From positions 1,232 to 65,231 of the forward strand of contig CAZHWM010000012.1 of assembly GCA_964535935.1 (NCBI GenBank): 64,000 bases of DNA, written 5' to 3'. Shown here one piece after another: positions 1 through 64,000 of this stretch. Position numbers and translations under genes: made by a program. This DNA is from an uncultured Planctomycetales bacterium. GTDB lineage: Bacteria; Omnitrophota; Gorgyraeia; Zapsychrales; Zapsychraceae. The notes below the pieces were generated by a model. The model saw only the letters and a program-made list of their open reading frames with translations. It was not told the DNA's origin and searched no databases. The stretch's first letter is position 1; every line of letters begins with the position of its first letter.

Positions 1-1017
1 AATGCTATTTTATACCCTGTGGTAGCAATTCCCCTTGCTATAATAGGGTTTGGTGCTCAAAGTTTTGTATGGGGAGTAATAGCAGGAGCGCTAGGAATGG
101 TGGGGGTAAGGTATTACTGGTTATTTAAATACTTTTCTTGGCGGCCCCAAATATTAATTGATAAGAAAAGTGCGAAAGAACTATTAAGTTTTGGTATATT
201 TCTAACATTAACCAATATACTAAACTTTTTTTTATGGAATCTCCAAAAAATAATTACTGGTAGATATCTTGGAGCGAGTGAGCTTGGATACCTAAACAGG
301 GCAGCTAACCTTAGCGCCATGCCGTTACAAAAATTAAATACAACCGTAGGAAATGTGCTCTTGCCTGCCTTTTCCAAAATACAAGAAGATATAGATAGAA
401 TAAGGGATTGGTTCAGAAAGATGAATTTTTTTAGTTACACTTTAGCCGCTCCTTTTTTAATATTTTTTGCTTTTTTCCCAGATTGTTTTATTGCTACTAT
501 ATTTGGGACAAAATGGATACCAGCTGCTAAACTATTAATATTTACTTCATTTAACACATTGTTAGGTATTCCAAATTTTTATTGGATAAATATAATAAAT
601 AGCAAAGGCCTTCCTTATATGGTTTTTTATATGAATTTGGTAAGGCTTCCTATATTTTTAACCAGTCTGTTTATAGGAGTAAAATTTGGTATTAAAGGGG
701 TAGTGATTGCATTATCGGTTGATGCTATCATAAAATTAATATTTACTCTTTTTGTATTGCACAAATATATAGGATTGTATGTAAAGGATTTTATTATATC
801 CATATTTGAACCTGTGGGGATTTCTTTGTTATTTGCGATTATACTTTTATTTTTGCGATATACTATACTATCAACTATAGCTTATTGGGGCCAATTACTT
901 TGCCTTAGCTTTTTATTTTTTGTTTCTATTTTTATATATTATTTTTATAGATGGAAATATAATAGCCATATTGATTACTTGCATTTTGATATAAAAACAA
1001 CCTTTAGGCATAACTAG
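1..1017 (+). CDS. Polysaccharide flippase, Wzx/MOP family, C-terminal ~338 aa; the 5' end lies upstream of the window
   Basis: Frame 1 is open from nt 1; the track starts it at an internal GTG at 19. The product is a series of hydrophobic helices with short loops. It is the first gene of a co-directional GT/Wzy/OPX/Wzc cluster. Confidence 0.7.
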   Translation, partial: NAILYPVVAIPLAIIGFGAQSFVWGVIAGALGMVGVRYYWLFKYFSWRPQILIDKKSAKELLSFGIFLTLTNILNFFLWNLQKIITGRYLGASELGYLNRAANLSAMPLQKLNTTVGNVLLPAFSKIQEDIDRIRDWFRKMNFFSYTLAAPFLIFFAFFPDCFIATIFGTKWIPAAKLLIFTSFNTLLGIPNFYWINIINSKGLPYMVFYMNLVRLPIFLTSLFIGVKFGIKGVVIALSVDAIIKLIFTLFVLHKYIGLYVKDFIISIFEPVGISLLFAIILLFLRYTILSTIAYWGQLLCLSFLFFVSIFIYYFYRWKYNSHIDYLHFDIKTTFRHN

Positions 1018-1023
1018 TTGAGA

Positions 1024-2163
1024 ATGAATAATATACTAAAAAAAATTTTTTTTCATATAGAGAATGGTGTTTTAAGATTTAAAAGGAAAAAAGATATCAT
1101 GTTTGGTATCTATAACGATATTATGTTTTCTTATGCAGAAGATATTTTAAAAATATTAGCATCACGAGATGACATCCGTTGCTGGATAACAATCCCGCCG
1201 AATTTATCCATGGAGGGAGATTTTCTTTATAAATTAAAAAGAAAGAAAAAAGACAAGGGCTATAAGATATTGCCATACATTATTGCGGAGAAGATAAAAT
1301 GGGATATAGTCTTTCTGCCGGATAAAAATATCTATTTCAGAAAGGGGTGTAAAAAAATTTTTTCTGGGCATGGGTTAGCGGCTTATTCTTTAATTGACGG
1401 GTGTGAATATATATATAACAAACAATCATTAACAGAATTTGATGTAATTATAGAAGCAAGTTATTACATAAAAGAAAAGGTTACAAAAATCATGCCAGAA
1501 TTTGAGAACAAAATTTTTGTTGCAGGCTCTTCAAAAGTTGATTACATAATACAGTTAAAGAAGGAACTCAATAAGAAAAATTTTTTAAAAAAAATAGGAT
1601 TTTCTACCAATAGAAAAACTATTATGTTTATATCTCATTGGGGGGAAAAGAGCCTCTTGCAAAAGGAATGGGATAATATTAAACGTTTTTTACCAGAAAT
1701 ATTAGATAAATATAATGTTATATTTACAACACACCGGAGAAATTTAGCTCCAGTCCTATGTGATGGCATTGATTGGAAAAAAGAGATTGAATACTTCAAA
1801 AGATATGACACATTTTATTTTTATAATTCTAATGAAGACCCATTCAAATTTTTAACTGTATCGGATTTATTAATAACCGATCACACTTCATTAGGATTAT
1901 ATTATTTATTTTTAGACAAACCTATCTTATTCCTAGATTTAATCCCAAATAATGAATTTTCATATAGTTCAATTATTCCAAAGACCAAAGAATATGTTTA
2001 TATCGTAAAATGTTTTTCTAATTTAACAAAAGATATTGAGACAGCCCAAAAATCGTTCAAACATGGCCAATATACCGGACTAACTGATAAAATATGCAGC
2101 CATGTTGGCGAATATCATTTACGAATAAAAACACTTCTAACAAAATTCATGGAGCAAGTTTAA
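1024..2163 (+). CDS. TagB/TagF-like CDP-glycerol glycerophosphotransferase family protein
   Basis: The C-terminal half carries TagF-like signatures: KTIMFISHWGE (cf. ILYAPTWR) and LLITDHTSLGLYYLFLDKPILF (cf. LITDYSS..FDF..LDKP.IF). ATG 1024 is preferred over TTG 1018. Confidence 0.5.
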   Translation: MNNILKKIFFHIENGVLRFKRKKDIMFGIYNDIMFSYAEDILKILASRDDIRCWITIPPNLSMEGDFLYKLKRKKKDKGYKILPYIIAEKIKWDIVFLPDKNIYFRKGCKKIFSGHGLAAYSLIDGCEYIYNKQSLTEFDVIIEASYYIKEKVTKIMPEFENKIFVAGSSKVDYIIQLKKELNKKNFLKKIGFSTNRKTIMFISHWGEKSLLQKEWDNIKRFLPEILDKYNVIFTTHRRNLAPVLCDGIDWKKEIEYFKRYDTFYFYNSNEDPFKFLTVSDLLITDHTSLGLYYLFLDKPILFLDLIPNNEFSYSSIIPKTKEYVYIVKCFSNLTKDIETAQKSFKHGQYTGLTDKICSHVGEYHLRIKTLLTKFMEQV

Positions 2164-2165
2164 TT

Positions 2166-3194
2166 ATGCCCAAAGTAAGCGTAATGATACCTGTATACAA
2201 TGGCGAGAATTTTATTAAAGAAAGTATCATGTCTGTATTGGCACAAACATATACGGATTATGAAATTATAGTTATAAATGACGGGTCAACGGATAAAAGC
2301 GAAAAGATATTGACCCCATATATAAAAAAAGGCATTATAAGATATTTTTATCAAGATAATCAAGGTTTTGCGAATGCCAAAAATAGGGCTATACGAGAGT
2401 CAGAAGGAGAATATATTGCATGGCTAGATTATGATGATGTATGGTTGCCAAATAGACTAAGCAAGACAGTTAATATAATGGATAAGGATAAAAATACTGT
2501 TGTCGTTGGAAGTTATTGTGGTTATATCGATGAAAATGGAAAAAAACTACCGTTAGTATATCCTTATCGAGAAAAGGGAGTTATCAATTTTTATTTATTT
2601 CCACGTAATAAAATAATGACAGGATCTGCTTTAATTAGAAAATCTGTTTTATTAGAAAATGATCTCTGGTTTGAACAACAATTTTTCCCCGCAGACGATT
2701 ATCATATGTGGTTAAAACTTTCCTTTCATGGCAAAATGATTATTATTCCTGAAATACTATATCATTATAGAATACATGGGAATAACAGTTCTATAGAACC
2801 AGGTGTCGGGATTAACAAACAAACCATTAGGAAACATTGGCAAGCTGCTAAGGAAATTTTGGGAGTCTCTGACTATAGCCATCTTCATTGTAATTTTTGG
2901 AAAAGAAAAATTTTATCATATTCAGATTGGATAAATCTGCAAAAAGATGCTCAAAAACTATATAATTTATATAAAAAATTATCTTTTTTTTCTCTTATCG
3001 ATAAAATAAAAATATCTTTATATTACGATGCCTTTTTATGGTCTATTTATCTGAAAAATAAAGATATATTTAAAAAGAATTCAAGTATACTAGAAGTTAT
3101 TTCATCGTTAAACAACCCTGCTTTATATTTTTCTTTTAGGTTAACAAAGTTATTTATAAAAAAAATGGAGAATTTTTTATATGCCAACTGTTAG
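2166..3194 (+). CDS. Family 2 glycosyltransferase
   Basis: VSVMIPVYNGENFIKESIMSVLAQTYTDYEIIVINDGSTD plus a DxD motif (WLDYDDVW). The start is moved to ATG 2166, because the track ORF start at 2094 lies inside the upstream gene. Confidence 0.85.
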   Translation: MPKVSVMIPVYNGENFIKESIMSVLAQTYTDYEIIVINDGSTDKSEKILTPYIKKGIIRYFYQDNQGFANAKNRAIRESEGEYIAWLDYDDVWLPNRLSKTVNIMDKDKNTVVVGSYCGYIDENGKKLPLVYPYREKGVINFYLFPRNKIMTGSALIRKSVLLENDLWFEQQFFPADDYHMWLKLSFHGKMIIIPEILYHYRIHGNNSSIEPGVGINKQTIRKHWQAAKEILGVSDYSHLHCNFWKRKILSYSDWINLQKDAQKLYNLYKKLSFFSLIDKIKISLYYDAFLWSIYLKNKDIFKKNSSILEVISSLNNPALYFSFRLTKLFIKKMENFLYANC

Positions 3195-4065
3195 CATAGT
3201 AATTCCAACATATAATTGTGCTAAATACATAAAAGGAGCGGTTGAATCCATCTTAGCTCAATCATATAAAGATTATGAAATCATAATAGTCGATGATGGT
3301 TCCACAACAGATAATACTAAGGAGGTTTTAACTCCATATATTGAAAAAGGGCTAGTTAGATATATTTATCAGGAAAATAGTGGTGTTTCTGCTGCTAGAA
3401 ATAAAGGAATAGAAGAGGCAAAAGGAAAGTATATTGCTTTTTTGGATGCGGATGATCTATGGGAACCGGGATTTTTAGAAGAGTTTTCTTTATTTTGGGA
3501 TAAATATGATTTTCTTATGTGTGATAATTACAGGGCGGAGTATGATAAAGACAATAATGTGATAAATAAAGAAATCCAAAAACGTCCAAGAGATTTGCAA
3601 GAGAATATGTTATATTTTTTGTTAAAGCAAGGGGGAATAGGGAGCCCTGACAGGGTTATAGTAAAAAAGTTTTTTTTGGAAAGGAATGGTATAAAATTCG
3701 ATGAATCTCTACCCTTCAGAGAGGACAAGGATTTTTATGTACAAATTGCAAAAGCCAACCCTAAAGTAAAGATTATAGAAAGACCTTTAGTGACTTATAG
3801 AATATGGAATTATGGTAAAGTAAATGCTACAAGGAGAATAGGAATAAAGTGGATAGAGTATGAGATGTATTTTAAACATAAACATCGTTTGTTATACGAA
3901 CAACTTAATCTTAAGGATGTATATGCAAAGGATCTTTTTGAATTGGCAAGAAAATGTAAATATTGTAAAAAATATAAATACATGTTTTCTATATTATTTG
4001 AGGCATTATGTATGTGGCCTTTGTTGCCGTTAGCATGGATAGAAGAGAAGATTAGGAAGTTATAG
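3181..4065 (+). CDS. Family 2 glycosyltransferase
   Basis: VSIVIPTYNCAKYIKGAVESILAQSYKDYEIIIVDDGSTT and FLDADDLW. It overlaps the upstream gene by 14 nt. Confidence 0.85.
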   Translation: MPTVSIVIPTYNCAKYIKGAVESILAQSYKDYEIIIVDDGSTTDNTKEVLTPYIEKGLVRYIYQENSGVSAARNKGIEEAKGKYIAFLDADDLWEPGFLEEFSLFWDKYDFLMCDNYRAEYDKDNNVINKEIQKRPRDLQENMLYFLLKQGGIGSPDRVIVKKFFLERNGIKFDESLPFREDKDFYVQIAKANPKVKIIERPLVTYRIWNYGKVNATRRIGIKWIEYEMYFKHKHRLLYEQLNLKDVYAKDLFELARKCKYCKKYKYMFSILFEALCMWPLLPLAWIEEKIRKL

Positions 4066-4088
4066 AGAAAATTGTATATCATTAAAAA

Positions 4089-5213
4089 ATGAAAATAGCA
4101 TTTGATATAACAAGATCACTTGAAGAGAAAAAGACAGGGATCGGTACGTATCAACAAGAACTTTTTCGTGCATTAACAGATGTCTCTAAAAATAAACATA
4201 CCATTTATCCTTTAAGTTTATCATCTAAGGTCTATAAGCATAACCCAGGGGTATATTATATCGAAAACCCTTTTTTATATAGCAGACTTTTTTTGAAAAA
4301 TACTTATGATAGGATAAAAATAATTCCTCAGCTAAAAAAAAGTAATACAGATTTATTTCATTTTACAGCATATGTTGCGGTAAAAGGACTTGAACATATA
4401 TCGGTTGCTACTATACATGATGTTATTTTTATAAAGGATAAAAGGCATTATAACCCGTATTTTCATAAAAGACTTCAGGGCCATATAGATAAATTTGCCG
4501 GGATTATCGCTGTATCTGAAACAACGAAACAGGAGATACTGGAGGTTTTCCCTAAGGTAAAAGAAACCAGGATAAAGGTTATTTATGAAGGAGTTAGCGA
4601 TAATATTAAGGCTGTAGACAACAATTCTGTTTTGCGTTTTAAAGAAGAAGTTCTGGGGAATAAAGATATAAGCTATATTTTATATTTAGGTAGTTTTACT
4701 GCCCGAAAAAATGTTGTATCTTTAATTAAGGCATTTGCTTATTTAATTAAAAGGCATAAGATTGAACATAATCTTGTTTTAGCAGGTAAACCTCTGGATT
4801 CATATGATGAATGTATTTCAACTATTGAGGAGTTGGGAATTGATGAAAAAGTAAAGCTAATTCCATATATAGAAAGTAAATATATATGTCATCTTTTAAG
4901 TGGTGCGGATATATTTGTCTTTCCTTCATACTATGAAGGCTTCGGATTGCCTGTATTGGAGGCTATGCGTTGTGGTATTGCTTGTGTTGTATCAAATGTG
5001 TCTTCTTTAAAAGAATTATTCTCTAGGGTTGCTTTTACAATAGATCCGTATAACATAGATGATATATCTAATGGAATTTATAATTTATTAGCAGATGTTG
5101 AGAAACGTAAAGAATATGCCCAAAAGGGATATGATTACGCACGTAGGTTTCGATGGGAAAATACAGCCAAAGAAACTATTAAGTTTTATAAAGATATATT
5201 AGATAAGTTATAA
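4089..5213 (+). CDS. GT4 (GT-B, RfaG-like) glycosyltransferase
   Basis: C-terminal E-x7-E block YYEGFGLPVLEAMRCGIACVVSNVSSL. Confidence 0.85.
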   Translation: MKIAFDITRSLEEKKTGIGTYQQELFRALTDVSKNKHTIYPLSLSSKVYKHNPGVYYIENPFLYSRLFLKNTYDRIKIIPQLKKSNTDLFHFTAYVAVKGLEHISVATIHDVIFIKDKRHYNPYFHKRLQGHIDKFAGIIAVSETTKQEILEVFPKVKETRIKVIYEGVSDNIKAVDNNSVLRFKEEVLGNKDISYILYLGSFTARKNVVSLIKAFAYLIKRHKIEHNLVLAGKPLDSYDECISTIEELGIDEKVKLIPYIESKYICHLLSGADIFVFPSYYEGFGLPVLEAMRCGIACVVSNVSSLKELFSRVAFTIDPYNIDDISNGIYNLLADVEKRKEYAQKGYDYARRFRWENTAKETIKFYKDILDKL

Positions 5214-5264
5214 TTTTGTATCAATTAGTTTAATCCTATTATTAATTGTAAGAAATTCCTACTA

Positions 5265-6380
5265 ATGAAGATATCAATTGATATAAGGAGTCTGCAGGCG
5301 AATCGGAAAACCGGGGTATGGGTATATACCCAGAATCTAGTAGAGGCTATATCCCGCATAGATAAAAATAATATGTATTATCTTATAGGCTCTGGTATAC
5401 GTGTAAAAAGGGAAGATATTATTATTGATGTGGGAGTAAATTTTCGAAAAATCATATTACGTATACCAGATAGAGAATTTATGTATAAAGATATATTATG
5501 GAACAAAGTGGTTCTTCCTATATCCTGTCTAAAACAAAAGATTGACATCTTTCATCAGCCAGTAGGCCATAGCCTGCCTATGTGTGGCAGGTTTAAGAAG
5601 ATAATAACCATCCATGATTTAAGAACCCTACACATAAAAGATTTTCTTCCACAAGACATAGATGCTATGAAAAGGGCATGTAAGATTGCAGATGCTATTA
5701 TAGCTATTTCTGAATTTACTAAAAAAGATATACTGCAGCATTTAGATGCTGAGGAAAACAAGGTTCATACAATTTATAATGGTATAAGTACCAAAATAAA
5801 AAAGATTAAAGACGAAGTTTTATTAGAACATTATAGAAAAAAATACAGCTTGAATAAACCGTTTATTTTTTGCCTTGGTATGGTCCCAAGAAAAAACATT
5901 CCAAGGTTATTAGACGCCTTTGCTAAAAGTAAATATGTCAAAGATGTATTATTGGTGCTTGCAGGCTCGAGCGGGGGACATTTGCCTCAATATAAACAGA
6001 AGGTCAAAGAATTGAGGATAGAAGATTATGTCCGTATGTATGAGAATGTGCCAGAAAAGGATTTGTCCTATTTTTATAGCGATGCTGTTGGTTTTATTTT
6101 CCCGTCGTTAGTTGAAGGATTTGGCCTGCCTCTGTTAGAGGCGCAGAAATGTGGGGCCCCTGTAGCATGTTCTCATACATCTGCCTTGCCTGAGGTGGTA
6201 GGGGATAGCGCATTATTGTTTGACCCCTATAGTATAAATGAGATATCCTCTGCCATAGATAAGATAGTCTCTAATGCAAGATTACGGGAATCGCTTACAA
6301 AAAAAGGATACGAAAATCTGAATAGGTTTAATTGGGATAAAAGTGCGAAACAGCTGGTAAAGATATATGAAGGCCTTTAA
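5265..6380 (+). CDS. GT4 glycosyltransferase
   Basis: LVEGFGLPLLEAQKCGAPVACSHTSALPEVVGD; paralogous in layout to 4089-5213. Confidence 0.85.
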   Translation: MKISIDIRSLQANRKTGVWVYTQNLVEAISRIDKNNMYYLIGSGIRVKREDIIIDVGVNFRKIILRIPDREFMYKDILWNKVVLPISCLKQKIDIFHQPVGHSLPMCGRFKKIITIHDLRTLHIKDFLPQDIDAMKRACKIADAIIAISEFTKKDILQHLDAEENKVHTIYNGISTKIKKIKDEVLLEHYRKKYSLNKPFIFCLGMVPRKNIPRLLDAFAKSKYVKDVLLVLAGSSGGHLPQYKQKVKELRIEDYVRMYENVPEKDLSYFYSDAVGFIFPSLVEGFGLPLLEAQKCGAPVACSHTSALPEVVGDSALLFDPYSINEISSAIDKIVSNARLRESLTKKGYENLNRFNWDKSAKQLVKIYEGL

Positions 6381-6906
6381 ACAGATAATATTTCTTACTA
6401 CTGATTTAAAAAGATGGAAAACCCCATCTATTAAAGAACGTTTTTATAATGTTTTTGAGTTTGGGATTTGGGCTACTATTTTGTATAGGATGAGTAGGAT
6501 GTTGTTCCTATTAGATATTCCTGTGGTCAAAATTGTATTTCGTTTAGCATCATTTTTGATATTTAAATTAAGTGAGATATTGTTTAAGGTATCAATACCT
6601 GCATCAGTAGATATTGGCCCGGGCTTATATATTGGGCATATAAGTTCTATATTTTTCCATCATACAGTTAAGGCAGGCAAAAATCTTAGTGTCGGGCAGG
6701 GGGTTACTATAGGAACTAGAGGTGTTGGTCACAAAGGGGCACCTGTTATAGGAGATAACGTGTATATAGGTACAGGAGCCAAAATCCTTGGGGCTATTAA
6801 TATAGGCAATAATGTTAAGATAGGGGCAAATGCAGTGGTTATTCATGACGTCTCTGATAACTCTACAGCTGTAGGGATCCCTGCAAGGATTGTTGATAAG
6901 GAGTGA
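6367..6906 (+). CDS. Hexapeptide-repeat O-acetyltransferase (serine acetyltransferase-like)
   Basis: Left-handed beta-helix repeats: VGQGVTIGTRG..GAPVIGDNVYIGTGAKILGAINIGNNVKIGANAVVIHDV. Confidence 0.8.
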   Translation: MKAFKQIIFLTTDLKRWKTPSIKERFYNVFEFGIWATILYRMSRMLFLLDIPVVKIVFRLASFLIFKLSEILFKVSIPASVDIGPGLYIGHISSIFFHHTVKAGKNLSVGQGVTIGTRGVGHKGAPVIGDNVYIGTGAKILGAINIGNNVKIGANAVVIHDVSDNSTAVGIPARIVDKE

Positions 6907-6907
6907 G

Positions 6908-8260
6908 ATGTTTCATATTATTAAAGAGATAATACCACCTATAATTCTTTTAGTAGGATTTCTTTTCGCTATTATAGGGCTTACAAACAAACAAAGATGG
7001 ACGTTGCTGTTCATTATCCCTTTTTTCCCTTTACGTAACGTGGTCTATAAACTCCATCCATATCCGTGCGGAAAGGATTTTATTGATATCCTTCTTATCT
7101 CATTGCTTCTTGGGCTTATTTTTAACGCAACCCGTCAACGTAACGGTCGGGTATTTGAAAAATCCCCACTTAATGCTATAGCCTTTATTACTATTATATA
7201 TACTTATATATCATTGTGGAGAGGATATTTTACTTTAGGCTATTTTGCTCCTTTTGATTTATCTGATGAAAGGTTACAGTTTTGGAAAAACTATTCTATT
7301 TTTCCTATATTATATTTTCTTACCTTTAATATTATTAAAGATAAAAAATGGATATGGAGAACAATTGTTGTAATGTCTCTTACGATGGTTGTAATGGATT
7401 ACTATCAACTTATGCAATTGTCATGGTTTTCCAATATAGCTTCCAGAAGTAAAGTTAATGGAACCTTTGTATATCTTGGGCCTAATGAGATAGCGGCATT
7501 TTATTCACAGTATACAATAATACTTATGAGTCTATTTTTTGTTATGAGAAGTAAATTACTTAAATTTATTTTAGGAGGGCTTATTTGGGTTAATATATAT
7601 TGTATTGCCTTTTTATTTTCTAGGGCTGCGTATATAAGTTTAGTAGTGGGCTGTTTCTTCCTTTTCGCTGCACGCAGGAGATTTTTATTAATACCACTTA
7701 TATGTGTGGTTATCTTTTGGCAGACACTCCTGCCTCAAAAAGTTAAAGATAGGATAAATATGACGACAAATCAATATGGTGAATTGGATGTATCCTCTGA
7801 GATGAGGATTATAATATGGGAACAGAGTTTGAATTTATTTAAAGACAGCCCTGTATTAGGAATAGGATTAAAGACATTTAAGTATATGGGGTTTGCATTA
7901 GGTGATACTCATAATATTTACGTTAAATTTTTGGTTGAGCAAGGTATAATAGGATTTCTTTTATTTTTAATCCTTATATGGAAAATGTTTAGGTTGGGAT
8001 GGCAGTTATATAAAAATGGAGATGACCCGCCGGCTAAGGCACTTGGACTAGGATTTGCTATATGTATCGTTGTATTATTGGTCAATAATATGTTTGGTGA
8101 TAGGTGGTCATATTTACCATTGAGTGCATATTTGTGGATATTTGCGGGGTTGGTTGCAAGGTTAAATACATTATCAAACCAGCCTAACATGAACAAGAAA
8201 GAAATACTGATGAAGGAGAAAGAAAGAATTAAAAGGATGTATGGAATAGATATAAAATAA
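6908..8260 (+). CDS. O-antigen ligase / Wzy-type polymerase family membrane protein
   Basis: About 10-12 TM helices. Wzy_C-like core FLFSRAAYISLVVGCFF and GIGLKTFKYMGFALGDTHNIYVKFLVEQGIIGFLLF. ATG 6908 is preferred over the track start at 6890. Confidence 0.7.
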   Translation: MFHIIKEIIPPIILLVGFLFAIIGLTNKQRWTLLFIIPFFPLRNVVYKLHPYPCGKDFIDILLISLLLGLIFNATRQRNGRVFEKSPLNAIAFITIIYTYISLWRGYFTLGYFAPFDLSDERLQFWKNYSIFPILYFLTFNIIKDKKWIWRTIVVMSLTMVVMDYYQLMQLSWFSNIASRSKVNGTFVYLGPNEIAAFYSQYTIILMSLFFVMRSKLLKFILGGLIWVNIYCIAFLFSRAAYISLVVGCFFLFAARRRFLLIPLICVVIFWQTLLPQKVKDRINMTTNQYGELDVSSEMRIIIWEQSLNLFKDSPVLGIGLKTFKYMGFALGDTHNIYVKFLVEQGIIGFLLFLILIWKMFRLGWQLYKNGDDPPAKALGLGFAICIVVLLVNNMFGDRWSYLPLSAYLWIFAGLVARLNTLSNQPNMNKKEILMKEKERIKRMYGIDIK

Positions 8261-8483
8261 AAGGTTTATATAAAAGGAAACATATAATATGACAAATCAA
8301 CGAAGGTGGAATAGAAGTTGAAGTATGCTAGCTATGGAAATGCCAGTTGGTGTAAATGATATATAATAGATCTCAGATCACAAATCTGAGATTGTTGAAG
8401 TTAGTGGCGATAAGTAACAAATTATCAGGCTTATCATATATTGGGGTTTTTGATTAGGATGGTCTGTTATAGTTATAAATTCT

Positions 8484-9635
8484 ATGGAGCAAATAATGGC
8501 TGCTGATAATCTTTTAAATATAGCGCTTTTAACCGACTGCCTTAATAATCTGCAGGCCGGAGCAGAAAAGCAAATCTTTGAATTGAGCAGGGGGTTGGTG
8601 AAGCAGGGGTTTAAAGTTACAATAATTAGTTTAGAATGTGGAGGATCTGCTCCAAAGGATATTATTGAAAAAGCAGGGTGCAAGTTGGAAATCTTTCCCG
8701 TAAAAAAGATTTATAGCCCTGCTGGTATATTAAAAGGTATAAAGTTTAAAGAATATTTACAAAAAGAAAAAATAAATATTCTGCTTACCTATCATTTTAG
8801 TTCAGATATATGGGGGCCTTTTTTTGCACGTATGGCAGGGGTAAAGATTGTTATTTCTAATAGAAGAGATATGGGATTTTGGAGAGGTCCTCATCACATA
8901 ATGGCATATATGCTCATAAATCATTGGGTGGACAAAATTATAGTTGTTGCGAACTCCGTTAAGAAGATGGTATTTGACTCAGAACATGTTGCAGAAGACA
9001 AAATTATGGTTATTCATAATGGAGTAGAACTCCCACAGGATGATATAGATGTTCAGGGAATAAATGATTTAAAGTGTCTTCCAGAAGTTAACAGCTCAGA
9101 TATAATAATTATGCATGTTGCGAATCTTAAACCTATAAAAGGGCATACGTATCTTATTTCTGCATTGGCAAAGATCGTGCCTGTTCAACCTAATGTAAAA
9201 CTTATTTTAGTAGGAGAAGATAGAACGGATATAAATATACACAAACAGGTTATTGACTTAGGGATAGAAGAACACGTAATCTTTCTGGGGAGGCGGGATA
9301 ATGTAAGTGCGTTATTAAGAATGGCAGATATATGTGTTATGCCGTCTTTAAGTGAAGGTATGTCAAATGCAATACTTGAATACATGGCCGCAGGCAAGCC
9401 TGTGATAGCTACAGATGTAGGAGGCAATTCAGAATTAGTTGAACATAACAAAACAGGTTTACTTATTGAAAAAGAAAATATTACACAGTTGAAAGATGCA
9501 ATTTTATTTTTAATAAACCATCCAGATAAGCGTATAGAGATGGGAAAGGCAGGCTATTTAAAGGCTCTGAGGGAATTTTCTATGCAAAAAATGATATCCA
9601 AATATATAGATTTGTTTAACAGTTATATTTCTTAA
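8484..9635 (+). CDS. GT4 glycosyltransferase
   Basis: PSLSEGMSNAILEYMAAGKPVIATDVGGNSELV. Confidence 0.85.
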   Translation: MEQIMAADNLLNIALLTDCLNNLQAGAEKQIFELSRGLVKQGFKVTIISLECGGSAPKDIIEKAGCKLEIFPVKKIYSPAGILKGIKFKEYLQKEKINILLTYHFSSDIWGPFFARMAGVKIVISNRRDMGFWRGPHHIMAYMLINHWVDKIIVVANSVKKMVFDSEHVAEDKIMVIHNGVELPQDDIDVQGINDLKCLPEVNSSDIIIMHVANLKPIKGHTYLISALAKIVPVQPNVKLILVGEDRTDINIHKQVIDLGIEEHVIFLGRRDNVSALLRMADICVMPSLSEGMSNAILEYMAAGKPVIATDVGGNSELVEHNKTGLLIEKENITQLKDAILFLINHPDKRIEMGKAGYLKALREFSMQKMISKYIDLFNSYIS

Positions 9636-9654
9636 AATCTATGTTTAAAATATT

Positions 9655-10767
9655 ATGAAGATAGCTCATTTGATAAGTAGCAGGGGGGTCTTTGGCGCAG
9701 AAAAGGTCGTGTTATCACTGGCCCAACATTTTAATCAGGCAGATAATATTGCATATGTAGGTGTTATTAGAGATAATCGGTTCCCCCTTTTATCTAAGGA
9801 TTTAGTTATTGTTGCACAGGATTTATCTTTGCCAACATTTGTTATTAACTCAGCAGGTAAATTAGATTTACATACAATTAAACAGTTAAAGCAATTTTTG
9901 TTAAAAAATAGGATAGACATATTACATACACACAATTATAAATCTAATATTATAGGAATTATCTCAGCAAAGATGATAGGCATACCGGTTGTTGCAACAG
10001 TGCATGGGTATACAACAGCTACAGTTAATGTTTCTTTTTATGAGATTATGGATAGATGTATATTGCCGTTTTTTAATAGGGTAGTAGTAGTTAATGAAAA
10101 GATATTAAAATATATGCCTTCACGTAAAAGGATGGTTATCAAAAATGGATTAGATATTAATGCTTTTTTGAAAAATGATAAAAAACGTTTAAATTTTAGA
10201 AAAAGGTTCAATATTGGAGAAAATGAAACTGTTATTGGGACGGCAGCTAGGCTTAGTAAGGAAAAAAATCAACAAATGCTTATACGAGCATTAGAGAAAT
10301 TGCTTGCTAATAGCAATAATATAAAACTATTAATTGCAGGAACAGGGGAGCAAAGAGATAAACTTCAAGGCATGCTAGAGCAAAGAGGCTTGACCCATGC
10401 TGTTGTATTTACAGGTTTTATCCAAGACATGACGGAATTTTATTCAGGGATAGATATATTTGTGTTGTCATCGAATACAGAAGGGATTCCAATGGTAATA
10501 TTAGAAGCTATGGCATCTGGGGTGGTTGTTGTAGCAACAAAAGTAGGAGGTATCCCGGAAATAGTTATAGACAATAAGACAGGTCTTTTAGTAGAGGCAG
10601 GTGATGTGGTTGGATTAGCAGATGTAGTAAAGAAGCTAATAGATAACCGTAAGATATGGGATAGATTAACTGTAAATGCGTTAGAATTTATAAAAAAACA
10701 TTTTTCAATAGAGCTAATGATGCAGCATTATTATAATATGTATATCTCTTGCCATAAGACTATATAG
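9655..10767 (+). CDS. GT4 glycosyltransferase
   Basis: SSNTEGIPMVILEAMASGVVVVATKVGGIPEIV. Confidence 0.85.
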   Translation: MKIAHLISSRGVFGAEKVVLSLAQHFNQADNIAYVGVIRDNRFPLLSKDLVIVAQDLSLPTFVINSAGKLDLHTIKQLKQFLLKNRIDILHTHNYKSNIIGIISAKMIGIPVVATVHGYTTATVNVSFYEIMDRCILPFFNRVVVVNEKILKYMPSRKRMVIKNGLDINAFLKNDKKRLNFRKRFNIGENETVIGTAARLSKEKNQQMLIRALEKLLANSNNIKLLIAGTGEQRDKLQGMLEQRGLTHAVVFTGFIQDMTEFYSGIDIFVLSSNTEGIPMVILEAMASGVVVVATKVGGIPEIVIDNKTGLLVEAGDVVGLADVVKKLIDNRKIWDRLTVNALEFIKKHFSIELMMQHYYNMYISCHKTI

Positions 10768-10775
10768 TTCAAATT

Positions 10776-11756
10776 ATGTTCTCCTTATTATTTTATCTTA
10801 AATTAGCTATATTCCTTGTATTTTCTACTATAATCGCAGGTATTTTATTATTTATATTGTGGTATATAACTACATACTATAAACAAACAGGAGAACGGCG
10901 TATGCATAAATTAACCATTGTATTGAGATGGTTAGTTTTAATGCCGTTTATATCACCTCCTTTTTTATGGTATTATGCTTTTCATATTGAGCCTAATTGG
11001 ATTCAAGTAACAAGAATTGAGATTCTATCTCCTTTATTTAATGAACGACTCGAAAAAATAAAAATGGTCCAGATATCTGATTTGCATATTCATAAGCAAG
11101 GAGTAAGAGAAGAAAGGCTCATTAATATTATAAATAAAATTCAACCTGACGTGATATTTATAACAGGAGACATAATAGGTGATAAAAATAGCTGGCCGGT
11201 TTGTTTAAGAGTATTAAGTCAACTAAAGGCAAACAAAGGGATATTTGCTATACTTGGAGATACAGAAGACTATTTAATAAAATACAATAAAGCTGTGTCT
11301 GATTTAAGGAAGATAGGCATAACCGTTTTAAATCATGACAATCTACGGGTAAAGTTTAACAATGGTGCAGTTTTGTGGATTGCGGGTATATCTGAGAGAT
11401 ATGCAGCTTTAGCGCGTTATGGGAAACCTGAGTATATTGATGATACATTTAAAGGGATCCCAGATAATGTCCCTGTTTTATTATTGATACATAAACCAGA
11501 ACTTGCAGAACATAAAAAGATAGCAAAATATGCACCTTCTCTTATTTTAGCAGGAGATACACACGGTGGACAATTTGGTATCCCTTTTATACGGAAGATG
11601 TCAGATTATGCCAATCATTCAAAATACATGGGAGGTCTGTTTTTAGTAAACGGCATACCGTTATATGTAAACCGTGGTATAGGAACTATACGGATTAATA
11701 TGCGTTTTTTATGTAGACCAGAAATAACTAAAATAATACTTAAAAAAAGAGAGTGA
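10776..11756 (+). CDS. Membrane-anchored metallophosphoesterase (YkuE/calcineurin-like)
   Basis: Two to three N-terminal TM helices, then QISDLHI, ITGDIIGD and AGDTHGGQ metal-binding motifs. Confidence 0.7.
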   Translation: MFSLLFYLKLAIFLVFSTIIAGILLFILWYITTYYKQTGERRMHKLTIVLRWLVLMPFISPPFLWYYAFHIEPNWIQVTRIEILSPLFNERLEKIKMVQISDLHIHKQGVREERLINIINKIQPDVIFITGDIIGDKNSWPVCLRVLSQLKANKGIFAILGDTEDYLIKYNKAVSDLRKIGITVLNHDNLRVKFNNGAVLWIAGISERYAALARYGKPEYIDDTFKGIPDNVPVLLLIHKPELAEHKKIAKYAPSLILAGDTHGGQFGIPFIRKMSDYANHSKYMGGLFLVNGIPLYVNRGIGTIRINMRFLCRPEITKIILKKRE

Positions 11757-11759
11757 TAT

Positions 11760-12962
11760 ATGAAGATACTTTTTATAGCGCCGCGACTGCCAGTGCCTGT
11801 TGATACTGGGGCAAAAATACGTACATTTAATATACTTAAACAACTTGTAAAGTTCGCAGAGGTTGATTTGGTATGTTTTTCCTTCAATCAGAACGATAAC
11901 AGATATGTAAAATCTTTAACAGATATAAACGTATCGTGTCATATGGTTCCATCAAAGGATATCTCATTTATTAAGAAGGTCTGGATTACAGCCTTTTATA
12001 ATATACCTTTTTCTGTATGGAAATATTATTCATACTCTATGCAAGAAAAGATAAAAGAATTGGTAGCTAAAAACAGATATGATGCTGTTCATATAGATCA
12101 TATCCATATGGCGCATTATGGCAAACATTTGAATGTAGATACTCTATGTATAGATGAACATAATGTAGAATATAAAATACTAGAACGATGTGCTCGGGTA
12201 GAAGATAATATAATCAAAAGACAAATTTTTTCTTCTCAGGCTAAAAAAATGATGAAATTTGAAAGTCAGAGATTGTTAGAATTTTCTGCAGCGTTTACTG
12301 TGTCTTCAGATGATGCTGAGTTAATACGTAAGATTACTTTACCCTCCTATAAGGTATATGTAGTCCCTAATGGTGTTGATACAACCTTTTTTAATCCAAC
12401 AGATATTGGCTTTAAGAATATTGAAAAGGAGCCATATTCTCTTATATTTACAGGTTCAATGGATTGGTTGCCAAATGAAGATGCTGTTATCTACTTTTGT
12501 AAAGAAATTTTACCTATACTATGGAGAGAGGAGCCCAAAATAAAGTTTTATGTGGTAGGTAAAAATCCATCTGAGAGTTTACGTGTTCAGGCAGGAAAAG
12601 ATGACAGAATTATATTTACTGGAAGGGTAGATGATATCAGAGATTATGTCCTACGCTCGCCGATCTTTGTAGTGCCTCTTAGAATAGGTGGAGGGACAAG
12701 ACTAAAAATATTAGAGGCAATGGCAATGGAGAGGGCAGTTGTTTCCACAACTATTGGAGCAGAGGGTATCAGCTATACTGATGGAGAAAATATAATAATA
12801 GCTGATAGTCCAGAACAATTTAGTAAGAAGATTTTAAATCTTATAGAATCCCCTGATAAAATTACTCGTATAGGAAAGGCAGCTCGTAGTTTTGTTTGTA
12901 ATAATTATGACTGGACTATTATAGGTAAGAGATTAAAACAGATTTATATTGGGCCTTGTTGA
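11760..12962 (+). CDS. GT4 glycosyltransferase
   Basis: VVPLRIGGGTRLKILEAMAMERAVVSTTIGAEG; resembles the sugar transferases found in EPS/PEP-CTERM loci. Confidence 0.8.
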   Translation: MKILFIAPRLPVPVDTGAKIRTFNILKQLVKFAEVDLVCFSFNQNDNRYVKSLTDINVSCHMVPSKDISFIKKVWITAFYNIPFSVWKYYSYSMQEKIKELVAKNRYDAVHIDHIHMAHYGKHLNVDTLCIDEHNVEYKILERCARVEDNIIKRQIFSSQAKKMMKFESQRLLEFSAAFTVSSDDAELIRKITLPSYKVYVVPNGVDTTFFNPTDIGFKNIEKEPYSLIFTGSMDWLPNEDAVIYFCKEILPILWREEPKIKFYVVGKNPSESLRVQAGKDDRIIFTGRVDDIRDYVLRSPIFVVPLRIGGGTRLKILEAMAMERAVVSTTIGAEGISYTDGENIIIADSPEQFSKKILNLIESPDKITRIGKAARSFVCNNYDWTIIGKRLKQIYIGPC

Positions 12963-13016
12963 TATTATATTATTTTTGTAAAGGATAATCTTCTACTTAA
13001 ATGGAGAGTTATATAT

Positions 13017-15140
13017 ATGAAAAAATCCGAACGCATTGTATTATTATGGGGGATAATTACAGGAATAATACTTTCGTATTTAACAGTTGTTATTGGGATT
13101 ATAGTCTATAAAAACAACAAAGATAATCACATAAATAGAAAAGAAATAAAAGAAAGGCCTGTCAAATTTATTTCTCATCAACTATTGAATCTAAACAATA
13201 TTACAACACTACGGACAATAAAGACAGAAGATAATGCTAAACTATCTTTTTCTGAGAGATATAGCCCAACAGAACTGTATTCATTGAAGGTAACTTTTCC
13301 TGAAAGTAATCGGAATCCTGGTTTTTATTTCCAGCGTTTTAAGGACGATATACTTGATTGGTCTGATGAGCGTATATTTGCATTTGATGTGGCAAATCCT
13401 GCAAGGAATGGTGTTAATTTATCCATTGAAATAAAAAGTGGTAAAAACCACAAAGTAAAGACATTTAGCAGGTCATTTCTCATTCCATCCAAAGGGTTAT
13501 ATAGGCTAATAATTCCTGTTTCCTTGATAGCAGAAAAAATAGATATAGATTCGGTATCATATTTTAAATTCTTTATAATTAGTCCATCAAAGGATGTCTG
13601 TCTTTATTTCTCAAATTTTGTTTCATACAAAACAAAGGATAACAGGACTTATATTATAGACCTTAAACCTACAGTATATAAAATAAGAGGGCTGGAATCT
13701 ATCAGCAGTACATTATCTAAAAAACCTAAGAAACAAATTATTGTTGATGTTTATCCATTAAAGGAAATACAAAAAATAAGCAAATATATATATGGCAGTA
13801 ATCTTGCGGCTAAAACAGAATTTGAAATGGACGTTGCGAAATTCGGGAGAGATATAGGTATTAGTCTATTTCGTTTTCCAGGAGGAGGTGCTGAGGGATA
13901 TAGATGGAAGACAGGCACCTTTGATTTTTCAAATCGATTTGATAAAGCGCCTCTTTCTAAAATAGATAATGTTATAAAATTTTGTAATATAGTAGGAGCA
14001 GATCTTCTTATTCAGGTTAACATTGAATCTGCCACAGCAAAAGAGGCCGCAGAATGGGTAGACTATATGAATCATAAAAAAGGCTTCTATGTGAAGTATT
14101 GGGAAATTGGCAACGAACCTTATGGCGATTGGGAAAAAGATTATATGAGTGCTAGTGAGTATGCAGCCTTGCTAAGGCAATTTAGTCTGGCAATGAAAAA
14201 GGTTGACCCTTCAATAAAGATAGGCGGATGTATAGGCGGACCAAGCTATGAATCATTTGATAAGGAGGTTATTAAAAAGGCTGGCGATTATATCGATTTT
14301 GTTTCATATCATTGGTATCCCAACCATGTCAATAAACGCCATCCTTATAAAGGAAGCATACATCCTTCAGCAGGAGACATAATGGCAAATTCCCTTGCGG
14401 TTGGAAAGATTATTCAAAGAGTAAATGATATGGTAAAAAAATATGCTCCTCAAAGAGAGGGGAAAATAAAGGTTGCTTTTCTTGAATGGGATGGTTCATG
14501 GGATGCTGTATCATCAGATCTTGATTATAAATATAAAGGTATGTCGTGGTCGTTAGCAAATGCTATTTTCTATGCAGATACATTGGCTCAATTTGCTGTT
14601 CATGGAGTTGAGGTTGCATGTAACTTTAATTTTCAGGAAGTAATGTTTGGATATATTCGCGGATGGGACAAAGATGCAGGCTGGGGAGGAAGCCGTTGGG
14701 ATGGTAAAACTATACGGCCAAAGGCATTGGCTATGAAACTATTTGCACGTTATTTTGGAGATATTTTAATTGCATCAAAGTTTAGAACTCAGCCGCCGAG
14801 TTACAGAAAAGAAAGTGATTGGCGCCCTGATTCCTATACAGGGGATGTCCCTTACGTTAGTGTATATGCAAGCAAATTTTCAAATGAAAAGAAACTATCT
14901 ATTATCTTGATAAATAGACATCCCTATGATAGTTTTAACATAAAAATAAATTTGCATGATATAATTCCAGAAGAACAAGGTCATGTATGGATACTTACAG
15001 GGCCGAATTTAAAGGCACAGAATGATGGTTCCCCGGGAAACGTAGCAATAACTACATTTAAAGCTCAAGGGATAACAAAAGAATTTTTATATAAAATCCC
15101 GCCTCATTCAGTAAGTTTAATGCATATAAACTATAAATAA
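13017..15140 (+). CDS. Membrane-anchored clan GH-A (TIM-barrel) glycoside hydrolase with an N-terminal module of unknown function
   Basis: N-terminal TM helix (IVLLWGIITGIILSYLTVVIGIIVY). FRFPGGGAEGYRWKTG and the acid/base motif YWEIGNEPYG; candidate nucleophile in KVAFLEWDG. Functionally analogous to PslG-type EPS hydrolases. Confidence 0.6.
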   Translation: MKKSERIVLLWGIITGIILSYLTVVIGIIVYKNNKDNHINRKEIKERPVKFISHQLLNLNNITTLRTIKTEDNAKLSFSERYSPTELYSLKVTFPESNRNPGFYFQRFKDDILDWSDERIFAFDVANPARNGVNLSIEIKSGKNHKVKTFSRSFLIPSKGLYRLIIPVSLIAEKIDIDSVSYFKFFIISPSKDVCLYFSNFVSYKTKDNRTYIIDLKPTVYKIRGLESISSTLSKKPKKQIIVDVYPLKEIQKISKYIYGSNLAAKTEFEMDVAKFGRDIGISLFRFPGGGAEGYRWKTGTFDFSNRFDKAPLSKIDNVIKFCNIVGADLLIQVNIESATAKEAAEWVDYMNHKKGFYVKYWEIGNEPYGDWEKDYMSASEYAALLRQFSLAMKKVDPSIKIGGCIGGPSYESFDKEVIKKAGDYIDFVSYHWYPNHVNKRHPYKGSIHPSAGDIMANSLAVGKIIQRVNDMVKKYAPQREGKIKVAFLEWDGSWDAVSSDLDYKYKGMSWSLANAIFYADTLAQFAVHGVEVACNFNFQEVMFGYIRGWDKDAGWGGSRWDGKTIRPKALAMKLFARYFGDILIASKFRTQPPSYRKESDWRPDSYTGDVPYVSVYASKFSNEKKLSIILINRHPYDSFNIKINLHDIIPEEQGHVWILTGPNLKAQNDGSPGNVAITTFKAQGITKEFLYKIPPHSVSLMHINYK

Positions 15141-15214
15141 ACTGCTATAAATATACAATGTATATAATTTTTTAGGATAACTGAATTTACCATAGCGTTG
15201 CTGGATAAAACTAT

Positions 15215-15379
15215 ATGAAAAAAATAAGATTTTTTGTTATAGGAATAGTAATAGGGATGTTAATTACCTTTGTATTAGCGATTACTGCCGTTGAGGCATA
15301 TAAATTTTTAAGCAAGCCAAAGACTATAGCAATATTAAAAGATATCGGCAGACATGTTATAAAAAAGATAAATATGTAG
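15215..15379 (+). CDS. Small single-TM protein (54 aa), below the ORF-track size cutoff
   Basis: ATG 15215 to TAG 15377-15379. Translation: MKKIRFFVIGIVIGMLITFVLAITAVEAYKFLSKPKTIAILKDIGRHVIKKINM. It lies between the GH and deacetylase genes. Confidence 0.35.
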   Translation: MKKIRFFVIGIVIGMLITFVLAITAVEAYKFLSKPKTIAILKDIGRHVIKKINM

Positions 15380-15414
15380 GTTTAATAAAAAACCGATAAA
15401 AGAGGGTTTATCAT

Positions 15415-16188
15415 ATGTTGAATCATAAAAATATTGTTGTTTTGATGTATCATGGAGTTATTTCATCTGTTGAGGATATTCCCCCGCAGAGGGATATAGG
15501 TGCGAATATTTATGATGTCACAACAGAAAATTTTCGTTCTCAAATGGAATGGCTTAAGAAAAATGATTACCGTCCTAGTCTTATTGGCGATTTTAATCTT
15601 ACAGAGAAAAATCAACGAAATATTATATTGACATTTGATGACGGGGAGATGAATAATTTTATAAAAGCGCTTCCTATATTAAAAAATTTAGCATTTCCTG
15701 CATATTTTTTTATTATTGTAAAAAGGGTTGGTAAGCCAGGATATATGGGATGGGAACAAATAAAAGAACTCCATCATCAGGGTATGGCAATTGGTTCGCA
15801 TGGATTAAGTCATGAGATACTTACAGATTTAAAGGATACACAAATAGAAGAAGAACTAACAGCCTCTAAAAGGACATTAGAAAATAATTTAGGATTTCCA
15901 ATAGAAGCATTATCAATTCCAAGAGGGTTCTGCAATAAAAAGATTATTGATATGGCACATTATGCAGGATATAAATATATATTTGTCTCTTACCAATACA
16001 CATATCTTAATGAGAATTGTTTTAACCGTATAGCAGTTAAGTCTCGATGGGATATAAAGAGATTTGATATGGCTATAAAAGGATACATCCCTGTGCAGGA
16101 ACGAGTATCATCTTTCGTTATATTAACTGCAAAAACTATTCTTAGAGATAAAGGTTATAACTGGGTAAGACAATTTTTGTTACAATAA
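15415..16188 (+). CDS. Polysaccharide deacetylase (NodB/CE4 family)
   Basis: ILTFDDGEMNNF (TFDDG motif) and GSHGLSHE. Confidence 0.8.
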   Translation: MLNHKNIVVLMYHGVISSVEDIPPQRDIGANIYDVTTENFRSQMEWLKKNDYRPSLIGDFNLTEKNQRNIILTFDDGEMNNFIKALPILKNLAFPAYFFIIVKRVGKPGYMGWEQIKELHHQGMAIGSHGLSHEILTDLKDTQIEEELTASKRTLENNLGFPIEALSIPRGFCNKKIIDMAHYAGYKYIFVSYQYTYLNENCFNRIAVKSRWDIKRFDMAIKGYIPVQERVSSFVILTAKTILRDKGYNWVRQFLLQ

Positions 16189-16223
16189 CAAAATTTTCCA
16201 CCTTTTCTTTTTATAAAGGAATA

Positions 16224-17426
16224 ATGATGTTTTTAATGTTTATAAAAAGATATGTTAATGGAAAACATACTTCTATTTATAAGAGCAAATTTTGGATAAC
16301 TTCTGTGCAAGTTATCTTGTTGTTGGTTTATATAGTTTATCATTTTGCAACACCAGTTTTAGCTTATTATGATGATGGGGAAATAAAATTTCATGTATAT
16401 ACAAAGATGAAAGAGAGATTTGATGATAATATCACCTTTAGTAAGAATGATAAGAAGGTAGATGTAATAATTACTTCTTCTTTGGGCATAGATATAAACT
16501 ATGAGAGCAAAAAACAGTCTTTTACAGTCAACAGTATAATCAATCAAAATGTTTTTTTAAATAACACTACGCTTACCAACACATCACAACAGGCAGAATT
16601 AAGTTATTTGTGTTATCTCTCTAGGTACTCTACTCTAATACTACGAGACATTTATACTCATGCACACTCACCTCTTACATTAGAAGCTGATTTTGGTAAA
16701 GATATAGGAAGATATAGTTATCAGCAAAACAGTTTTTATTTTAATTATATAAAAGATGTGAATAAGCATCTTTCTCTAGATGGGATGTATGAAAATAATT
16801 ATTATTATACAGGTAAACATGGTAGTAATAATTCACTAACACATAATATTGGCTTAGGTCTTGATTATATGATAAATTCTGCTACAACACTAAAGTTACG
16901 ATATATGTTTGAGGTAGCTGACTTCTCTATTGATGGGACGTCTTTAACTTATACTATCACTGCTGGATTGAGGCGATTTATTACCAAACAAGTATATATA
17001 GATATGGCCATTGGAGGTTCTACAGTGAAGCCTGTGTATGGTAAGACAACCACGAATGCTAATATGAGTGTGGCTGTTACTGATGAGATAAGCAAAACAG
17101 AGACTGTGAGTTTGATATATAATAAAACTACATTGCCAAGCGTTTTTAGTCCTGATATATTCGATTCATGGAAGGTTACTATTAAAATCAATAAGAATCT
17201 TACAGATAAAGCAGGTATTAATGTGGCAGTGTTTTATGGTGGAGGAGTGTTTACAAAAGATGCAACCAAAGATCATCAAATAGGAAGTAATATTAAAATA
17301 AATTATGCTTTAACAAGGAATATAACAGGTTTTATTGGTTATACATATAAAGCTATATGTTCTAACAATGATAGTAGAGAATATATAAGGAATTTTGTGG
17401 AATTAGGTGTAAAGTTGGTATTTTAG
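16224..17426 (+). CDS. Outer-membrane beta-barrel protein, candidate polysaccharide porin
   Basis: Alternating amphipathic strands rich in Y, G, T and N. The terminal sequence is VELGVKLVF, the aromatic C-terminus typical of BAM substrates. It sits next to the priming transferase and OPX genes. Confidence 0.55.
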   Translation: MMFLMFIKRYVNGKHTSIYKSKFWITSVQVILLLVYIVYHFATPVLAYYDDGEIKFHVYTKMKERFDDNITFSKNDKKVDVIITSSLGIDINYESKKQSFTVNSIINQNVFLNNTTLTNTSQQAELSYLCYLSRYSTLILRDIYTHAHSPLTLEADFGKDIGRYSYQQNSFYFNYIKDVNKHLSLDGMYENNYYYTGKHGSNNSLTHNIGLGLDYMINSATTLKLRYMFEVADFSIDGTSLTYTITAGLRRFITKQVYIDMAIGGSTVKPVYGKTTTNANMSVAVTDEISKTETVSLIYNKTTLPSVFSPDIFDSWKVTIKINKNLTDKAGINVAVFYGGGVFTKDATKDHQIGSNIKINYALTRNITGFIGYTYKAICSNNDSREYIRNFVELGVKLVF

Positions 17427-17472
17427 AGTGTAGGTTATTTTATATTCTTTTTATTGAAAAGAGGGGAGATAG

Positions 17473-18885
17473 ATGCTGAAACAGCATGCAACATTATTTA
17501 GAAGGATGGTTTTTATATTCGATTTATGTATAATACTAGTTTCATTTTTTATCGCATATTATCTGCGAAATAGTATAGAAAATAAAATAGAGCCTATAGC
17601 GTATTATATATGGCTACTGCCAATTTTGTTATCTTTATGGAGCATCTTCCTTTATTTTTCAGGTATGTATAATTCTTTTAGGTTTAAGACAATTCCACAG
17701 GTTTTACTAATAATATATCAATCTGCATATTTGAGTTTTTTGTTTTTTACTGGTATTGTATATTTACTAAAATTGCCTCATATAAGTAGACTTTTTATAT
17801 TTTTAATTTTTTTTATTACATCCTTGATACTTACAATTGAGAAGATACTTTTAATTAGTATATTTCGTAGATTACGTAAAAAAGGTTTTAATTATAGGAA
17901 TATTCTTATAGTTGGGACCGGTAAGACGGCTAGGGGGTTTGTGAAATGGATAAAAGATAATCGTGAGTTTGGGTTGAATATAATAGGATTAGTGGATGCG
18001 GAAAAGGAAAGGGTAGGCCAGAATATAGAAGGATACCCTGTTATAGGGACCCTTAAAGATATTCCTGAGATATGTAGAAATAACACCCTTGATCAGGTAT
18101 TGTTTGTGGTTCCATATTCATGGTTTGGACAATTAGAAGAACCTATGAATTATCTTAAGACAGTTGGTATTAAGATGAATATAGCCATGCACTATTTCAG
18201 CCATCGCCTTGGCAGATTGATTCAAACAGAATTTCTTGGTGTTCCGATGCTTACTTTTGATAGCACACCGGAAAGAAGGTTGTTTGCTTTTATGATAAAA
18301 CGTGTGATGGATATAATAATATCAGCTGTAGCATTAATTTTATTATCTCCGATCTTTTTAATTACGGCTATTCTTATAAAAATAACCTCTAAAGGGCCTG
18401 TATTATTTATACAGGAACGTGGGAGTTTAAATGGAAGGAGATTTAAACTTTATAAGTTTAGGACGATGAAGGTTGATGCAGAAAGAGAGCTTGAACAGCT
18501 TAAGGCAAAGAATGAAATGAGGGGCCCTGCGTTTAAGATGGAAAATGACCCAAGGATAACAAAGATAGGTAAGATATTAAGAAAGTTTAGTATAGACGAA
18601 TTGCCTCAATTATGGAATGTTTTAAAAGGGGATATGAGCATAGTGGGGCCACGGCCGCCTCTTTTAAGTGAGGTCCAACAATATAAAGATTGGCAAAGAC
18701 GACGGCTTAGTATGCGGCCCGGTCTTACATGTTTGTGGCAGGTAAGCGGGAGGAATAAAATAACCGATTTTGACGAATGGGCAAGGCTTGACTTAGAATA
18801 TATAGACAATTGGTCATTGTGGCTTGATATAAAGATTATGCTTAAGACTATACCAGTAGTACTTTTTGGAATAGGAGCAAAATAA
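17473..18885 (+). CDS. Polyprenyl-phosphate glycosylphosphotransferase (WbaP/EpsB-type priming enzyme)
   Basis: Five N-terminal TM helices plus a Rossmann-like linker. C-terminal sugar-transferase core: FKLYKFRTM, DELPQLWNVLKGDMSIVGPRP, PGLTCLWQVSGRN. Confidence 0.9.
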   Translation: MLKQHATLFRRMVFIFDLCIILVSFFIAYYLRNSIENKIEPIAYYIWLLPILLSLWSIFLYFSGMYNSFRFKTIPQVLLIIYQSAYLSFLFFTGIVYLLKLPHISRLFIFLIFFITSLILTIEKILLISIFRRLRKKGFNYRNILIVGTGKTARGFVKWIKDNREFGLNIIGLVDAEKERVGQNIEGYPVIGTLKDIPEICRNNTLDQVLFVVPYSWFGQLEEPMNYLKTVGIKMNIAMHYFSHRLGRLIQTEFLGVPMLTFDSTPERRLFAFMIKRVMDIIISAVALILLSPIFLITAILIKITSKGPVLFIQERGSLNGRRFKLYKFRTMKVDAERELEQLKAKNEMRGPAFKMENDPRITKIGKILRKFSIDELPQLWNVLKGDMSIVGPRPPLLSEVQQYKDWQRRRLSMRPGLTCLWQVSGRNKITDFDEWARLDLEYIDNWSLWLDIKIMLKTIPVVLFGIGAK

Positions 18886-18899
18886 ACATTATATAAATA

Positions 18900-19517
18900 A
18901 TGGGAGGAGAGATGGGAAGAGTAATTATTTCGGTGTTAATATTTTTGTTAATGCAGTTTTCAATACAATCCATTAATGGATATACTGTAGAAAATAAAGA
19001 TAGAGCACAACATCAAGAAGAATATACTGTGGGAGTAGATGATATTCTTGAAATAAGCGTGCTTCAGCCAGATAGTTTCAGTAGGGTAGTAAATGTCGCA
19101 CCTGATGGCAATATTACATTTCCATATATAGGAAATATTAAGGTAGCAGGTCTTACTATAATAGAGATAGAGAAAAAGATACAACAGGCACTTGCAGATG
19201 GGTATTTAAAAAATCCTGTAGTCTCAGTCTCTCTTAAGGAGTCTAGAAGCAGAAAGTTTTTTGTTTATGGAGAGGTTGTGAAACCCGGTCCATATCCACT
19301 TGATGAAAACACTACAGTTTTACGTGCAATATCTATGGCAGGTGGGTTTACACGGTTTGGTTCCTCATCTAGAGTGAAGGTGTTGAGGCCTAGAAAAGAT
19401 AACCGTGGATATAAGGCTATTAAGATAGATATAAAAAAGGTAATGGATGGAAATTCTGCAGAAGACATTTTATTAAAACCCGGAGATATGGTGGTTGTTT
19501 CTGAGGGGATATTTTAA
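18900..19517 (+). CDS. Short OPX (Wza-family) polysaccharide export protein
   Basis: Poly_export-like YTVGVDDILEISV..PDGNITFPYIGNIKVAGLT followed by one SLBB-like unit. At 205 aa it ends without the C-terminal amphipathic helix of E. coli Wza. Confidence 0.85.
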   Translation: MGGEMGRVIISVLIFLLMQFSIQSINGYTVENKDRAQHQEEYTVGVDDILEISVLQPDSFSRVVNVAPDGNITFPYIGNIKVAGLTIIEIEKKIQQALADGYLKNPVVSVSLKESRSRKFFVYGEVVKPGPYPLDENTTVLRAISMAGGFTRFGSSSRVKVLRPRKDNRGYKAIKIDIKKVMDGNSAEDILLKPGDMVVVSEGIF

Positions 19518-19549
19518 ACTTGATATTTAAATACGGAGATAAAAAAAAT

Positions 19550-21223
19550 ATGAACGAGCAAGAGATACTAAATAATGAAACGACTCTGCGTGACTATTTG
19601 CGCGTTTTATTCAGACATAAGGCAGTTATGTTGGTTACGGTGCTTACTGTGTGTTTTACTGTATTTGTTGGGTTGAAGTTGAAGACAAAGGTATATGAAG
19701 CACAGGTAAAAATGCTTATCTCAGCAGAGAAGCAGGTAGAGGCTCCATATTATAAAGAATTTTATGGTTCGCGCAATGTGCAACAAACATTGACACAAAG
19801 TGAGATAGTAAAGTCCATGCCTGTCTTGTCTCGTGTTGTCCGTGCCCTTCATCTTGACAAAAGGCCCCTTGATGATGAAAAAAATTATAGCTCTAAACTG
19901 AAGGCTAAAATAATAGAATATAGAACAGCGGCCTTGAAAAGAAAATTGGCCAGACTTACTCCTGAAGAGAGACGATTTTTATTATTTAGAATGGCGGTAG
20001 AAAACCTTAAAAAAAATATAAAAGTAGAACCTATTCGTGACACCAATATGTTTACTATAAGTGTGAGAGATTATAATCCAGTAGGGGCGGCTGTTATTGC
20101 TAATGTGGTTAGTAGGGCATATGTAATATTTGATCTTGAACAACAATTAGCAGAATTAAGGCTTAAATACGGGGAAAAACATCCTACAATAAAACTTATT
20201 AATGAAAATATTTCTAGGTTGAAGAAAACTTTATCGGGTGAACCCCTTGATGATATTGAGGCAATAGGACCTGCCAGCGTAAAGATAATCGAACAGGCAT
20301 CAGTGCCTATGAAACCAGTAGGGACACCTAAGATAATTACTTTTATTATTGCTGTGATAATGAGTATTTTTTTGGCGATAATGCTTGCATTTATCTTTGA
20401 ATATGCAGATCAGACATTTAAATTACCTCAAGAGATAGAAAAGACATTGAATTTACCTTTTTTAGGCTCGATACCAAAAAGAAGGTTAGGAGACAGATTA
20501 TTATTGCATAATATGAACAGGAGAAGTCCTTATGTAAATTTTTATAGGATAATATCGGATCAGCTATATATCCTTTTAAAGGATAAAAAAATAAAATCAA
20601 TATTAATCACTTCTACAGAAGCTAAAGAGGGAACATCTGCGATTGTCGCTAATCTTGGGATATATTTGTCCCAAAAGGCAGGACATAAAGTATTGTTAAT
20701 AGATGCCAATTTGAGATATCCTAGTTTACATAAACTCTTTAAGTTAAAGACCATGAGTAGTCCAAAGAAAGTTGAAGGGCAAAGGAAAAGGAAAATGTCA
20801 AAGACAATGCATCTTAGTTCAGAAAATAGTTTGGGGTTAGCAGGTATATTGGAAGGGAACGCTACTTTAAAAGATGTAGTAAAGCATGTGGATAAAAAAC
20901 TTGATGTTATTGAGGCTGGGACCACGGATTTAAATCCGGTAATATTATTAGATTCTTCTAATATGGATAAAATGTTGAAACAGGCATATGAAGAATATGA
21001 AATAATACTCATTGACTGTCCTAATTTAAGGGGAAATAAAGATGCTGTGATAGTCTCTTCACACGTAGATGCAACTGTTATTGTTATTAATGAAGGGAAA
21101 GTAAGACGTCAGGTTATACAAAATGCTATCCGGCCATTAAAAGATAAAGATAAACGTATATTAGGGGTAATTCTTAATAATAGGACATTCCCAATACCTC
21201 GTTTAATATATGACCATATTTAA
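19550..21223 (+). CDS. PCP-2a/Wzc-like chain-length regulator with a degenerate BY-kinase-like domain
   Basis: Wzz-type N-terminus (LRDYLRVLFRHK plus a TM helix), a coiled-coil periplasmic region and a second TM helix, then a MinD/BY-kinase-like domain. The Walker A is STEAKEGTS instead of PGxGKS/T. ATG 19550 with GGAG upstream is preferred over TTG 19520. Confidence 0.8.
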   Translation: MNEQEILNNETTLRDYLRVLFRHKAVMLVTVLTVCFTVFVGLKLKTKVYEAQVKMLISAEKQVEAPYYKEFYGSRNVQQTLTQSEIVKSMPVLSRVVRALHLDKRPLDDEKNYSSKLKAKIIEYRTAALKRKLARLTPEERRFLLFRMAVENLKKNIKVEPIRDTNMFTISVRDYNPVGAAVIANVVSRAYVIFDLEQQLAELRLKYGEKHPTIKLINENISRLKKTLSGEPLDDIEAIGPASVKIIEQASVPMKPVGTPKIITFIIAVIMSIFLAIMLAFIFEYADQTFKLPQEIEKTLNLPFLGSIPKRRLGDRLLLHNMNRRSPYVNFYRIISDQLYILLKDKKIKSILITSTEAKEGTSAIVANLGIYLSQKAGHKVLLIDANLRYPSLHKLFKLKTMSSPKKVEGQRKRKMSKTMHLSSENSLGLAGILEGNATLKDVVKHVDKKLDVIEAGTTDLNPVILLDSSNMDKMLKQAYEEYEIILIDCPNLRGNKDAVIVSSHVDATVIVINEGKVRRQVIQNAIRPLKDKDKRILGVILNNRTFPIPRLIYDHI

Positions 21224-21346
21224 CATAACTATATTAAGTAAAGATGTAAGAGTATCCATTTATATTAAGTAATTTTGTTTGTCAGAGAGAAGATATAATA
21301 TAAGAATTATATATGGATAATATAAGTAGAAAGATGGGGGATAGTT

Positions 21347-22303
21347 ATGAGACATGGAAAATCAAAAGTGGCTATAATAGGAGCGGGAAATGTTGGCAGC
21401 AGTTTTGCTTTTGCATTAATGATAAGCGGATTAGCAAGAGAGATAGTAATTATAGATAAAAATGAAATAAGGGCTAAAGGGGAGAGCATGGATTTAACTC
21501 ATGGTTTGAGTTTTGTCTCTCCTTCTAAGATATATGCTTCAGGATATGAGGGGTGCCAAGATGCTGATATTGTAGTTATAACCGCAGGGGCAAAACAGAA
21601 TCCCGGTCAGACAAGACTTGATTTAGTTCAGGCTAATGCCGAAATATTTAAAAATATTGTCCCACGGATAATAAAATATAATAAAGAGGCTATTATTTTA
21701 GTTGTAACTAATCCAGTAGATATACTTACTTATGTTACCTTAAAGATTTCTTCTTTACCGCCAAATCAGGTTATAGGTTCTGGGACAGTGTTGGATACAT
21801 CGAGGTTTAAATATTTAATTAGCGAACATTGCGGTGTAGACCCAAGAAATGTCCATGCGTATATTATAGGTGAGCATGGAGATAGTGAACTGCCTGTTTG
21901 GAGTAACGCTAATATAGGCGGGATGGCATTTGCTAAATACTGCCCTACTTGTAATAAACATAGTTATTGTGGTAGTAATAAGGAATTGGCAGAGTTATTT
22001 GAACAAGTAAAAACCTCTGCATATAAAATCATAGAGGCTAAGGGTGCTACATACTATGCTATAGCACTTGCTATGCTCAAAATAGTAGCAGCTATACTAA
22101 GAGATGAAAATTCTATTTTGCCTGTTTCTACGCTTGTAGAGAATTATTATGGAATAAGTGACGTGTGTCTTAGTATCCCATCTGTTGTGAATATAAATGG
22201 TGTAACAAGATTTTTGCGATTGGAACTTTCAGATAAAGAACAGAAAGAGTTTAAACATTCTGCAGATATATTGAAAGGAATAATAAAAGGTATTAAATTT
22301 TAA
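21347..22303 (+). CDS. ldh: L-lactate dehydrogenase
   Basis: IIGAGNVGSSFAFAL, AGAKQNPGQTRLDL (Gln at the LDH-specific position), IIGEHGDSELPVWS. Confidence 0.9.
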   Translation: MRHGKSKVAIIGAGNVGSSFAFALMISGLAREIVIIDKNEIRAKGESMDLTHGLSFVSPSKIYASGYEGCQDADIVVITAGAKQNPGQTRLDLVQANAEIFKNIVPRIIKYNKEAIILVVTNPVDILTYVTLKISSLPPNQVIGSGTVLDTSRFKYLISEHCGVDPRNVHAYIIGEHGDSELPVWSNANIGGMAFAKYCPTCNKHSYCGSNKELAELFEQVKTSAYKIIEAKGATYYAIALAMLKIVAAILRDENSILPVSTLVENYYGISDVCLSIPSVVNINGVTRFLRLELSDKEQKEFKHSADILKGIIKGIKF

Positions 22304-22444
22304 TGCTGTTATGGTAGACAAAAGATACCTGAAGCAATAGGGCAAGGTGTGGGCCTTATAATTATATATCCATCCTTCACGTATTTATTAAGTAAAGGAG
22401 CCTTGCACTATCTTTTTGAGGTTTTAAGACGATTACAAGTATAA

Positions 22445-23581
<1,137 letters not shown>

Positions 23582-23681
23582 AAGATACCTCCTGTATATA
23601 TAATATTAAACTTAACAACCAGTTTGGGGATAGAGTAAAAACAAAATAAAGTATTATATATTTTTTAAGGATTATTATAAG

Positions 23682-24362
23682 ATGCGGTTTGATATAATAA
23701 CGATATTTCCTAATATGTTTAAGCCCGTTTTTAACGAGTCGATTATAAAAAGGGCACAGGAGAAGAAAAAGGTCGAGATTTTTGTGCATGATTTAAGGGA
23801 ATATACTGAAGATAAGCACAAGAAGGTAGATGATCGCCCGTTCGGTGGAGGGCCCGGAATGGTCATGATGCCGCAGCCTATTTTTGATGCAGTGAAAAAA
23901 ATAAAGGGCAGAAGAAAGGCAGAGGTAATATTGACATCTGCTTCTGGGAGACCCCTAACACAGCAGCTTGTTAAGGAGCTATCAAAGAAAAGAAATATTA
24001 TTATTATATGCGGCCATTATGAAGGGGTGGATGAACGAGTGCGGACACATCTAGTGGATAGGGATATATCCATAGGCGATTATGTGCTTACTGGCGGAGA
24101 GATCCCTGCCATGGTTCTTGTAGACTGTATTACAAGAATTATTCCCGGTGTAATTGGAAAAAAAGAATCTTTGATAGATGAATCATTCGAGAGAAATCTT
24201 CTGGAATATCCACAATTTACACGGCCTGCAAATTTTCGTGGAATTAATGTTCCAAATGTGCTATTATCTGGAGATCATCAAAATATACAAAGATGGAGAA
24301 GACAACAGGCTTTAGCCAGAACAAAGGCAATAAGACCGGATTTACTAAAACGTAAAGTATGA
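23682..24362 (+). CDS. trmD: tRNA (guanine37-N1)-methyltransferase
   Basis: [36 protein letters not shown]. Confidence 0.95.
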
Positions 24363-24415
24363 ATATTGTAAATTTTATAGTATATAGTATAATAAAAACG
24401 TTTAGGAGGATATAA

Positions 24416-24778
24416 ATGGGAAGGAATATAGGAGAAACAATAAGAGAGTTTGATAAAAAACACTTAAGAGATGATCTACCTGACTTTGAAGTTGGCGATA
24501 CTATCAAGATGAGGATACGTGTTCAGGAGGCAGATAAGGTAAGGGTGCATCCATTTGAAGGTACTGTAATAAGAAAAACAGGCAGAGGGCTTAAGGCAAC
24601 CTTTACAGTAAGAAAGATTTCCTTTGGAGAGGGAATTGAAAGGACGTTCCCTTTACATTCACCTGTAATAGAAAGTATTCAGGTCTCAAGCAAAGGTATA
24701 GTAAGAAGGGCTAAATTGTATTATTTAAGAGATCGTGTTGGTAAACGTGCCAGGGTAAGAAGACGTCAGACACAATGA
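24416..24778 (+). CDS. rplS: 50S ribosomal protein L19
   Basis: FEVGDTIKMRIRVQEADKVRVHPFEGTVIRK; conserved trmD-rplS order. Confidence 0.95.
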   Translation: MGRNIGETIREFDKKHLRDDLPDFEVGDTIKMRIRVQEADKVRVHPFEGTVIRKTGRGLKATFTVRKISFGEGIERTFPLHSPVIESIQVSSKGIVRRAKLYYLRDRVGKRARVRRRQTQ

Positions 24779-25377
24779 AATTTGAATACGAAGAAAGGCT
24801 TTTATCCAAAGGATATGATCTTGTTATAGGAATAGATGAAGCAGGCAGGGGGCCATTAGCTGGACCTGTAGTTGCCTCTGCAGTGGCATTGAAAAGGATT
24901 GATTTTAATAATAAAATTGCTGACTCAAAAAAAATTTCTGCACGTCAACGAGAAAAGGCTTTTAAAGAAATATGTGAAAATGCTTCTGTGGGGATAGGCA
25001 TTATCAACGAAACAGTTATAGATGAGAATAATATTCTTAAAGCGACGTTTTTTGCTATGACTAATGCTGTAAAACAGCTTATTAGTCGATTAGATAACCG
25101 ATATCGTAGGATATGCCTGCTTGTTGATGGAAATAAATTTGAAACGGATTTAAACTATGATTATCAGACTGTTGTGGGGGGGGATACATTTGTATTATCT
25201 ATAGCATGTGCGTCCATTGTTGCTAAAGTGATGCGGGATAGAATATTAGTGACATATGATAAGATTTTCCCTGAATATGGATTTAGAAAACACAAAGGGT
25301 ATCCGACACTTTATCATAGACAGGCCCTCAGGAGATATGGCCCTTCGATTATCCATCGAAAGACTTTCAAATATTAA
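24775..25377 (+). CDS. rnhB: Ribonuclease HII
   Basis: GIDEAGRGPLAGPVVASAV; ATGA overlap with rplS. Confidence 0.95.
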   Translation: MKFEYEERLLSKGYDLVIGIDEAGRGPLAGPVVASAVALKRIDFNNKIADSKKISARQREKAFKEICENASVGIGIINETVIDENNILKATFFAMTNAVKQLISRLDNRYRRICLLVDGNKFETDLNYDYQTVVGGDTFVLSIACASIVAKVMRDRILVTYDKIFPEYGFRKHKGYPTLYHRQALRRYGPSIIHRKTFKY

Positions 25378-25752
25378 ATGGCAAATTTTAACACAGAGAT
25401 TGGAAAGATAGGAGAAGAAATAGCTGTATTGTATTTGAAAAAGCAGGGTTACCGTATACTAGAACGCAACTATCGTTCACGGTTAGGAGGAGAAATCGAT
25501 ATAATAGCAAAAGATAAAGACGTGTTATGTTTTATTGAGGTAAAGACAAGGTCTTCTAATAAATTTGGTTCACCTTTTGATGCAATATCTTTTTTTAAAC
25601 AGCAGCGTATGATTAAAACAGCCAAGGATTATATATGTCATAAAAATATAGAGAATACGCAGGTACGTTTTGATGTGGTATCTGTGGACTCTGAACAATG
25701 GTTGAAATATGTAAATGTAATTAAAAATGCTTTTGATGTTGAAAACGAGTAA
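25378..25752 (+). CDS. yraN: YraN-family (UPF0102) endonuclease-like protein
   Basis: GEIDIIAKDKDVLCFIEVKTR and RFDVV; conserved rnhB-yraN order. Confidence 0.9.
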   Translation: MANFNTEIGKIGEEIAVLYLKKQGYRILERNYRSRLGGEIDIIAKDKDVLCFIEVKTRSSNKFGSPFDAISFFKQQRMIKTAKDYICHKNIENTQVRFDVVSVDSEQWLKYVNVIKNAFDVENE

Positions 25753-25824
25753 TATTTAGGGTAATATTATAATAATTATAATAATAGGTCCTCTCTTTTT
25801 TCCATTCATAATAGTCCTAAAATT

Positions 25825-26310
25825 ATGAAGAAGCTAAAAGATCATACTATAGAACAATATTTTAATGTATTATCTGCTAGGACACCTACACCAGGGGGAG
25901 GGTCTGCATCCGCTCTTACTGCAGCAGCAGGTGTTTCACTATTGATTATGGTAGCTAATTATTCTGTTGGAAAAACAGATTCTAAGGTTGTTAACAGACG
26001 TCTAGAGAAAATAATAAAACAAAGTAAAAAGATAAGAGACAGGCTTATAGAACTAATAGACCTGGATGCAGAGGTGTATCGTAATGTTGTAGAATCACGA
26101 AAATCGTCCGCTAATGTTCAAAAGGCAGCTTTAAGACAAGCCAGGAAAATACCGTTGGAGGTTGCGAGATTATGTTACAAAACAGTAAGTTTTGCCCCTT
26201 ATCTTGTAGAAAAAGGTAATAGTAACCTTATAAGCGATGTGCAGATAGCGGTAGAGATGCTATTTTCTTCTTATACATCTGCTATGATTAATGTGGAGAT
26301 TAACCAATGA
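25825..26310 (+). CDS. Cyclodeaminase/cyclohydrolase family protein (FTCD C-terminal-like)
   Basis: TPTPGGGSASALTAAAGVSLLIMVANYS. It overlaps folD by 4 nt, so it is probably in a folate one-carbon operon. Confidence 0.75.
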   Translation: MKKLKDHTIEQYFNVLSARTPTPGGGSASALTAAAGVSLLIMVANYSVGKTDSKVVNRRLEKIIKQSKKIRDRLIELIDLDAEVYRNVVESRKSSANVQKAALRQARKIPLEVARLCYKTVSFAPYLVEKGNSNLISDVQIAVEMLFSSYTSAMINVEINQ

Positions 26311-27164
26311 CAGCCCAGATACTAGATGGACGGGGACTATCTCAAAAGATAAAAGAGGATTTAAAGGAAGAGGTCGCCGAATTAAAAAAGCTCTATGACA
26401 ATATCCCTTCAATGATAAATATTATGGTAGGTGATTATCATTGTGCATGCGCGTATGCCAATGCTCAAAAAAAAACTGCTGAGTATATAGGCGTAAAATA
26501 TAGTTTAGTACATTTCCCTGAGGATGCAAAACAAAAAGATATATTGGATTATATAAATAAGATTAATAACGATTCCAAGATACACGGAATCATATTACAT
26601 AAACCAGTTCCTAAACATATTAACTATAGATTTATTGCAGACCATATAGCACCGGAAAAAGATTTAGAAGGAATTAATATAAGCAATATAGGAAAATTAA
26701 TTCTTGATAAACAGAGTATAATTCCATGTACTCCCGCATCTGTGATGGAGCATATAAAATTGAGTGGTATTGATATTAGAGGAAAAGAAGCTGTTGTTAT
26801 TGGACATAGCGAAATAGTTGGGAAACCATTGAGTTTGCTTCTATTAAGAGGAATGGCAACTGTAACAGTTTGTCACATCGCAACTAGCGAGGCAGGTAGG
26901 CTTGTTAGCCATATAAATAGGGCTGATATTTTAGTTTCTGCTGTAGGCAAACCATTACTTATCAAAGGTGAATGGATAAAAGAAGGAGCGATTGTAATAG
27001 ATGTGGGGATTAATCGTGTGAAAGATAAAATAGTTGGAGATATAGAGTTTGAATCCGCCTCTAAGAGAGCTGCCTATATTACACCTGTTCCTGGAGGGGT
27101 TGGTCCTGTAACAGTAGTAATGCTTATGCGTAACCTTATAAATGCTTTTAAGGAGCAAAAATAA
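26307..27164 (+). CDS. folD: Bifunctional methylene-THF dehydrogenase / methenyl-THF cyclohydrolase
   Basis: ILDGRGLS.., GHSEIVGKPLSLLLL, TPVPGGVGPVTVVML. Confidence 0.95.
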   Translation: MTAQILDGRGLSQKIKEDLKEEVAELKKLYDNIPSMINIMVGDYHCACAYANAQKKTAEYIGVKYSLVHFPEDAKQKDILDYINKINNDSKIHGIILHKPVPKHINYRFIADHIAPEKDLEGINISNIGKLILDKQSIIPCTPASVMEHIKLSGIDIRGKEAVVIGHSEIVGKPLSLLLLRGMATVTVCHIATSEAGRLVSHINRADILVSAVGKPLLIKGEWIKEGAIVIDVGINRVKDKIVGDIEFESASKRAAYITPVPGGVGPVTVVMLMRNLINAFKEQK

Positions 27165-27165
27165 A

Positions 27166-28401
27166 ATGAGAAAGATAGTTGTGCTTGGCAATTCTATGGC
27201 TGGAGTTAGAGTTATAGAAGAGTTGTTTTCTGCAGGAGAAGAGATAACGCCTATTTTGGTCTCTTTTGATAAATATTATCCTTATTATCCAGATATGTTA
27301 GAGGGGGTAATATCTTCTAGCTTGCCGTTTAGTAAAATTGTTTATAAAGATAAGAATTTTTATTCTGAGAACAATATACAGCTATTATTTGATGAAAAAA
27401 TATCCCGTATTAATTTTAAGGCTTCAAGAATAATTACAAAAAGCAAAAACAGGATAGAATATGATATACTTATAATTACAATGCCTGTATCTTATAAATT
27501 TCCAGATATAAAAGGAGTGAATAAGAGAGGTGTTTTTACGTTAAAAACCCTTTCAGAAGCAGTCCAGATACAGGATATGTTGCCTTTGTCAGAGACTGTT
27601 ATAATAGTTTCGGATAGTTTATCTGGGATAAGACAAGCATGGGCCTTTTGGTCTAGAGGTAAGGATGTAATATTATTAACGGCTAAACCATATCTTTGGG
27701 AGGGGATAGTTGATATTGAATATGCTAACCAATTAGAACAAGAACTTAAGAAGAAGGGTATAAATATAATAACAAATAACGAAATTGTTGAGATATTAGG
27801 AGATAGTAATCTTAAGGCCGTAAGGCTTAAAACAGGCAAGGTTATTGCTACGGATATTATAATCTTTGATAATATTGCCCCGGAGTTAAGGATGTTTAAG
27901 GAGGCTGGATTGAATATAAACCAGGGCATATGTGTAGATGAACGATTTAACACTAATATAAAAAACGTATTTGCCTGTAGTCTTGTATGTGAGATGGAAG
28001 GAATCTCTTTCTTTGAGAATAATAGTTTTGATGGATGTTTATCTGAGTTATATAAAGAACAGGCAAAGACAATTGCGTCTGCTATAATGAATAAAGATAT
28101 GGTTTTTCAAGCACCTTTTGCCGGGACCCATTTTAAAATAGACGATATCACCATTACTACTATAGGGAGGATACCAACACGGGACAGTAATGTGGAGATT
28201 ATTACAGATTTTGATAAAGAGACGGGTGTCTATAAGAGATTATTTGTAAACAATGATATTGTGGTTGCGGCGATACTTATCAACGCAGATGAGGATAAGC
28301 TGATAATAAAGGCACAAATAAAGGCGGGAGCAAATATAAGAGAGTTTATAAAATTAGGAGTTATAAAAAGAAATGAAGAACAAATTCTTCTTGCAAAGTG
28401 A
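27166..28401 (+). CDS. Pyridine-nucleotide-disulfide-oxidoreductase-like protein with degenerate dinucleotide motifs
   Basis: Two-Rossmann layout resembling NADH oxidase or rubredoxin reductase. The motifs read VVLGNSMAG and IIVSDSLSG rather than GxGxxG. ATG 27166 with AAGGAG upstream is preferred over the track start at 27142. Confidence 0.6.
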   Translation: MRKIVVLGNSMAGVRVIEELFSAGEEITPILVSFDKYYPYYPDMLEGVISSSLPFSKIVYKDKNFYSENNIQLLFDEKISRINFKASRIITKSKNRIEYDILIITMPVSYKFPDIKGVNKRGVFTLKTLSEAVQIQDMLPLSETVIIVSDSLSGIRQAWAFWSRGKDVILLTAKPYLWEGIVDIEYANQLEQELKKKGINIITNNEIVEILGDSNLKAVRLKTGKVIATDIIIFDNIAPELRMFKEAGLNINQGICVDERFNTNIKNVFACSLVCEMEGISFFENNSFDGCLSELYKEQAKTIASAIMNKDMVFQAPFAGTHFKIDDITITTIGRIPTRDSNVEIITDFDKETGVYKRLFVNNDIVVAAILINADEDKLIIKAQIKAGANIREFIKLGVIKRNEEQILLAK

Positions 28402-28414
28402 GGGATGATGTATT

Positions 28415-29263
28415 ATGTTAAAAACAAATAATTTTTTAATTAAAATTACTTGTAAAGTAATAACTTTTCTATTTTTCATATCTTTTGTTGCCTGTCATTC
28501 AGATGTTTCGGCAGAAAATTTCAAGATAAAGACAGCACAGGAATATAAGAAACAAGGTGAAGCGGAACAGGATAAAGGCAATCTGCCGGGTGCGTTATCT
28601 TTTTATAAGAAGGCAATAGCTTTAGGGTTAAAGGATGCACAATTATTTAATGAGGCAGGAATATTATCAGAGCAGGCTGGGATGCTAAAACAAGCAAAAA
28701 ACTACTATCTAGATGCTATCAACGAGGACGAAAAATTTCTTCCTGCTTACATGAATTTGGGATATTTGTATAAAAGGTTGGGTAATAAAGAATTAGCATT
28801 AAAGTATTTTAAAAAGCGATTTGAACTTGCTGAATTTAATGATCCATGGGCAGAGAAGGCAAAAGCAGAAATATTGAAAATAGCACCTAATTATAAGAAA
28901 TGGTTTCAAAGTATAGAAGCTGAACGGTTGAATAGGGAGATGGTGAAGCGGGCAAGGGAAGAATTATATCAAAATCTTATGTTCGCAGAGGAGTGTTATA
29001 AGGATGGGAAGAAAAAAATGCAACGCAAAGAATATAAGGAGGCTTTAAAGTCGTTTCAGCAAGGATTAGAATTCACTCCTAATAATCCTAAATTACTAGA
29101 TGCTAAAAAAGAGGCAAGACAGGCGCTGTTTAGAAAAAGAATAAATGAACATAAAGAGAGAGCGAAACGATTTTTAGATTTGGGAAGTTATTTTTCCGCA
29201 AGTAGAGAAATACAGAAGATACTCACCATGCTACCGAATGAACCGAAACGGCTTCCTAAATAA
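28415..29263 (+). CDS. TPR-repeat lipoprotein
   Basis: Signal peptide with a lipobox-like SFVAC, then TPR-type helical repeats (ALSFYKKAIALG.., YMNLGYLYKRLGNKELALKYFKK). Confidence 0.7.
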   Translation: MLKTNNFLIKITCKVITFLFFISFVACHSDVSAENFKIKTAQEYKKQGEAEQDKGNLPGALSFYKKAIALGLKDAQLFNEAGILSEQAGMLKQAKNYYLDAINEDEKFLPAYMNLGYLYKRLGNKELALKYFKKRFELAEFNDPWAEKAKAEILKIAPNYKKWFQSIEAERLNREMVKRAREELYQNLMFAEECYKDGKKKMQRKEYKEALKSFQQGLEFTPNNPKLLDAKKEARQALFRKRINEHKERAKRFLDLGSYFSASREIQKILTMLPNEPKRLPK

Positions 29264-29380
29264 ACATATAATTGTAAAAAATGATGGTCTTGAAGTCCAA
29301 TCTTATTCTAGACAATTCAATTGTTAGTAGGAGAGGAGACCTACAATCAAATAAAAAATAGAAGTTTCCTAAAAGATAAA

Positions 29381-32002
29381 ATGGATAAAGAAAGATTATT
29401 TTTATTGGATGGGCATGGGTTATGTTATAGGGCATTTTTTGCGATAAAAGGGCTCTCTACAAGTCATGGACGTGCCACAAATGCTGTTTTAGGTATGGTT
29501 AATACACTTAATAAAATACTTCGTGATTATCAACCAGAGTATATGGCAATATGTTTCGATTCTAAGGAAAAGACAAATCGTGCCAAGAAATTTGCAGAAT
29601 ATAAAATACATAGGCCAAGCATGCCTGCTGACTTAAGGGATCAAATCCCTGTCATTAAAGATATAGTTAAGGCATATAATATTGCTATATTTGAGGTAGG
29701 CGGGTTTGAGGCAGATGATATTATTGCGACATTGTCAAAGTGGGCAGTATCTCAAGGGATAGAAGTAGTGATTGTTAGTGAAGATAAAGATTTATATCAA
29801 ATAGTTGATAAAAATATTTTGTTTTTTAGCCCTAAAAAGGGAGAAATATTAGATAGTCAAGATATTGCTAAACTGTTGGGGTTCCCGCCTAATAAGATAA
29901 CAGATTTTATTGCACTGGCAGGAGACAGTAGTGATAATATACCAGGGGTGCGGGGAGTAGGAGAGGCTACTGCCAAGAGGCTTTTGTTGAAATTTGGAAA
30001 CCTTGAAAAGATCTTTGATAATTTGGATCATATTAATGTTCCAAGATTAAGAAAAAGGTTACAAGAGAGTAAAGATATTGCGTTTTTAAGTAAAGAGCTT
30101 GCTGTATTAGATACTGAAGTAGCAGTGGACTGTGACCTAAAGAAATTAAAAATAGGAGTGCCTGATAAACGTCTTCTTTTTAACTTGTTCAAACAGCTTG
30201 AATTCAAAAAAATGGCAGAAGATTTTTCTCCCGGTAGTCATAATAAGCAAATCAATACAGTCCATATATTAACTTCAGAGGCAGTGAAAAAACTGATATC
30301 TAATATTAATGAGTCAGGGGAATTTGCATATTTGGTCACAGCGTTGGATGAAGATAAAAACGATGATAATAATGTAATATTATTTGATGATTCGAATTCA
30401 AAAAATAAAGGGTGTATAGTTATATCTTTGGGTGAAGATGATAAAATCTATTGTGTCCCGTCATCTTTTTTTAGCGTTATTAAAGAAATTTTTGATAATA
30501 ATAACATTCTAAAAATCACCTATGACATAAAGGCATCTCTTAAGGTATTAAAAGCTTACGGATGTGGATTAAAAGGAGATATATTTGATGTAATGCTGGC
30601 AGGATATCTATTACGGCCTATGCATGCCTCCTCAAAAATAGATAATATGGCATGGGAATATTTAGGTGAGAGTGTAAAGACTGGCAGAGGAGAGGATTTA
30701 TTATCTCGTAAATGTGATATAGTTTATAGATTAAAATCCAAACTGCAAAACGAACTTGAAAAAAAAGAACTTATAGAATTATTTCGAGATATAGAGATTC
30801 CACTTTCATTTGTGCTTTTTAAGATGGAAGAATATGGGGTGAAACTAGATATCCATATTTTGGCAGAGTTATCTCAGAAGTGTGATGAGAAAATTAAAGA
30901 ATTGCAGTCTAAATTATTTAAAATGGCAGGTACAGAATTTAATCTTAATTCTCCTAAACAATTAAGCCATATCTTGTTTGATAAGCTGGGACTTCCTGTG
31001 ATAAAACGGACAAAAACAGGGGCTTCTACAAATGAAGAGGTTCTTAATAAACTCGCACAGATAAATGAACTGCCTGCTATGATATTAGAATATAGGCAGA
31101 TAACAAAATTGAAATCAACGTATATAGACGCATTACCTAAGATGATAAATAAAGCTACAGGGCGTATACATGCCTGTTTTGATCAAACAGGCACAGAAAC
31201 TGGTCGTTTGAGTTCAAGAGACCCTAATCTTCAAAATATTCCTGTGCGGACAGAACTTGGCAGACAAATACGAAAGGCATTCATTCCTTCAGAAGAAGGC
31301 ATGTTAATGCTTGCTGCCGATTATTCGCAGATAGAATTGCGTATACTTGCGCATCTTTCTCAAGATGAAAATCTTACAAGGGCATTTAAAAATGGAGAAG
31401 ACATACATAGTTATACTGCCTCATTAATCTTTGATACTTCTATCAGTAATCTGACGCCTCAGATGAGAAATGCCGCTAAAAAAGTAAACTTTGGTATTAT
31501 TTATGGTATGAGTGCCTTTGGTCTTGCAAAAGACCTTCATATTTCCCAGACAGAGGCTCAGGAATTCATTGATAAATATTTTTTACGGTATCCCAGAGTT
31601 AAGGAATTTATGGAGGAATCAATTAGGCTATGTGAAGATAAAGGTTTTGTTGTTACTTTATTAAATAGGAGGAGGTATCTTCCTGAGATAAACAGTAGCA
31701 ATAATTCTCTCAGGCAGTTTGCTCAAAGGCAGGCTATTAATACACGTGTACAAGGTTCGGCAGCAGACCTTATTAAACTTGCTATGATAAATATACAGAA
31801 AACCATTGATGAGCAGAAGATGTCTACAAAAATGCTTATGACAATACATGATGAACTTGTCTTTGAATCACCTTTGACTGAAAAGGTAGAAACTTTAGAT
31901 ATGATAAGGGATAAAATGGAAAATGCCCTTACATTATCTGTCCCTATAAAGGTAGTAATAAAAACAGGTAACAATTGGCTTGAAATGAGAGAGGAAAAAT
32001 GA
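29381..32002 (+). CDS. polA: DNA polymerase I
   Basis: 5' nuclease LFLLDGHGLCYRAFFA; pol motifs DYSQIELRILAHLS, QGSAADLIK, HDELVFE. The ExoI DxE motif appears lost (FAYLVTALDED), so 3'-5' proofreading is probably inactive. ATG 29381 is preferred over TTG 29321. Confidence 0.95.
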   Translation: MDKERLFLLDGHGLCYRAFFAIKGLSTSHGRATNAVLGMVNTLNKILRDYQPEYMAICFDSKEKTNRAKKFAEYKIHRPSMPADLRDQIPVIKDIVKAYNIAIFEVGGFEADDIIATLSKWAVSQGIEVVIVSEDKDLYQIVDKNILFFSPKKGEILDSQDIAKLLGFPPNKITDFIALAGDSSDNIPGVRGVGEATAKRLLLKFGNLEKIFDNLDHINVPRLRKRLQESKDIAFLSKELAVLDTEVAVDCDLKKLKIGVPDKRLLFNLFKQLEFKKMAEDFSPGSHNKQINTVHILTSEAVKKLISNINESGEFAYLVTALDEDKNDDNNVILFDDSNSKNKGCIVISLGEDDKIYCVPSSFFSVIKEIFDNNNILKITYDIKASLKVLKAYGCGLKGDIFDVMLAGYLLRPMHASSKIDNMAWEYLGESVKTGRGEDLLSRKCDIVYRLKSKLQNELEKKELIELFRDIEIPLSFVLFKMEEYGVKLDIHILAELSQKCDEKIKELQSKLFKMAGTEFNLNSPKQLSHILFDKLGLPVIKRTKTGASTNEEVLNKLAQINELPAMILEYRQITKLKSTYIDALPKMINKATGRIHACFDQTGTETGRLSSRDPNLQNIPVRTELGRQIRKAFIPSEEGMLMLAADYSQIELRILAHLSQDENLTRAFKNGEDIHSYTASLIFDTSISNLTPQMRNAAKKVNFGIIYGMSAFGLAKDLHISQTEAQEFIDKYFLRYPRVKEFMEESIRLCEDKGFVVTLLNRRRYLPEINSSNNSLRQFAQRQAINTRVQGSAADLIKLAMINIQKTIDEQKMSTKMLMTIHDELVFESPLTEKVETLDMIRDKMENALTLSVPIKVVIKTGNNWLEMREEK

Positions 32003-33426
32003 AAGTAGCATTTTGTTCTTCAGAAGTATTTCCGTTTGCAAAGACAGGGGGATTAGCGGATGTATGTGGAGCGTTGCCGTTGGCTTTAGAGAATTTAGGA
32101 GTGCAGGTAGTAATTTTCATGCCTATGTATAAAAATATTAATATAGGAGAACAGGTTCCTGCAAAAATAAATGACAGCCTTTCGAGATTGGTAATAGGAG
32201 AAGGGGTAGAAGTGTTTTTTATAGAAAATTCGGATTTTTTCTATCGAGATAACCTTTATGGCGATACTAATGGAGATTATTCGGACAATCTTGAGAGGTT
32301 TCAATTTTATTGTAGGCAGGTGTTTAAAAATATAGAAGAACTTAATTTAGACATTGATATTATTCATTGTCATGATTGGCAGGCCTCGCTTATTCCTGTT
32401 TATTTAAAGGAAAAATATGCAGATAAACAAAATTATTCAAAGATTAAATCTGTATTAACTATTCATAATCTTGCTTTTCAGGGGATTTTTCCAAAGGAAA
32501 AATTTCCTGTATTGGGATTAGATGCTGAATTATTTAATACTTCAGCGTTTGAATTTTTTGGACAGATTAATTTATTGAAGGCTGGGATTATTTATTGTGA
32601 CAAGGTAACAACTGTAAGTGAAAATTATGCAAAACAGATTCAAACAAAGGAATTTGGGTGTGGATTGGAAGACGTATTGCGTAGCAAGACAAATGGAGTG
32701 GTAGGTATATTGAATGGTGTAGATTATAAAATATGGAACCCAGAATCTGACAAATTTATATACAGTAATTATTCATCAGTTGACTATTTATGGAAGAAAG
32801 CAGAAAACAAATCCATACTTCAACAAAAGTTTAATTTAAAAGAAGATGATGATATCCCGTTATTTGGTTTTGTGGGCAGGCTTTGTCAACAAAAAGGACT
32901 TGATCTTATATCTGAGATAATAAAAGAACCGAAGTTACCTGATATACAGATTATTATTCAGGGGATAGGTGAAGAGAGGTATCACAATCTTCTTACTGAT
33001 TTGGCACAACAATATCCAGATAAACTTGCTATCTGTTTTGAGTTTGATGAAAAAACAGCACATCAGATTTATGCTGGTGCAGATATGTTTTTAATGCCTT
33101 CAGAATTTGAACCCTGCGGGTTAAGTCAGATGATAAGTTTAAGATATGGTACAATCCCTATAGTATTTCATACTGGCGGATTAGCAGACACTATAATTGA
33201 TTATAATGAGAATAATTATAACGGTAATGGATTTGTGTTTAAGGATTATAATAAGGAAGCGTTTGCCGATGCAATAAGGCGTGCTATAGAATTTTTTAAG
33301 GATACAGAACATCGAGCTAAATTGATAGGCAATGCATTTGGTGCTGATTTTTCGTGGGATAAATCCGCATATGATTATTATCGGCTTTATAAAGAATGCA
33401 TGGATATGGTACATGATGATGAGTAA
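31999..33426 (+). CDS. glgA: Glycogen synthase (ADP-glucose type)
   Basis: EVFPFAKTGGLADV; GT5 layout; ATGA overlap with polA. Confidence 0.9.
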   Translation: MKVAFCSSEVFPFAKTGGLADVCGALPLALENLGVQVVIFMPMYKNINIGEQVPAKINDSLSRLVIGEGVEVFFIENSDFFYRDNLYGDTNGDYSDNLERFQFYCRQVFKNIEELNLDIDIIHCHDWQASLIPVYLKEKYADKQNYSKIKSVLTIHNLAFQGIFPKEKFPVLGLDAELFNTSAFEFFGQINLLKAGIIYCDKVTTVSENYAKQIQTKEFGCGLEDVLRSKTNGVVGILNGVDYKIWNPESDKFIYSNYSSVDYLWKKAENKSILQQKFNLKEDDDIPLFGFVGRLCQQKGLDLISEIIKEPKLPDIQIIIQGIGEERYHNLLTDLAQQYPDKLAICFEFDEKTAHQIYAGADMFLMPSEFEPCGLSQMISLRYGTIPIVFHTGGLADTIIDYNENNYNGNGFVFKDYNKEAFADAIRRAIEFFKDTEHRAKLIGNAFGADFSWDKSAYDYYRLYKECMDMVHDDE

Positions 33427-33462
33427 TAAGAAGAGATGTTATGATGTTATTAAATTTTTACT

Positions 33463-34071
33463 ATGGCTATTGTAATTGGTATAACAGGTAGCCTATGTTC
33501 AGGCAAAACAACGGCAGCTTCTATATTTGCAAAGTTAGGTGCAGTAATAATTGATGCAGATAGGATAGTTCATAGGCTTATCCAAAAAGATGGGACATGT
33601 TTTAGAGATGTTGTGAGTGCTTTTGGAACTGATGTAGTAAGCAAAGATGGTATCAACAGAAGAAAATTAGCAGACATTGTTTTTAAAGATAAAGAGAAGT
33701 TACGACAGCTGGAAAACATCATTCATCCTGCCGTTGTAAAAGAAATTAAAAAGCAGGTTGAAGAATTTAAAAAGACAAATACTGATAATGCAGTGCTTGT
33801 TCTTGATGTGCCGTTGTTATTTGAGTCAGGGCTATCAACGGTTACAGACTTTAATATTGTAGTAAATGCTTCTTATGAAGAAAGGATAAAAAGGGCTATT
33901 AATAAACTTAAAATAAGCAGGGCAGATGCGGTTAGGAGGATTTCAGCACAGATGCCGGTCAGAGAAAAGATACGTATGGCAGATTTTGTATTAGACAATA
34001 ATAAAGGTAAGCAGCATATGAGAAAGCAACTAAAGAATATTTGTAGAGAGATATTGGGTGAAAGGAAATAA
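33463..34071 (+). CDS. coaE: Dephospho-CoA kinase
   Basis: IGITGSLCSGKTT P-loop at the N-terminus; size ~200 aa. Confidence 0.9.
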   Translation: MAIVIGITGSLCSGKTTAASIFAKLGAVIIDADRIVHRLIQKDGTCFRDVVSAFGTDVVSKDGINRRKLADIVFKDKEKLRQLENIIHPAVVKEIKKQVEEFKKTNTDNAVLVLDVPLLFESGLSTVTDFNIVVNASYEERIKRAINKLKISRADAVRRISAQMPVREKIRMADFVLDNNKGKQHMRKQLKNICREILGERK

Positions 34072-34107
34072 ATTCCTATTATTAACTATAATCAATAATA
34101 ATATATC

Positions 34108-35499
34108 ATGGCAAAACAAATCAATCAAAGAAGGAGAAAGGGAATAATGGGTGAAAGATCTTCGCAGGAGAAAGATGTCCAGAAAACAACTCATAATAGG
34201 CAGGATCGTAATAGTGATCTGCCTCGTAAAATTGACACAGAAGAACATTTGGATATTACAAAATTAAAAAATATGAGGATGTCAGAGTTAACAAAACTGG
34301 CAAAGGATATGGGAATTAATGGGATTAGCGGTATTAGAAAACAGGATTTAATATTTAAAGTATTACAAAAACAGGCTGAGAAGGTAGGTTTAATGTTTGG
34401 TGAGGGGACGTTAGAGATTCTTCCTGAAGGTTTCGGTTTCTTAAGAAGTGCTAATTATAATTATCTTCCCTGTCCAGATGATATCTATATATCGCCATCT
34501 CAGATACGTAGATTTGATCTTAAGACAGGCGATACGGTAAGCGGGCATATTCGCCCGCCTAAGGAAGGAGAGAAATATTTCGCTTTGCTTAAAGTAGAGG
34601 CGGTTAATTTTGAGAATCCGGAAAAGTGTAAAGAGAAGATATTTTTTGATAATCTTACACCTTTATACCCTAAGGAAAGAATTGTATTAGAGACTTCACC
34701 TGATGAGATATCTACCCGTATTATGGATTTATTTACCCCTCTAGGGAAAGGACAACGTGCGTTGATTGTTGCCCCTCCTTATAGTGGAAAGACTGTTTTA
34801 ATGCAAAAGATAGCAAATGCTATAACACAAAACCATCCGGATATTATACTTATTGTGTTGTTGATAGATGAACGTCCGGAAGAGGTAACCGACATGCAAA
34901 GAAGCGTTAAAGGGACGGTTATATCTTCAACCTTTGACGAACCAGCAGAACGTCATGTCCAGATAGCAGAGATAGTACTCGAAAAGGCTAAACGGCTTGT
35001 GGAACACAAACGGGATGTTGTTATTCTTTTGGATAGCATAACTCGTCTTGCACGTGCTTATAATACCGTTGTCCCTCACAGTGGTAAAATTTTATCAGGA
35101 GGTGTTGACTCAAATGCATTGCATAAACCAAAACGTTTTTTTGGGGCTGCACGTGCAGTAGAAGAAGGTGGTAGTCTCACAGTTATTGCCACAGCATTAA
35201 TAGAAACAGGCAGCAGGATGGATGAAGTTATATTTGAGGAGTTCAAAGGAACAGGCAATATGGAATTACAGCTTGACCGAAATCTATTTCAGCGTAGAAT
35301 ATATCCTGCTATTGATATAAAGCGTTCCAATACAAGACATGAAGAATTTCTTGTTAGTCAGGACGATCTTCAGAGAATATGGTTACTTAGAAAGGTAGTG
35401 GTAGACCTCAATTCTGCGGAGGCAATGGAACTTTTGATAAGCAGGATAAAAAAATATAAAACTAATAAGGAATTTCTTGAAAATCTTAGTAATGAATAA
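34108..35499 (+). CDS. rho: Transcription termination factor Rho
   Basis: Rho N-terminal/CSD region ([16 protein letters not shown]), Walker [22 protein letters not shown]. It carries a ~50 aa basic/polar N-terminal extension. Confidence 0.95.
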
Positions 35500-35573
35500 A
35501 GTTGGGTTGAATTATAATTAAGGATAATTTTTAGACAAATACAAAATAAAATGATAGGAGGAAATAATAAAAG

Positions 35574-35777
35574 ATGAAAAAAGATATTCACCCAAACTAT
35601 GAAGAAACAACTATTACATGCGCATGTGGAGAGGTTATTCATACACGGTCAACAAAAAAGAATATCCGTGTTGAGATATGCTCAAAATGCCATCCTTTTT
35701 TTACTGGTGATAAAAAGTTTGTGGATACAGCAGGAAGGATTGAGCGGTTTGAGCGCAGATATAAAAAGAAAAAATAA
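35574..35777 (+). CDS. rpmE: 50S ribosomal protein L31 (Zn-ribbon form)
   Basis: [23 protein letters not shown]. Confidence 0.95.
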
Positions 35778-35796
35778 TTTAATTGTATATTAAATA

Positions 35797-35837
35797 GCTA
35801 ATGGCACAATTAAATATGATTAGATTGTGCCATTAGC
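35797..35837 (+). terminator. Perfect 14-bp hairpin downstream of rpmE
   Basis: GCTAATGGCACAAT / 13-nt loop / ATTGTGCCATTAGC. No immediate U-tract follows, so terminator function is uncertain. Confidence 0.4.
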
Positions 35838-35946
35838 ATAGCATGAAAAAATTTTGTAATTTTTTCAAAAACAGATTATTTAAATTATAAATTTATTTGG
35901 GAGAATAAGAAGATTATTTTTCATAAATAAAGTTTGAGTTAATATT

Positions 35947-37002
35947 ATGTTGGGAAAGCTTCGGGAGACAGAACAAAGATACAAAGAACTGGAAAAATTG
36001 CTCGCATCAAGTGAGGTAATAGCTGATCAGGAGAAATATAAAAAACTTGCTAAAGAATTTGCAGATATAACTCCTCTTGTAACAGCCTTTAATGAATATA
36101 AAGAAGAAGTAAGTCAAATAGAAGAGCTTACTATGTTGCTTAAAGAGAAGCATGATGATGAATTTAATGCTTTGATAAGAGAAGAGTTGAAGGAAGCGAA
36201 AAAGAAAAAAGAGGAGATATTAAAAAAGATAGAAGATCTAACTACTCCTAAACATGAGATTAAAGACAGAGATCTTATTATAGAGATACGAGCGGGAACA
36301 GGTGGGCAAGAGGCCAGTCTGTTTGCTGCTGATTTATACAGGATGTATGTGAAATATGCAGATAGAAAAGGCTGGAAGGTAGAAAACATAAGCTGTCATG
36401 AGTCTGATACAGGTGGATTCAAGGAGATAATATTTAGTATCAGTGGGAAAGGAGCAGAAAGCAGGCTTAAATGGGAGAGCGGTGCCCATCGTGTTCAAAG
36501 AATTCCTACTACAGAGTCTTCCGGAAGAATCCATACTTCTGCAGCTACTGTTGCAGTTATGTTTGAACCGGAAGAGGTAGATGTAAAAATAGATCCAAAA
36601 GATTTAAAAATAGATATATTTCGGTCATCTGGGCCAGGGGGACAGAGCGTTAATACGACAGATTCTGCTGTCAGGATTACTCACCTACCAACAGGGATAG
36701 TTGTAACATGTCAAGATGAACGTTCTCAATTAAAAAATAAACAGAAAGCGATGAGGGTTCTTCGTGCCAGATTATCTGCCAAGATAGAACAGGAGAAATA
36801 TGAAGAAACATCCAGAGATAGGAAACTCAAAGTAGGTTCTGGTGATAGAAGTGAAAAAATACGTACTTATAATTATCCTGACAGACGTGTTACAGACCAC
36901 CGTATAGGGTTTACAACCCATAAATTGGCTGCTATCATGGACGGTGATTTAGACGAAATAACTGAAGCATTGATGAAAGCAGAAAAAGAACAAAACGATT
37001 AG
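35947..37002 (+). CDS. prfA: Peptide chain release factor 1
   Basis: GGQ motif (SGPGGQSVNTT) and an RF1-type PxT tripeptide (IPTTES). Confidence 0.95.
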   Translation: MLGKLRETEQRYKELEKLLASSEVIADQEKYKKLAKEFADITPLVTAFNEYKEEVSQIEELTMLLKEKHDDEFNALIREELKEAKKKKEEILKKIEDLTTPKHEIKDRDLIIEIRAGTGGQEASLFAADLYRMYVKYADRKGWKVENISCHESDTGGFKEIIFSISGKGAESRLKWESGAHRVQRIPTTESSGRIHTSAATVAVMFEPEEVDVKIDPKDLKIDIFRSSGPGGQSVNTTDSAVRITHLPTGIVVTCQDERSQLKNKQKAMRVLRARLSAKIEQEKYEETSRDRKLKVGSGDRSEKIRTYNYPDRRVTDHRIGFTTHKLAAIMDGDLDEITEALMKAEKEQND

Positions 37003-37035
37003 TCATCCTAATTAGGATTAATGTTGCTATAAGAG

Positions 37036-37848
37036 ATGACAGAAACAGAGTTGATGTTGATATCGATATTAAATTGCAGTCGCATTGATTTGTTTCTCAA
37101 TAAAAGAAAACTTACCAAAAAAGAGCAAGCTCAATTTAATGCGATGCAGGCCCGAAGGAAGATGCATGAGCCATTACAATATATTATAGGCACCTGTGAT
37201 TTTATGGGAATAGATCTGAATGTGGACAGACGAGTACTTATCCCAAGACCTGAGACAGAGTTGTTAGTTGATATAGCTATAAGGACTATAACTTCTGCTA
37301 AGCTTTCCTTCTATAATGGTATATTAAATATTCTAGATATTGGAACAGGTTCTGGCAATATAGCAATTGCCCTTACCAAGAATCTTAATAATTGCACGGT
37401 TACAACAATAGATATATCAAAAGATGCAATAGAACTGGCCAGGGCTAATGCATGCCGTCACGGTGTCTCTGATAGAATTAAATTTATCCATTCAGACGTA
37501 TCATCGTTTCTTAATCAGGCAAAGATAGTAGGCAAACAGTATGACATGATTATTTCTAATCCGCCTTATATACCTACTCCTATGCTTCCAAAACTTCCGA
37601 AGGATGTACGCTTTGAACCTATTATTGCTTTAGATGGGGGAGAAGATGGTCTCTGTTTTTTTAAGATTATTATTTCTGCTGCAACTTATATAATCCGTAA
37701 AAACGGTTTTCTGTTTATAGAAATTGGGGACGGCCAGGATGATGATATTGCCCAGATATTTCAGGATAATAGATATTACAATAAGGTGTCTTTTTATAAA
37801 GATTATACTAATGTAAATCGAATTGTGTCTGCTAATGTGACTATATAA
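37036..37848 (+). CDS. prmC: Release-factor glutamine N5-methyltransferase
   Basis: LDIGTGSGNIA SAM motif and NPPY (ISNPPYIP); prfA-prmC order. Confidence 0.9.
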   Translation: MTETELMLISILNCSRIDLFLNKRKLTKKEQAQFNAMQARRKMHEPLQYIIGTCDFMGIDLNVDRRVLIPRPETELLVDIAIRTITSAKLSFYNGILNILDIGTGSGNIAIALTKNLNNCTVTTIDISKDAIELARANACRHGVSDRIKFIHSDVSSFLNQAKIVGKQYDMIISNPPYIPTPMLPKLPKDVRFEPIIALDGGEDGLCFFKIIISAATYIIRKNGFLFIEIGDGQDDDIAQIFQDNRYYNKVSFYKDYTNVNRIVSANVTI

Positions 37849-37913
37849 TAATTTTTGTATAAAGTCGTAAATTTATTATATCATTCATATTTTGTCTCTT
37901 AAGGAATAATTAT

Positions 37914-39179
37914 ATGGAGAAACTTATAATAGAAGGAAGAAGACAACTTAAAGGAGAAGTTTGTATAAGCGGCTCTAAAAACGCATGCCTTCCTATAATG
38001 GCTGCTACATTGTTAACAGAGGAGGCATGTGTTGTTCGTAATGCCCCTGATTTACGCGATACTACTACTATGATAAAATTACTTCGTTCATTAGGTAAGA
38101 AGATAGAGATATCGAATAATAAAATTATAATTACTTCCCAAGGCAAGTTAAATTATGTTGCTGATTATGAATTGGTTTCGACTATGAGAGGATCTTTTTG
38201 TGTATTAGGTCCTTTGCTTGCAAAGCTTAATAAAGCAAAGGTTTCTTTACCTGGGGGGTGTGTGATTGGTATACGCCCGGTAGATCTCCATCTAAAAGGA
38301 TTGGCTTCTTTAGGTGCTAAGATAAGAATAGAGAACGGCTACGTTATTGCCACTACTAAGTATAGATTGAAAGGAGAACGTATATATTTAGGAGGGGTAT
38401 TCGGTTCGTCTGTGCTGGCCACTGCTAATGTTATGATGGCAGCTGTATTGTCAGAGGGAGAAACTATTATAGAATCTGCCGCTTGTGAGCCGGAAATAGA
38501 AGACTTAGCTAAATTTCTTATATCTATGGGAGCTAAAATAAGAGGTAAAGGGACCCCAAGGCTTACCATAACAGGAGTAAAAGCACTTCATGGCGCTACC
38601 CATACGATTATTCCTGACCGTATAGAGGCAGGTACTTATATGTTAATGGCTGCTGCGACAAAAAGTAACATATCTATAAAAAATTCTAATCCTTCCCATC
38701 TGATGGCATTGATAGATAAATTATCACAGGCGGGAATAAAGATATCACTACAAAAAAATATTATCAAGATCTCTTCGCCCAAAAAAATCAAACCTGTAAG
38801 TATAACGACTTATCCTTACCCAGGTTTTCCTACAGATTTACAGGCCCAGTTTATGGCGCTTATGTCTTTGGCAGATGGTGTCAGCATAATCACAGACAAA
38901 GTGTATCCTGATAGATTCATCCATATATCAGAATTAAACCGTATGGGAGCTAATATACGAAGAGAAGGTATAAATGCTATTGTAGAGGGAGTAAAAAGAT
39001 TGCATGGGGCGCCTGTTATGGCATCTGACCTGCGTGCTTCAGCTGCATTAGTAATAGCAGGATTGGCTGCTAAAGGTATAACTGAAATACACCGTATATA
39101 TCATTTAGAGCGGGGATATGAAGACCTTGATAAAAAATTAATACAGCTTGGTGCAAAAGTGTGGAGGGAAAAAGAATAA
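37914..39179 (+). CDS. murA: UDP-N-acetylglucosamine 1-carboxyvinyltransferase
   Basis: GEVCISGSKNACLPIMAA and the active-site Cys loop LPGGCVIGIRPVDLH. Confidence 0.95.
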   Translation: MEKLIIEGRRQLKGEVCISGSKNACLPIMAATLLTEEACVVRNAPDLRDTTTMIKLLRSLGKKIEISNNKIIITSQGKLNYVADYELVSTMRGSFCVLGPLLAKLNKAKVSLPGGCVIGIRPVDLHLKGLASLGAKIRIENGYVIATTKYRLKGERIYLGGVFGSSVLATANVMMAAVLSEGETIIESAACEPEIEDLAKFLISMGAKIRGKGTPRLTITGVKALHGATHTIIPDRIEAGTYMLMAAATKSNISIKNSNPSHLMALIDKLSQAGIKISLQKNIIKISSPKKIKPVSITTYPYPGFPTDLQAQFMALMSLADGVSIITDKVYPDRFIHISELNRMGANIRREGINAIVEGVKRLHGAPVMASDLRASAALVIAGLAAKGITEIHRIYHLERGYEDLDKKLIQLGAKVWREKE

Positions 39180-39205
39180 AGTGTCGCTAAAACAGGAGGG
39201 GAAAG

Positions 39206-40876
39206 ATGAACGGCGCTTTGTTGTTAAGTATAGGGATTATCTTATATTTTATTTGTTATAAATTTTATGGTTCTTATTTGAGCAAATTATTCGGAATTAA
39301 CCCCGGAAATAAAACCCCTGCCCACAAGTTAAACGATGGGATAGATTATCTTCCTGCGAAGGCATCTGTTTTATTTGGCCATCATTTTGCCTCTATCGCA
39401 GGTGCTGGTCCTATAATTGGCCCTATATTAGGAATATGTTTTGGTTGGCTGCCTGCTGTAATATGGATAATATTAGGATGTATTTTTATAGGAGCAGTGC
39501 ATGATTTTAGTGCTTTATTTATATCTATACGGAACGAAGGTCGTTCTATTGGCCATATTATAGAAAAATATATAGGATATATTGGTCGGCAGATATTTTT
39601 ATTTTTTTGTCTTGCTGCGTTACTCTTAGTTATAGCGATGTTTGCCATATTAGTTGCCAAGACTTTTGTTAACTCGCCGGATGTGGCAACCTCATCTATT
39701 CTGTTTATTGCTATTGCAGTGGTTTTCGGGGTTTTGGTATATAAAAAGAATCTACCTTTACCTATTGGCACAGCAATATTTGTCCCTTTACTTTTTATAA
39801 GTATTTATATAGGGACAAAGTTTCCTATGGATTTATCATTATTGATAGGAGTTTCAACGGAACAGGCTAAAAATATATGGTTGTTAATGATATTTATATA
39901 TATATCTATAGCATCAGTGGCACCTGTATGGATATTGCTTCAGCCAAGAGATTATCTTAATTCTTATTTAATGTATTCTATGATTCTTCTGTCTATAGCA
40001 GCAATCATGATAACTGCTCCTAAATTTAATATGCCTGTATTTAACGGTTTTTTTGTTATGGATCCAGTTAAAGGTAAGCTGCAATGGGCTTTATTCCCCC
40101 TGCTATTTGTTATTATTCCCTGTGGGGCATGTTCGGGTTTTCATTCTTTAGTATGTTCCGGCACAACAGCAAAACAACTTGATAACGAGAGGCATATTTT
40201 ACCCATTGGATATGGCGCTATGCTGTTGGAAGGGGTTGTTGCGCTTATTGCACTAATTAGCGTGGCAGGGTTACATAATGGCGAGTATATATCCATTCTA
40301 TCAGAAAAAGGCCCCATATATGCGTTTGCCTCAGGTATATCAGGATTTTGTGAACATCTTAATCTTTCCAGAGATGTAGGTCGTAGTTTTTTATCTTTGA
40401 CAATATCTGCCTTTATTCTAACTACTCTTGATACGGCTGCAAGATTAAGCAGGTTTACACTTCAAGAAATAGTAATGCCAAGATACGGAGCGACTAAGAG
40501 AGAAAATATACAGACCTTTCTTTTAAGAAACCGATATATTGCTACCTTATTTGTTGTTATTATATCAGGATATTTGGCATTTAGCGGGGACGGGGGAAAA
40601 ATTTGGCCTGTTTTTGGTGCATCAAATCAACTATTGGCGGCTTTGGCTTTGCTTACAGCAACAGTGGTTCTTGTAAAGGGGAAAATAAAAATTGTTAGTG
40701 TGTTTTTACCCTTTATCTTTATGATAACCATATCTGTATGGGCATTATTAAAATTGTTGCTTATAAACATGCTCCCTCTTAATCTCCCTCTTTTTACAGC
40801 AAGTTTATTTTTACTTATAATGGCTATTTTTTTGGTAGGAGTGGCTGTAATAAAAATAAACCGTTTTTTTAAATAG
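39206..40876 (+). CDS. cstA: Carbon starvation protein A family transporter
   Basis: GHHFASIAGAGPIIGP signature; about 16 TM helices. Confidence 0.85.
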   Translation: MNGALLLSIGIILYFICYKFYGSYLSKLFGINPGNKTPAHKLNDGIDYLPAKASVLFGHHFASIAGAGPIIGPILGICFGWLPAVIWIILGCIFIGAVHDFSALFISIRNEGRSIGHIIEKYIGYIGRQIFLFFCLAALLLVIAMFAILVAKTFVNSPDVATSSILFIAIAVVFGVLVYKKNLPLPIGTAIFVPLLFISIYIGTKFPMDLSLLIGVSTEQAKNIWLLMIFIYISIASVAPVWILLQPRDYLNSYLMYSMILLSIAAIMITAPKFNMPVFNGFFVMDPVKGKLQWALFPLLFVIIPCGACSGFHSLVCSGTTAKQLDNERHILPIGYGAMLLEGVVALIALISVAGLHNGEYISILSEKGPIYAFASGISGFCEHLNLSRDVGRSFLSLTISAFILTTLDTAARLSRFTLQEIVMPRYGATKRENIQTFLLRNRYIATLFVVIISGYLAFSGDGGKIWPVFGASNQLLAALALLTATVVLVKGKIKIVSVFLPFIFMITISVWALLKLLLINMLPLNLPLFTASLFLLIMAIFLVGVAVIKINRFFK

Positions 40877-40903
40877 ATAATATCTAAAAGAAAAGGAGGC
40901 TAG

Positions 40904-41584
40904 ATGAAAAAACTTTTTTTGTCTTTTTTACTTTTTATATTAATTGCAAAAAATACATATTCAGCTCCTTGTTATGGTAGTAAAATGCCAGAGAAAGGAC
41001 AGATATTTTTTGGAATTCAAAATTATACTGTTATGAAACGTTATCTTGACAAAGATTATGGGAATATTGACAGTATGCAGGAATTTATACTTATATCATA
41101 CGGATTATTGGATTGGCTGACATTAGATTTAAAAGGGGGTGCCGGCCGTATTATACACCATTCTCCAATAGGCGCAGAAAAACGTTATCCTACTTTTATG
41201 GCAGGTGGTTACGGGCTTCGTATAAACCTTTATGAAAAAGAAAAGATAAAAACTGTCTTGGGATTACATCATATAAGTGTTCATCCATATTCTATAGAGA
41301 TAAATAATACGAAATATAAAGCAGTGTTGGATAATTGGCAAGTATCATTGTTGGCATCATGTAGATTTAATAAAATAACCCCGTATATAGGTATAAAATT
41401 TTCTAGAATGGATTATATAAATTGGATTGATGGACAACGAAAATTAAAAAAGTCAGAACCAGATAAAAATTTAGGATGTGTGATAGGGATGGATATACCT
41501 ATAAATAAACACTTATGGTTTAATGTAGAATGTCAGATGATAGATGTTACAGCTATAGCAACAAGTTTAAATTTTCATTTTTAA
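40904..41584 (+). CDS. Small outer-membrane beta-barrel protein
   Basis: Signal peptide (..AKNTYSA), alternating beta-strand pattern, C-terminal SLNFHF. Confidence 0.5.
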   Translation: MKKLFLSFLLFILIAKNTYSAPCYGSKMPEKGQIFFGIQNYTVMKRYLDKDYGNIDSMQEFILISYGLLDWLTLDLKGGAGRIIHHSPIGAEKRYPTFMAGGYGLRINLYEKEKIKTVLGLHHISVHPYSIEINNTKYKAVLDNWQVSLLASCRFNKITPYIGIKFSRMDYINWIDGQRKLKKSEPDKNLGCVIGMDIPINKHLWFNVECQMIDVTAIATSLNFHF

Positions 41585-41789
41585 TGTATAGATATAATGA
41601 TATAATTATAAAAAAGATTAGGTTACATTAAAATAACTATTTCGAAAAAGGTAGCTAAAAAATATATAAGGATATATATGAGGAGGGAGGAGAAAAATAT
41701 ATATTTTAAAAAGTCAGCCTAAAAGTTATTAAATATGTGGTAAAAAAGTATTAAATTAAAAGTTTAGGCACATAAGGAAAGGGAGTGCC

Positions 41790-42215
41790 GTGGGAAGACT
41801 ATTTAGGAGGAAGATAATAACTAAACTTAATAAATTCCAACGTCGTATGATGTATCCGGTAATTATTTCAGCTATAATTACATGTAATTTATCGCTTATA
41901 TGTTTGGCATACTTTTATCTTCCTGCGGATATTAATTTTCAAGGATATGATCTTAAGGCCTTAAAAATAATTATTCCACATTTACTTATGGCAGTGGCTC
42001 CTTTTCTATTGTTTATGGTATGTTGGATGTATTATGTATCCGGGAAAGTAGTAGGCCCATATACTAGAATACTTTTGGAATTAGACAAAATTATTGAAAA
42101 CGGACAAAAACGTATTATTTATGTAAGGAAAGGAGATGAATTATTTGAAGAGTTGTTAGGACGTATTAATATACTGATAAAAAAGCTACCTAATAGCATC
42201 GATGGGAGAAATTAA
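41790..42215 (+). CDS. Two-TM membrane protein with a HAMP-like C-terminal helix, function unknown
   Basis: GTG start behind AAGGGAG. Basic N-terminus, two TM helices, then VVGPYTRILLELDKIIENG. Confidence 0.45.
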   Translation: MGRLFRRKIITKLNKFQRRMMYPVIISAIITCNLSLICLAYFYLPADINFQGYDLKALKIIIPHLLMAVAPFLLFMVCWMYYVSGKVVGPYTRILLELDKIIENGQKRIIYVRKGDELFEELLGRINILIKKLPNSIDGRN

Positions 42216-42302
42216 ATTCGTTAATGTAACCTTCTTAAAATCCTGCCAAAAATATTTTATTTTTCATTTAATAATTAAAAATTTTTAAATAAGGGCTATA
42301 GT

Positions 42303-42986
42303 ATGAACATTAAAGAGACCTATATACAAATAAGAAAAGAGATACCTGAATATGTTGATATAGTTGTGGCAGCAAAACAAAGAACATCAGAAGAAGTATT
42401 AACCATAATAGAAGCAGGAGCGTTACATATAGGAGAAAATTATATACAAGAGGCGGAAGCTATGTATAAGGCATTAGGCGATAAGGCAAAAAAGGTGCGC
42501 TGGCATATGATAGGTGATTTACAAAAAAATAAGATAAACAAAGCAGTTAAGATGTTTGATGTAATTCAGACAATAGATTCTCTGGAAAAGGCAATAGAGA
42601 TAGACAAACGCGTAGCAAATGCCGGTAAAGACAAAGTCAGTGTATATATAGAAATTAATATAGCTGAAGAACCTGCCAAATCAGGGCTTATGCCGGATGA
42701 TAAACTGCTAGAAGAAGTTGTTCGTAATATAGCAAAGCTAGAACACCTATCACTTGAAGGATTAATGACCATGGGGCCTGTTGTTAGTTTTCCTGAACAG
42801 CTGCGGCCGTATTTTCGTAAAACCAAACAGATGTTTGATAAGATAAGGTCGTTGAATATTGAAAACGTTAATTTAAAAACGTTATCGATGGGAATGTCTG
42901 ACTCGTATAAAGTAGCGATAGAAGAAGGTGCTAATATGCTACGTCTTGGGACAATTCTATTCGGGCCTAGAAAATATAAAAGTTAA
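42303..42986 (+). CDS. yggS: YggS-family PLP homeostasis protein
   Basis: HIGENYIQE, HMIGDLQKNK, LSMGMSDSY. Confidence 0.9.
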   Translation: MNIKETYIQIRKEIPEYVDIVVAAKQRTSEEVLTIIEAGALHIGENYIQEAEAMYKALGDKAKKVRWHMIGDLQKNKINKAVKMFDVIQTIDSLEKAIEIDKRVANAGKDKVSVYIEINIAEEPAKSGLMPDDKLLEEVVRNIAKLEHLSLEGLMTMGPVVSFPEQLRPYFRKTKQMFDKIRSLNIENVNLKTLSMGMSDSYKVAIEEGANMLRLGTILFGPRKYKS

Positions 42987-43002
42987 ACATAATAGGATAC
43001 AT

Positions 43003-45138
43003 ATGCGTTACAAATTAGAACATAAGACTAACAAAAAAATATCGAGAGGCTTACCTGAACCTTTAGGTGCTACTGTGAAAGAAGATGGTGTCAACTTTGC
43101 TATATTCTCCCAATATGCAAAGGATATCTACCTCTTACTATTTGACAGGCCGGAAGGGCTACCCTCTGATATTATTAAATTAGAAAATAAAACCGAACAC
43201 ATATGGCATGTTTTTGTGCATGGAATTAAACAGGGACAATTATATGGATATAAAGTTGATGGGCCATATGATCCAGCAGAAGGAATGAGATTTAATAAAT
43301 ACAAACTCCTAATAGACCCTTATGCAAAGGCAGTAACAGGGAAATGCTATAATAAGGACAACTTACTTTTAGGGTATAATGCTGCTTCTCCTAAAAAAGA
43401 TTTAATAATGGATAAAAGGGACAATACCTTAATAATGCCAAAGGCTATTGTTGTAGATGATAGCGCATTTGACTGGCAGGGAGACACCCCCCTTGATATA
43501 CCATTGGATGAGATAATTATTTATGAAGTTCATGTTAAGGGATTTACCCGGCATATATCTTCAAGGGTGAAGAATAGGGGAACATATTTAGGTTTTATCG
43601 AGAAGATACCATATCTTAAACAACTTGGGATTACTTCTGTGGAGCTGATGCCTATCCATGAATCTTGTCCGCAAGATTTTTTAATTAAGAAAGGACTTAG
43701 TGATTATTGGGGATATAACAGTATTGGATATTTTGCTCCAGAATCTTCTTATAGTACAGGTCGTTTTTTAGGATGTCAAGTTAATGAATTTAAAACATTA
43801 GTTAGAGAACTCCATAAGGCAGGTATTGAAGTTATTCTTGATGTGGTTTACAACCATACAGGGGAAAGCGATAGATACGGTCCGACAGTATGCTTTAGAG
43901 GGATCGATAATCCTAGCTATTATGCGCTTGAAGAAGAAGATGGTAAACCATACCTTGGGTATAAAAACGATACAGGATGCGGCAATACAATAAATGCAGA
44001 GAACCCATATATCATACGATTTATATTAGATTCACTTCGCTATTGGCGAGAAGTTATGCATGTTGACGGTTTTCGTTTTGACCTTGCATCTATATTGGCA
44101 CGTAAATGTGGTCAATTTAGTAAAGATTCTATTTTTTTCTCAGCTATCGCCAATGATACAATATTAAGCAAAGTTAAGATGATTGCTGAACCATGGGATA
44201 TGACTACCTATCAAGTAGGCAACTTTCCTGTTAGCTGGTCTGAATGGAATGGCAAGTTTCGTGATACAGTGCGGCGTTTCTTAAAAGGTGATCCTGGCCA
44301 ATTGGGAGACCTTGGAAGGAGGTTAACCGGTTCAGCAGACCTATATAATGATGATGGGCGACTTCCGCATAATAGTATAAATTTTATTACCTGCCACGAT
44401 GGGTTTACCCTTAATGACTTGTATTCATATAGTAAAAAACATAACCGTGCTAATGGTGAAAATAACCGTGATGGTATGAATGAAAACTATTCATGGAATT
44501 GCGGAGTAGAAGGTCCCACTAAAAATCCAAAAATTCTTAAGTTAAGAAGACAGATGGTAAAAAATGCATTCTGTTTTCTTTTCTTTTCTTTAGGCACGCC
44601 TATGATGCTTCATGGAGACGAAATATTAAGAACAAAGAAGGGCAACAATAACAGCTACTGCCAAGATAATAAAATAAATTGGATTAACTGGTGGCTTGTA
44701 AAGAAAAACGCAGATATCTTAGAATTTTGTAAAAAAGCAATAATTTTTAGAAAAACATGGAGTGTGCTTAAAAGGAAACGTTTTTTTACAGAACAATACG
44801 AAGGCGACAAACCCGTTCCCGGGGTTGATTGGTATGGGACAAACCTTGATTATCCTGATTGGGACAATCCAGAGAAAAAAATATTATCCTGTAAACTAGA
44901 TGGAAGATTAAGTCCTTATAACCCGGGTAACTATGAATTATTTTTTATTATGAATGCAGATGAGAAATATTTTCAAGTAAAGCTCCCACAGATTGAAAAC
45001 ATGCGATGGTATAGGGTAATAGATACCAGTTTAGACTACCCGGATGATTTCTTAGATAATGGAGATGAGAAATTATTAAAAAACACCGAATATTACAATA
45101 CAGCTCCCCATACTACCGTTGCATTATTGGCTAAATAA
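43003..45138 (+). CDS. glgX: Glycogen debranching enzyme (GH13, GlgX type)
   Basis: LGATVKEDGVNFAIFS, DVVYNHT, GFRFDLAS, EPWD. ATG 43003 is preferred; the track start at 42928 overlaps yggS. Confidence 0.9.
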   Translation: MRYKLEHKTNKKISRGLPEPLGATVKEDGVNFAIFSQYAKDIYLLLFDRPEGLPSDIIKLENKTEHIWHVFVHGIKQGQLYGYKVDGPYDPAEGMRFNKYKLLIDPYAKAVTGKCYNKDNLLLGYNAASPKKDLIMDKRDNTLIMPKAIVVDDSAFDWQGDTPLDIPLDEIIIYEVHVKGFTRHISSRVKNRGTYLGFIEKIPYLKQLGITSVELMPIHESCPQDFLIKKGLSDYWGYNSIGYFAPESSYSTGRFLGCQVNEFKTLVRELHKAGIEVILDVVYNHTGESDRYGPTVCFRGIDNPSYYALEEEDGKPYLGYKNDTGCGNTINAENPYIIRFILDSLRYWREVMHVDGFRFDLASILARKCGQFSKDSIFFSAIANDTILSKVKMIAEPWDMTTYQVGNFPVSWSEWNGKFRDTVRRFLKGDPGQLGDLGRRLTGSADLYNDDGRLPHNSINFITCHDGFTLNDLYSYSKKHNRANGENNRDGMNENYSWNCGVEGPTKNPKILKLRRQMVKNAFCFLFFSLGTPMMLHGDEILRTKKGNNNSYCQDNKINWINWWLVKKNADILEFCKKAIIFRKTWSVLKRKRFFTEQYEGDKPVPGVDWYGTNLDYPDWDNPEKKILSCKLDGRLSPYNPGNYELFFIMNADEKYFQVKLPQIENMRWYRVIDTSLDYPDDFLDNGDEKLLKNTEYYNTAPHTTVALLAK

Positions 45139-45356
45139 GAATTTTTATATTAATTATTTTTTTACAACAAAATCTCCAATGTTCGTTTAAATTCATTTTA
45201 AGGTTAGGATGTTTAAAATAATTTGTTTAATTTTATATACAATGTTTAATAAATTTAATAAAATTTTGTATATTTATTTATAATAAATAAGAATTTATAT
45301 AATATATTAGTTATTTAGGTGTAATGTATTAATTAGTTTAAATTTTTTTGAGGAGG

Positions 45357-45372
45357 TGGCATAGTTTTTGCT
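45357..45372 (+). promoter_or_regulatory. Sigma-54 (-24/-12) promoter candidate
   Basis: TGGCAT-AGTTT-TTGCT against consensus TGGCAC-N5-TTGCW. The GG (45358-59) and GC (45370-71) are 12 nt apart as in the consensus. It lies 61 nt upstream of the PEP-CTERM gene ATG, in a 294-nt AT-rich intergenic region. Confidence 0.6.
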
Positions 45373-45432
45373 CATTTTTATAGAATGACAGATAATATAA
45401 TATTATATAAAAAATAAAAGGAGAAGAAGGAT

Positions 45433-46164
45433 ATGAAAATAGTATTTAAATATTTAGGTGTTTTAATATTAACTGTTTTAATGAATCTATTTATCTATAT
45501 TTATCCTGCGTCGGCTATTACATTTACTCAAATTCCTTTTGAATGGGAACATTTCGATATTTCAGATTTAACAGCTTATGATAGTGATGATGATAGTAGT
45601 TTAGGCCCTATTGCATTGGGATTCTCCGTTACAATTGGCGGAGCAACATATGACCATTTTGACATGGATTCCAATGGTTATATTGAATTGTTATCGGCTA
45701 CACAGCCACCTAATGGATATGGATATGGGGCAATACAAGAATTGATTGATGATAATCCAACATCAACTTATTTACTTGCGGCCTACGATGATCTATCTTC
45801 CGATGATTATGGATACTATGGTTATGCTCTTGAATCTAACCGGGCTATTTTTTATTATAACACCGAAACATACTACGACGAAGATCATGAACTTCTGAAC
45901 AATTTTGAAGTAATCCTTAATTCGGATGGAAGTGTTCAATGGAATTTCAATTATGCAGATTATGATGACTATGATTATGATTTGTTTTCTGGTCTTTATT
46001 TTGGTAATACTGGAACCTTGTATGAGTTATATCGTGATTATATTCCAGAACAAGAATCGTGGGTCTATGGTAGGAATTCAAACAATGTCGTTCCAGAACC
46101 GATAACAATGCTTTTATTTAGCACCGGGTTAGTAGGATTTGCAATAAAACGACGAAAAGCTTAA
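45433..46164 (+). CDS. Secreted PEP-CTERM sorting-domain protein, acidic and Asp/Tyr-rich
   Basis: Signal peptide ending ASA. C-terminus VPEPITMLLFSTGLVGFAIKRRKA, which is PEP plus a TM helix plus a basic tail. RBS AAGGAG. Confidence 0.85.
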   Translation: MKIVFKYLGVLILTVLMNLFIYIYPASAITFTQIPFEWEHFDISDLTAYDSDDDSSLGPIALGFSVTIGGATYDHFDMDSNGYIELLSATQPPNGYGYGAIQELIDDNPTSTYLLAAYDDLSSDDYGYYGYALESNRAIFYYNTETYYDEDHELLNNFEVILNSDGSVQWNFNYADYDDYDYDLFSGLYFGNTGTLYELYRDYIPEQESWVYGRNSNNVVPEPITMLLFSTGLVGFAIKRRKA

Positions 46165-46190
46165 ATGATTATAAAAAATATAGTTTTATA

Positions 46191-46226
46191 AAAGGCATCT
46201 CATTTATTTGAGATGCCTTTTTTTCT
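46191..46226 (+). terminator. Rho-independent terminator
   Basis: AAAGGCATCTCA / TTTATT / TGAGATGCCTTT is a perfect 12-bp stem. It runs into a T-tract. Confidence 0.8.
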
Positions 46227-46631
46227 TAAAATTAATTTATTAGAATAGTTTATTTTGTCTGATGAATTGTCGTTAGATAGGTTAGAAAATCGTTTATGAA
46301 AGGGACTTACCCCTTTAAGCAAATAATGTAAATTTGGAGGCATCTATTCTATTTCGCTTTGGGGCGCGAATAAATAGAATTTACCCTAACCGGTTCACTA
46401 AATACACGCTCAATAGCGTAGACTGGCATAATAGGTTACAGATTTGGCATAACGTTTCCGATAACAAGATAATAGGCATAAGTTTACCTGAAACGCTAAT
46501 ATATTTACCTTACAAATCCAAATAGCATGGAATTATAGACCTGTTTTCATATAGAAATTATAAAGTTTATAAACTATATTCAAAAATGATTTTGCATTCT
46601 TAAGAAGAAGGTGATAATATATGCAAACGCT

Positions 46632-47003
46632 ATGAATGGAAAAACAAAAGGCCAAGTAGAAGCTCTTATTGGTGGAGCAATAGTAAAGTTTGAAAAGGAA
46701 TATATGGGCAGAGGGCCAACAGAAATCAAGACCTATATTATAAAAGACATGATTTTTGTTAGGCTTAAAGGGGTGCTCACCCCTGCCGAGGAACAATTGT
46801 CCAAGACTTCTGAGGGGGCAGAGCTTATAAAAAGAACACGCGTTCAGCTTTTAGAAAGTGCCAGGATTTTATTGGATAATATTATCTTAGAGATTACAGG
46901 TTGTCAGATAAAAAGTTTGCATACAGATATCAGCACAAAGACCGGGGAACGAATTATCATTTTTACATTAGACAGGAATTTAGAAGATAAATTTCAAACT
47001 TAA
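46632..47003 (+). CDS. DUF2294 / MpsC-like family protein
   Basis: KFEKEYMGRGPTEIKTYIIKDMIFVRLKGVLTPAEEQL..SLHTDISTKTGERIIIFTLD matches my recollection of this family. The start is ambiguous (ATG 46632 or GTG 46611). Confidence 0.6.
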   Translation: MNGKTKGQVEALIGGAIVKFEKEYMGRGPTEIKTYIIKDMIFVRLKGVLTPAEEQLSKTSEGAELIKRTRVQLLESARILLDNIILEITGCQIKSLHTDISTKTGERIIIFTLDRNLEDKFQT

Positions 47004-47100
47004 AAACAAGTTGATTTAGCAATTTTACTTCATATAATAGTTAAATAAGGTTTTGGAAGACTAAGGCAAAGGCCCTTCTTTAAAGGGTGGTTGCAAAGTA

Positions 47101-47176
47101 GACCAATACCAAGTTTCTTAATTCTCTATAATATAAATTTATAGAGAAGAGGAGTCGGTGTTGGTCTTTTTTTTTT
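47101..47176 (+). terminator. Long imperfect hairpin plus T10: Rho-independent terminator
   Basis: Outer stem GACCAATACCAA/TCGGTGTTGGTC, inner perfect 10-bp stem TTCTCTATAA/TTATAGAGAA, followed by TTTTTTTTTT. Confidence 0.7.
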
Positions 47177-47213
47177 AGGGAATAAATGGTATACAAATGA
47201 AGGGAGAAATACA

Positions 47214-49103
47214 ATGACAGAGCAATGGATGGAATTACTTAGAGGTAAGTGTATTCAGAAAAGCTATGAAAAACTAATGCAATTAAATAATCCCAAGCTA
47301 CATAGCTTTATTGCAAAATATGTTGAACTTTGCAATCCTGACTCTGTATATGTTTGTAATGATTCTAATGAAGACAGGCAGTATATCCGCAACAAAGCCT
47401 TAGAAAATGGTGAAGAAAGGAAATTAGCAATTGATGGGCATACTGTGCATTTCGATGGATATAATGACCAGGCTAGAGACAAAGCAAACACTAAATATCT
47501 TCTTGCTGCAGGTAAGGATTTAGGGGTATCCCTCAATGTTATTGATAAAGAAACTGGGTTAAAAGAGGTGCATGATTATTTAATAAATATTATGGCCGGC
47601 AAAGAAATGTATATCCTGTTTTTTTGCCTTGGCCCTACAGATTCTGAATTTTCTATTTCCTGTGTTCAAATAACGGATTCAAGTTATGTTGCCCATTCAG
47701 AGTATATCTTGTATAGGCCAGGGTATGAACAGTTCAGAAAAATCGGGGCTTCTGAAGATTTTTTTTGCTATGTGCATAGTGCCGGCGAATTAGAAAACGG
47801 TGTAAGCAAAAACGTGGATAAAAGAAGAATTTATATTAATTTGGAAGAAAATATTGTCTACAGTGTTAACACTCAATATGCAGGCAATACTGTTGGCTTG
47901 AAAAAACTTTCCCTAAGACTTGCTATCAATAAGGCATCCAATGAAGAATGGCTTGCAGAGCATATGCTTATTATGGGCAGCCATGGGCCAGGAGGAAGAA
48001 TAACATATTTTACTGGCGCATTTCCTAGTGCCTGTGGGAAAACATCAACCGCAATGCTGGAAGGAGAAACCATTGTAGGAGATGACATAGCTTACTTGAG
48101 AAAACGTGATGGTAAAGTTTACGCGGCAAATGTTGAGTGTGGGATATTTGGCATTATCCGTGATGTAAACCCAAAAGATGATCCTATTGTTTGGGAAGCA
48201 CTTAATAGCCCGTCTGAAGTAATTTTCTCTAATGTTTTGGTAACTAAGGAAGGTGCCCCTTATTGGCTTGGAGATGGCCGCCGCCAAATACCTGAAGAGG
48301 GAATTAATTATTCAGGGCAATGGTATAAAGGAAAGAAAGATTGCAAAGGGAAAGAGATCCTTCACGCCCATAAAAACGCTCGTTATACCATAAGTCTATA
48401 TGCCCTTAAAAATGTTGATGCTAACCTAGATAATCCTGAAGGTGTTCCAATTAAAGGCATCATCTACGGTGGAAGAGATTCCAGTATTTGGCCGCCAGTC
48501 CAGCAAGCGTTTGACTGGGGTCATGGTGTAATTACAATGGGAGCTTCTCTTGAATCGGAAACTACAGCCGCCACTTTAGGGAAAGAAGGTGTTCGTCAAT
48601 TTAATCCTATGTCAAATCTTGATTTCGTCTCAATTCCACTTGGGAAATACATTAACAATCATCTGAAGTTTGTGGAAGGAATAAAGGAACCGCCATTAAT
48701 TTTTGCGGTGAATTATTTCCTTAAAGACGATAATGGCAATTATCTGACAGGGATGGAAGATAAACGGGTTTGGGTAAAATGGATGGAGTTGCGTGTTAAC
48801 AATGATGTAGGTGCAATTAAAACACCAACAGGCTATATTCCTAAATACGAGGATCTAAAAAAGTTGTTCGAGGAAATATTGGGCAAAGATTATATTCAAG
48901 GCAGTTATACAAAACAATTCACCTTAAGAATTCCAGAAAACTTAGAAAAGATTGAACGAATTATAAGTATTTATAAAACTAAAATAACAGACGCTCCTGA
49001 TCTTTTATTTAAAATCCTTCAGAGCCAAAAGCAAAGACTTGAAGCTTTGAGAAAAAGACATGGAGACTATGTTACCCCGTCGATCTTATTAAATATGTCG
49101 TAA
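47214..49103 (+). CDS. pckG: Phosphoenolpyruvate carboxykinase (GTP)
   Basis: Kinase-1a loop FPSACGKTS, plus overall length and layout of GTP-type PEPCK. Confidence 0.9.
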   Translation: MTEQWMELLRGKCIQKSYEKLMQLNNPKLHSFIAKYVELCNPDSVYVCNDSNEDRQYIRNKALENGEERKLAIDGHTVHFDGYNDQARDKANTKYLLAAGKDLGVSLNVIDKETGLKEVHDYLINIMAGKEMYILFFCLGPTDSEFSISCVQITDSSYVAHSEYILYRPGYEQFRKIGASEDFFCYVHSAGELENGVSKNVDKRRIYINLEENIVYSVNTQYAGNTVGLKKLSLRLAINKASNEEWLAEHMLIMGSHGPGGRITYFTGAFPSACGKTSTAMLEGETIVGDDIAYLRKRDGKVYAANVECGIFGIIRDVNPKDDPIVWEALNSPSEVIFSNVLVTKEGAPYWLGDGRRQIPEEGINYSGQWYKGKKDCKGKEILHAHKNARYTISLYALKNVDANLDNPEGVPIKGIIYGGRDSSIWPPVQQAFDWGHGVITMGASLESETTAATLGKEGVRQFNPMSNLDFVSIPLGKYINNHLKFVEGIKEPPLIFAVNYFLKDDNGNYLTGMEDKRVWVKWMELRVNNDVGAIKTPTGYIPKYEDLKKLFEEILGKDYIQGSYTKQFTLRIPENLEKIERIISIYKTKITDAPDLLFKILQSQKQRLEALRKRHGDYVTPSILLNMS

Positions 49104-49442
49104 TTATTAGGAATCACTCGACCATAAATCACTTTTATTAAATTTTTTTATATAAAATAAAGATTATAAAAGATTAAAAAAACAAGTGATATTTAGTTGG
49201 TAGGTAACAAAAAATAGATATTACTAGTTTGTTCTTGTTCTATTAGATTTTGTAGGTGTTTTTGTTTTATTCCATCCCTTTATAATATAACCATGATGGA
49301 CTGATTCTCTATGGTATCAATTTCCAATAATTAATTATCTTCTTATTGACAAGTTTTATTAAAAGTAGTAAAAATGTATTTTTATAGAAGAAAATTAAAA
49401 AAAATAAATCAAGGCATAATCTTATCCGAAAAGGAGTGATAT

Positions 49443-49820
49443 ATGGACGAGATTATAAAAGGCCTTAAGAAGTTTTTTAAGGATAATTTACTGGGTGAGA
49501 GGGGTCGGAAAATAGCATTTATGTGTGAGAATGGGAATTTGTGTATGAACAGAAGAAAAGAAGTATTCACTTTTACTTTAAAAGCTCCAGAGGCCAAAGA
49601 AGTTGTTCTTGTTGGAGATTTTAACGGTTGGGATGTGAATAATGGCGTTCGTATGAAAAAATCAGATGACGGAATATGGACTGCGGGCGTAGAGCTCACA
49701 TCAGGCAGGTATGAATATAAGTTTATAGTAGACGGGGAATGGAAATTAGACCCGGAAAACAATCAAACGGTTGCCAATGTTTTTGGTAGTCTTAACTCTG
49801 TAAAGCAGCTTACAGTATAA
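49443..49820 (+). CDS. Stand-alone CBM48 / AMPK-beta-like glycogen-binding domain protein
   Basis: FTLKAPEAKEVVLVGDFNGWD....MKKSDDGIWTAGVELTSGRYEYKFIVDGEWKLDPEN. Confidence 0.75.
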   Translation: MDEIIKGLKKFFKDNLLGERGRKIAFMCENGNLCMNRRKEVFTFTLKAPEAKEVVLVGDFNGWDVNNGVRMKKSDDGIWTAGVELTSGRYEYKFIVDGEWKLDPENNQTVANVFGSLNSVKQLTV

Positions 49821-49842
49821 TGTTAAGAGGAGGAAATTTATT

Positions 49843-51564
49843 ATGAAAAGAAAAATTTTAAAGATTATAGTTTCCTCTTTTATCGCTGTATTGATTATAG
49901 GAAATATATTTTCTATCCCTTTATCCATGGCACAGGATAGTAAAAATAATACTATTTGTGGGGTTTATATTAGTGGAGCAGGGTGCCATAATTGTGCGGT
50001 TACGGATCCAATATTATTTCAAGACTTTACAAGGCGGTTTCCTAATCTAGTGCTGATAGAATATGAGATTTATAAAGCTGCAAAAGAGAATAGAGAGGCT
50101 AAAACAGAATATTTTTCTTCCTATCTTGGTGGCAGAGGAGGTGTCCCTTTTTTAATTTTTAATAAAGAACATACTTTTTTAGGACGGTTAAATGTGCCTA
50201 CGGCAGGCAATTGGATCGCAACCATATCTCGAAATCCTTGTCCTATGGCTAATGGAAGTTCTGTTGCATTTGAAGATATTGATATTTCCTCTTTACCCGG
50301 GAAAATAAATATATGGACAAAAAATAGGGTGTTAATTAAGGAAGGTGGAAATATCAGGAATAATAAAATATTAAAGAAGATTATTCTTGCCAAGGATGTA
50401 ACAGAGGTTTTAAAAAAAGTAAAACATCGTGTAGTGGCTCCCGTGCCCGTAGAGATCTCTCTTGCAGAAATAAATTTTGATCACGCTGCTATTATTGACG
50501 GATGGCGACTACAATGGAACGATGATTCTACTAATAAAAAAACATCTGTAGTGGCCTCTGTGAAAAAGACTAATAGTCGAAGACATTCCTATAAACCCAG
50601 TCATAAACTCAATACAAATATGCTTATTAGTATCTTGTTAGGTTGTATAGGTATATTATTAATTCTTGGGGCGTTTATAAGGGTAAAAAAAGTGGAAGAG
50701 GGTTTGTTAATTTGCATCAGATTTGATAAAACAAGCAAAGATTTTCTAATAGCAGGAATATCTTCTCTATTATTGATGGCATTTTTTATGTTAGCGCCAA
50801 CGATATCTCCTGATGCACTTGCTAGGGCAGGATATAGAATGCCTTTACCTTTATTTACTTTCTTTATTGCATTAATAGATGGGTTTAATCCATGTAATAT
50901 ATTTGTGTTGATATGTTTGTTGTCGGTTATTATAGCTACTTCTGAATCTAGGATGCGGCTTTATACCGTTGCTTTTAGCTTTGTATTTATGGTCTATATT
51001 ATATATTTTCTTTTCATGGCAGCATGGTTGAAGGTATTTCAATTGATGAATTTTGTAACCCCTTTACGTATCGGGATAGCTTTTATAGCTCTTGTTGCTG
51101 GACTCATAAATTGTAAAGAACTTCTTTTCTTTAGAAAGGGGATTACGCTTACAATTCAGGACAAACATAAAGGGCCTTTATTGAAGAGAATAACTGCAAT
51201 GAGATCAGTTATTGAGAAAGGTTCATATCCTGTATTAATATTATCTTCAATTGGTTTGGCAACTTTAGCTTCATTGGTAGAGCTTCCATGTACGGCAGGA
51301 TTTCCTATTATATTCACCGGAATATTGTCTGCCAAATCCTTAGATAATACATGGTTTTATTATTTATATATTGCTTTTTATAATATAATATATGTGATGC
51401 CTTTGATGGTTATTGTGGCTATATTTATTTATACTTTTCGGACGCATCAGATTACAGAACGGCAGGTTCAGATTATAAAATTTATCGGTGGCTTGATAAT
51501 GATATTATTGGGAATAATATTATTAGTGAATCCAGCATTGATAGGGATACCTGTAATTCGATAA
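49843..51564 (+). CDS. Fusion of a periplasmic thioredoxin-fold CxxC domain with a DsbD/CcdA-like polytopic membrane domain
   Basis: Signal peptide, GVYISGAGCHNCAV (CxxC) and a cis-Pro-like GGVPFLIF. Then about 7-8 TM helices with intramembrane Cys motifs LIDGFNPCNIFVL and LVELPCTAGFPI. Confidence 0.5.
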   Translation: MKRKILKIIVSSFIAVLIIGNIFSIPLSMAQDSKNNTICGVYISGAGCHNCAVTDPILFQDFTRRFPNLVLIEYEIYKAAKENREAKTEYFSSYLGGRGGVPFLIFNKEHTFLGRLNVPTAGNWIATISRNPCPMANGSSVAFEDIDISSLPGKINIWTKNRVLIKEGGNIRNNKILKKIILAKDVTEVLKKVKHRVVAPVPVEISLAEINFDHAAIIDGWRLQWNDDSTNKKTSVVASVKKTNSRRHSYKPSHKLNTNMLISILLGCIGILLILGAFIRVKKVEEGLLICIRFDKTSKDFLIAGISSLLLMAFFMLAPTISPDALARAGYRMPLPLFTFFIALIDGFNPCNIFVLICLLSVIIATSESRMRLYTVAFSFVFMVYIIYFLFMAAWLKVFQLMNFVTPLRIGIAFIALVAGLINCKELLFFRKGITLTIQDKHKGPLLKRITAMRSVIEKGSYPVLILSSIGLATLASLVELPCTAGFPIIFTGILSAKSLDNTWFYYLYIAFYNIIYVMPLMVIVAIFIYTFRTHQITERQVQIIKFIGGLIMILLGIILLVNPALIGIPVIR

Positions 51565-51624
51565 TATTTTTTATTGTATTCTTTGATTTTCTAGTTTTAT
51601 ATGGTAAGTTGTTAGCCATATTTT

Positions 51625-51698
51625 GCGCTCGTAGCTTAATTGGATAGAGCATCTGTCTACGGAACAGAAGGTTGGAGGTTCGAGTCCTCCCGAGCGCG
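51625..51698 (+). tRNA. tRNA-Arg (anticodon ACG)
   Basis: Hand-folded cloverleaf: acceptor GCGCTCG/CGAGCGC, D stem GCTT/GAGC, anticodon stem TCTGT/ACAGA with loop CTACGGA, T arm GGAGG-TTCGAGT-CCTCC. CCA is not encoded and a T-run follows. Confidence 0.9.
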
Positions 51699-51752
51699 TT
51701 TTTTTTATGTCTATAATTTGATGTGAAATAAAAATATAAGAGAGGTGTTAGG

Positions 51753-52910
51753 TTGGGGGGAAAAAAAATAGAAATAATTGGTAAGTTGCCTGAGAGTTTG
51801 CCAGAGGATGAGCAGAGAGATTTTCTATATAGTTTAATAGATACTATTCCTAAAGAGGTAATGTTGACGGGTGAAGACGGGCGTATTGTATTTGCTAATA
51901 GAGCATGTATTAGAGGAATAGGTCTTAGTAAGGAATATATCTTAGGCAGGCACATAACAGAGGTCTATGATATGAACATGGGCCCTCGTAAATGGAAAAA
52001 AGATGTATTTGATAAACTTAGGGGAAAGAAATATATTATTCGTTATATTTTTAATCGAAATGTTAATAAAAAGAGACACAAAATGATGGAGTTTTGTGCC
52101 TCATATTTTAAATATAAGTGCAGAGAGTATATATTATCTATAGTATGGGAAATTAGTACAAAGATGCAGATAGAGCAAATCAGCAGAGAGTCGGAGAAGA
52201 TGAAGGCACTGCAGCAGTTGATAGCTGGGACTACTCATGAGATACAATATCCTCTAAAGGCATTGCTTGAGAGATTAGATACTCTTGTAAAGAAATACAA
52301 ACATAGAGATTTTGAATATATAGGATATAAAGAGTTTAAGGATATTATAGTTACTCTGGAAAGAATGCGTGATCAGGCAAGATATTGTTTTGATACCACA
52401 GAGAGATTGTTGAGCATTAATAAAAGAAAGCTAGGGATAAAAAATAAGAATTGTCATGTAGTTTCTATTATAAAAGATGTGGTTAATGAGTTAAAACATG
52501 ATCTTGAACTTGCAAACATAAAACTAAAACTTAAGTTAACAGGGGATGTCCCAAGGGTAGGGATAGGTTCGATTGAATTAAAACAAGTTTTGACGAATAT
52601 AATTACAAATTCTCTTCAATCAATGCCTACTACTGGCGGGCAAATATGCCTAAAGGCTAATGCATGTTTAGATAAAGATATGGTATTAGTAGAATGTAAA
52701 GATAATGGTATAGGTATTTCTAAAGAAAATCTACCTCGTGTATTTGAACCATTTTATACTACAAAACAAAGGGGGCTTGATAAGAACTCAGGTCTTGGTT
52801 TATCTATTGTTTATTCCATAATAAAGGCATGTAATGGAGAGATTTCTATTAAGAGTGATCTTAAAAAAGGCACAGTTGTAAGGTTAATGCTGCCTGTATA
52901 TAAAAAGTAA
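51753..52910 (+). CDS. Cytoplasmic PAS-domain sensor histidine kinase
   Basis: PAS (LIDTIPKEVMLTGEDGRIVFAN), H-box AGTTHEIQYPL, N box NIITNSLQS, G boxes DNGIGI and GLGLSIV. TTG start. Confidence 0.85.
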   Translation: MGGKKIEIIGKLPESLPEDEQRDFLYSLIDTIPKEVMLTGEDGRIVFANRACIRGIGLSKEYILGRHITEVYDMNMGPRKWKKDVFDKLRGKKYIIRYIFNRNVNKKRHKMMEFCASYFKYKCREYILSIVWEISTKMQIEQISRESEKMKALQQLIAGTTHEIQYPLKALLERLDTLVKKYKHRDFEYIGYKEFKDIIVTLERMRDQARYCFDTTERLLSINKRKLGIKNKNCHVVSIIKDVVNELKHDLELANIKLKLKLTGDVPRVGIGSIELKQVLTNIITNSLQSMPTTGGQICLKANACLDKDMVLVECKDNGIGISKENLPRVFEPFYTTKQRGLDKNSGLGLSIVYSIIKACNGEISIKSDLKKGTVVRLMLPVYKK

Positions 52911-52944
52911 CTATTGGGGGCTTCAGTCGGATAGGATATTTATT

Positions 52945-53418
52945 ATGTCGGTCTATTCTGATGATAATGAAATGATTGATACTGTATTTATGCGTGAGGC
53001 GTTAAGGCAAGCGGAGATAGCAAGTGATAAGGATGAAGTCCCTGTTGGTGCGGTTATTACATTGGATAATAGGATTATAGCTAAGGCATATAATCAGGTG
53101 GAGTCCTTGAGAGATCCTACTGCGCATGCAGAAATGATAGCCATAACTCAAGCGACAAATACTATTGCAAGCAAATGGCTTTATGATTGTACTATATATG
53201 TTACATTAGAGCCATGTAGTATGTGTGCGGGAGCATTAGTTCTTGCGAGAATAAAACGGATATGTTTTTGTGCAGATGACCCTAAAACAGGAGCATGTGG
53301 GTCAGTGTTTAATATTGTAAATAGTGATAAATTAAACCATAAAATAGAAATAAATAAAATTCCTATGGAGGGTGCAGGGGCACAGTTATTAAGTGAGTTT
53401 TTTAGGAATAAAAGATAA
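52945..53418 (+). CDS. tadA: tRNA adenosine(34) deaminase
   Basis: CDA motifs HAEM and PCSMCAGAL. Confidence 0.9.
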   Translation: MSVYSDDNEMIDTVFMREALRQAEIASDKDEVPVGAVITLDNRIIAKAYNQVESLRDPTAHAEMIAITQATNTIASKWLYDCTIYVTLEPCSMCAGALVLARIKRICFCADDPKTGACGSVFNIVNSDKLNHKIEINKIPMEGAGAQLLSEFFRNKR

Positions 53419-53705
53419 TTATATCCATAAACTGATTTCGTAAGCTACGATTTAAATGTTAAATATTGTTATATTTCCATAAGATTTTTTAGAGTAATAT
53501 TGTGGTTACATGTGTGATTTAACAGGAATAATAAAAAATGTTTATAAATACAGACTATTTTCAATTGTTGATTGATAAAGGGCAGAAAGTTGGTTTCTGA
53601 GATAGAAGTGCTAATTTAGTATATAATATATATTGAGATTTTAGATTTTGCTTGCCAATTAATTTAATGTGGAGTTTTCTGTATTAAACCAATTTTATTT
53701 TTGCC

Positions 53706-53734
53706 TTGACGGGGTGGGTAATAGTCCATATAAT
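53706..53734 (+). promoter_or_regulatory. Sigma-70 type promoter candidate for tRNA-Ser
   Basis: TTGACG, a 17-nt spacer, then TATAAT. It ends 27 nt upstream of the tRNA 5' end. Confidence 0.5.
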
Positions 53735-53760
53735 AACCCATTATATAAATTAATACATTT

Positions 53761-53852
53761 GGAGAGGTGCCGGAGTGGTTGAACGGAGCTGACTGCTAAT
53801 CAGTTGATCTGGGCAACCGGATCCTCGGGTTCGAATCCCGGCCTCTCCGCCA
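53761..53852 (+). tRNA. tRNA-Ser (anticodon GCU), CCA encoded
   Basis: Acceptor GGAGAGG/CCTCTCC, anticodon stem GCTGA/TCAGT with loop CTGCTAA, a long variable arm, T loop TTCGAAT, 3' GCCA. Confidence 0.9.
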
Positions 53853-54232
53853 TTTGCCATTCTAAGGGGGATTTCAAAAAAACATATTAGGTAAGATTCC
53901 TTTTAATATCAGATTTACTTAAATCCTCTCTTCTTAATTCAATGTAACGATGTGGTATCATTTCCAATCCCACCGAGCATAAAGGTTGAAAAAATATAGT
54001 TTTAGTAGTATGATAAATATGAAAGAAATGATATAAGAATGATGTTTCATTCCTGCATACAAAATCTTTGCATTTTGTCACAGATGTGATTTTATATAGA
54101 CATGGCAAAGATGTCATATTATTAGGCCTACGAATAGAGATTGATTTACTATTGCTACTTTTCTTTGAATGTTCTCTTCTTTTTTATGTTCAATAGCGTG
54201 TTAAATTAATTTTTTGTAAGGGAGAACGTTAA

Positions 54233-56194
54233 ATGAGGTTAAAACCTATAGCAGTTATACTTGGCCTGTCGTTTATCTTTGGAATAGCTATAGTAGAAGC
54301 GACCCGTGTACTTGGTTATGATGTGTTGGGTTCTGAGCCCAATTCTGTATACGTATTCTTTATTGGGTGTTTTGGTTTATTTGGCTTGTCTATTTTTTAT
54401 ACACTGGAAGCGGATAGTAGATTAATGAGAGTTTTGTTTTTGAAAGAACAGAGGTTGAGTGATTTGGTCGATGATTTGGATGTTGGTCTTTTTATGTATA
54501 GGATAAAGGATAAAAAGATTGTTAAATGTAATAATTCTTTCGCTAGGTTGTTGGGATATGACGATGTTGACGAATGTATATTGAATGCTTCTATAATTTT
54601 TTCGTCGGACGAGTTTAGAGAAAGTTCTGGTAGGCCCTTTTGTTTTGTTGATAGAAGGATAGTGAAGTTTAAGAGAAAGGATAATTCTGATATATGGTTA
54701 AATTGTTCAGTAAGGGCTGCTAATAAGAAGGGCTATATTGAGGGTATCGCAATTGATATAACTGAAACAAAACGAAAAGAGGAATGGTTAAGAAAGTTAT
54801 CAGCAGCTGTTGATCAGAGTACTTGTTCTATAATTATTACGGATAGAAGGGGTAATATTGAGTATGTAAATAAAAAATTTACAGAAGTTACAGGATATAC
54901 TCTAGAGGATGTGAGCGGAAAAAGCTCAGCAGTATTAGAATATTGTAAGTCTGCTACAGATAATTATAAAGAACTTTTTCGCACTATAAATAAGGGAGAA
55001 GAATGGGTTGGAGAATTACATAGCTGTAAAAAAAATGGTGAACCTTTTTGGGAGTTCGCATCTATATCCCCAATTTGTGATAGTAATGGGAATGTTACTC
55101 ATTTCCTTGCTATAAAAAATGATATAACAGAGACCAAATTAGTACAGGATAAGTTAAAAAAATTACAGGATAATTTACGTGTTGAAAAGATCAAGCTGGA
55201 GAGGGTGTTGGATATAGATCGTAAAATGGGAGAAATTTTGGATATTAATCATTTGGTTGATTTTATTGTGGATAAGTCGACCGAAATCCTTGAGGCTGAA
55301 CGATGTTCTCTTATGCTGGTGGACACGGAATCAAAGGAATTATTAATAAGGGGAGCAAAAGGTATAGATGGGAAAGTTATAAAAGAGGCGCGAATTAAAA
55401 TAGGTGACGGCATATCTGGATTTGTAGCTAAGAATGGTAATCCTTTGCTTGTTAATGATATAAGGACAAGTAGATTTAAAGGAAATACAAAATATGGTAG
55501 TAATTATAAAACGAAGTCATTTATTAGTGTCCCGATAAAGGTCCATAATAAAATAGTAGGAGTGGTAAATATTACGGATAAAAAACCTGATAAGGATGGT
55601 TATACGCGTATATTCAATGAAATCGATCTTAAAATATTATGTACTATTGTTCGACAAGCTTCAATTGCTATTGAGAATGCAAATTTTTATAGAAAATTGG
55701 AATATTTATCAGTAAGAGATGAAATTACAGGAGTTTTTAATCATCGTTTTTTTGTGAGGAGCCTTGATAGAGAAATTGCTCGCGTAAAGCGGTATTCTTG
55801 TCCTCTTTCTCTTATGATGATAGATATAGATGATTTTAAGTCTTATAATGATAAATATGGAGAACAAAAAGGAGATAAGTTGTTAAAAGATATTGCTTAC
55901 ATTCTAAGGAATGTTTCCCGTGACGTAGATATTGTATGTCGTTATGCTGGGGATGAATTTGCTATTATTCTTCCCGAAACTAATATTGCTGATGCAGAAA
56001 AACTTGCTATAAGGATTACTTATGCCTTGGAAACCTCATCTTTCAATGATAGAGTGACAGTTAGTATTGGGTTAATTCAATATTCGAATAATAATGAAAG
56101 CAGAATTGATTTTGTAATGAGAGCAGGGCAGGCTTTAGTTCAAGCTAAGGGAGGTGAGCGAAATAACAGAAATAATGGTCTAGTTTCTTTTTAG
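54233..56194 (+). CDS. Membrane-anchored PAS-PAS-GAF-GGDEF diguanylate cyclase
   Basis: Two N-terminal TM helices, two PAS modules, a coiled coil, a GAF domain (ERCSLMLVD..ISGFVAKNGNPLLVND) and a GGDEF domain. The active-site variant is AGDEF (RYAGDEFAIIL) with an RxxD I-site (RDVD) five residues upstream. Confidence 0.85.
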   Translation: MRLKPIAVILGLSFIFGIAIVEATRVLGYDVLGSEPNSVYVFFIGCFGLFGLSIFYTLEADSRLMRVLFLKEQRLSDLVDDLDVGLFMYRIKDKKIVKCNNSFARLLGYDDVDECILNASIIFSSDEFRESSGRPFCFVDRRIVKFKRKDNSDIWLNCSVRAANKKGYIEGIAIDITETKRKEEWLRKLSAAVDQSTCSIIITDRRGNIEYVNKKFTEVTGYTLEDVSGKSSAVLEYCKSATDNYKELFRTINKGEEWVGELHSCKKNGEPFWEFASISPICDSNGNVTHFLAIKNDITETKLVQDKLKKLQDNLRVEKIKLERVLDIDRKMGEILDINHLVDFIVDKSTEILEAERCSLMLVDTESKELLIRGAKGIDGKVIKEARIKIGDGISGFVAKNGNPLLVNDIRTSRFKGNTKYGSNYKTKSFISVPIKVHNKIVGVVNITDKKPDKDGYTRIFNEIDLKILCTIVRQASIAIENANFYRKLEYLSVRDEITGVFNHRFFVRSLDREIARVKRYSCPLSLMMIDIDDFKSYNDKYGEQKGDKLLKDIAYILRNVSRDVDIVCRYAGDEFAIILPETNIADAEKLAIRITYALETSSFNDRVTVSIGLIQYSNNNESRIDFVMRAGQALVQAKGGERNNRNNGLVSF

Positions 56195-56275
56195 GTTAAT
56201 AAAATGTGTAGTGTAATAAGTTCGTTAGTATTTTTTTTAATAGATATTTCTATGTCTTAGATATTTTCTAAATGT

Positions 56276-56303
56276 TTGACAAAATAGGTATATCCTTTAT
56301 AAT
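56276..56303 (+). promoter_or_regulatory. Sigma-70 type promoter candidate
   Basis: TTGACA, a 16-nt spacer, then TATAAT, 60 nt upstream of the ATG at 56364. Confidence 0.5.
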
Positions 56304-56363
56304 TAAAATGGTTTAAATTTTTTAGTTAAATTAATAATATAAATAAGAGAGATAGGATAAAAT

Positions 56364-57065
56364 ATGCAGAATTTTATTTTCAAAAAGGTATATCTTTCTG
56401 ATAATGATTTAATGTATAAAATATATAAACTTAGATTTCAAGTTTATTGCAAAGAATGCGGTTTTATTAAGGAGGAAGATTACCATGATCAAATAGAATT
56501 TGATGAATACGATGCCAAACAGGCTGTCCATTTTGCTGCATTAAATGAGGATGGAGAACTTGTGGGAACAATGAGAATGATTTTACCCGGAGATCTACCA
56601 CTCCCGATAGAAAAACATTGCCCTGATGTAAAAATTGATAAATACGCTTTTGAAGCAGGCAGAGCAATGGAGATATCCAGATTGGTTATTAGTAAACATC
56701 TTAGACGCAGGAAAGATGATGGAAGATATTACGGGCCTCAGGTTAGGGACAAAGAGGGAACAGGTAAGGATGGAAATCAGTTTGTCCGTAGGGTAAGACC
56801 AATGGCATTCGGTTTATATCGAGAGGTATATAGGGAATGTAAACGGAGAGGTATTACGCATTGGTATGCATTAATGGAGAAGGGATTATGGTTGTTGTTG
56901 CGTATACACGGATTTAATTTTGAACGTATAGGAGATGAAGTTGATGTATATGGTCCTGTTTGTCCATATCTTGGGAGAACAGAGGTATTTGAAAAAGAAA
57001 TAAAAGAAAAATTCCCTGATTTTTTTAATTACTTCACGGAGCCAGATGTAAGTTTCTGTAATTGA
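56364..57065 (+). CDS. N-acyl amino acid synthase (FeeM-like; PEP-CTERM/exosortase-associated acyltransferase type)
   Basis: IYKLRFQVYCKECGFI, HFAALNEDGELVGTMRM, MEISRLVI and GITHWYALME follow the LuxI/FeeM-like GNAT-related pattern. The genomic context has PEP-CTERM-type regulators. Confidence 0.7.
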   Translation: MQNFIFKKVYLSDNDLMYKIYKLRFQVYCKECGFIKEEDYHDQIEFDEYDAKQAVHFAALNEDGELVGTMRMILPGDLPLPIEKHCPDVKIDKYAFEAGRAMEISRLVISKHLRRRKDDGRYYGPQVRDKEGTGKDGNQFVRRVRPMAFGLYREVYRECKRRGITHWYALMEKGLWLLLRIHGFNFERIGDEVDVYGPVCPYLGRTEVFEKEIKEKFPDFFNYFTEPDVSFCN

Positions 57066-57075
57066 TGGGTAATTT

Positions 57076-59784
57076 ATGAAGACTGACAGCCATCGAATAA
57101 AGTTTAGGCATATCTTTAAGGTATTCTCGGAGATAGCAAAACGTTTTTCCAATAAAACGGCTATTATTCTCACAAAACGTGGATATGGCTGCATATCTAA
57201 TTTAAGTTATGCTACTCTTTACAATAATTCCCTTAAAATAGCGTCTTTTTTAAAACATAAAGGGATAAATCCACAAGATAAGATTGCTATTATTTTAGAA
57301 GATCAACTTGAATATGCTGAGGTATTTTTCTCAGTCATGGCAGTTGATGGTGTAGCTGTAGCTTTTGATGTCCAATTACCTTCATCACAACTGGGAGAAT
57401 TATTGCATCATGCAGAAATAAGATATGTAATTACTACGAAAAATCTTAAAAATAGGATAATAAATGTTATAGATACAAAAAAATTAATTGTGTTAGATGA
57501 TGAACATACGCGTGATGAAATAGCAGAATCTATACCTTTGAGTGAAAATGAGTATGGTCAGAATACTGGTGATGAGGCAGTTATCTTTTATACCTCAGGT
57601 TCGACTGATACTCCAAAGGCAGTTGTATTAACTCATACTAATTTATTAGCTAATTTTAATTCTATTCTACAACTAAATTTGGTAGGAAAGGACGATGTTG
57701 TCTTATCTATTCTCCCTCTACACCATGCCTTTGCCTTCACCACGACATTTTTATCACCATTAATGATAGGAGCTACAGTAGCATATCCTAACAGTATCGC
57801 TTCTGCAGACCTTCTATATTGTATGCAAACCGCACATATTACCGTATTTGTAGGAGTACCCCAAATTTTTTCTATCATACATAAATTTATTTCAAGGAAA
57901 TTTGATACGTTATCGATAATTACTAGAGGTATGTTGTCATTATTATCCAGTATCTTTTTTAAGATACGTATATATACAGGTTTTAATTTAAATAAACTAT
58001 TGTTTAAAAGGATACATGTCTCTTTTGGCAGTCGTCTTCGTTTTATGGTTTCCGGTGGGGCTAGGTTAGATACTGACATGGCTTATGATTTTATGAAATG
58101 GGGCTTTACTATATTAGAAGGATATGGTTTAACAGAAACCTCCCCTGTAGTTACATTTAATCCAATTAGCAAACCTAAAATAGGTTCTGTTGGGAAGCCT
58201 TTACCTAATGTGCAAGTAAAAATTGTTGAGAAGGACAACGATGGGATAGGAGAGATAATTGTTAAAGGCGACAACGTTATGAAGGGATATTATAAATTAC
58301 CAGAAGCTACGAGTGAAGTTATAAAAAAAGGATGGTTTTTTACAGGAGATTTAGGATATTTAGATGAAGATAATTATCTTTATATTACTGGAAGAAAGAA
58401 TGATATGATTGTTTTAAGCTCGGGAAAGAATATTAATCCTGAGGAAATAGAGACATATTATGAAAAGAATCCTTTTATAAAAGAAATTTGCATATTGTCC
58501 TTTACATCAAGCAGGCTTAAAGGGGTGGACAGTCTGTCGGCAATAATAGTAATAGATGAGGAGGAATTCAAACGTAATAATGAGACAAGAATTCAAGAAA
58601 AAATAAAATGGGAATTGGATACTATGGCAGCAGGGTTGCCTAGTTATAAACGTATTAAGCGTTTTGTAATAAGCAAGACACCATTGCCAAGGACAAGATT
58701 AGGTAAGATTATGCGTTATAAGGCTAAAGAATTGTTCGAGCAGCTTAGTAATTTATCTGTCTCTGATAAAAGTCAAGAAGGGCAATGCGAAAAGATAGAT
58801 ATATATTATGAGGATGTATATAATATAGGGGTGTCTTTTATAGAAAATACTTTGAAAAGAAAGGTTTCTGCTTCTGATCATTTAGAACTTGACTTAGGCC
58901 TTGATTCTTTGGAAAGAATAGAGCTACTCTTAAATTTACAAGAACGGCTTAATTTAAAGTTGTCGGACGAGTCTGCTATGGATTTTTTTATGTGTAATAC
59001 AATAGGTGAACTGACCGAACAATTGAAAAGACATGTAGATGCTATTAAAGAAAAGAACACTAAAGTCAGTTCTATTCAATGGTCTGATGTTCTTAATGAA
59101 GATTTGCAGCCAGAGACATCAAAGAAGATATGTCTTAGTCCTAGTTTATACGATAAGATAATCAATATACCTTTTATACTATTGTTTAAACTTTTTTTTC
59201 GAATTTTTTATTTGTTAAGAACAGAAGGAAGGGAATCTCTGAAGAATATATCAGCCTGTATTATTACGCCCAATCATACTAGTTATTTGGATGGGCTTTT
59301 TATTTTAAGTGCATTGCCTATAAAGGTTATATTTAATACGTATTTTGTGGGATTTGCCAATATACTAGAGTCGCCTATTTTGAAACCCTTTGTCAGGACG
59401 GCACGGCTTATTCCAATCAACGCTAATTTTAACCCTACGGAGGCACTTAAGGCATGTGCTTATCTTTTAAGGCATTCTAAGATTATTTGTTATTTCCCTG
59501 AAGGACATCGTTCTATTGATGGAAGAGTTAACGAATTTAAGAAAGGGATAGGAATCTTGATTAAAGAATTAAATGCATCTGCTCTTCCTGTTTATATAGA
59601 AGGAGCATTCGGGACATGGTCCAGGGGACAGAAGTTTCCCCGGTTAAAACCTGTTAAGGTAAAATTTGGTAAGCCCATATCCGCAACTCATCTGTATTCT
59701 CACCATGATAAATTTGATGGAGATGTGTATGAAGTTATTGCCGAAAATCTTAGACAAAAACTAATAGAGATTAGCAACAAATAG
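57076..59784 (+). CDS. Tri-domain fusion: fatty acyl-AMP/CoA ligase, acyl-carrier domain and PlsC-family acyltransferase
   Basis: AMP-binding motifs IFYTSGSTDTPKAVVLTH, GYGLTET, TGDLGYLDEDNYLYITGRKND. Carrier motif LDLGLDSLERIELL. Acyltransferase HX4D (NHTSYLDG) and FPEGHRS. Confidence 0.85.
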   Translation: MKTDSHRIKFRHIFKVFSEIAKRFSNKTAIILTKRGYGCISNLSYATLYNNSLKIASFLKHKGINPQDKIAIILEDQLEYAEVFFSVMAVDGVAVAFDVQLPSSQLGELLHHAEIRYVITTKNLKNRIINVIDTKKLIVLDDEHTRDEIAESIPLSENEYGQNTGDEAVIFYTSGSTDTPKAVVLTHTNLLANFNSILQLNLVGKDDVVLSILPLHHAFAFTTTFLSPLMIGATVAYPNSIASADLLYCMQTAHITVFVGVPQIFSIIHKFISRKFDTLSIITRGMLSLLSSIFFKIRIYTGFNLNKLLFKRIHVSFGSRLRFMVSGGARLDTDMAYDFMKWGFTILEGYGLTETSPVVTFNPISKPKIGSVGKPLPNVQVKIVEKDNDGIGEIIVKGDNVMKGYYKLPEATSEVIKKGWFFTGDLGYLDEDNYLYITGRKNDMIVLSSGKNINPEEIETYYEKNPFIKEICILSFTSSRLKGVDSLSAIIVIDEEEFKRNNETRIQEKIKWELDTMAAGLPSYKRIKRFVISKTPLPRTRLGKIMRYKAKELFEQLSNLSVSDKSQEGQCEKIDIYYEDVYNIGVSFIENTLKRKVSASDHLELDLGLDSLERIELLLNLQERLNLKLSDESAMDFFMCNTIGELTEQLKRHVDAIKEKNTKVSSIQWSDVLNEDLQPETSKKICLSPSLYDKIINIPFILLFKLFFRIFYLLRTEGRESLKNISACIITPNHTSYLDGLFILSALPIKVIFNTYFVGFANILESPILKPFVRTARLIPINANFNPTEALKACAYLLRHSKIICYFPEGHRSIDGRVNEFKKGIGILIKELNASALPVYIEGAFGTWSRGQKFPRLKPVKVKFGKPISATHLYSHHDKFDGDVYEVIAENLRQKLIEISNK

Positions 59785-59939
59785 AGGGGGTAACTTAGTT
59801 TTTCTCGTCTAATATTTAACCTCTTTATAGTTGACACCCCTATATTTACTATGATAAGATTTAGTTCCTCATAGGAATAATAGAGGGGAATTAAAAGGGA
59901 TGTTGGAGATAATACTCCAATTAAAGAGAAGGGGAGAGT

Positions 59940-60812
59940 ATGAAAAAAAATATTGTGACAAAACCTAATATAGGAGCCGTAGCCCTGTTAAAAGAATCGA
60001 TAACTGTTTTCTTTGAACATAAAGAGATTTTATTCCCCTTTTGTATAACGGCCTTTATTCAGCTTCTTTTTTTAGAAATATTATATTTTTATCCTCGCTA
60101 TCCCCTTAATATATTTTTTGGTCCATTAATACGAAGGAAGTCTGAATTGTATATGCATTATCCTTTTAATTTTATATACTTACCCGAATTATATCAATAT
60201 GTGCAAATATTTGTATATATCTTTATTAGTGTGTATTTTGTTGGAGTAGCAGTCTCGATTATTCAATCTATAAATAGAGGAGAAAAAATACAAATAAAAC
60301 AGGCCTTCCAAAGAGCTTCTTCCGTATATGTACATTTAGTACTTAATTCTTTGTTGGCCTTTGGTTTAGTTATGTGGTTATTTCGTTTAACAAAATTATT
60401 GATTCTACGCGCAATGCAGATACGTTCGACAACGGGGATATTTTTTATATTAAAAAAATCAGTTATTTTAGGAGCACCTTATCTCAATCTTATCTTTAGT
60501 ATCCTTGTTACTGTTCTTTTTCTTTATGTAATTCCTATTATTATTATAGAACAGAAAAAAATATTTTCTGCTCTATATATAAATTTTAAACTGTTATTTC
60601 GTTCTTTGAGGCTTAGTTTTGTAGTAGTTCTTATGCCCACATTGATTTATGTTCCTGTATTAATGCTTCGGGGTATACTTGATAGTGGAATATTCCCTCC
60701 TGAGATGAGGGTTATTATTATGGTGCTTGGTATAATGCTAACTATTTTTATTGATGCAACGATATATACATCATCCACTATTTTTTATCTTATAAACAAG
60801 GAAAAATCATGA
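59940..60812 (+). CDS. Polytopic membrane protein, function unknown
   Basis: About 6 TM helices, no motif I recognise. ATGA overlap with the downstream TPR gene. Confidence 0.6.
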   Translation: MKKNIVTKPNIGAVALLKESITVFFEHKEILFPFCITAFIQLLFLEILYFYPRYPLNIFFGPLIRRKSELYMHYPFNFIYLPELYQYVQIFVYIFISVYFVGVAVSIIQSINRGEKIQIKQAFQRASSVYVHLVLNSLLAFGLVMWLFRLTKLLILRAMQIRSTTGIFFILKKSVILGAPYLNLIFSILVTVLFLYVIPIIIIEQKKIFSALYINFKLLFRSLRLSFVVVLMPTLIYVPVLMLRGILDSGIFPPEMRVIIMVLGIMLTIFIDATIYTSSTIFYLINKEKS

Positions 60813-61741
60813 AAAAGACAATTCTTATTTTCATTATCATTTTAATTACTGTATTTTGTATACTAACCTTTTTGGATTATAAGGGCCGATACATTGCGGA
60901 GAGAAATCTGTGGCATATTAACAAAAAATTGGAAGAAATTGTAAAAGACCCTAAAGCGGTTCCTGATACTGCTTTTTATAAGGTTGTTAGAGAATATGAA
61001 GATTTTATAAAGGAATTTCCAAACTCAGAATTAGTTCCTATAGCAGATATGTTATTAGCCCGGGCCTATATTGCAAAAAAAGATTATGAGCAGGCTAGGA
61101 GTATACTTTTTCAACTAATAAAAAAATATCCGAATAATTCAAAAGTAGAAATTAGGGCATTGGCAGAAATAGCTAATATTTATGCAATGGAGAATAAATG
61201 GAATAAGGTTATTAATACTTATGATGTTGTATTGAGAAAATATCCTTATACGCCTTTAGGAATGAGGATTCCTATGATGAAGGCTGAAGTATATATAAAA
61301 AAGAATAATAAAGAAAAGGCAAAAGAGCAAATAAAGAATGCAATCAAATATTACAGTAACATAGTAAATAAGAAACAGAATACGGTAGTAGGGTTAAATG
61401 CTATGTTGTTAATTGCTTCATGCCATGAGTCTTTGGGGGATAATCAGGAAACAATTAATACATTAGAAGAAACTTTTAATAAATTTGCGGACTCAGGTTT
61501 ACTGACTCCTAACATGGTTATAGGAATAGTAAGGCATATCAATACAATTTCATTAGCCAAGATGGGCAATCTTGATATTGCCATTAATGTTTATAACAGA
61601 TTTATAAAAAAGCATCCTAATCATCCTTTTAATAAAATTTTTTCTGAGATTATTGGCCAACTTAAACACATAGAAAAACAATTAAATAAAAAGCAATCTT
61701 CAAAGACAAAGACTAAGGTAGAGGCAGGCGTTACGAAATGA
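60809..61741 (+). CDS. Membrane-anchored TPR-repeat protein
   Basis: N-terminal anchor helix, then TPR/YbgF-like repeats (LLARAYIAKKDYEQARSILFQLIKKYPN..). ATGA overlaps on both sides. Confidence 0.7.
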   Translation: MKKTILIFIIILITVFCILTFLDYKGRYIAERNLWHINKKLEEIVKDPKAVPDTAFYKVVREYEDFIKEFPNSELVPIADMLLARAYIAKKDYEQARSILFQLIKKYPNNSKVEIRALAEIANIYAMENKWNKVINTYDVVLRKYPYTPLGMRIPMMKAEVYIKKNNKEKAKEQIKNAIKYYSNIVNKKQNTVVGLNAMLLIASCHESLGDNQETINTLEETFNKFADSGLLTPNMVIGIVRHINTISLAKMGNLDIAINVYNRFIKKHPNHPFNKIFSEIIGQLKHIEKQLNKKQSSKTKTKVEAGVTK

Positions 61742-63060
61742 GCGTAAAACAAGAATCTATTTTAAGCGATTTATCCCAGAAGGAATTATTTAAAAAAATA
61801 GGGGACATATGTGCGGTAGTAAATACTGTTATTACAGCGAAAGATCTTTTGGAAATATCTCTGCGCAAGACCTTGGATTTATTTGGAGCCACACGCGGTT
61901 CCATTTTTATAGTTAATAAAAATGGAGTAGATCTGATATTAAAAGCGGCAGTTGGGATGAAAAGAGGAGAAAAAGAACAGATGGTGAAGCGAATGGGGGA
62001 GGGGATAGTAGGCAAGGTTGCCCAATTTAAAAGTCCTATATATGTAAATGATATATCACAAGACCATCGTTTCCGTAATTTTAAGGCAAGGGGTAGCTAT
62101 AATACTCCTTCGTTCATATGCTCTCCTTTACTGCTTAAGGATCAACTTATAGGAGTAATTAATATAACAGATAAAGAATCTGGGCAGTTATTTAATGAGA
62201 GTGATTTACAATTATTAGACTTTCTTTCTAGTCAGATAGCATTAAATTATCGGAGGATACAACTTTATCAAAAATTAAAAAAAACTATAAAAGAAACCCG
62301 CAATTTAAAAGACAGGTTGGGACAAAGTGATCAAGAAACAGCTAATCTTAAAAAACAGATAGTAATCAATGAGCGGCTTGCAACAATTGGGAAACTTGCA
62401 GGTGGGATAGCTCATGAATTTAACAATCCTTTAGATGGAGTAATGCGGTATACAAATTTATGTCTTGAACATGTCAACGAAGATGACGTTGTCCGGGGAT
62501 ATCTTTTAGAAATAAAGCATGGACTTCATCGTATGGCCAAGATAGTTAAAAATTTGCTTGATTGTTCACATGGAGGATTCGCTATTAATAAGGAAAAAAT
62601 AGACTGTGTAAAAGTCATAGAGAGAGCTATTGCATCTATGCAAACAGAGATATCTCATAAGAATATTAAAATCATAAAAGATATCGATAAAGAGTTACCT
62701 TTAATATTAGACCTTGGCTTGGAAAGGATAATTTTGAATCTTATACGTAATGCTGTTGAGGCAACATATGATAAAGGAGAAATAACGGTATCAGCTACAA
62801 GTAAAGATAATATGTTGATATTAGAAGTTAAAGATACTGGTTGTGGAATACCATCTGATAAAATTGAGCAAATATTCGAACCATTTTTTACAACTAAAGA
62901 TATAGAAAAAGGATGTGGGTTAGGTTTAACAATAGTAGGCGAAATAGTAAAAAGTTATGATGGAAAAATCAATGTAGAAAGCACCCCTGGGAAGGGGACC
63001 CAATTTACTGTTGTGTTGCCTATACAACAACAGGAAAAGATATCTATTTCATACAGATAA
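61738..63060 (+). CDS. Soluble GAF-domain sensor histidine kinase (PrsK-like core)
   Basis: GAF (TRGSIFIVNKNG..GIVGKVAQFKSPIYVNDI..LIGVINITDK), H-box GGIAHEFNNPL, N box LIRNAVEA, G boxes DTGCGI and GLGLTIV. No TM segment. Confidence 0.85.
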   Translation: MSVKQESILSDLSQKELFKKIGDICAVVNTVITAKDLLEISLRKTLDLFGATRGSIFIVNKNGVDLILKAAVGMKRGEKEQMVKRMGEGIVGKVAQFKSPIYVNDISQDHRFRNFKARGSYNTPSFICSPLLLKDQLIGVINITDKESGQLFNESDLQLLDFLSSQIALNYRRIQLYQKLKKTIKETRNLKDRLGQSDQETANLKKQIVINERLATIGKLAGGIAHEFNNPLDGVMRYTNLCLEHVNEDDVVRGYLLEIKHGLHRMAKIVKNLLDCSHGGFAINKEKIDCVKVIERAIASMQTEISHKNIKIIKDIDKELPLILDLGLERIILNLIRNAVEATYDKGEITVSATSKDNMLILEVKDTGCGIPSDKIEQIFEPFFTTKDIEKGCGLGLTIVGEIVKSYDGKINVESTPGKGTQFTVVLPIQQQEKISISYR

Positions 63061-63092
63061 ACTAAATTATTTTTTTATATTAATTAAGAGCT

Positions 63093-64000
63093 ATGATAGT
63101 TCCAGATAAGAAAAATTATTTAATACTTGTTGTAGATGATGAGCCGTTGATACGGGAGTCTCTTTATGAAATTTTGAAAATAGAAGGATATCGTGTAGAA
63201 ATGGCATCTAGTGGTGAAGAGGCCTTGGAGGTTATTAAGAAAGAGAAAGTAGATATAGTCTTAACAGATATGAAACTCCCATACATGAGTGGGATTACGC
63301 TTTTATCAGAGACAAAAAAAATTGCTCCAGAGACAGAGGTTATTTTAATAACTGGTTATGGGTCGATAGAAACAGCAGTGGATGCAATGAAAAAGGGAGC
63401 CTATGATTATGTTACTAAGCCTATAAATGATAATGAGATAAAAAGTCTCATTAATAAGATTGTAGAAAAGGCCTATATCCTTGAAGAAAATAGAGTATTG
63501 AAGGAGCTGATTGCCCGGGAAAATAGGAGTTCATATTGTAATATGATAGGGGCAAGTCCTAAAATGCAAAAGGTTTATCATATTATTGATTCTGTGGCTA
63601 GTACTAATGCTACAATATTAATAACTGGAGAGAGTGGGACAGGAAAAGGCTTAACTGCAAGGGCTATCCATGAGATGGATAGGAATCGGAAAGATAAACC
63701 TTTTGTAGAAGTGAGCTGTGGGGCGATTTCTGAAACTTTATTAGAAAGTGAACTTTTTGGGCATGTAAAAGGTGCATATACAGGAGCTATAAAAGATAAG
63801 GAAGGAAGATTTGAATATGCTAAAGGAGGGACTATATTCCTTGATGAGATAGATGCCTTTTCTCTTGGATTACAAGTTAAATTATTAAGGGTATTACAAG
63901 ATGGAGTATTTGAACGTGTGGGAGATAATATAACACGTAAAACAGATGCAAGGATTATTGTAGCTACGAATCGGAATTTACTCGAGCTCGTAGAAAAAGG
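63093..64000 (+). CDS. Sigma-54-dependent response regulator (NtrC family, PrsR-like); the 3' end is beyond the window
   Basis: Not in the ORF track because it has no stop in the window. My translation gives REC (LILVVDDEP..VDIVLTDMKLP), AAA+ Walker A GESGTGKG, the sigma-54 contact loop GAYTGA (GAFTGA type) and Walker B IFLDEID. Confidence 0.85.
   Translation, partial: MIVPDKKNYLILVVDDEPLIRESLYEILKIEGYRVEMASSGEEALEVIKKEKVDIVLTDMKLPYMSGITLLSETKKIAPETEVILITGYGSIETAVDAMKKGAYDYVTKPINDNEIKSLINKIVEKAYILEENRVLKELIARENRSSYCNMIGASPKMQKVYHIIDSVASTNATILITGESGTGKGLTARAIHEMDRNRKDKPFVEVSCGAISETLLESELFGHVKGAYTGAIKDKEGRFEYAKGGTIFLDEIDAFSLGLQVKLLRVLQDGVFERVGDNITRKTDARIIVATNRNLLELVEK

Follow-up and report, generated by a model that had tools for sequence, protein, structure and literature searches.

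A conserved Omnitrophota operon proposed to switch on PEP-CTERM surface protein genes through sigma-54

Results

A five-gene cassette is conserved in Omnitrophota

The window, i.e. the whole 64-kb stretch of DNA analyzed here, ends in four genes that follow an operon of lipid-type enzymes and code for a membrane protein with six helices, a TPR protein, a soluble GAF histidine kinase, and a response regulator with receiver and sigma-54 activator domains (Table 1). ORFs and domain content thus agree with the gene order proposed in an earlier sequence-only reading, and the ATGA start/stop overlaps that it reported at 60809 and 61738 are present in the sequence. The regulator ORF starts at the ATG at 63093 and runs past the window end, beyond which, 3' of the regulator gene, lies a fifth gene for a PocR+GAF protein of ~340 aa; this gene follows the regulator gene in the orthologous locus L006 (77–90% identical) and in nearly all other loci. 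The cassette is kept in ~30 Omnitrophota loci. The five-gene order, with spacings of −20 to +32 nt, was found in ~25 loci via the membrane protein and in 2 via the kinase; the spacing between the membrane-protein and TPR genes is −4 in 17 of 24 loci, and throughout Omnitrophota the membrane, TPR, and kinase genes keep this order, with 4-nt overlaps. This comparative evidence shows that the cassette ORFs are genuine genes rather than chance reading frames; they make up a conserved operon of Omnitrophota, an uncultured phylum, that had not been described before.

Table 1 Positions of the cassette, its neighbors, and candidate promoters in the window
Feature	Position	Strand	Basis or remark
Sigma-54 −24/−12 promoter TGGCATAGTTTTTGCT, proposed regulator target	45357..45372	+	Match to TGGCAYN5TTGCW
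PEP-CTERM protein gene, 243 aa, putative regulated gene	45433..46164	+	C-terminus VPEPITMLLFSTGLVGFAIKRRKA
Upstream operon, gene 1: TIGR03694 FeeM-like acyltransferase	56364-57065	+	172 bits, cutoff 112
Upstream operon, gene 2: AMP-ligase/ACP/PlsC-type acyltransferase fusion	57076-59784	+	Pfam AMP-binding, PP-binding, Acyltransferase
Putative sigma-70-type promoter for the cassette, extended −10 (TTGACA-N-TGATAAGAT)	59831..59860	+	Consensus scan
Polytopic membrane protein, ~6 helices, 290 aa, undescribed family	59940..60812	+	ORF
Membrane-anchored TPR protein, 310 aa	60809..61741	+	Start overlaps preceding stop (ATGA)
Cytoplasmic GAF-HisKA-HATPase_c histidine kinase, 440 aa	61738..63060	+	Pfam; start overlaps preceding stop (ATGA)
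REC + sigma-54 AAA+ response regulator, N-terminal 302 aa (cut at window end)	63093..64000	+	Pfam Response_reg, Sigma54_activat

The membrane protein and the TPR protein

The membrane protein, in which a Kyte-Doolittle scan located the hydrophobic helices and for which the AF2 model is all-helical (pLDDT 90.5), has no Pfam match and no PDB relatives by fold or sequence. Its relatives form 44 clusters at 36–77% identity; at E≤1e-3 the family comprises 582 representatives, essentially all stand-alone and of ~290 aa, and it is marked by an invariant periplasmic-loop motif (PRYPL..FFGPLI....E.YLHYP). A distant member, encoded in a polysaccharide locus, carries a fused GT4 polyprenyl-phosphate sugar transferase. 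The sole curated family with any similarity is BPSS1780 (BPSS1780_fam, NF041043), which is matched by 10 of 30 family members with most of its length aligned; yet the 290-aa protein stays far below the cutoff (20.8 bits vs. 90; best E 2e-4).

The TPR protein has TPR_6/TPR_14 repeats (Pfam) and a single N-terminal hydrophobic membrane helix. The Cys in this helix is not kept across orthologues, and a conserved lipobox is therefore absent from the family. The top family models are YbgF (72 bits, cutoff 90) and BamD (49 bits, cutoff 81), and CpoB was the sole match in a PDB sequence search. While TPR_6-type repeats are shared with YbgF/CpoB and BamD, the 310-aa protein differs from these in scoring below the cutoffs, in lacking a Tol-Pal or BAM context, and in having an N-terminal anchor and the 290-aa membrane protein as a constant partner.

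The kinase and the regulator

No hydrophobic segment was found in the kinase, its H, N, and G boxes are intact, and the H-box AHEFNNPL is kept in orthologues; its relatives form >120 clusters at 58–65% identity, all ~430 aa and soluble. In the regulator, the phospho-acceptor context is DIVLTDMKLP and the sigma-54 contact loop is GAYTGA (GAFTGA in most orthologues), and the catalytic motifs of both proteins are conserved. Full-length regulator orthologues have 454–468 aa and contain AAA_lid_14 and HTH_8. AtoS/AtoC and ZraS/ZraR, which have the same REC-AAA+-HTH_8 architecture and the same HisKA/HATPase_c core, are the top curated models for the catalytic half of the kinase (AtoS 191 bits, ZraS 146 bits) and for the whole regulator. 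The kinase reaches 191 vs. 646 for AtoS and the regulator 443–460 vs. 714 for AtoC; therefore, they are not equivalogs of these proteins. The cassette kinase is also cytoplasmic and has a GAF domain, while AtoS and ZraS sit in the membrane and receive periplasmic or PAS inputs, and the genomic context of the cassette, unlike that of AtoS/AtoC and ZraS/ZraR, is one of exosortase and PEP-CTERM genes.

Genomic context and promoters link the cassette to PEP-CTERM genes

The FeeM-like acyltransferase encoded upstream belongs to TIGR03694, an exosortase-associated family that neighbors the cassette in the window's sublineage; FeeM/fusion neighbors are also present in L006, L008, L010, L012, and L030. 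A perfect TTGACA-16-TATAAT element at 56276–56303 lies ahead of the FeeM operon, and no sigma-54 promoter was found ahead of it. The 64-kb window contains no exosortase; in at least 17 loci the cassette is directly downstream of genes for exosortase, EpsI, and a short Bac_transf priming sugar transferase and of 0–8 PEP-CTERM genes (the exosortase call, TIGR02602, passed in the two copies scanned, and EpsI was scanned in L004), and the linkage to PEP-CTERM genes is kept in distant lineages.

Each of 21 related loci has exactly one copy of a near-consensus sigma-54 element, TGGCAYN5TTGCW, which invariably lies on the + strand, a short distance ahead of whichever Bac_transf or small PEP-CTERM gene precedes the cassette. 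In the 64-kb window it has one match, with 0.16 expected and at least one match in 16 of 100 shuffles. The ATG of the PEP-CTERM gene at 45433, the product of which scores 23.5 bits with TIGR02595 (PEP_CTERM; cutoff 16), lies 60 nt past this element. The element is kept in the orthologous intergenic region of L006, and the two regions have in common the −24/−12 element and upstream boxes. Across the loci, the 7-mers TGTCCTA, AACATGT, CAACATG, and GTCATAG are enriched 14–25 fold between −230 and −40 of the sigma-54 promoters; in the AT-rich region of the window these candidate enhancer motifs cannot be made out clearly. As for the cassette itself, its putative sigma-70 promoter at 59831–59860 follows the pattern TTGACN-N13-16-TGnTAnn[AC]T, which 20 of 28 loci have 38–196 nt before the membrane-protein gene, usually as the sole match in ~20 kb, and by eye many of the listed upstream regions have a GC-rich hairpin and a T-run just before this promoter.

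Together, neighboring genes and the sigma-54 promoter support the PEP-CTERM/exosortase association that had been proposed for the cassette, and the kinase and regulator do not lack this genomic association. The similarity to AtoS/AtoC and ZraS/ZraR, the best plasmid tblastn matches (ZraR/AtoC, 42–44% identity), and window neighbors that are lipid-type enzymes and include no exosortase would also suit a generic NtrB/NtrC-like system unrelated to PEP-CTERM, which could control, e.g., the neighboring lipid operon (FeeM/acyl-ligase) or some metabolic regulon, with the exosortase adjacency being coincidental synteny. We regard this as improbable: the scores are far under the equivalog cutoffs, the FeeM operon has a sigma-70 promoter and itself encodes a member of an exosortase-associated family, the single sigma-54 promoter per locus is always ahead of the Bac_transf/PEP-CTERM genes beside the cassette, and the PEP-CTERM linkage persists in distant lineages. 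Given genomic context and promoters, the regulatory link to PEP-CTERM genes is therefore well supported.

A probable functional counterpart of PrsK/PrsR/PrsT

In Proteobacteria, a sigma-54 motif precedes the start of PEP-CTERM genes by ~71 nt and is accompanied by an upstream activator motif, and epsB2, prsK, and prsR are adjacent (PMC1569441, PMC9850573). The cassette resembles PrsK/PrsR/PrsT (TIGR02916/02915/02917; Haft et al. 2006, PMC1569441) in combining a tandem histidine kinase and NtrC-type sigma-54 activator with a TPR protein, in lying beside exosortase, priming sugar transferase, and PEP-CTERM genes, and in the −24/−12 promoters ~60–70 nt before the start of PEP-CTERM genes with conserved upstream motifs. 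The sequence-only reading went further and suggested a re-partitioned set, in which the 290-aa protein would be the freed membrane domain of PrsK and the 310-aa protein a shortened PrsT, with the three proteins forming one PrsK-like sensor. The similar parts, the PEP-CTERM context, and the ATGA coupling, which is real, are in line with such an origin. So are the polytopic N-terminus of PrsK, which was confirmed in a PGAP-annotated PrsK and has about the same length as the membrane protein, and the rank of PrsR among NCBIfam models (second in three of four full-length regulator orthologues scanned, third in the other).

Nevertheless, we consider a re-partitioned origin very unlikely. None of 30 membrane-family members matched TIGR02916, even at E≤10, and when the family profile was compared by hhalign with that of seven PrsK N-termini, the probability was 0.07% and the E 0.7, i.e. 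no similarity to PrsK N-termini was found in sequence or profile. The kinase aligns with PrsK only at its DHp/catalytic end (25% identity; 112 bits vs. a cutoff of 300), leaving the GAF domain unaligned, and Vibrio PrsK has no GAF domain in Pfam. The score of the TPR protein with the PrsT model (25.9 bits vs. 312) reflects generic repeat similarity only, and a conserved lipobox is missing; full-length regulator orthologues score 382–417 bits with PrsR (cutoff 502.6) and higher with the AtoC model. No fusion of kinase and membrane protein was found among the best 150 membrane-family representatives and the best 120 kinase homologues; the only fusion among the listed relatives is that to the glycosyltransferase.

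The two systems also differ in composition: the cassette kinase is soluble and GAF-containing, its membrane part is encoded on its own and belongs to an unrelated family, its TPR protein is ~300 aa, anchored, and closer to YbgF/BamD than to PrsT, it has an additional PocR+GAF gene, all its proteins are below the curated cutoffs, and it belongs to Omnitrophota rather than Proteobacteria. Of the earlier reading, a PEP-CTERM sigma-54 two-component set is retained, while a split or minimal PrsK-PrsT is not. From these comparisons we conclude that the operon and PrsK/PrsR/PrsT are probably functional counterparts, between which no specific relationship could be detected, and that nothing indicates that the operon is a split version.

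Discussion

We favor the idea that the five-gene Omnitrophota operon switches on PEP-CTERM surface protein genes through sigma-54, which the conserved context and promoters make reasonably likely. Specifically, a sigma-70 extended −10 promoter of its own would drive the cassette; the kinase would phosphorylate the receiver Asp of the activator, which would bind enhancer sites ~100–200 nt upstream of sigma-54 promoters (TGGCAC-N5-TTGCT) and remodel the sigma-54 holoenzyme via its GAFTGA/GAYTGA loop. Activation would turn on PEP-CTERM surface protein genes and, in most relatives, also the priming sugar-phosphate transferase beside the exosortase; in the window, the putative target would be the promoter at 45357 with the PEP-CTERM gene at 45433. 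Several observations weigh against this explanation: the window has no exosortase, 14.5 kb separate the cassette from its proposed target, the one sigma-54 match in the window would by itself arise by chance in ~16% of shuffles, the enhancer motifs of the other loci are not clear in the window, and the regulator shows no particular closeness to PrsR.

Because the kinase has no membrane segment, we reason that its inputs must be cytoplasmic ligands bound by the GAF domain, and the PocR+GAF protein perhaps relays ligand input to the kinase. The translationally coupled membrane/TPR pair possibly passes envelope information to the kinase, and we hold a role of the pair in sensing to be plausible at slightly less than even confidence. 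The pair occurs with the regulator and no kinase in L016 and L035 and without any regulator, with a PEP-CTERM gene only, in L036; because of these loci and the GT4 fusion, which also count against the switch as proposed, sensing may not be what the pair does. Signaling from cytoplasmic ligands would then rest entirely with kinase, regulator, and PocR+GAF protein, and the pair would be a co-transcribed envelope accessory of the PEP-CTERM/exopolysaccharide machinery, as PrsT may be; it could, e.g., serve exosortase substrates or lipid-linked sugar intermediates as a periplasmic scaffold or chaperone. Such an accessory function agrees with the proximity of the TPR domain to the periplasmic scaffolds YbgF/CpoB and BamD, with the far higher conservation of the kinase (~60% identity among relatives) than of the membrane protein (~40–48%) or TPR protein (~27–37%), and with prsT of Aquincola, which is needed for floc formation and is not sigma-54-regulated (PMC9850573). 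We see it as a tentative alternative of appreciable but minority probability: the membrane-TPR-kinase order with its overlaps is kept across Omnitrophota; the pair stays beside kinase and regulator in loci with no adjoining exosortase genes (window, L006, L008, L030), which also speaks for the switch, and in the window's sublineage it travels with these two and not with the exosortase genes; and a soluble kinase with only a GAF domain would be left with no link to the envelope process under its control.

Returning to the switch that we favor, with the pair as a possible input, CheA with its chemoreceptors and the NifL-NifA type of partner control over sigma-54 activators are systems in which a soluble kinase or activator is fed by separate co-encoded sensory proteins. 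As an analogy only, the cassette is unlike these in that it has no CheW-like adaptor and its PocR+GAF protein has no detected output domain; it is like them in that a cytoplasmic kinase and activator would receive input from separate co-encoded proteins.

Gene content and conservation of the cassette

The sequence-only reading had described four ORFs downstream of a "lipid operon", with ATGA start/stop overlaps joining the first three, and had assigned domains to each product. The ORF calls match its positions exactly, both overlaps (at 60809 and 61738) are read in the sequence, and its domain description of the four proteins agrees with the Pfam and hydrophobicity results. The preceding operon consists of genes for a FeeM-like acyltransferase and an AMP-ligase/ACP/acyltransferase fusion; the former scores 172.1 bits (cutoff 111.95) on TIGR03694, the model for PEP-CTERM/exosortase-associated acyltransferases. 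A fifth cassette gene, encoding a PocR+GAF protein of ~340 aa, lies just past the window end and is seen in L006, the closest orthologous locus, where the cassette proteins share 77-90% identity with their counterparts in the window.

Positions of the cassette genes, promoter elements and neighbouring features in the window
Feature	Position	Strand	Description
Membrane protein gene	59940-60812	+	290 aa; no match in Pfam scan; ~6 hydrophobic helices
TPR protein gene	60809-61741	+	310 aa; TPR_6/TPR_14 repeats after a single N-terminal hydrophobic helix
Kinase gene	61738-63060	+	440 aa; GAF, HisKA and HATPase_c; no hydrophobic segment
Regulator gene	ATG at 63093, past window end at 64000	+	REC and Sigma54_activat; 302-aa fragment
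Predicted cassette promoter (sigma-70 extended -10)	59831-59860
FeeM-like acyltransferase gene	56364-57065
Ligase fusion gene	57076-59784
TTGACA-16-TATAAT element	56276-56303		perfect, 12/12 matches
Diguanylate cyclase gene	54233-56194		653 aa; PAS-PAS-GAF-GGDEF
Orphan PAS histidine kinase gene	51753-52910		385 aa; TTG start
ORF	49843-51564		573 aa; no NCBIfam match
Sigma-54 element	45357		TGGCATAGTTTTTGCT
PEP-CTERM protein gene	45433-46164		243 aa
Exopolysaccharide locus	1-21300

The kinase has a conserved H-box (AHEFNNPL) together with HisKA and HATPase_c matches above the Pfam cutoffs, which identifies it as a HisKA-type sensor histidine kinase. The regulator carries a Walker A motif (GESGTGKG) and a GAFTGA-type loop, as is characteristic of NtrC-family enhancer-binding proteins, and a phospho-acceptor in the context DIVLTDMKLP. 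The sigma-54 contact loop (residues ~224-233) reads GAYTGA in the window and in L006; in 19 other loci it is GAFTGA or GSFTGA. F-to-Y is the one substitution known to be tolerated in PspF. Regulator orthologues add AAA_lid_14 and HTH_8, giving the REC, sigma-54 AAA+ and Fis-type HTH architecture that also characterizes PrsR.

A genome scan with the membrane-protein family recovered 21 loci from Candidatus Omnitrophota MAGs, MAGs labelled "uncultured Planctomycetales" and one labelled "bacterium", in which neighbouring genes were labelled by BLASTP against reference proteins and from precomputed Pfam matches. Gene order is near-invariant and runs from a polysaccharide deacetylase through a GT2, an exosortase (~275 aa), EpsI and a short Bac_transf priming transferase, followed by zero to eight PEP-CTERM genes, to the membrane protein, TPR protein, GAF kinase, sigma-54 regulator and PocR+GAF genes, often with DUF134 at the end. 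The five cassette genes stand in identical order in two loci that were reached through the kinase and not the membrane protein, and a kinase gene followed by a regulator gene is found in the window and ~25 loci. Of 24 loci, 17 have a spacing of -4 between membrane and TPR genes, and every junction falls within -20 to +32 nt. In at least 17 loci, the cassette comes immediately after exosortase, EpsI and PEP-CTERM genes, and the PEP-CTERM genomic association suggested by the sequence-only reading is thus present. Two exosortases that were scanned score above the general exosortase model, just under XrtA and under all other named subtypes and, therefore, represent an untyped XrtA-like form. Within the sublineage of the window (with L006, L008, L010, L012 and L030), the upstream neighbours are instead the TIGR03694 acyltransferase and the ligase fusion, and two of these loci (L010 and L030) have a small PEP-CTERM gene sandwiched before the cassette; tblastn searches with exosortase, EpsI and PocR-GAF queries found no exosortase in the 64-kb window.

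Two further features of these loci are noted. Upstream of the deacetylase, GT2 and exosortase genes in L004 (3521-5558), L005, L017 and L018 lies a conserved trio; Pfam identifies a prepilin-type N-terminal methylation motif (PF07963) in one of the three and gives no match for the others. The TPR gene of L005 is reduced to 94 aa, comprising the membrane anchor and ~60 residues.

Promoters of the cassette and of its candidate target genes

In 20 of 28 loci, the sigma-70 extended -10 pattern TTGACN-N13-16-TGnTAnn[AC]T precedes the membrane-protein gene by 38-196 nt, usually as the sole match in ~20 kb. Many of the listed upstream regions, read by eye, also have a GC-rich hairpin and a T-run after the last PEP-CTERM gene. 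From these sequence elements, we predict that the cassette is a separate transcription unit.

A different promoter type marks the genes upstream. Each of 21 loci contains the sigma-54 pattern TGGCAYN5TTGCW exactly once, in every case on the + strand and just upstream of either Bac_transf or the small PEP-CTERM gene preceding the cassette. The window contains one match in 64 kb (0.16 expected by chance); 60 nt downstream of it is the start codon (ATG) of a gene for a PEP-CTERM protein that is rich in Asp and Tyr, has the C-terminus VPEPITMLLFSTGLVGFAIKRRKA and scores 23.5 bits on the PEP-CTERM model (cutoff 16). The element and two upstream boxes are kept in L006, although the intergenic region has otherwise diverged. 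Before the cassette and the FeeM operon in the window, no sigma-54 promoter was found at up to 2 mismatches.

Between -230 and -40 of these sigma-54 promoters, the 7-mers TGTCCTA, AACATGT, CAACATG and GTCATAG are 14-25 fold enriched compared to the rest of the loci, and repeats of these motifs, which are less clear in the AT-rich window, may be enhancer sites; repeats of the AACATGTT and TGTCCTA types are candidate targets of the HTH domain of the regulator. The same interval of the sigma-54 promoters in L007, L009 and L013-L025 contains inverted repeats of the CAACATGTTG type, together with direct repeats (TGTCATAG/TGTCCTAG) spaced by roughly one helical turn, which may be regulator sites and perhaps also sites for the nearby DUF134 DNA-binding protein. 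Haft et al. (PMC1569441) place a -24/-12 motif ~71 nt before the start codon of proteobacterial PEP-CTERM genes and an activator motif before that, a layout that the Omnitrophota loci match, with the enriched repeats as putative activator sites.

A probable functional counterpart of PrsK/PrsR/PrsT that differs by family

The sequence-only reading had interpreted the cassette as a split version of the proteobacterial set, in which the membrane part of PrsK is a separate polypeptide and PrsT is shortened. To obtain reference proteins, plasmids were searched with an exosortase query, which led to a Vibrio alfacsensis plasmid with prsK, prsR and prsT annotated by PGAP. The PrsK encoded there has 675 aa and is polytopic over the first ~290 residues, in agreement with the PrsK architecture given in the sequence-only reading. 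A 30-member alignment of the membrane family has no similarity to this PrsK (hhalign probability 0.2%) or to a profile of PrsK N-termini (probability 0.07%, E 0.7), a thin profile for which the search gave only seven homologues; likewise, none of the 30 members matches TIGR02916, even at E<=10. This lack of similarity to PrsK N-termini is the first outcome that the reading itself had named as speaking against a split PrsK, and on these sequence and profile comparisons we regard that interpretation as very unlikely. The second such outcome, a lack of PEP-CTERM association, is clearly contradicted by the loci.

The remaining proteins also fall under the curated NCBIfam cutoffs for PrsK (TIGR02916, 300 bits), PrsR (TIGR02915, 502.6) and PrsT (TIGR02917, 312). 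The kinase reaches 112.3 bits on TIGR02916, where the aligned part is limited to residues 244-428 (profile positions 502-679), scores higher on AtoS (191) and ZraS (146), and has 25% identity to the PGAP-annotated PrsK in the DHp and CA domains only (BLASTP). The TPR protein, with 310 aa compared to the ~900 aa expected of PrsT, scores 25.9 bits on TIGR02917; its best models are YbgF (72) and BamD (49), and its BLASTP matches to the 922-aa PrsT are generic repeat matches (E 5e-4). A comparison of 17 orthologues shows no conserved lipobox Cys in its N-terminal helix; in the window and in L006 the residue before the Cys is F, which does not make a lipobox, and one distant relative (in L035) does carry a lipobox. 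The regulator fragment scores 267.6 bits on TIGR02915, while full-length orthologues score 382-417 and always higher on the AtoC model (443-460). Because the regulator is 40% identical to Vibrio PrsR and 42-44% identical to plasmid-borne ZraR/AtoC, PrsR is no closer; a tblastn search of plasmids aimed at named PrsR proteins returned ZraR/AtoC-type matches only. No true PrsK or PrsT is found among the large ORFs elsewhere in the window, which encode PolA, GlgA, Rho, PEPCK, GlgX and a glycosidase-like protein.

What the cassette shares with the PrsK system is a kinase in tandem with a sigma-54 response regulator, linked to PEP-CTERM/exosortase genes, and the adjacency of epsB2, prsK and prsR in Aquincola (PMC9850573) resembles the Omnitrophota layout. 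We conclude that the cassette is probably a functional counterpart of PrsK/PrsR/PrsT but that, by family membership, its proteins are none of them.

The membrane protein defines a separate family

Clusters of the membrane family number 44, at 36-77% identity, and a search at E<=1e-3 gave 582 representatives, of which the best 150 are stand-alone proteins of ~260-310 aa or fragments thereof, with P0176 as the sole exception. The NCBIfam scan of the membrane protein gave a sub-threshold match to the BPSS1780 family (NF041043; 20.8 bits, cutoff 90) and otherwise none, and weak matches to that family are present in 10 of 30 members. The AF2 model has a confident fold (pLDDT 90.5), for which a Foldseek search of the PDB gave no match at E<=1e-3, and a PDB search with the family profile also gave no match. 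The best Foldseek matches, PNS1/CTL and CysZ, have TM-scores of ~0.45-0.5 and were not treated as homologues. An invariant loop motif (PRYPL..FFGPLI....E.YLHYP) is placed in the periplasm by a positive-inside reading of the AF2 helices. P0176 (L034, 6633-8564) is a distant member in which a GT4 priming transferase (MraY/WecA-like, PF00953) is fused to a C-terminal membrane-family domain in 643 aa; it lies within a polysaccharide locus on a contig that ends 38 nt past the gene.

A model for the cassette and the role of the membrane/TPR pair

Starting from the gene content, conservation, context and promoter elements, we suggest the following mechanism. The operon would be expressed from its own sigma-70 promoter; the kinase, by means of its H-box and HATPase_c catalytic domain, would phosphorylate the regulator at the conserved phospho-acceptor; and the regulator, through its GAFTGA-type loop, would activate the sigma-54 promoters of the PEP-CTERM and priming-transferase genes. 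For phosphotransfer and the regulon, we infer this from gene adjacency and the known behaviour of NtrC-class proteins.

Where the membrane/TPR pair acts in this scheme is more tentative. The kinase is soluble, translational coupling links the membrane, TPR and kinase genes throughout the phylum, the pair remains with kinase and regulator where exosortase genes are elsewhere, and the membrane protein combines a confidently predicted fold with an invariant, putatively periplasmic loop; all of these argue for the pair as the sensor of the system. However, in L016 (10831-13110) and the distant L035 (4052-7283) the regulator gene comes immediately after the membrane and TPR genes and the kinase is absent, in L036 (8001-10761) the pair is followed only by a PEP-CTERM gene and no regulators are present, and P0176 joins the membrane domain to a polyprenyl-phosphate sugar transferase. 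Based on these variants and the fusion, the constant partner of the pair is the PEP-CTERM/polysaccharide genes and not the kinase, and the pair may instead have an accessory function in the envelope, as PrsT may. Weighing both sides, we consider a sensor role possible, with slightly less than even confidence. A more specific version of the sensor role seems unlikely to us, although not strongly so: that the pair is a new envelope sensor of exosortase substrates or lipid-linked polysaccharide intermediates, which steers the separate soluble GAF kinase by direct contact in a three-protein or, with PocR+GAF, four-protein system of PrsK-independent origin that governs PEP-CTERM display in Omnitrophota.

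Significance

Exosortase/PEP-CTERM sorting is widespread among environmental bacteria and, to our knowledge, its regulation is known for the proteobacterial PrsK/PrsR/PrsT set only. Haft et al. (PMC1569441) explicitly foresaw further, undiscovered regulatory sets outside Proteobacteria and, therefore, the operon will be welcome to the specialist but not astonishing. It is a strong candidate for one such regulator in an uncultured phylum, Omnitrophota, and offers the regulator together with a clearly delimited sigma-54 promoter, its candidate enhancer motifs and a predicted constitutive promoter for the regulators. A literature search for Omnitrophota and exosortase together gave nothing pertinent, its sole match being unrelated. 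The operon also brings to light a new membrane-protein family, well folded in the AF2 model and tied to PEP-CTERM genes, that lacks a Pfam family, any above-threshold NCBIfam match and any PDB relative by sequence or fold. Similar regulatory logic can, thus, arise from parts without a detectable specific relationship, and such genes should not be named PrsK or PrsT by analogy.

Other features of the window

The diguanylate cyclase gene lies directly upstream of the FeeM operon and is a neighbour kept in L001 and L006 (79% identity); the GAF domains of the cassette could receive c-di-GMP as an input. The TTGACA-16-TATAAT element lies 60 nt before the FeeM-like acyltransferase gene. The 573-aa ORF is followed by the orphan histidine kinase gene and by a deaminase-like ORF of 157 aa. 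The exopolysaccharide locus encodes a MOP-type flippase fragment, several GT2/GT4 proteins, an O-antigen-ligase-like protein, a deacetylase, a priming transferase (EPS_sugtrans, 443 bits) and a tyrosine autokinase, and several of its genes have sub-threshold matches to the XrtA/PEP-CTERM-associated families TIGR03097, TIGR03088 and TIGR03016. Nearly all sizeable ORFs of the window are on the + strand, GC skew is positive in each 2-kb bin and G+C is ~33%; the window as a whole appears to belong to a single leading-strand replichore.
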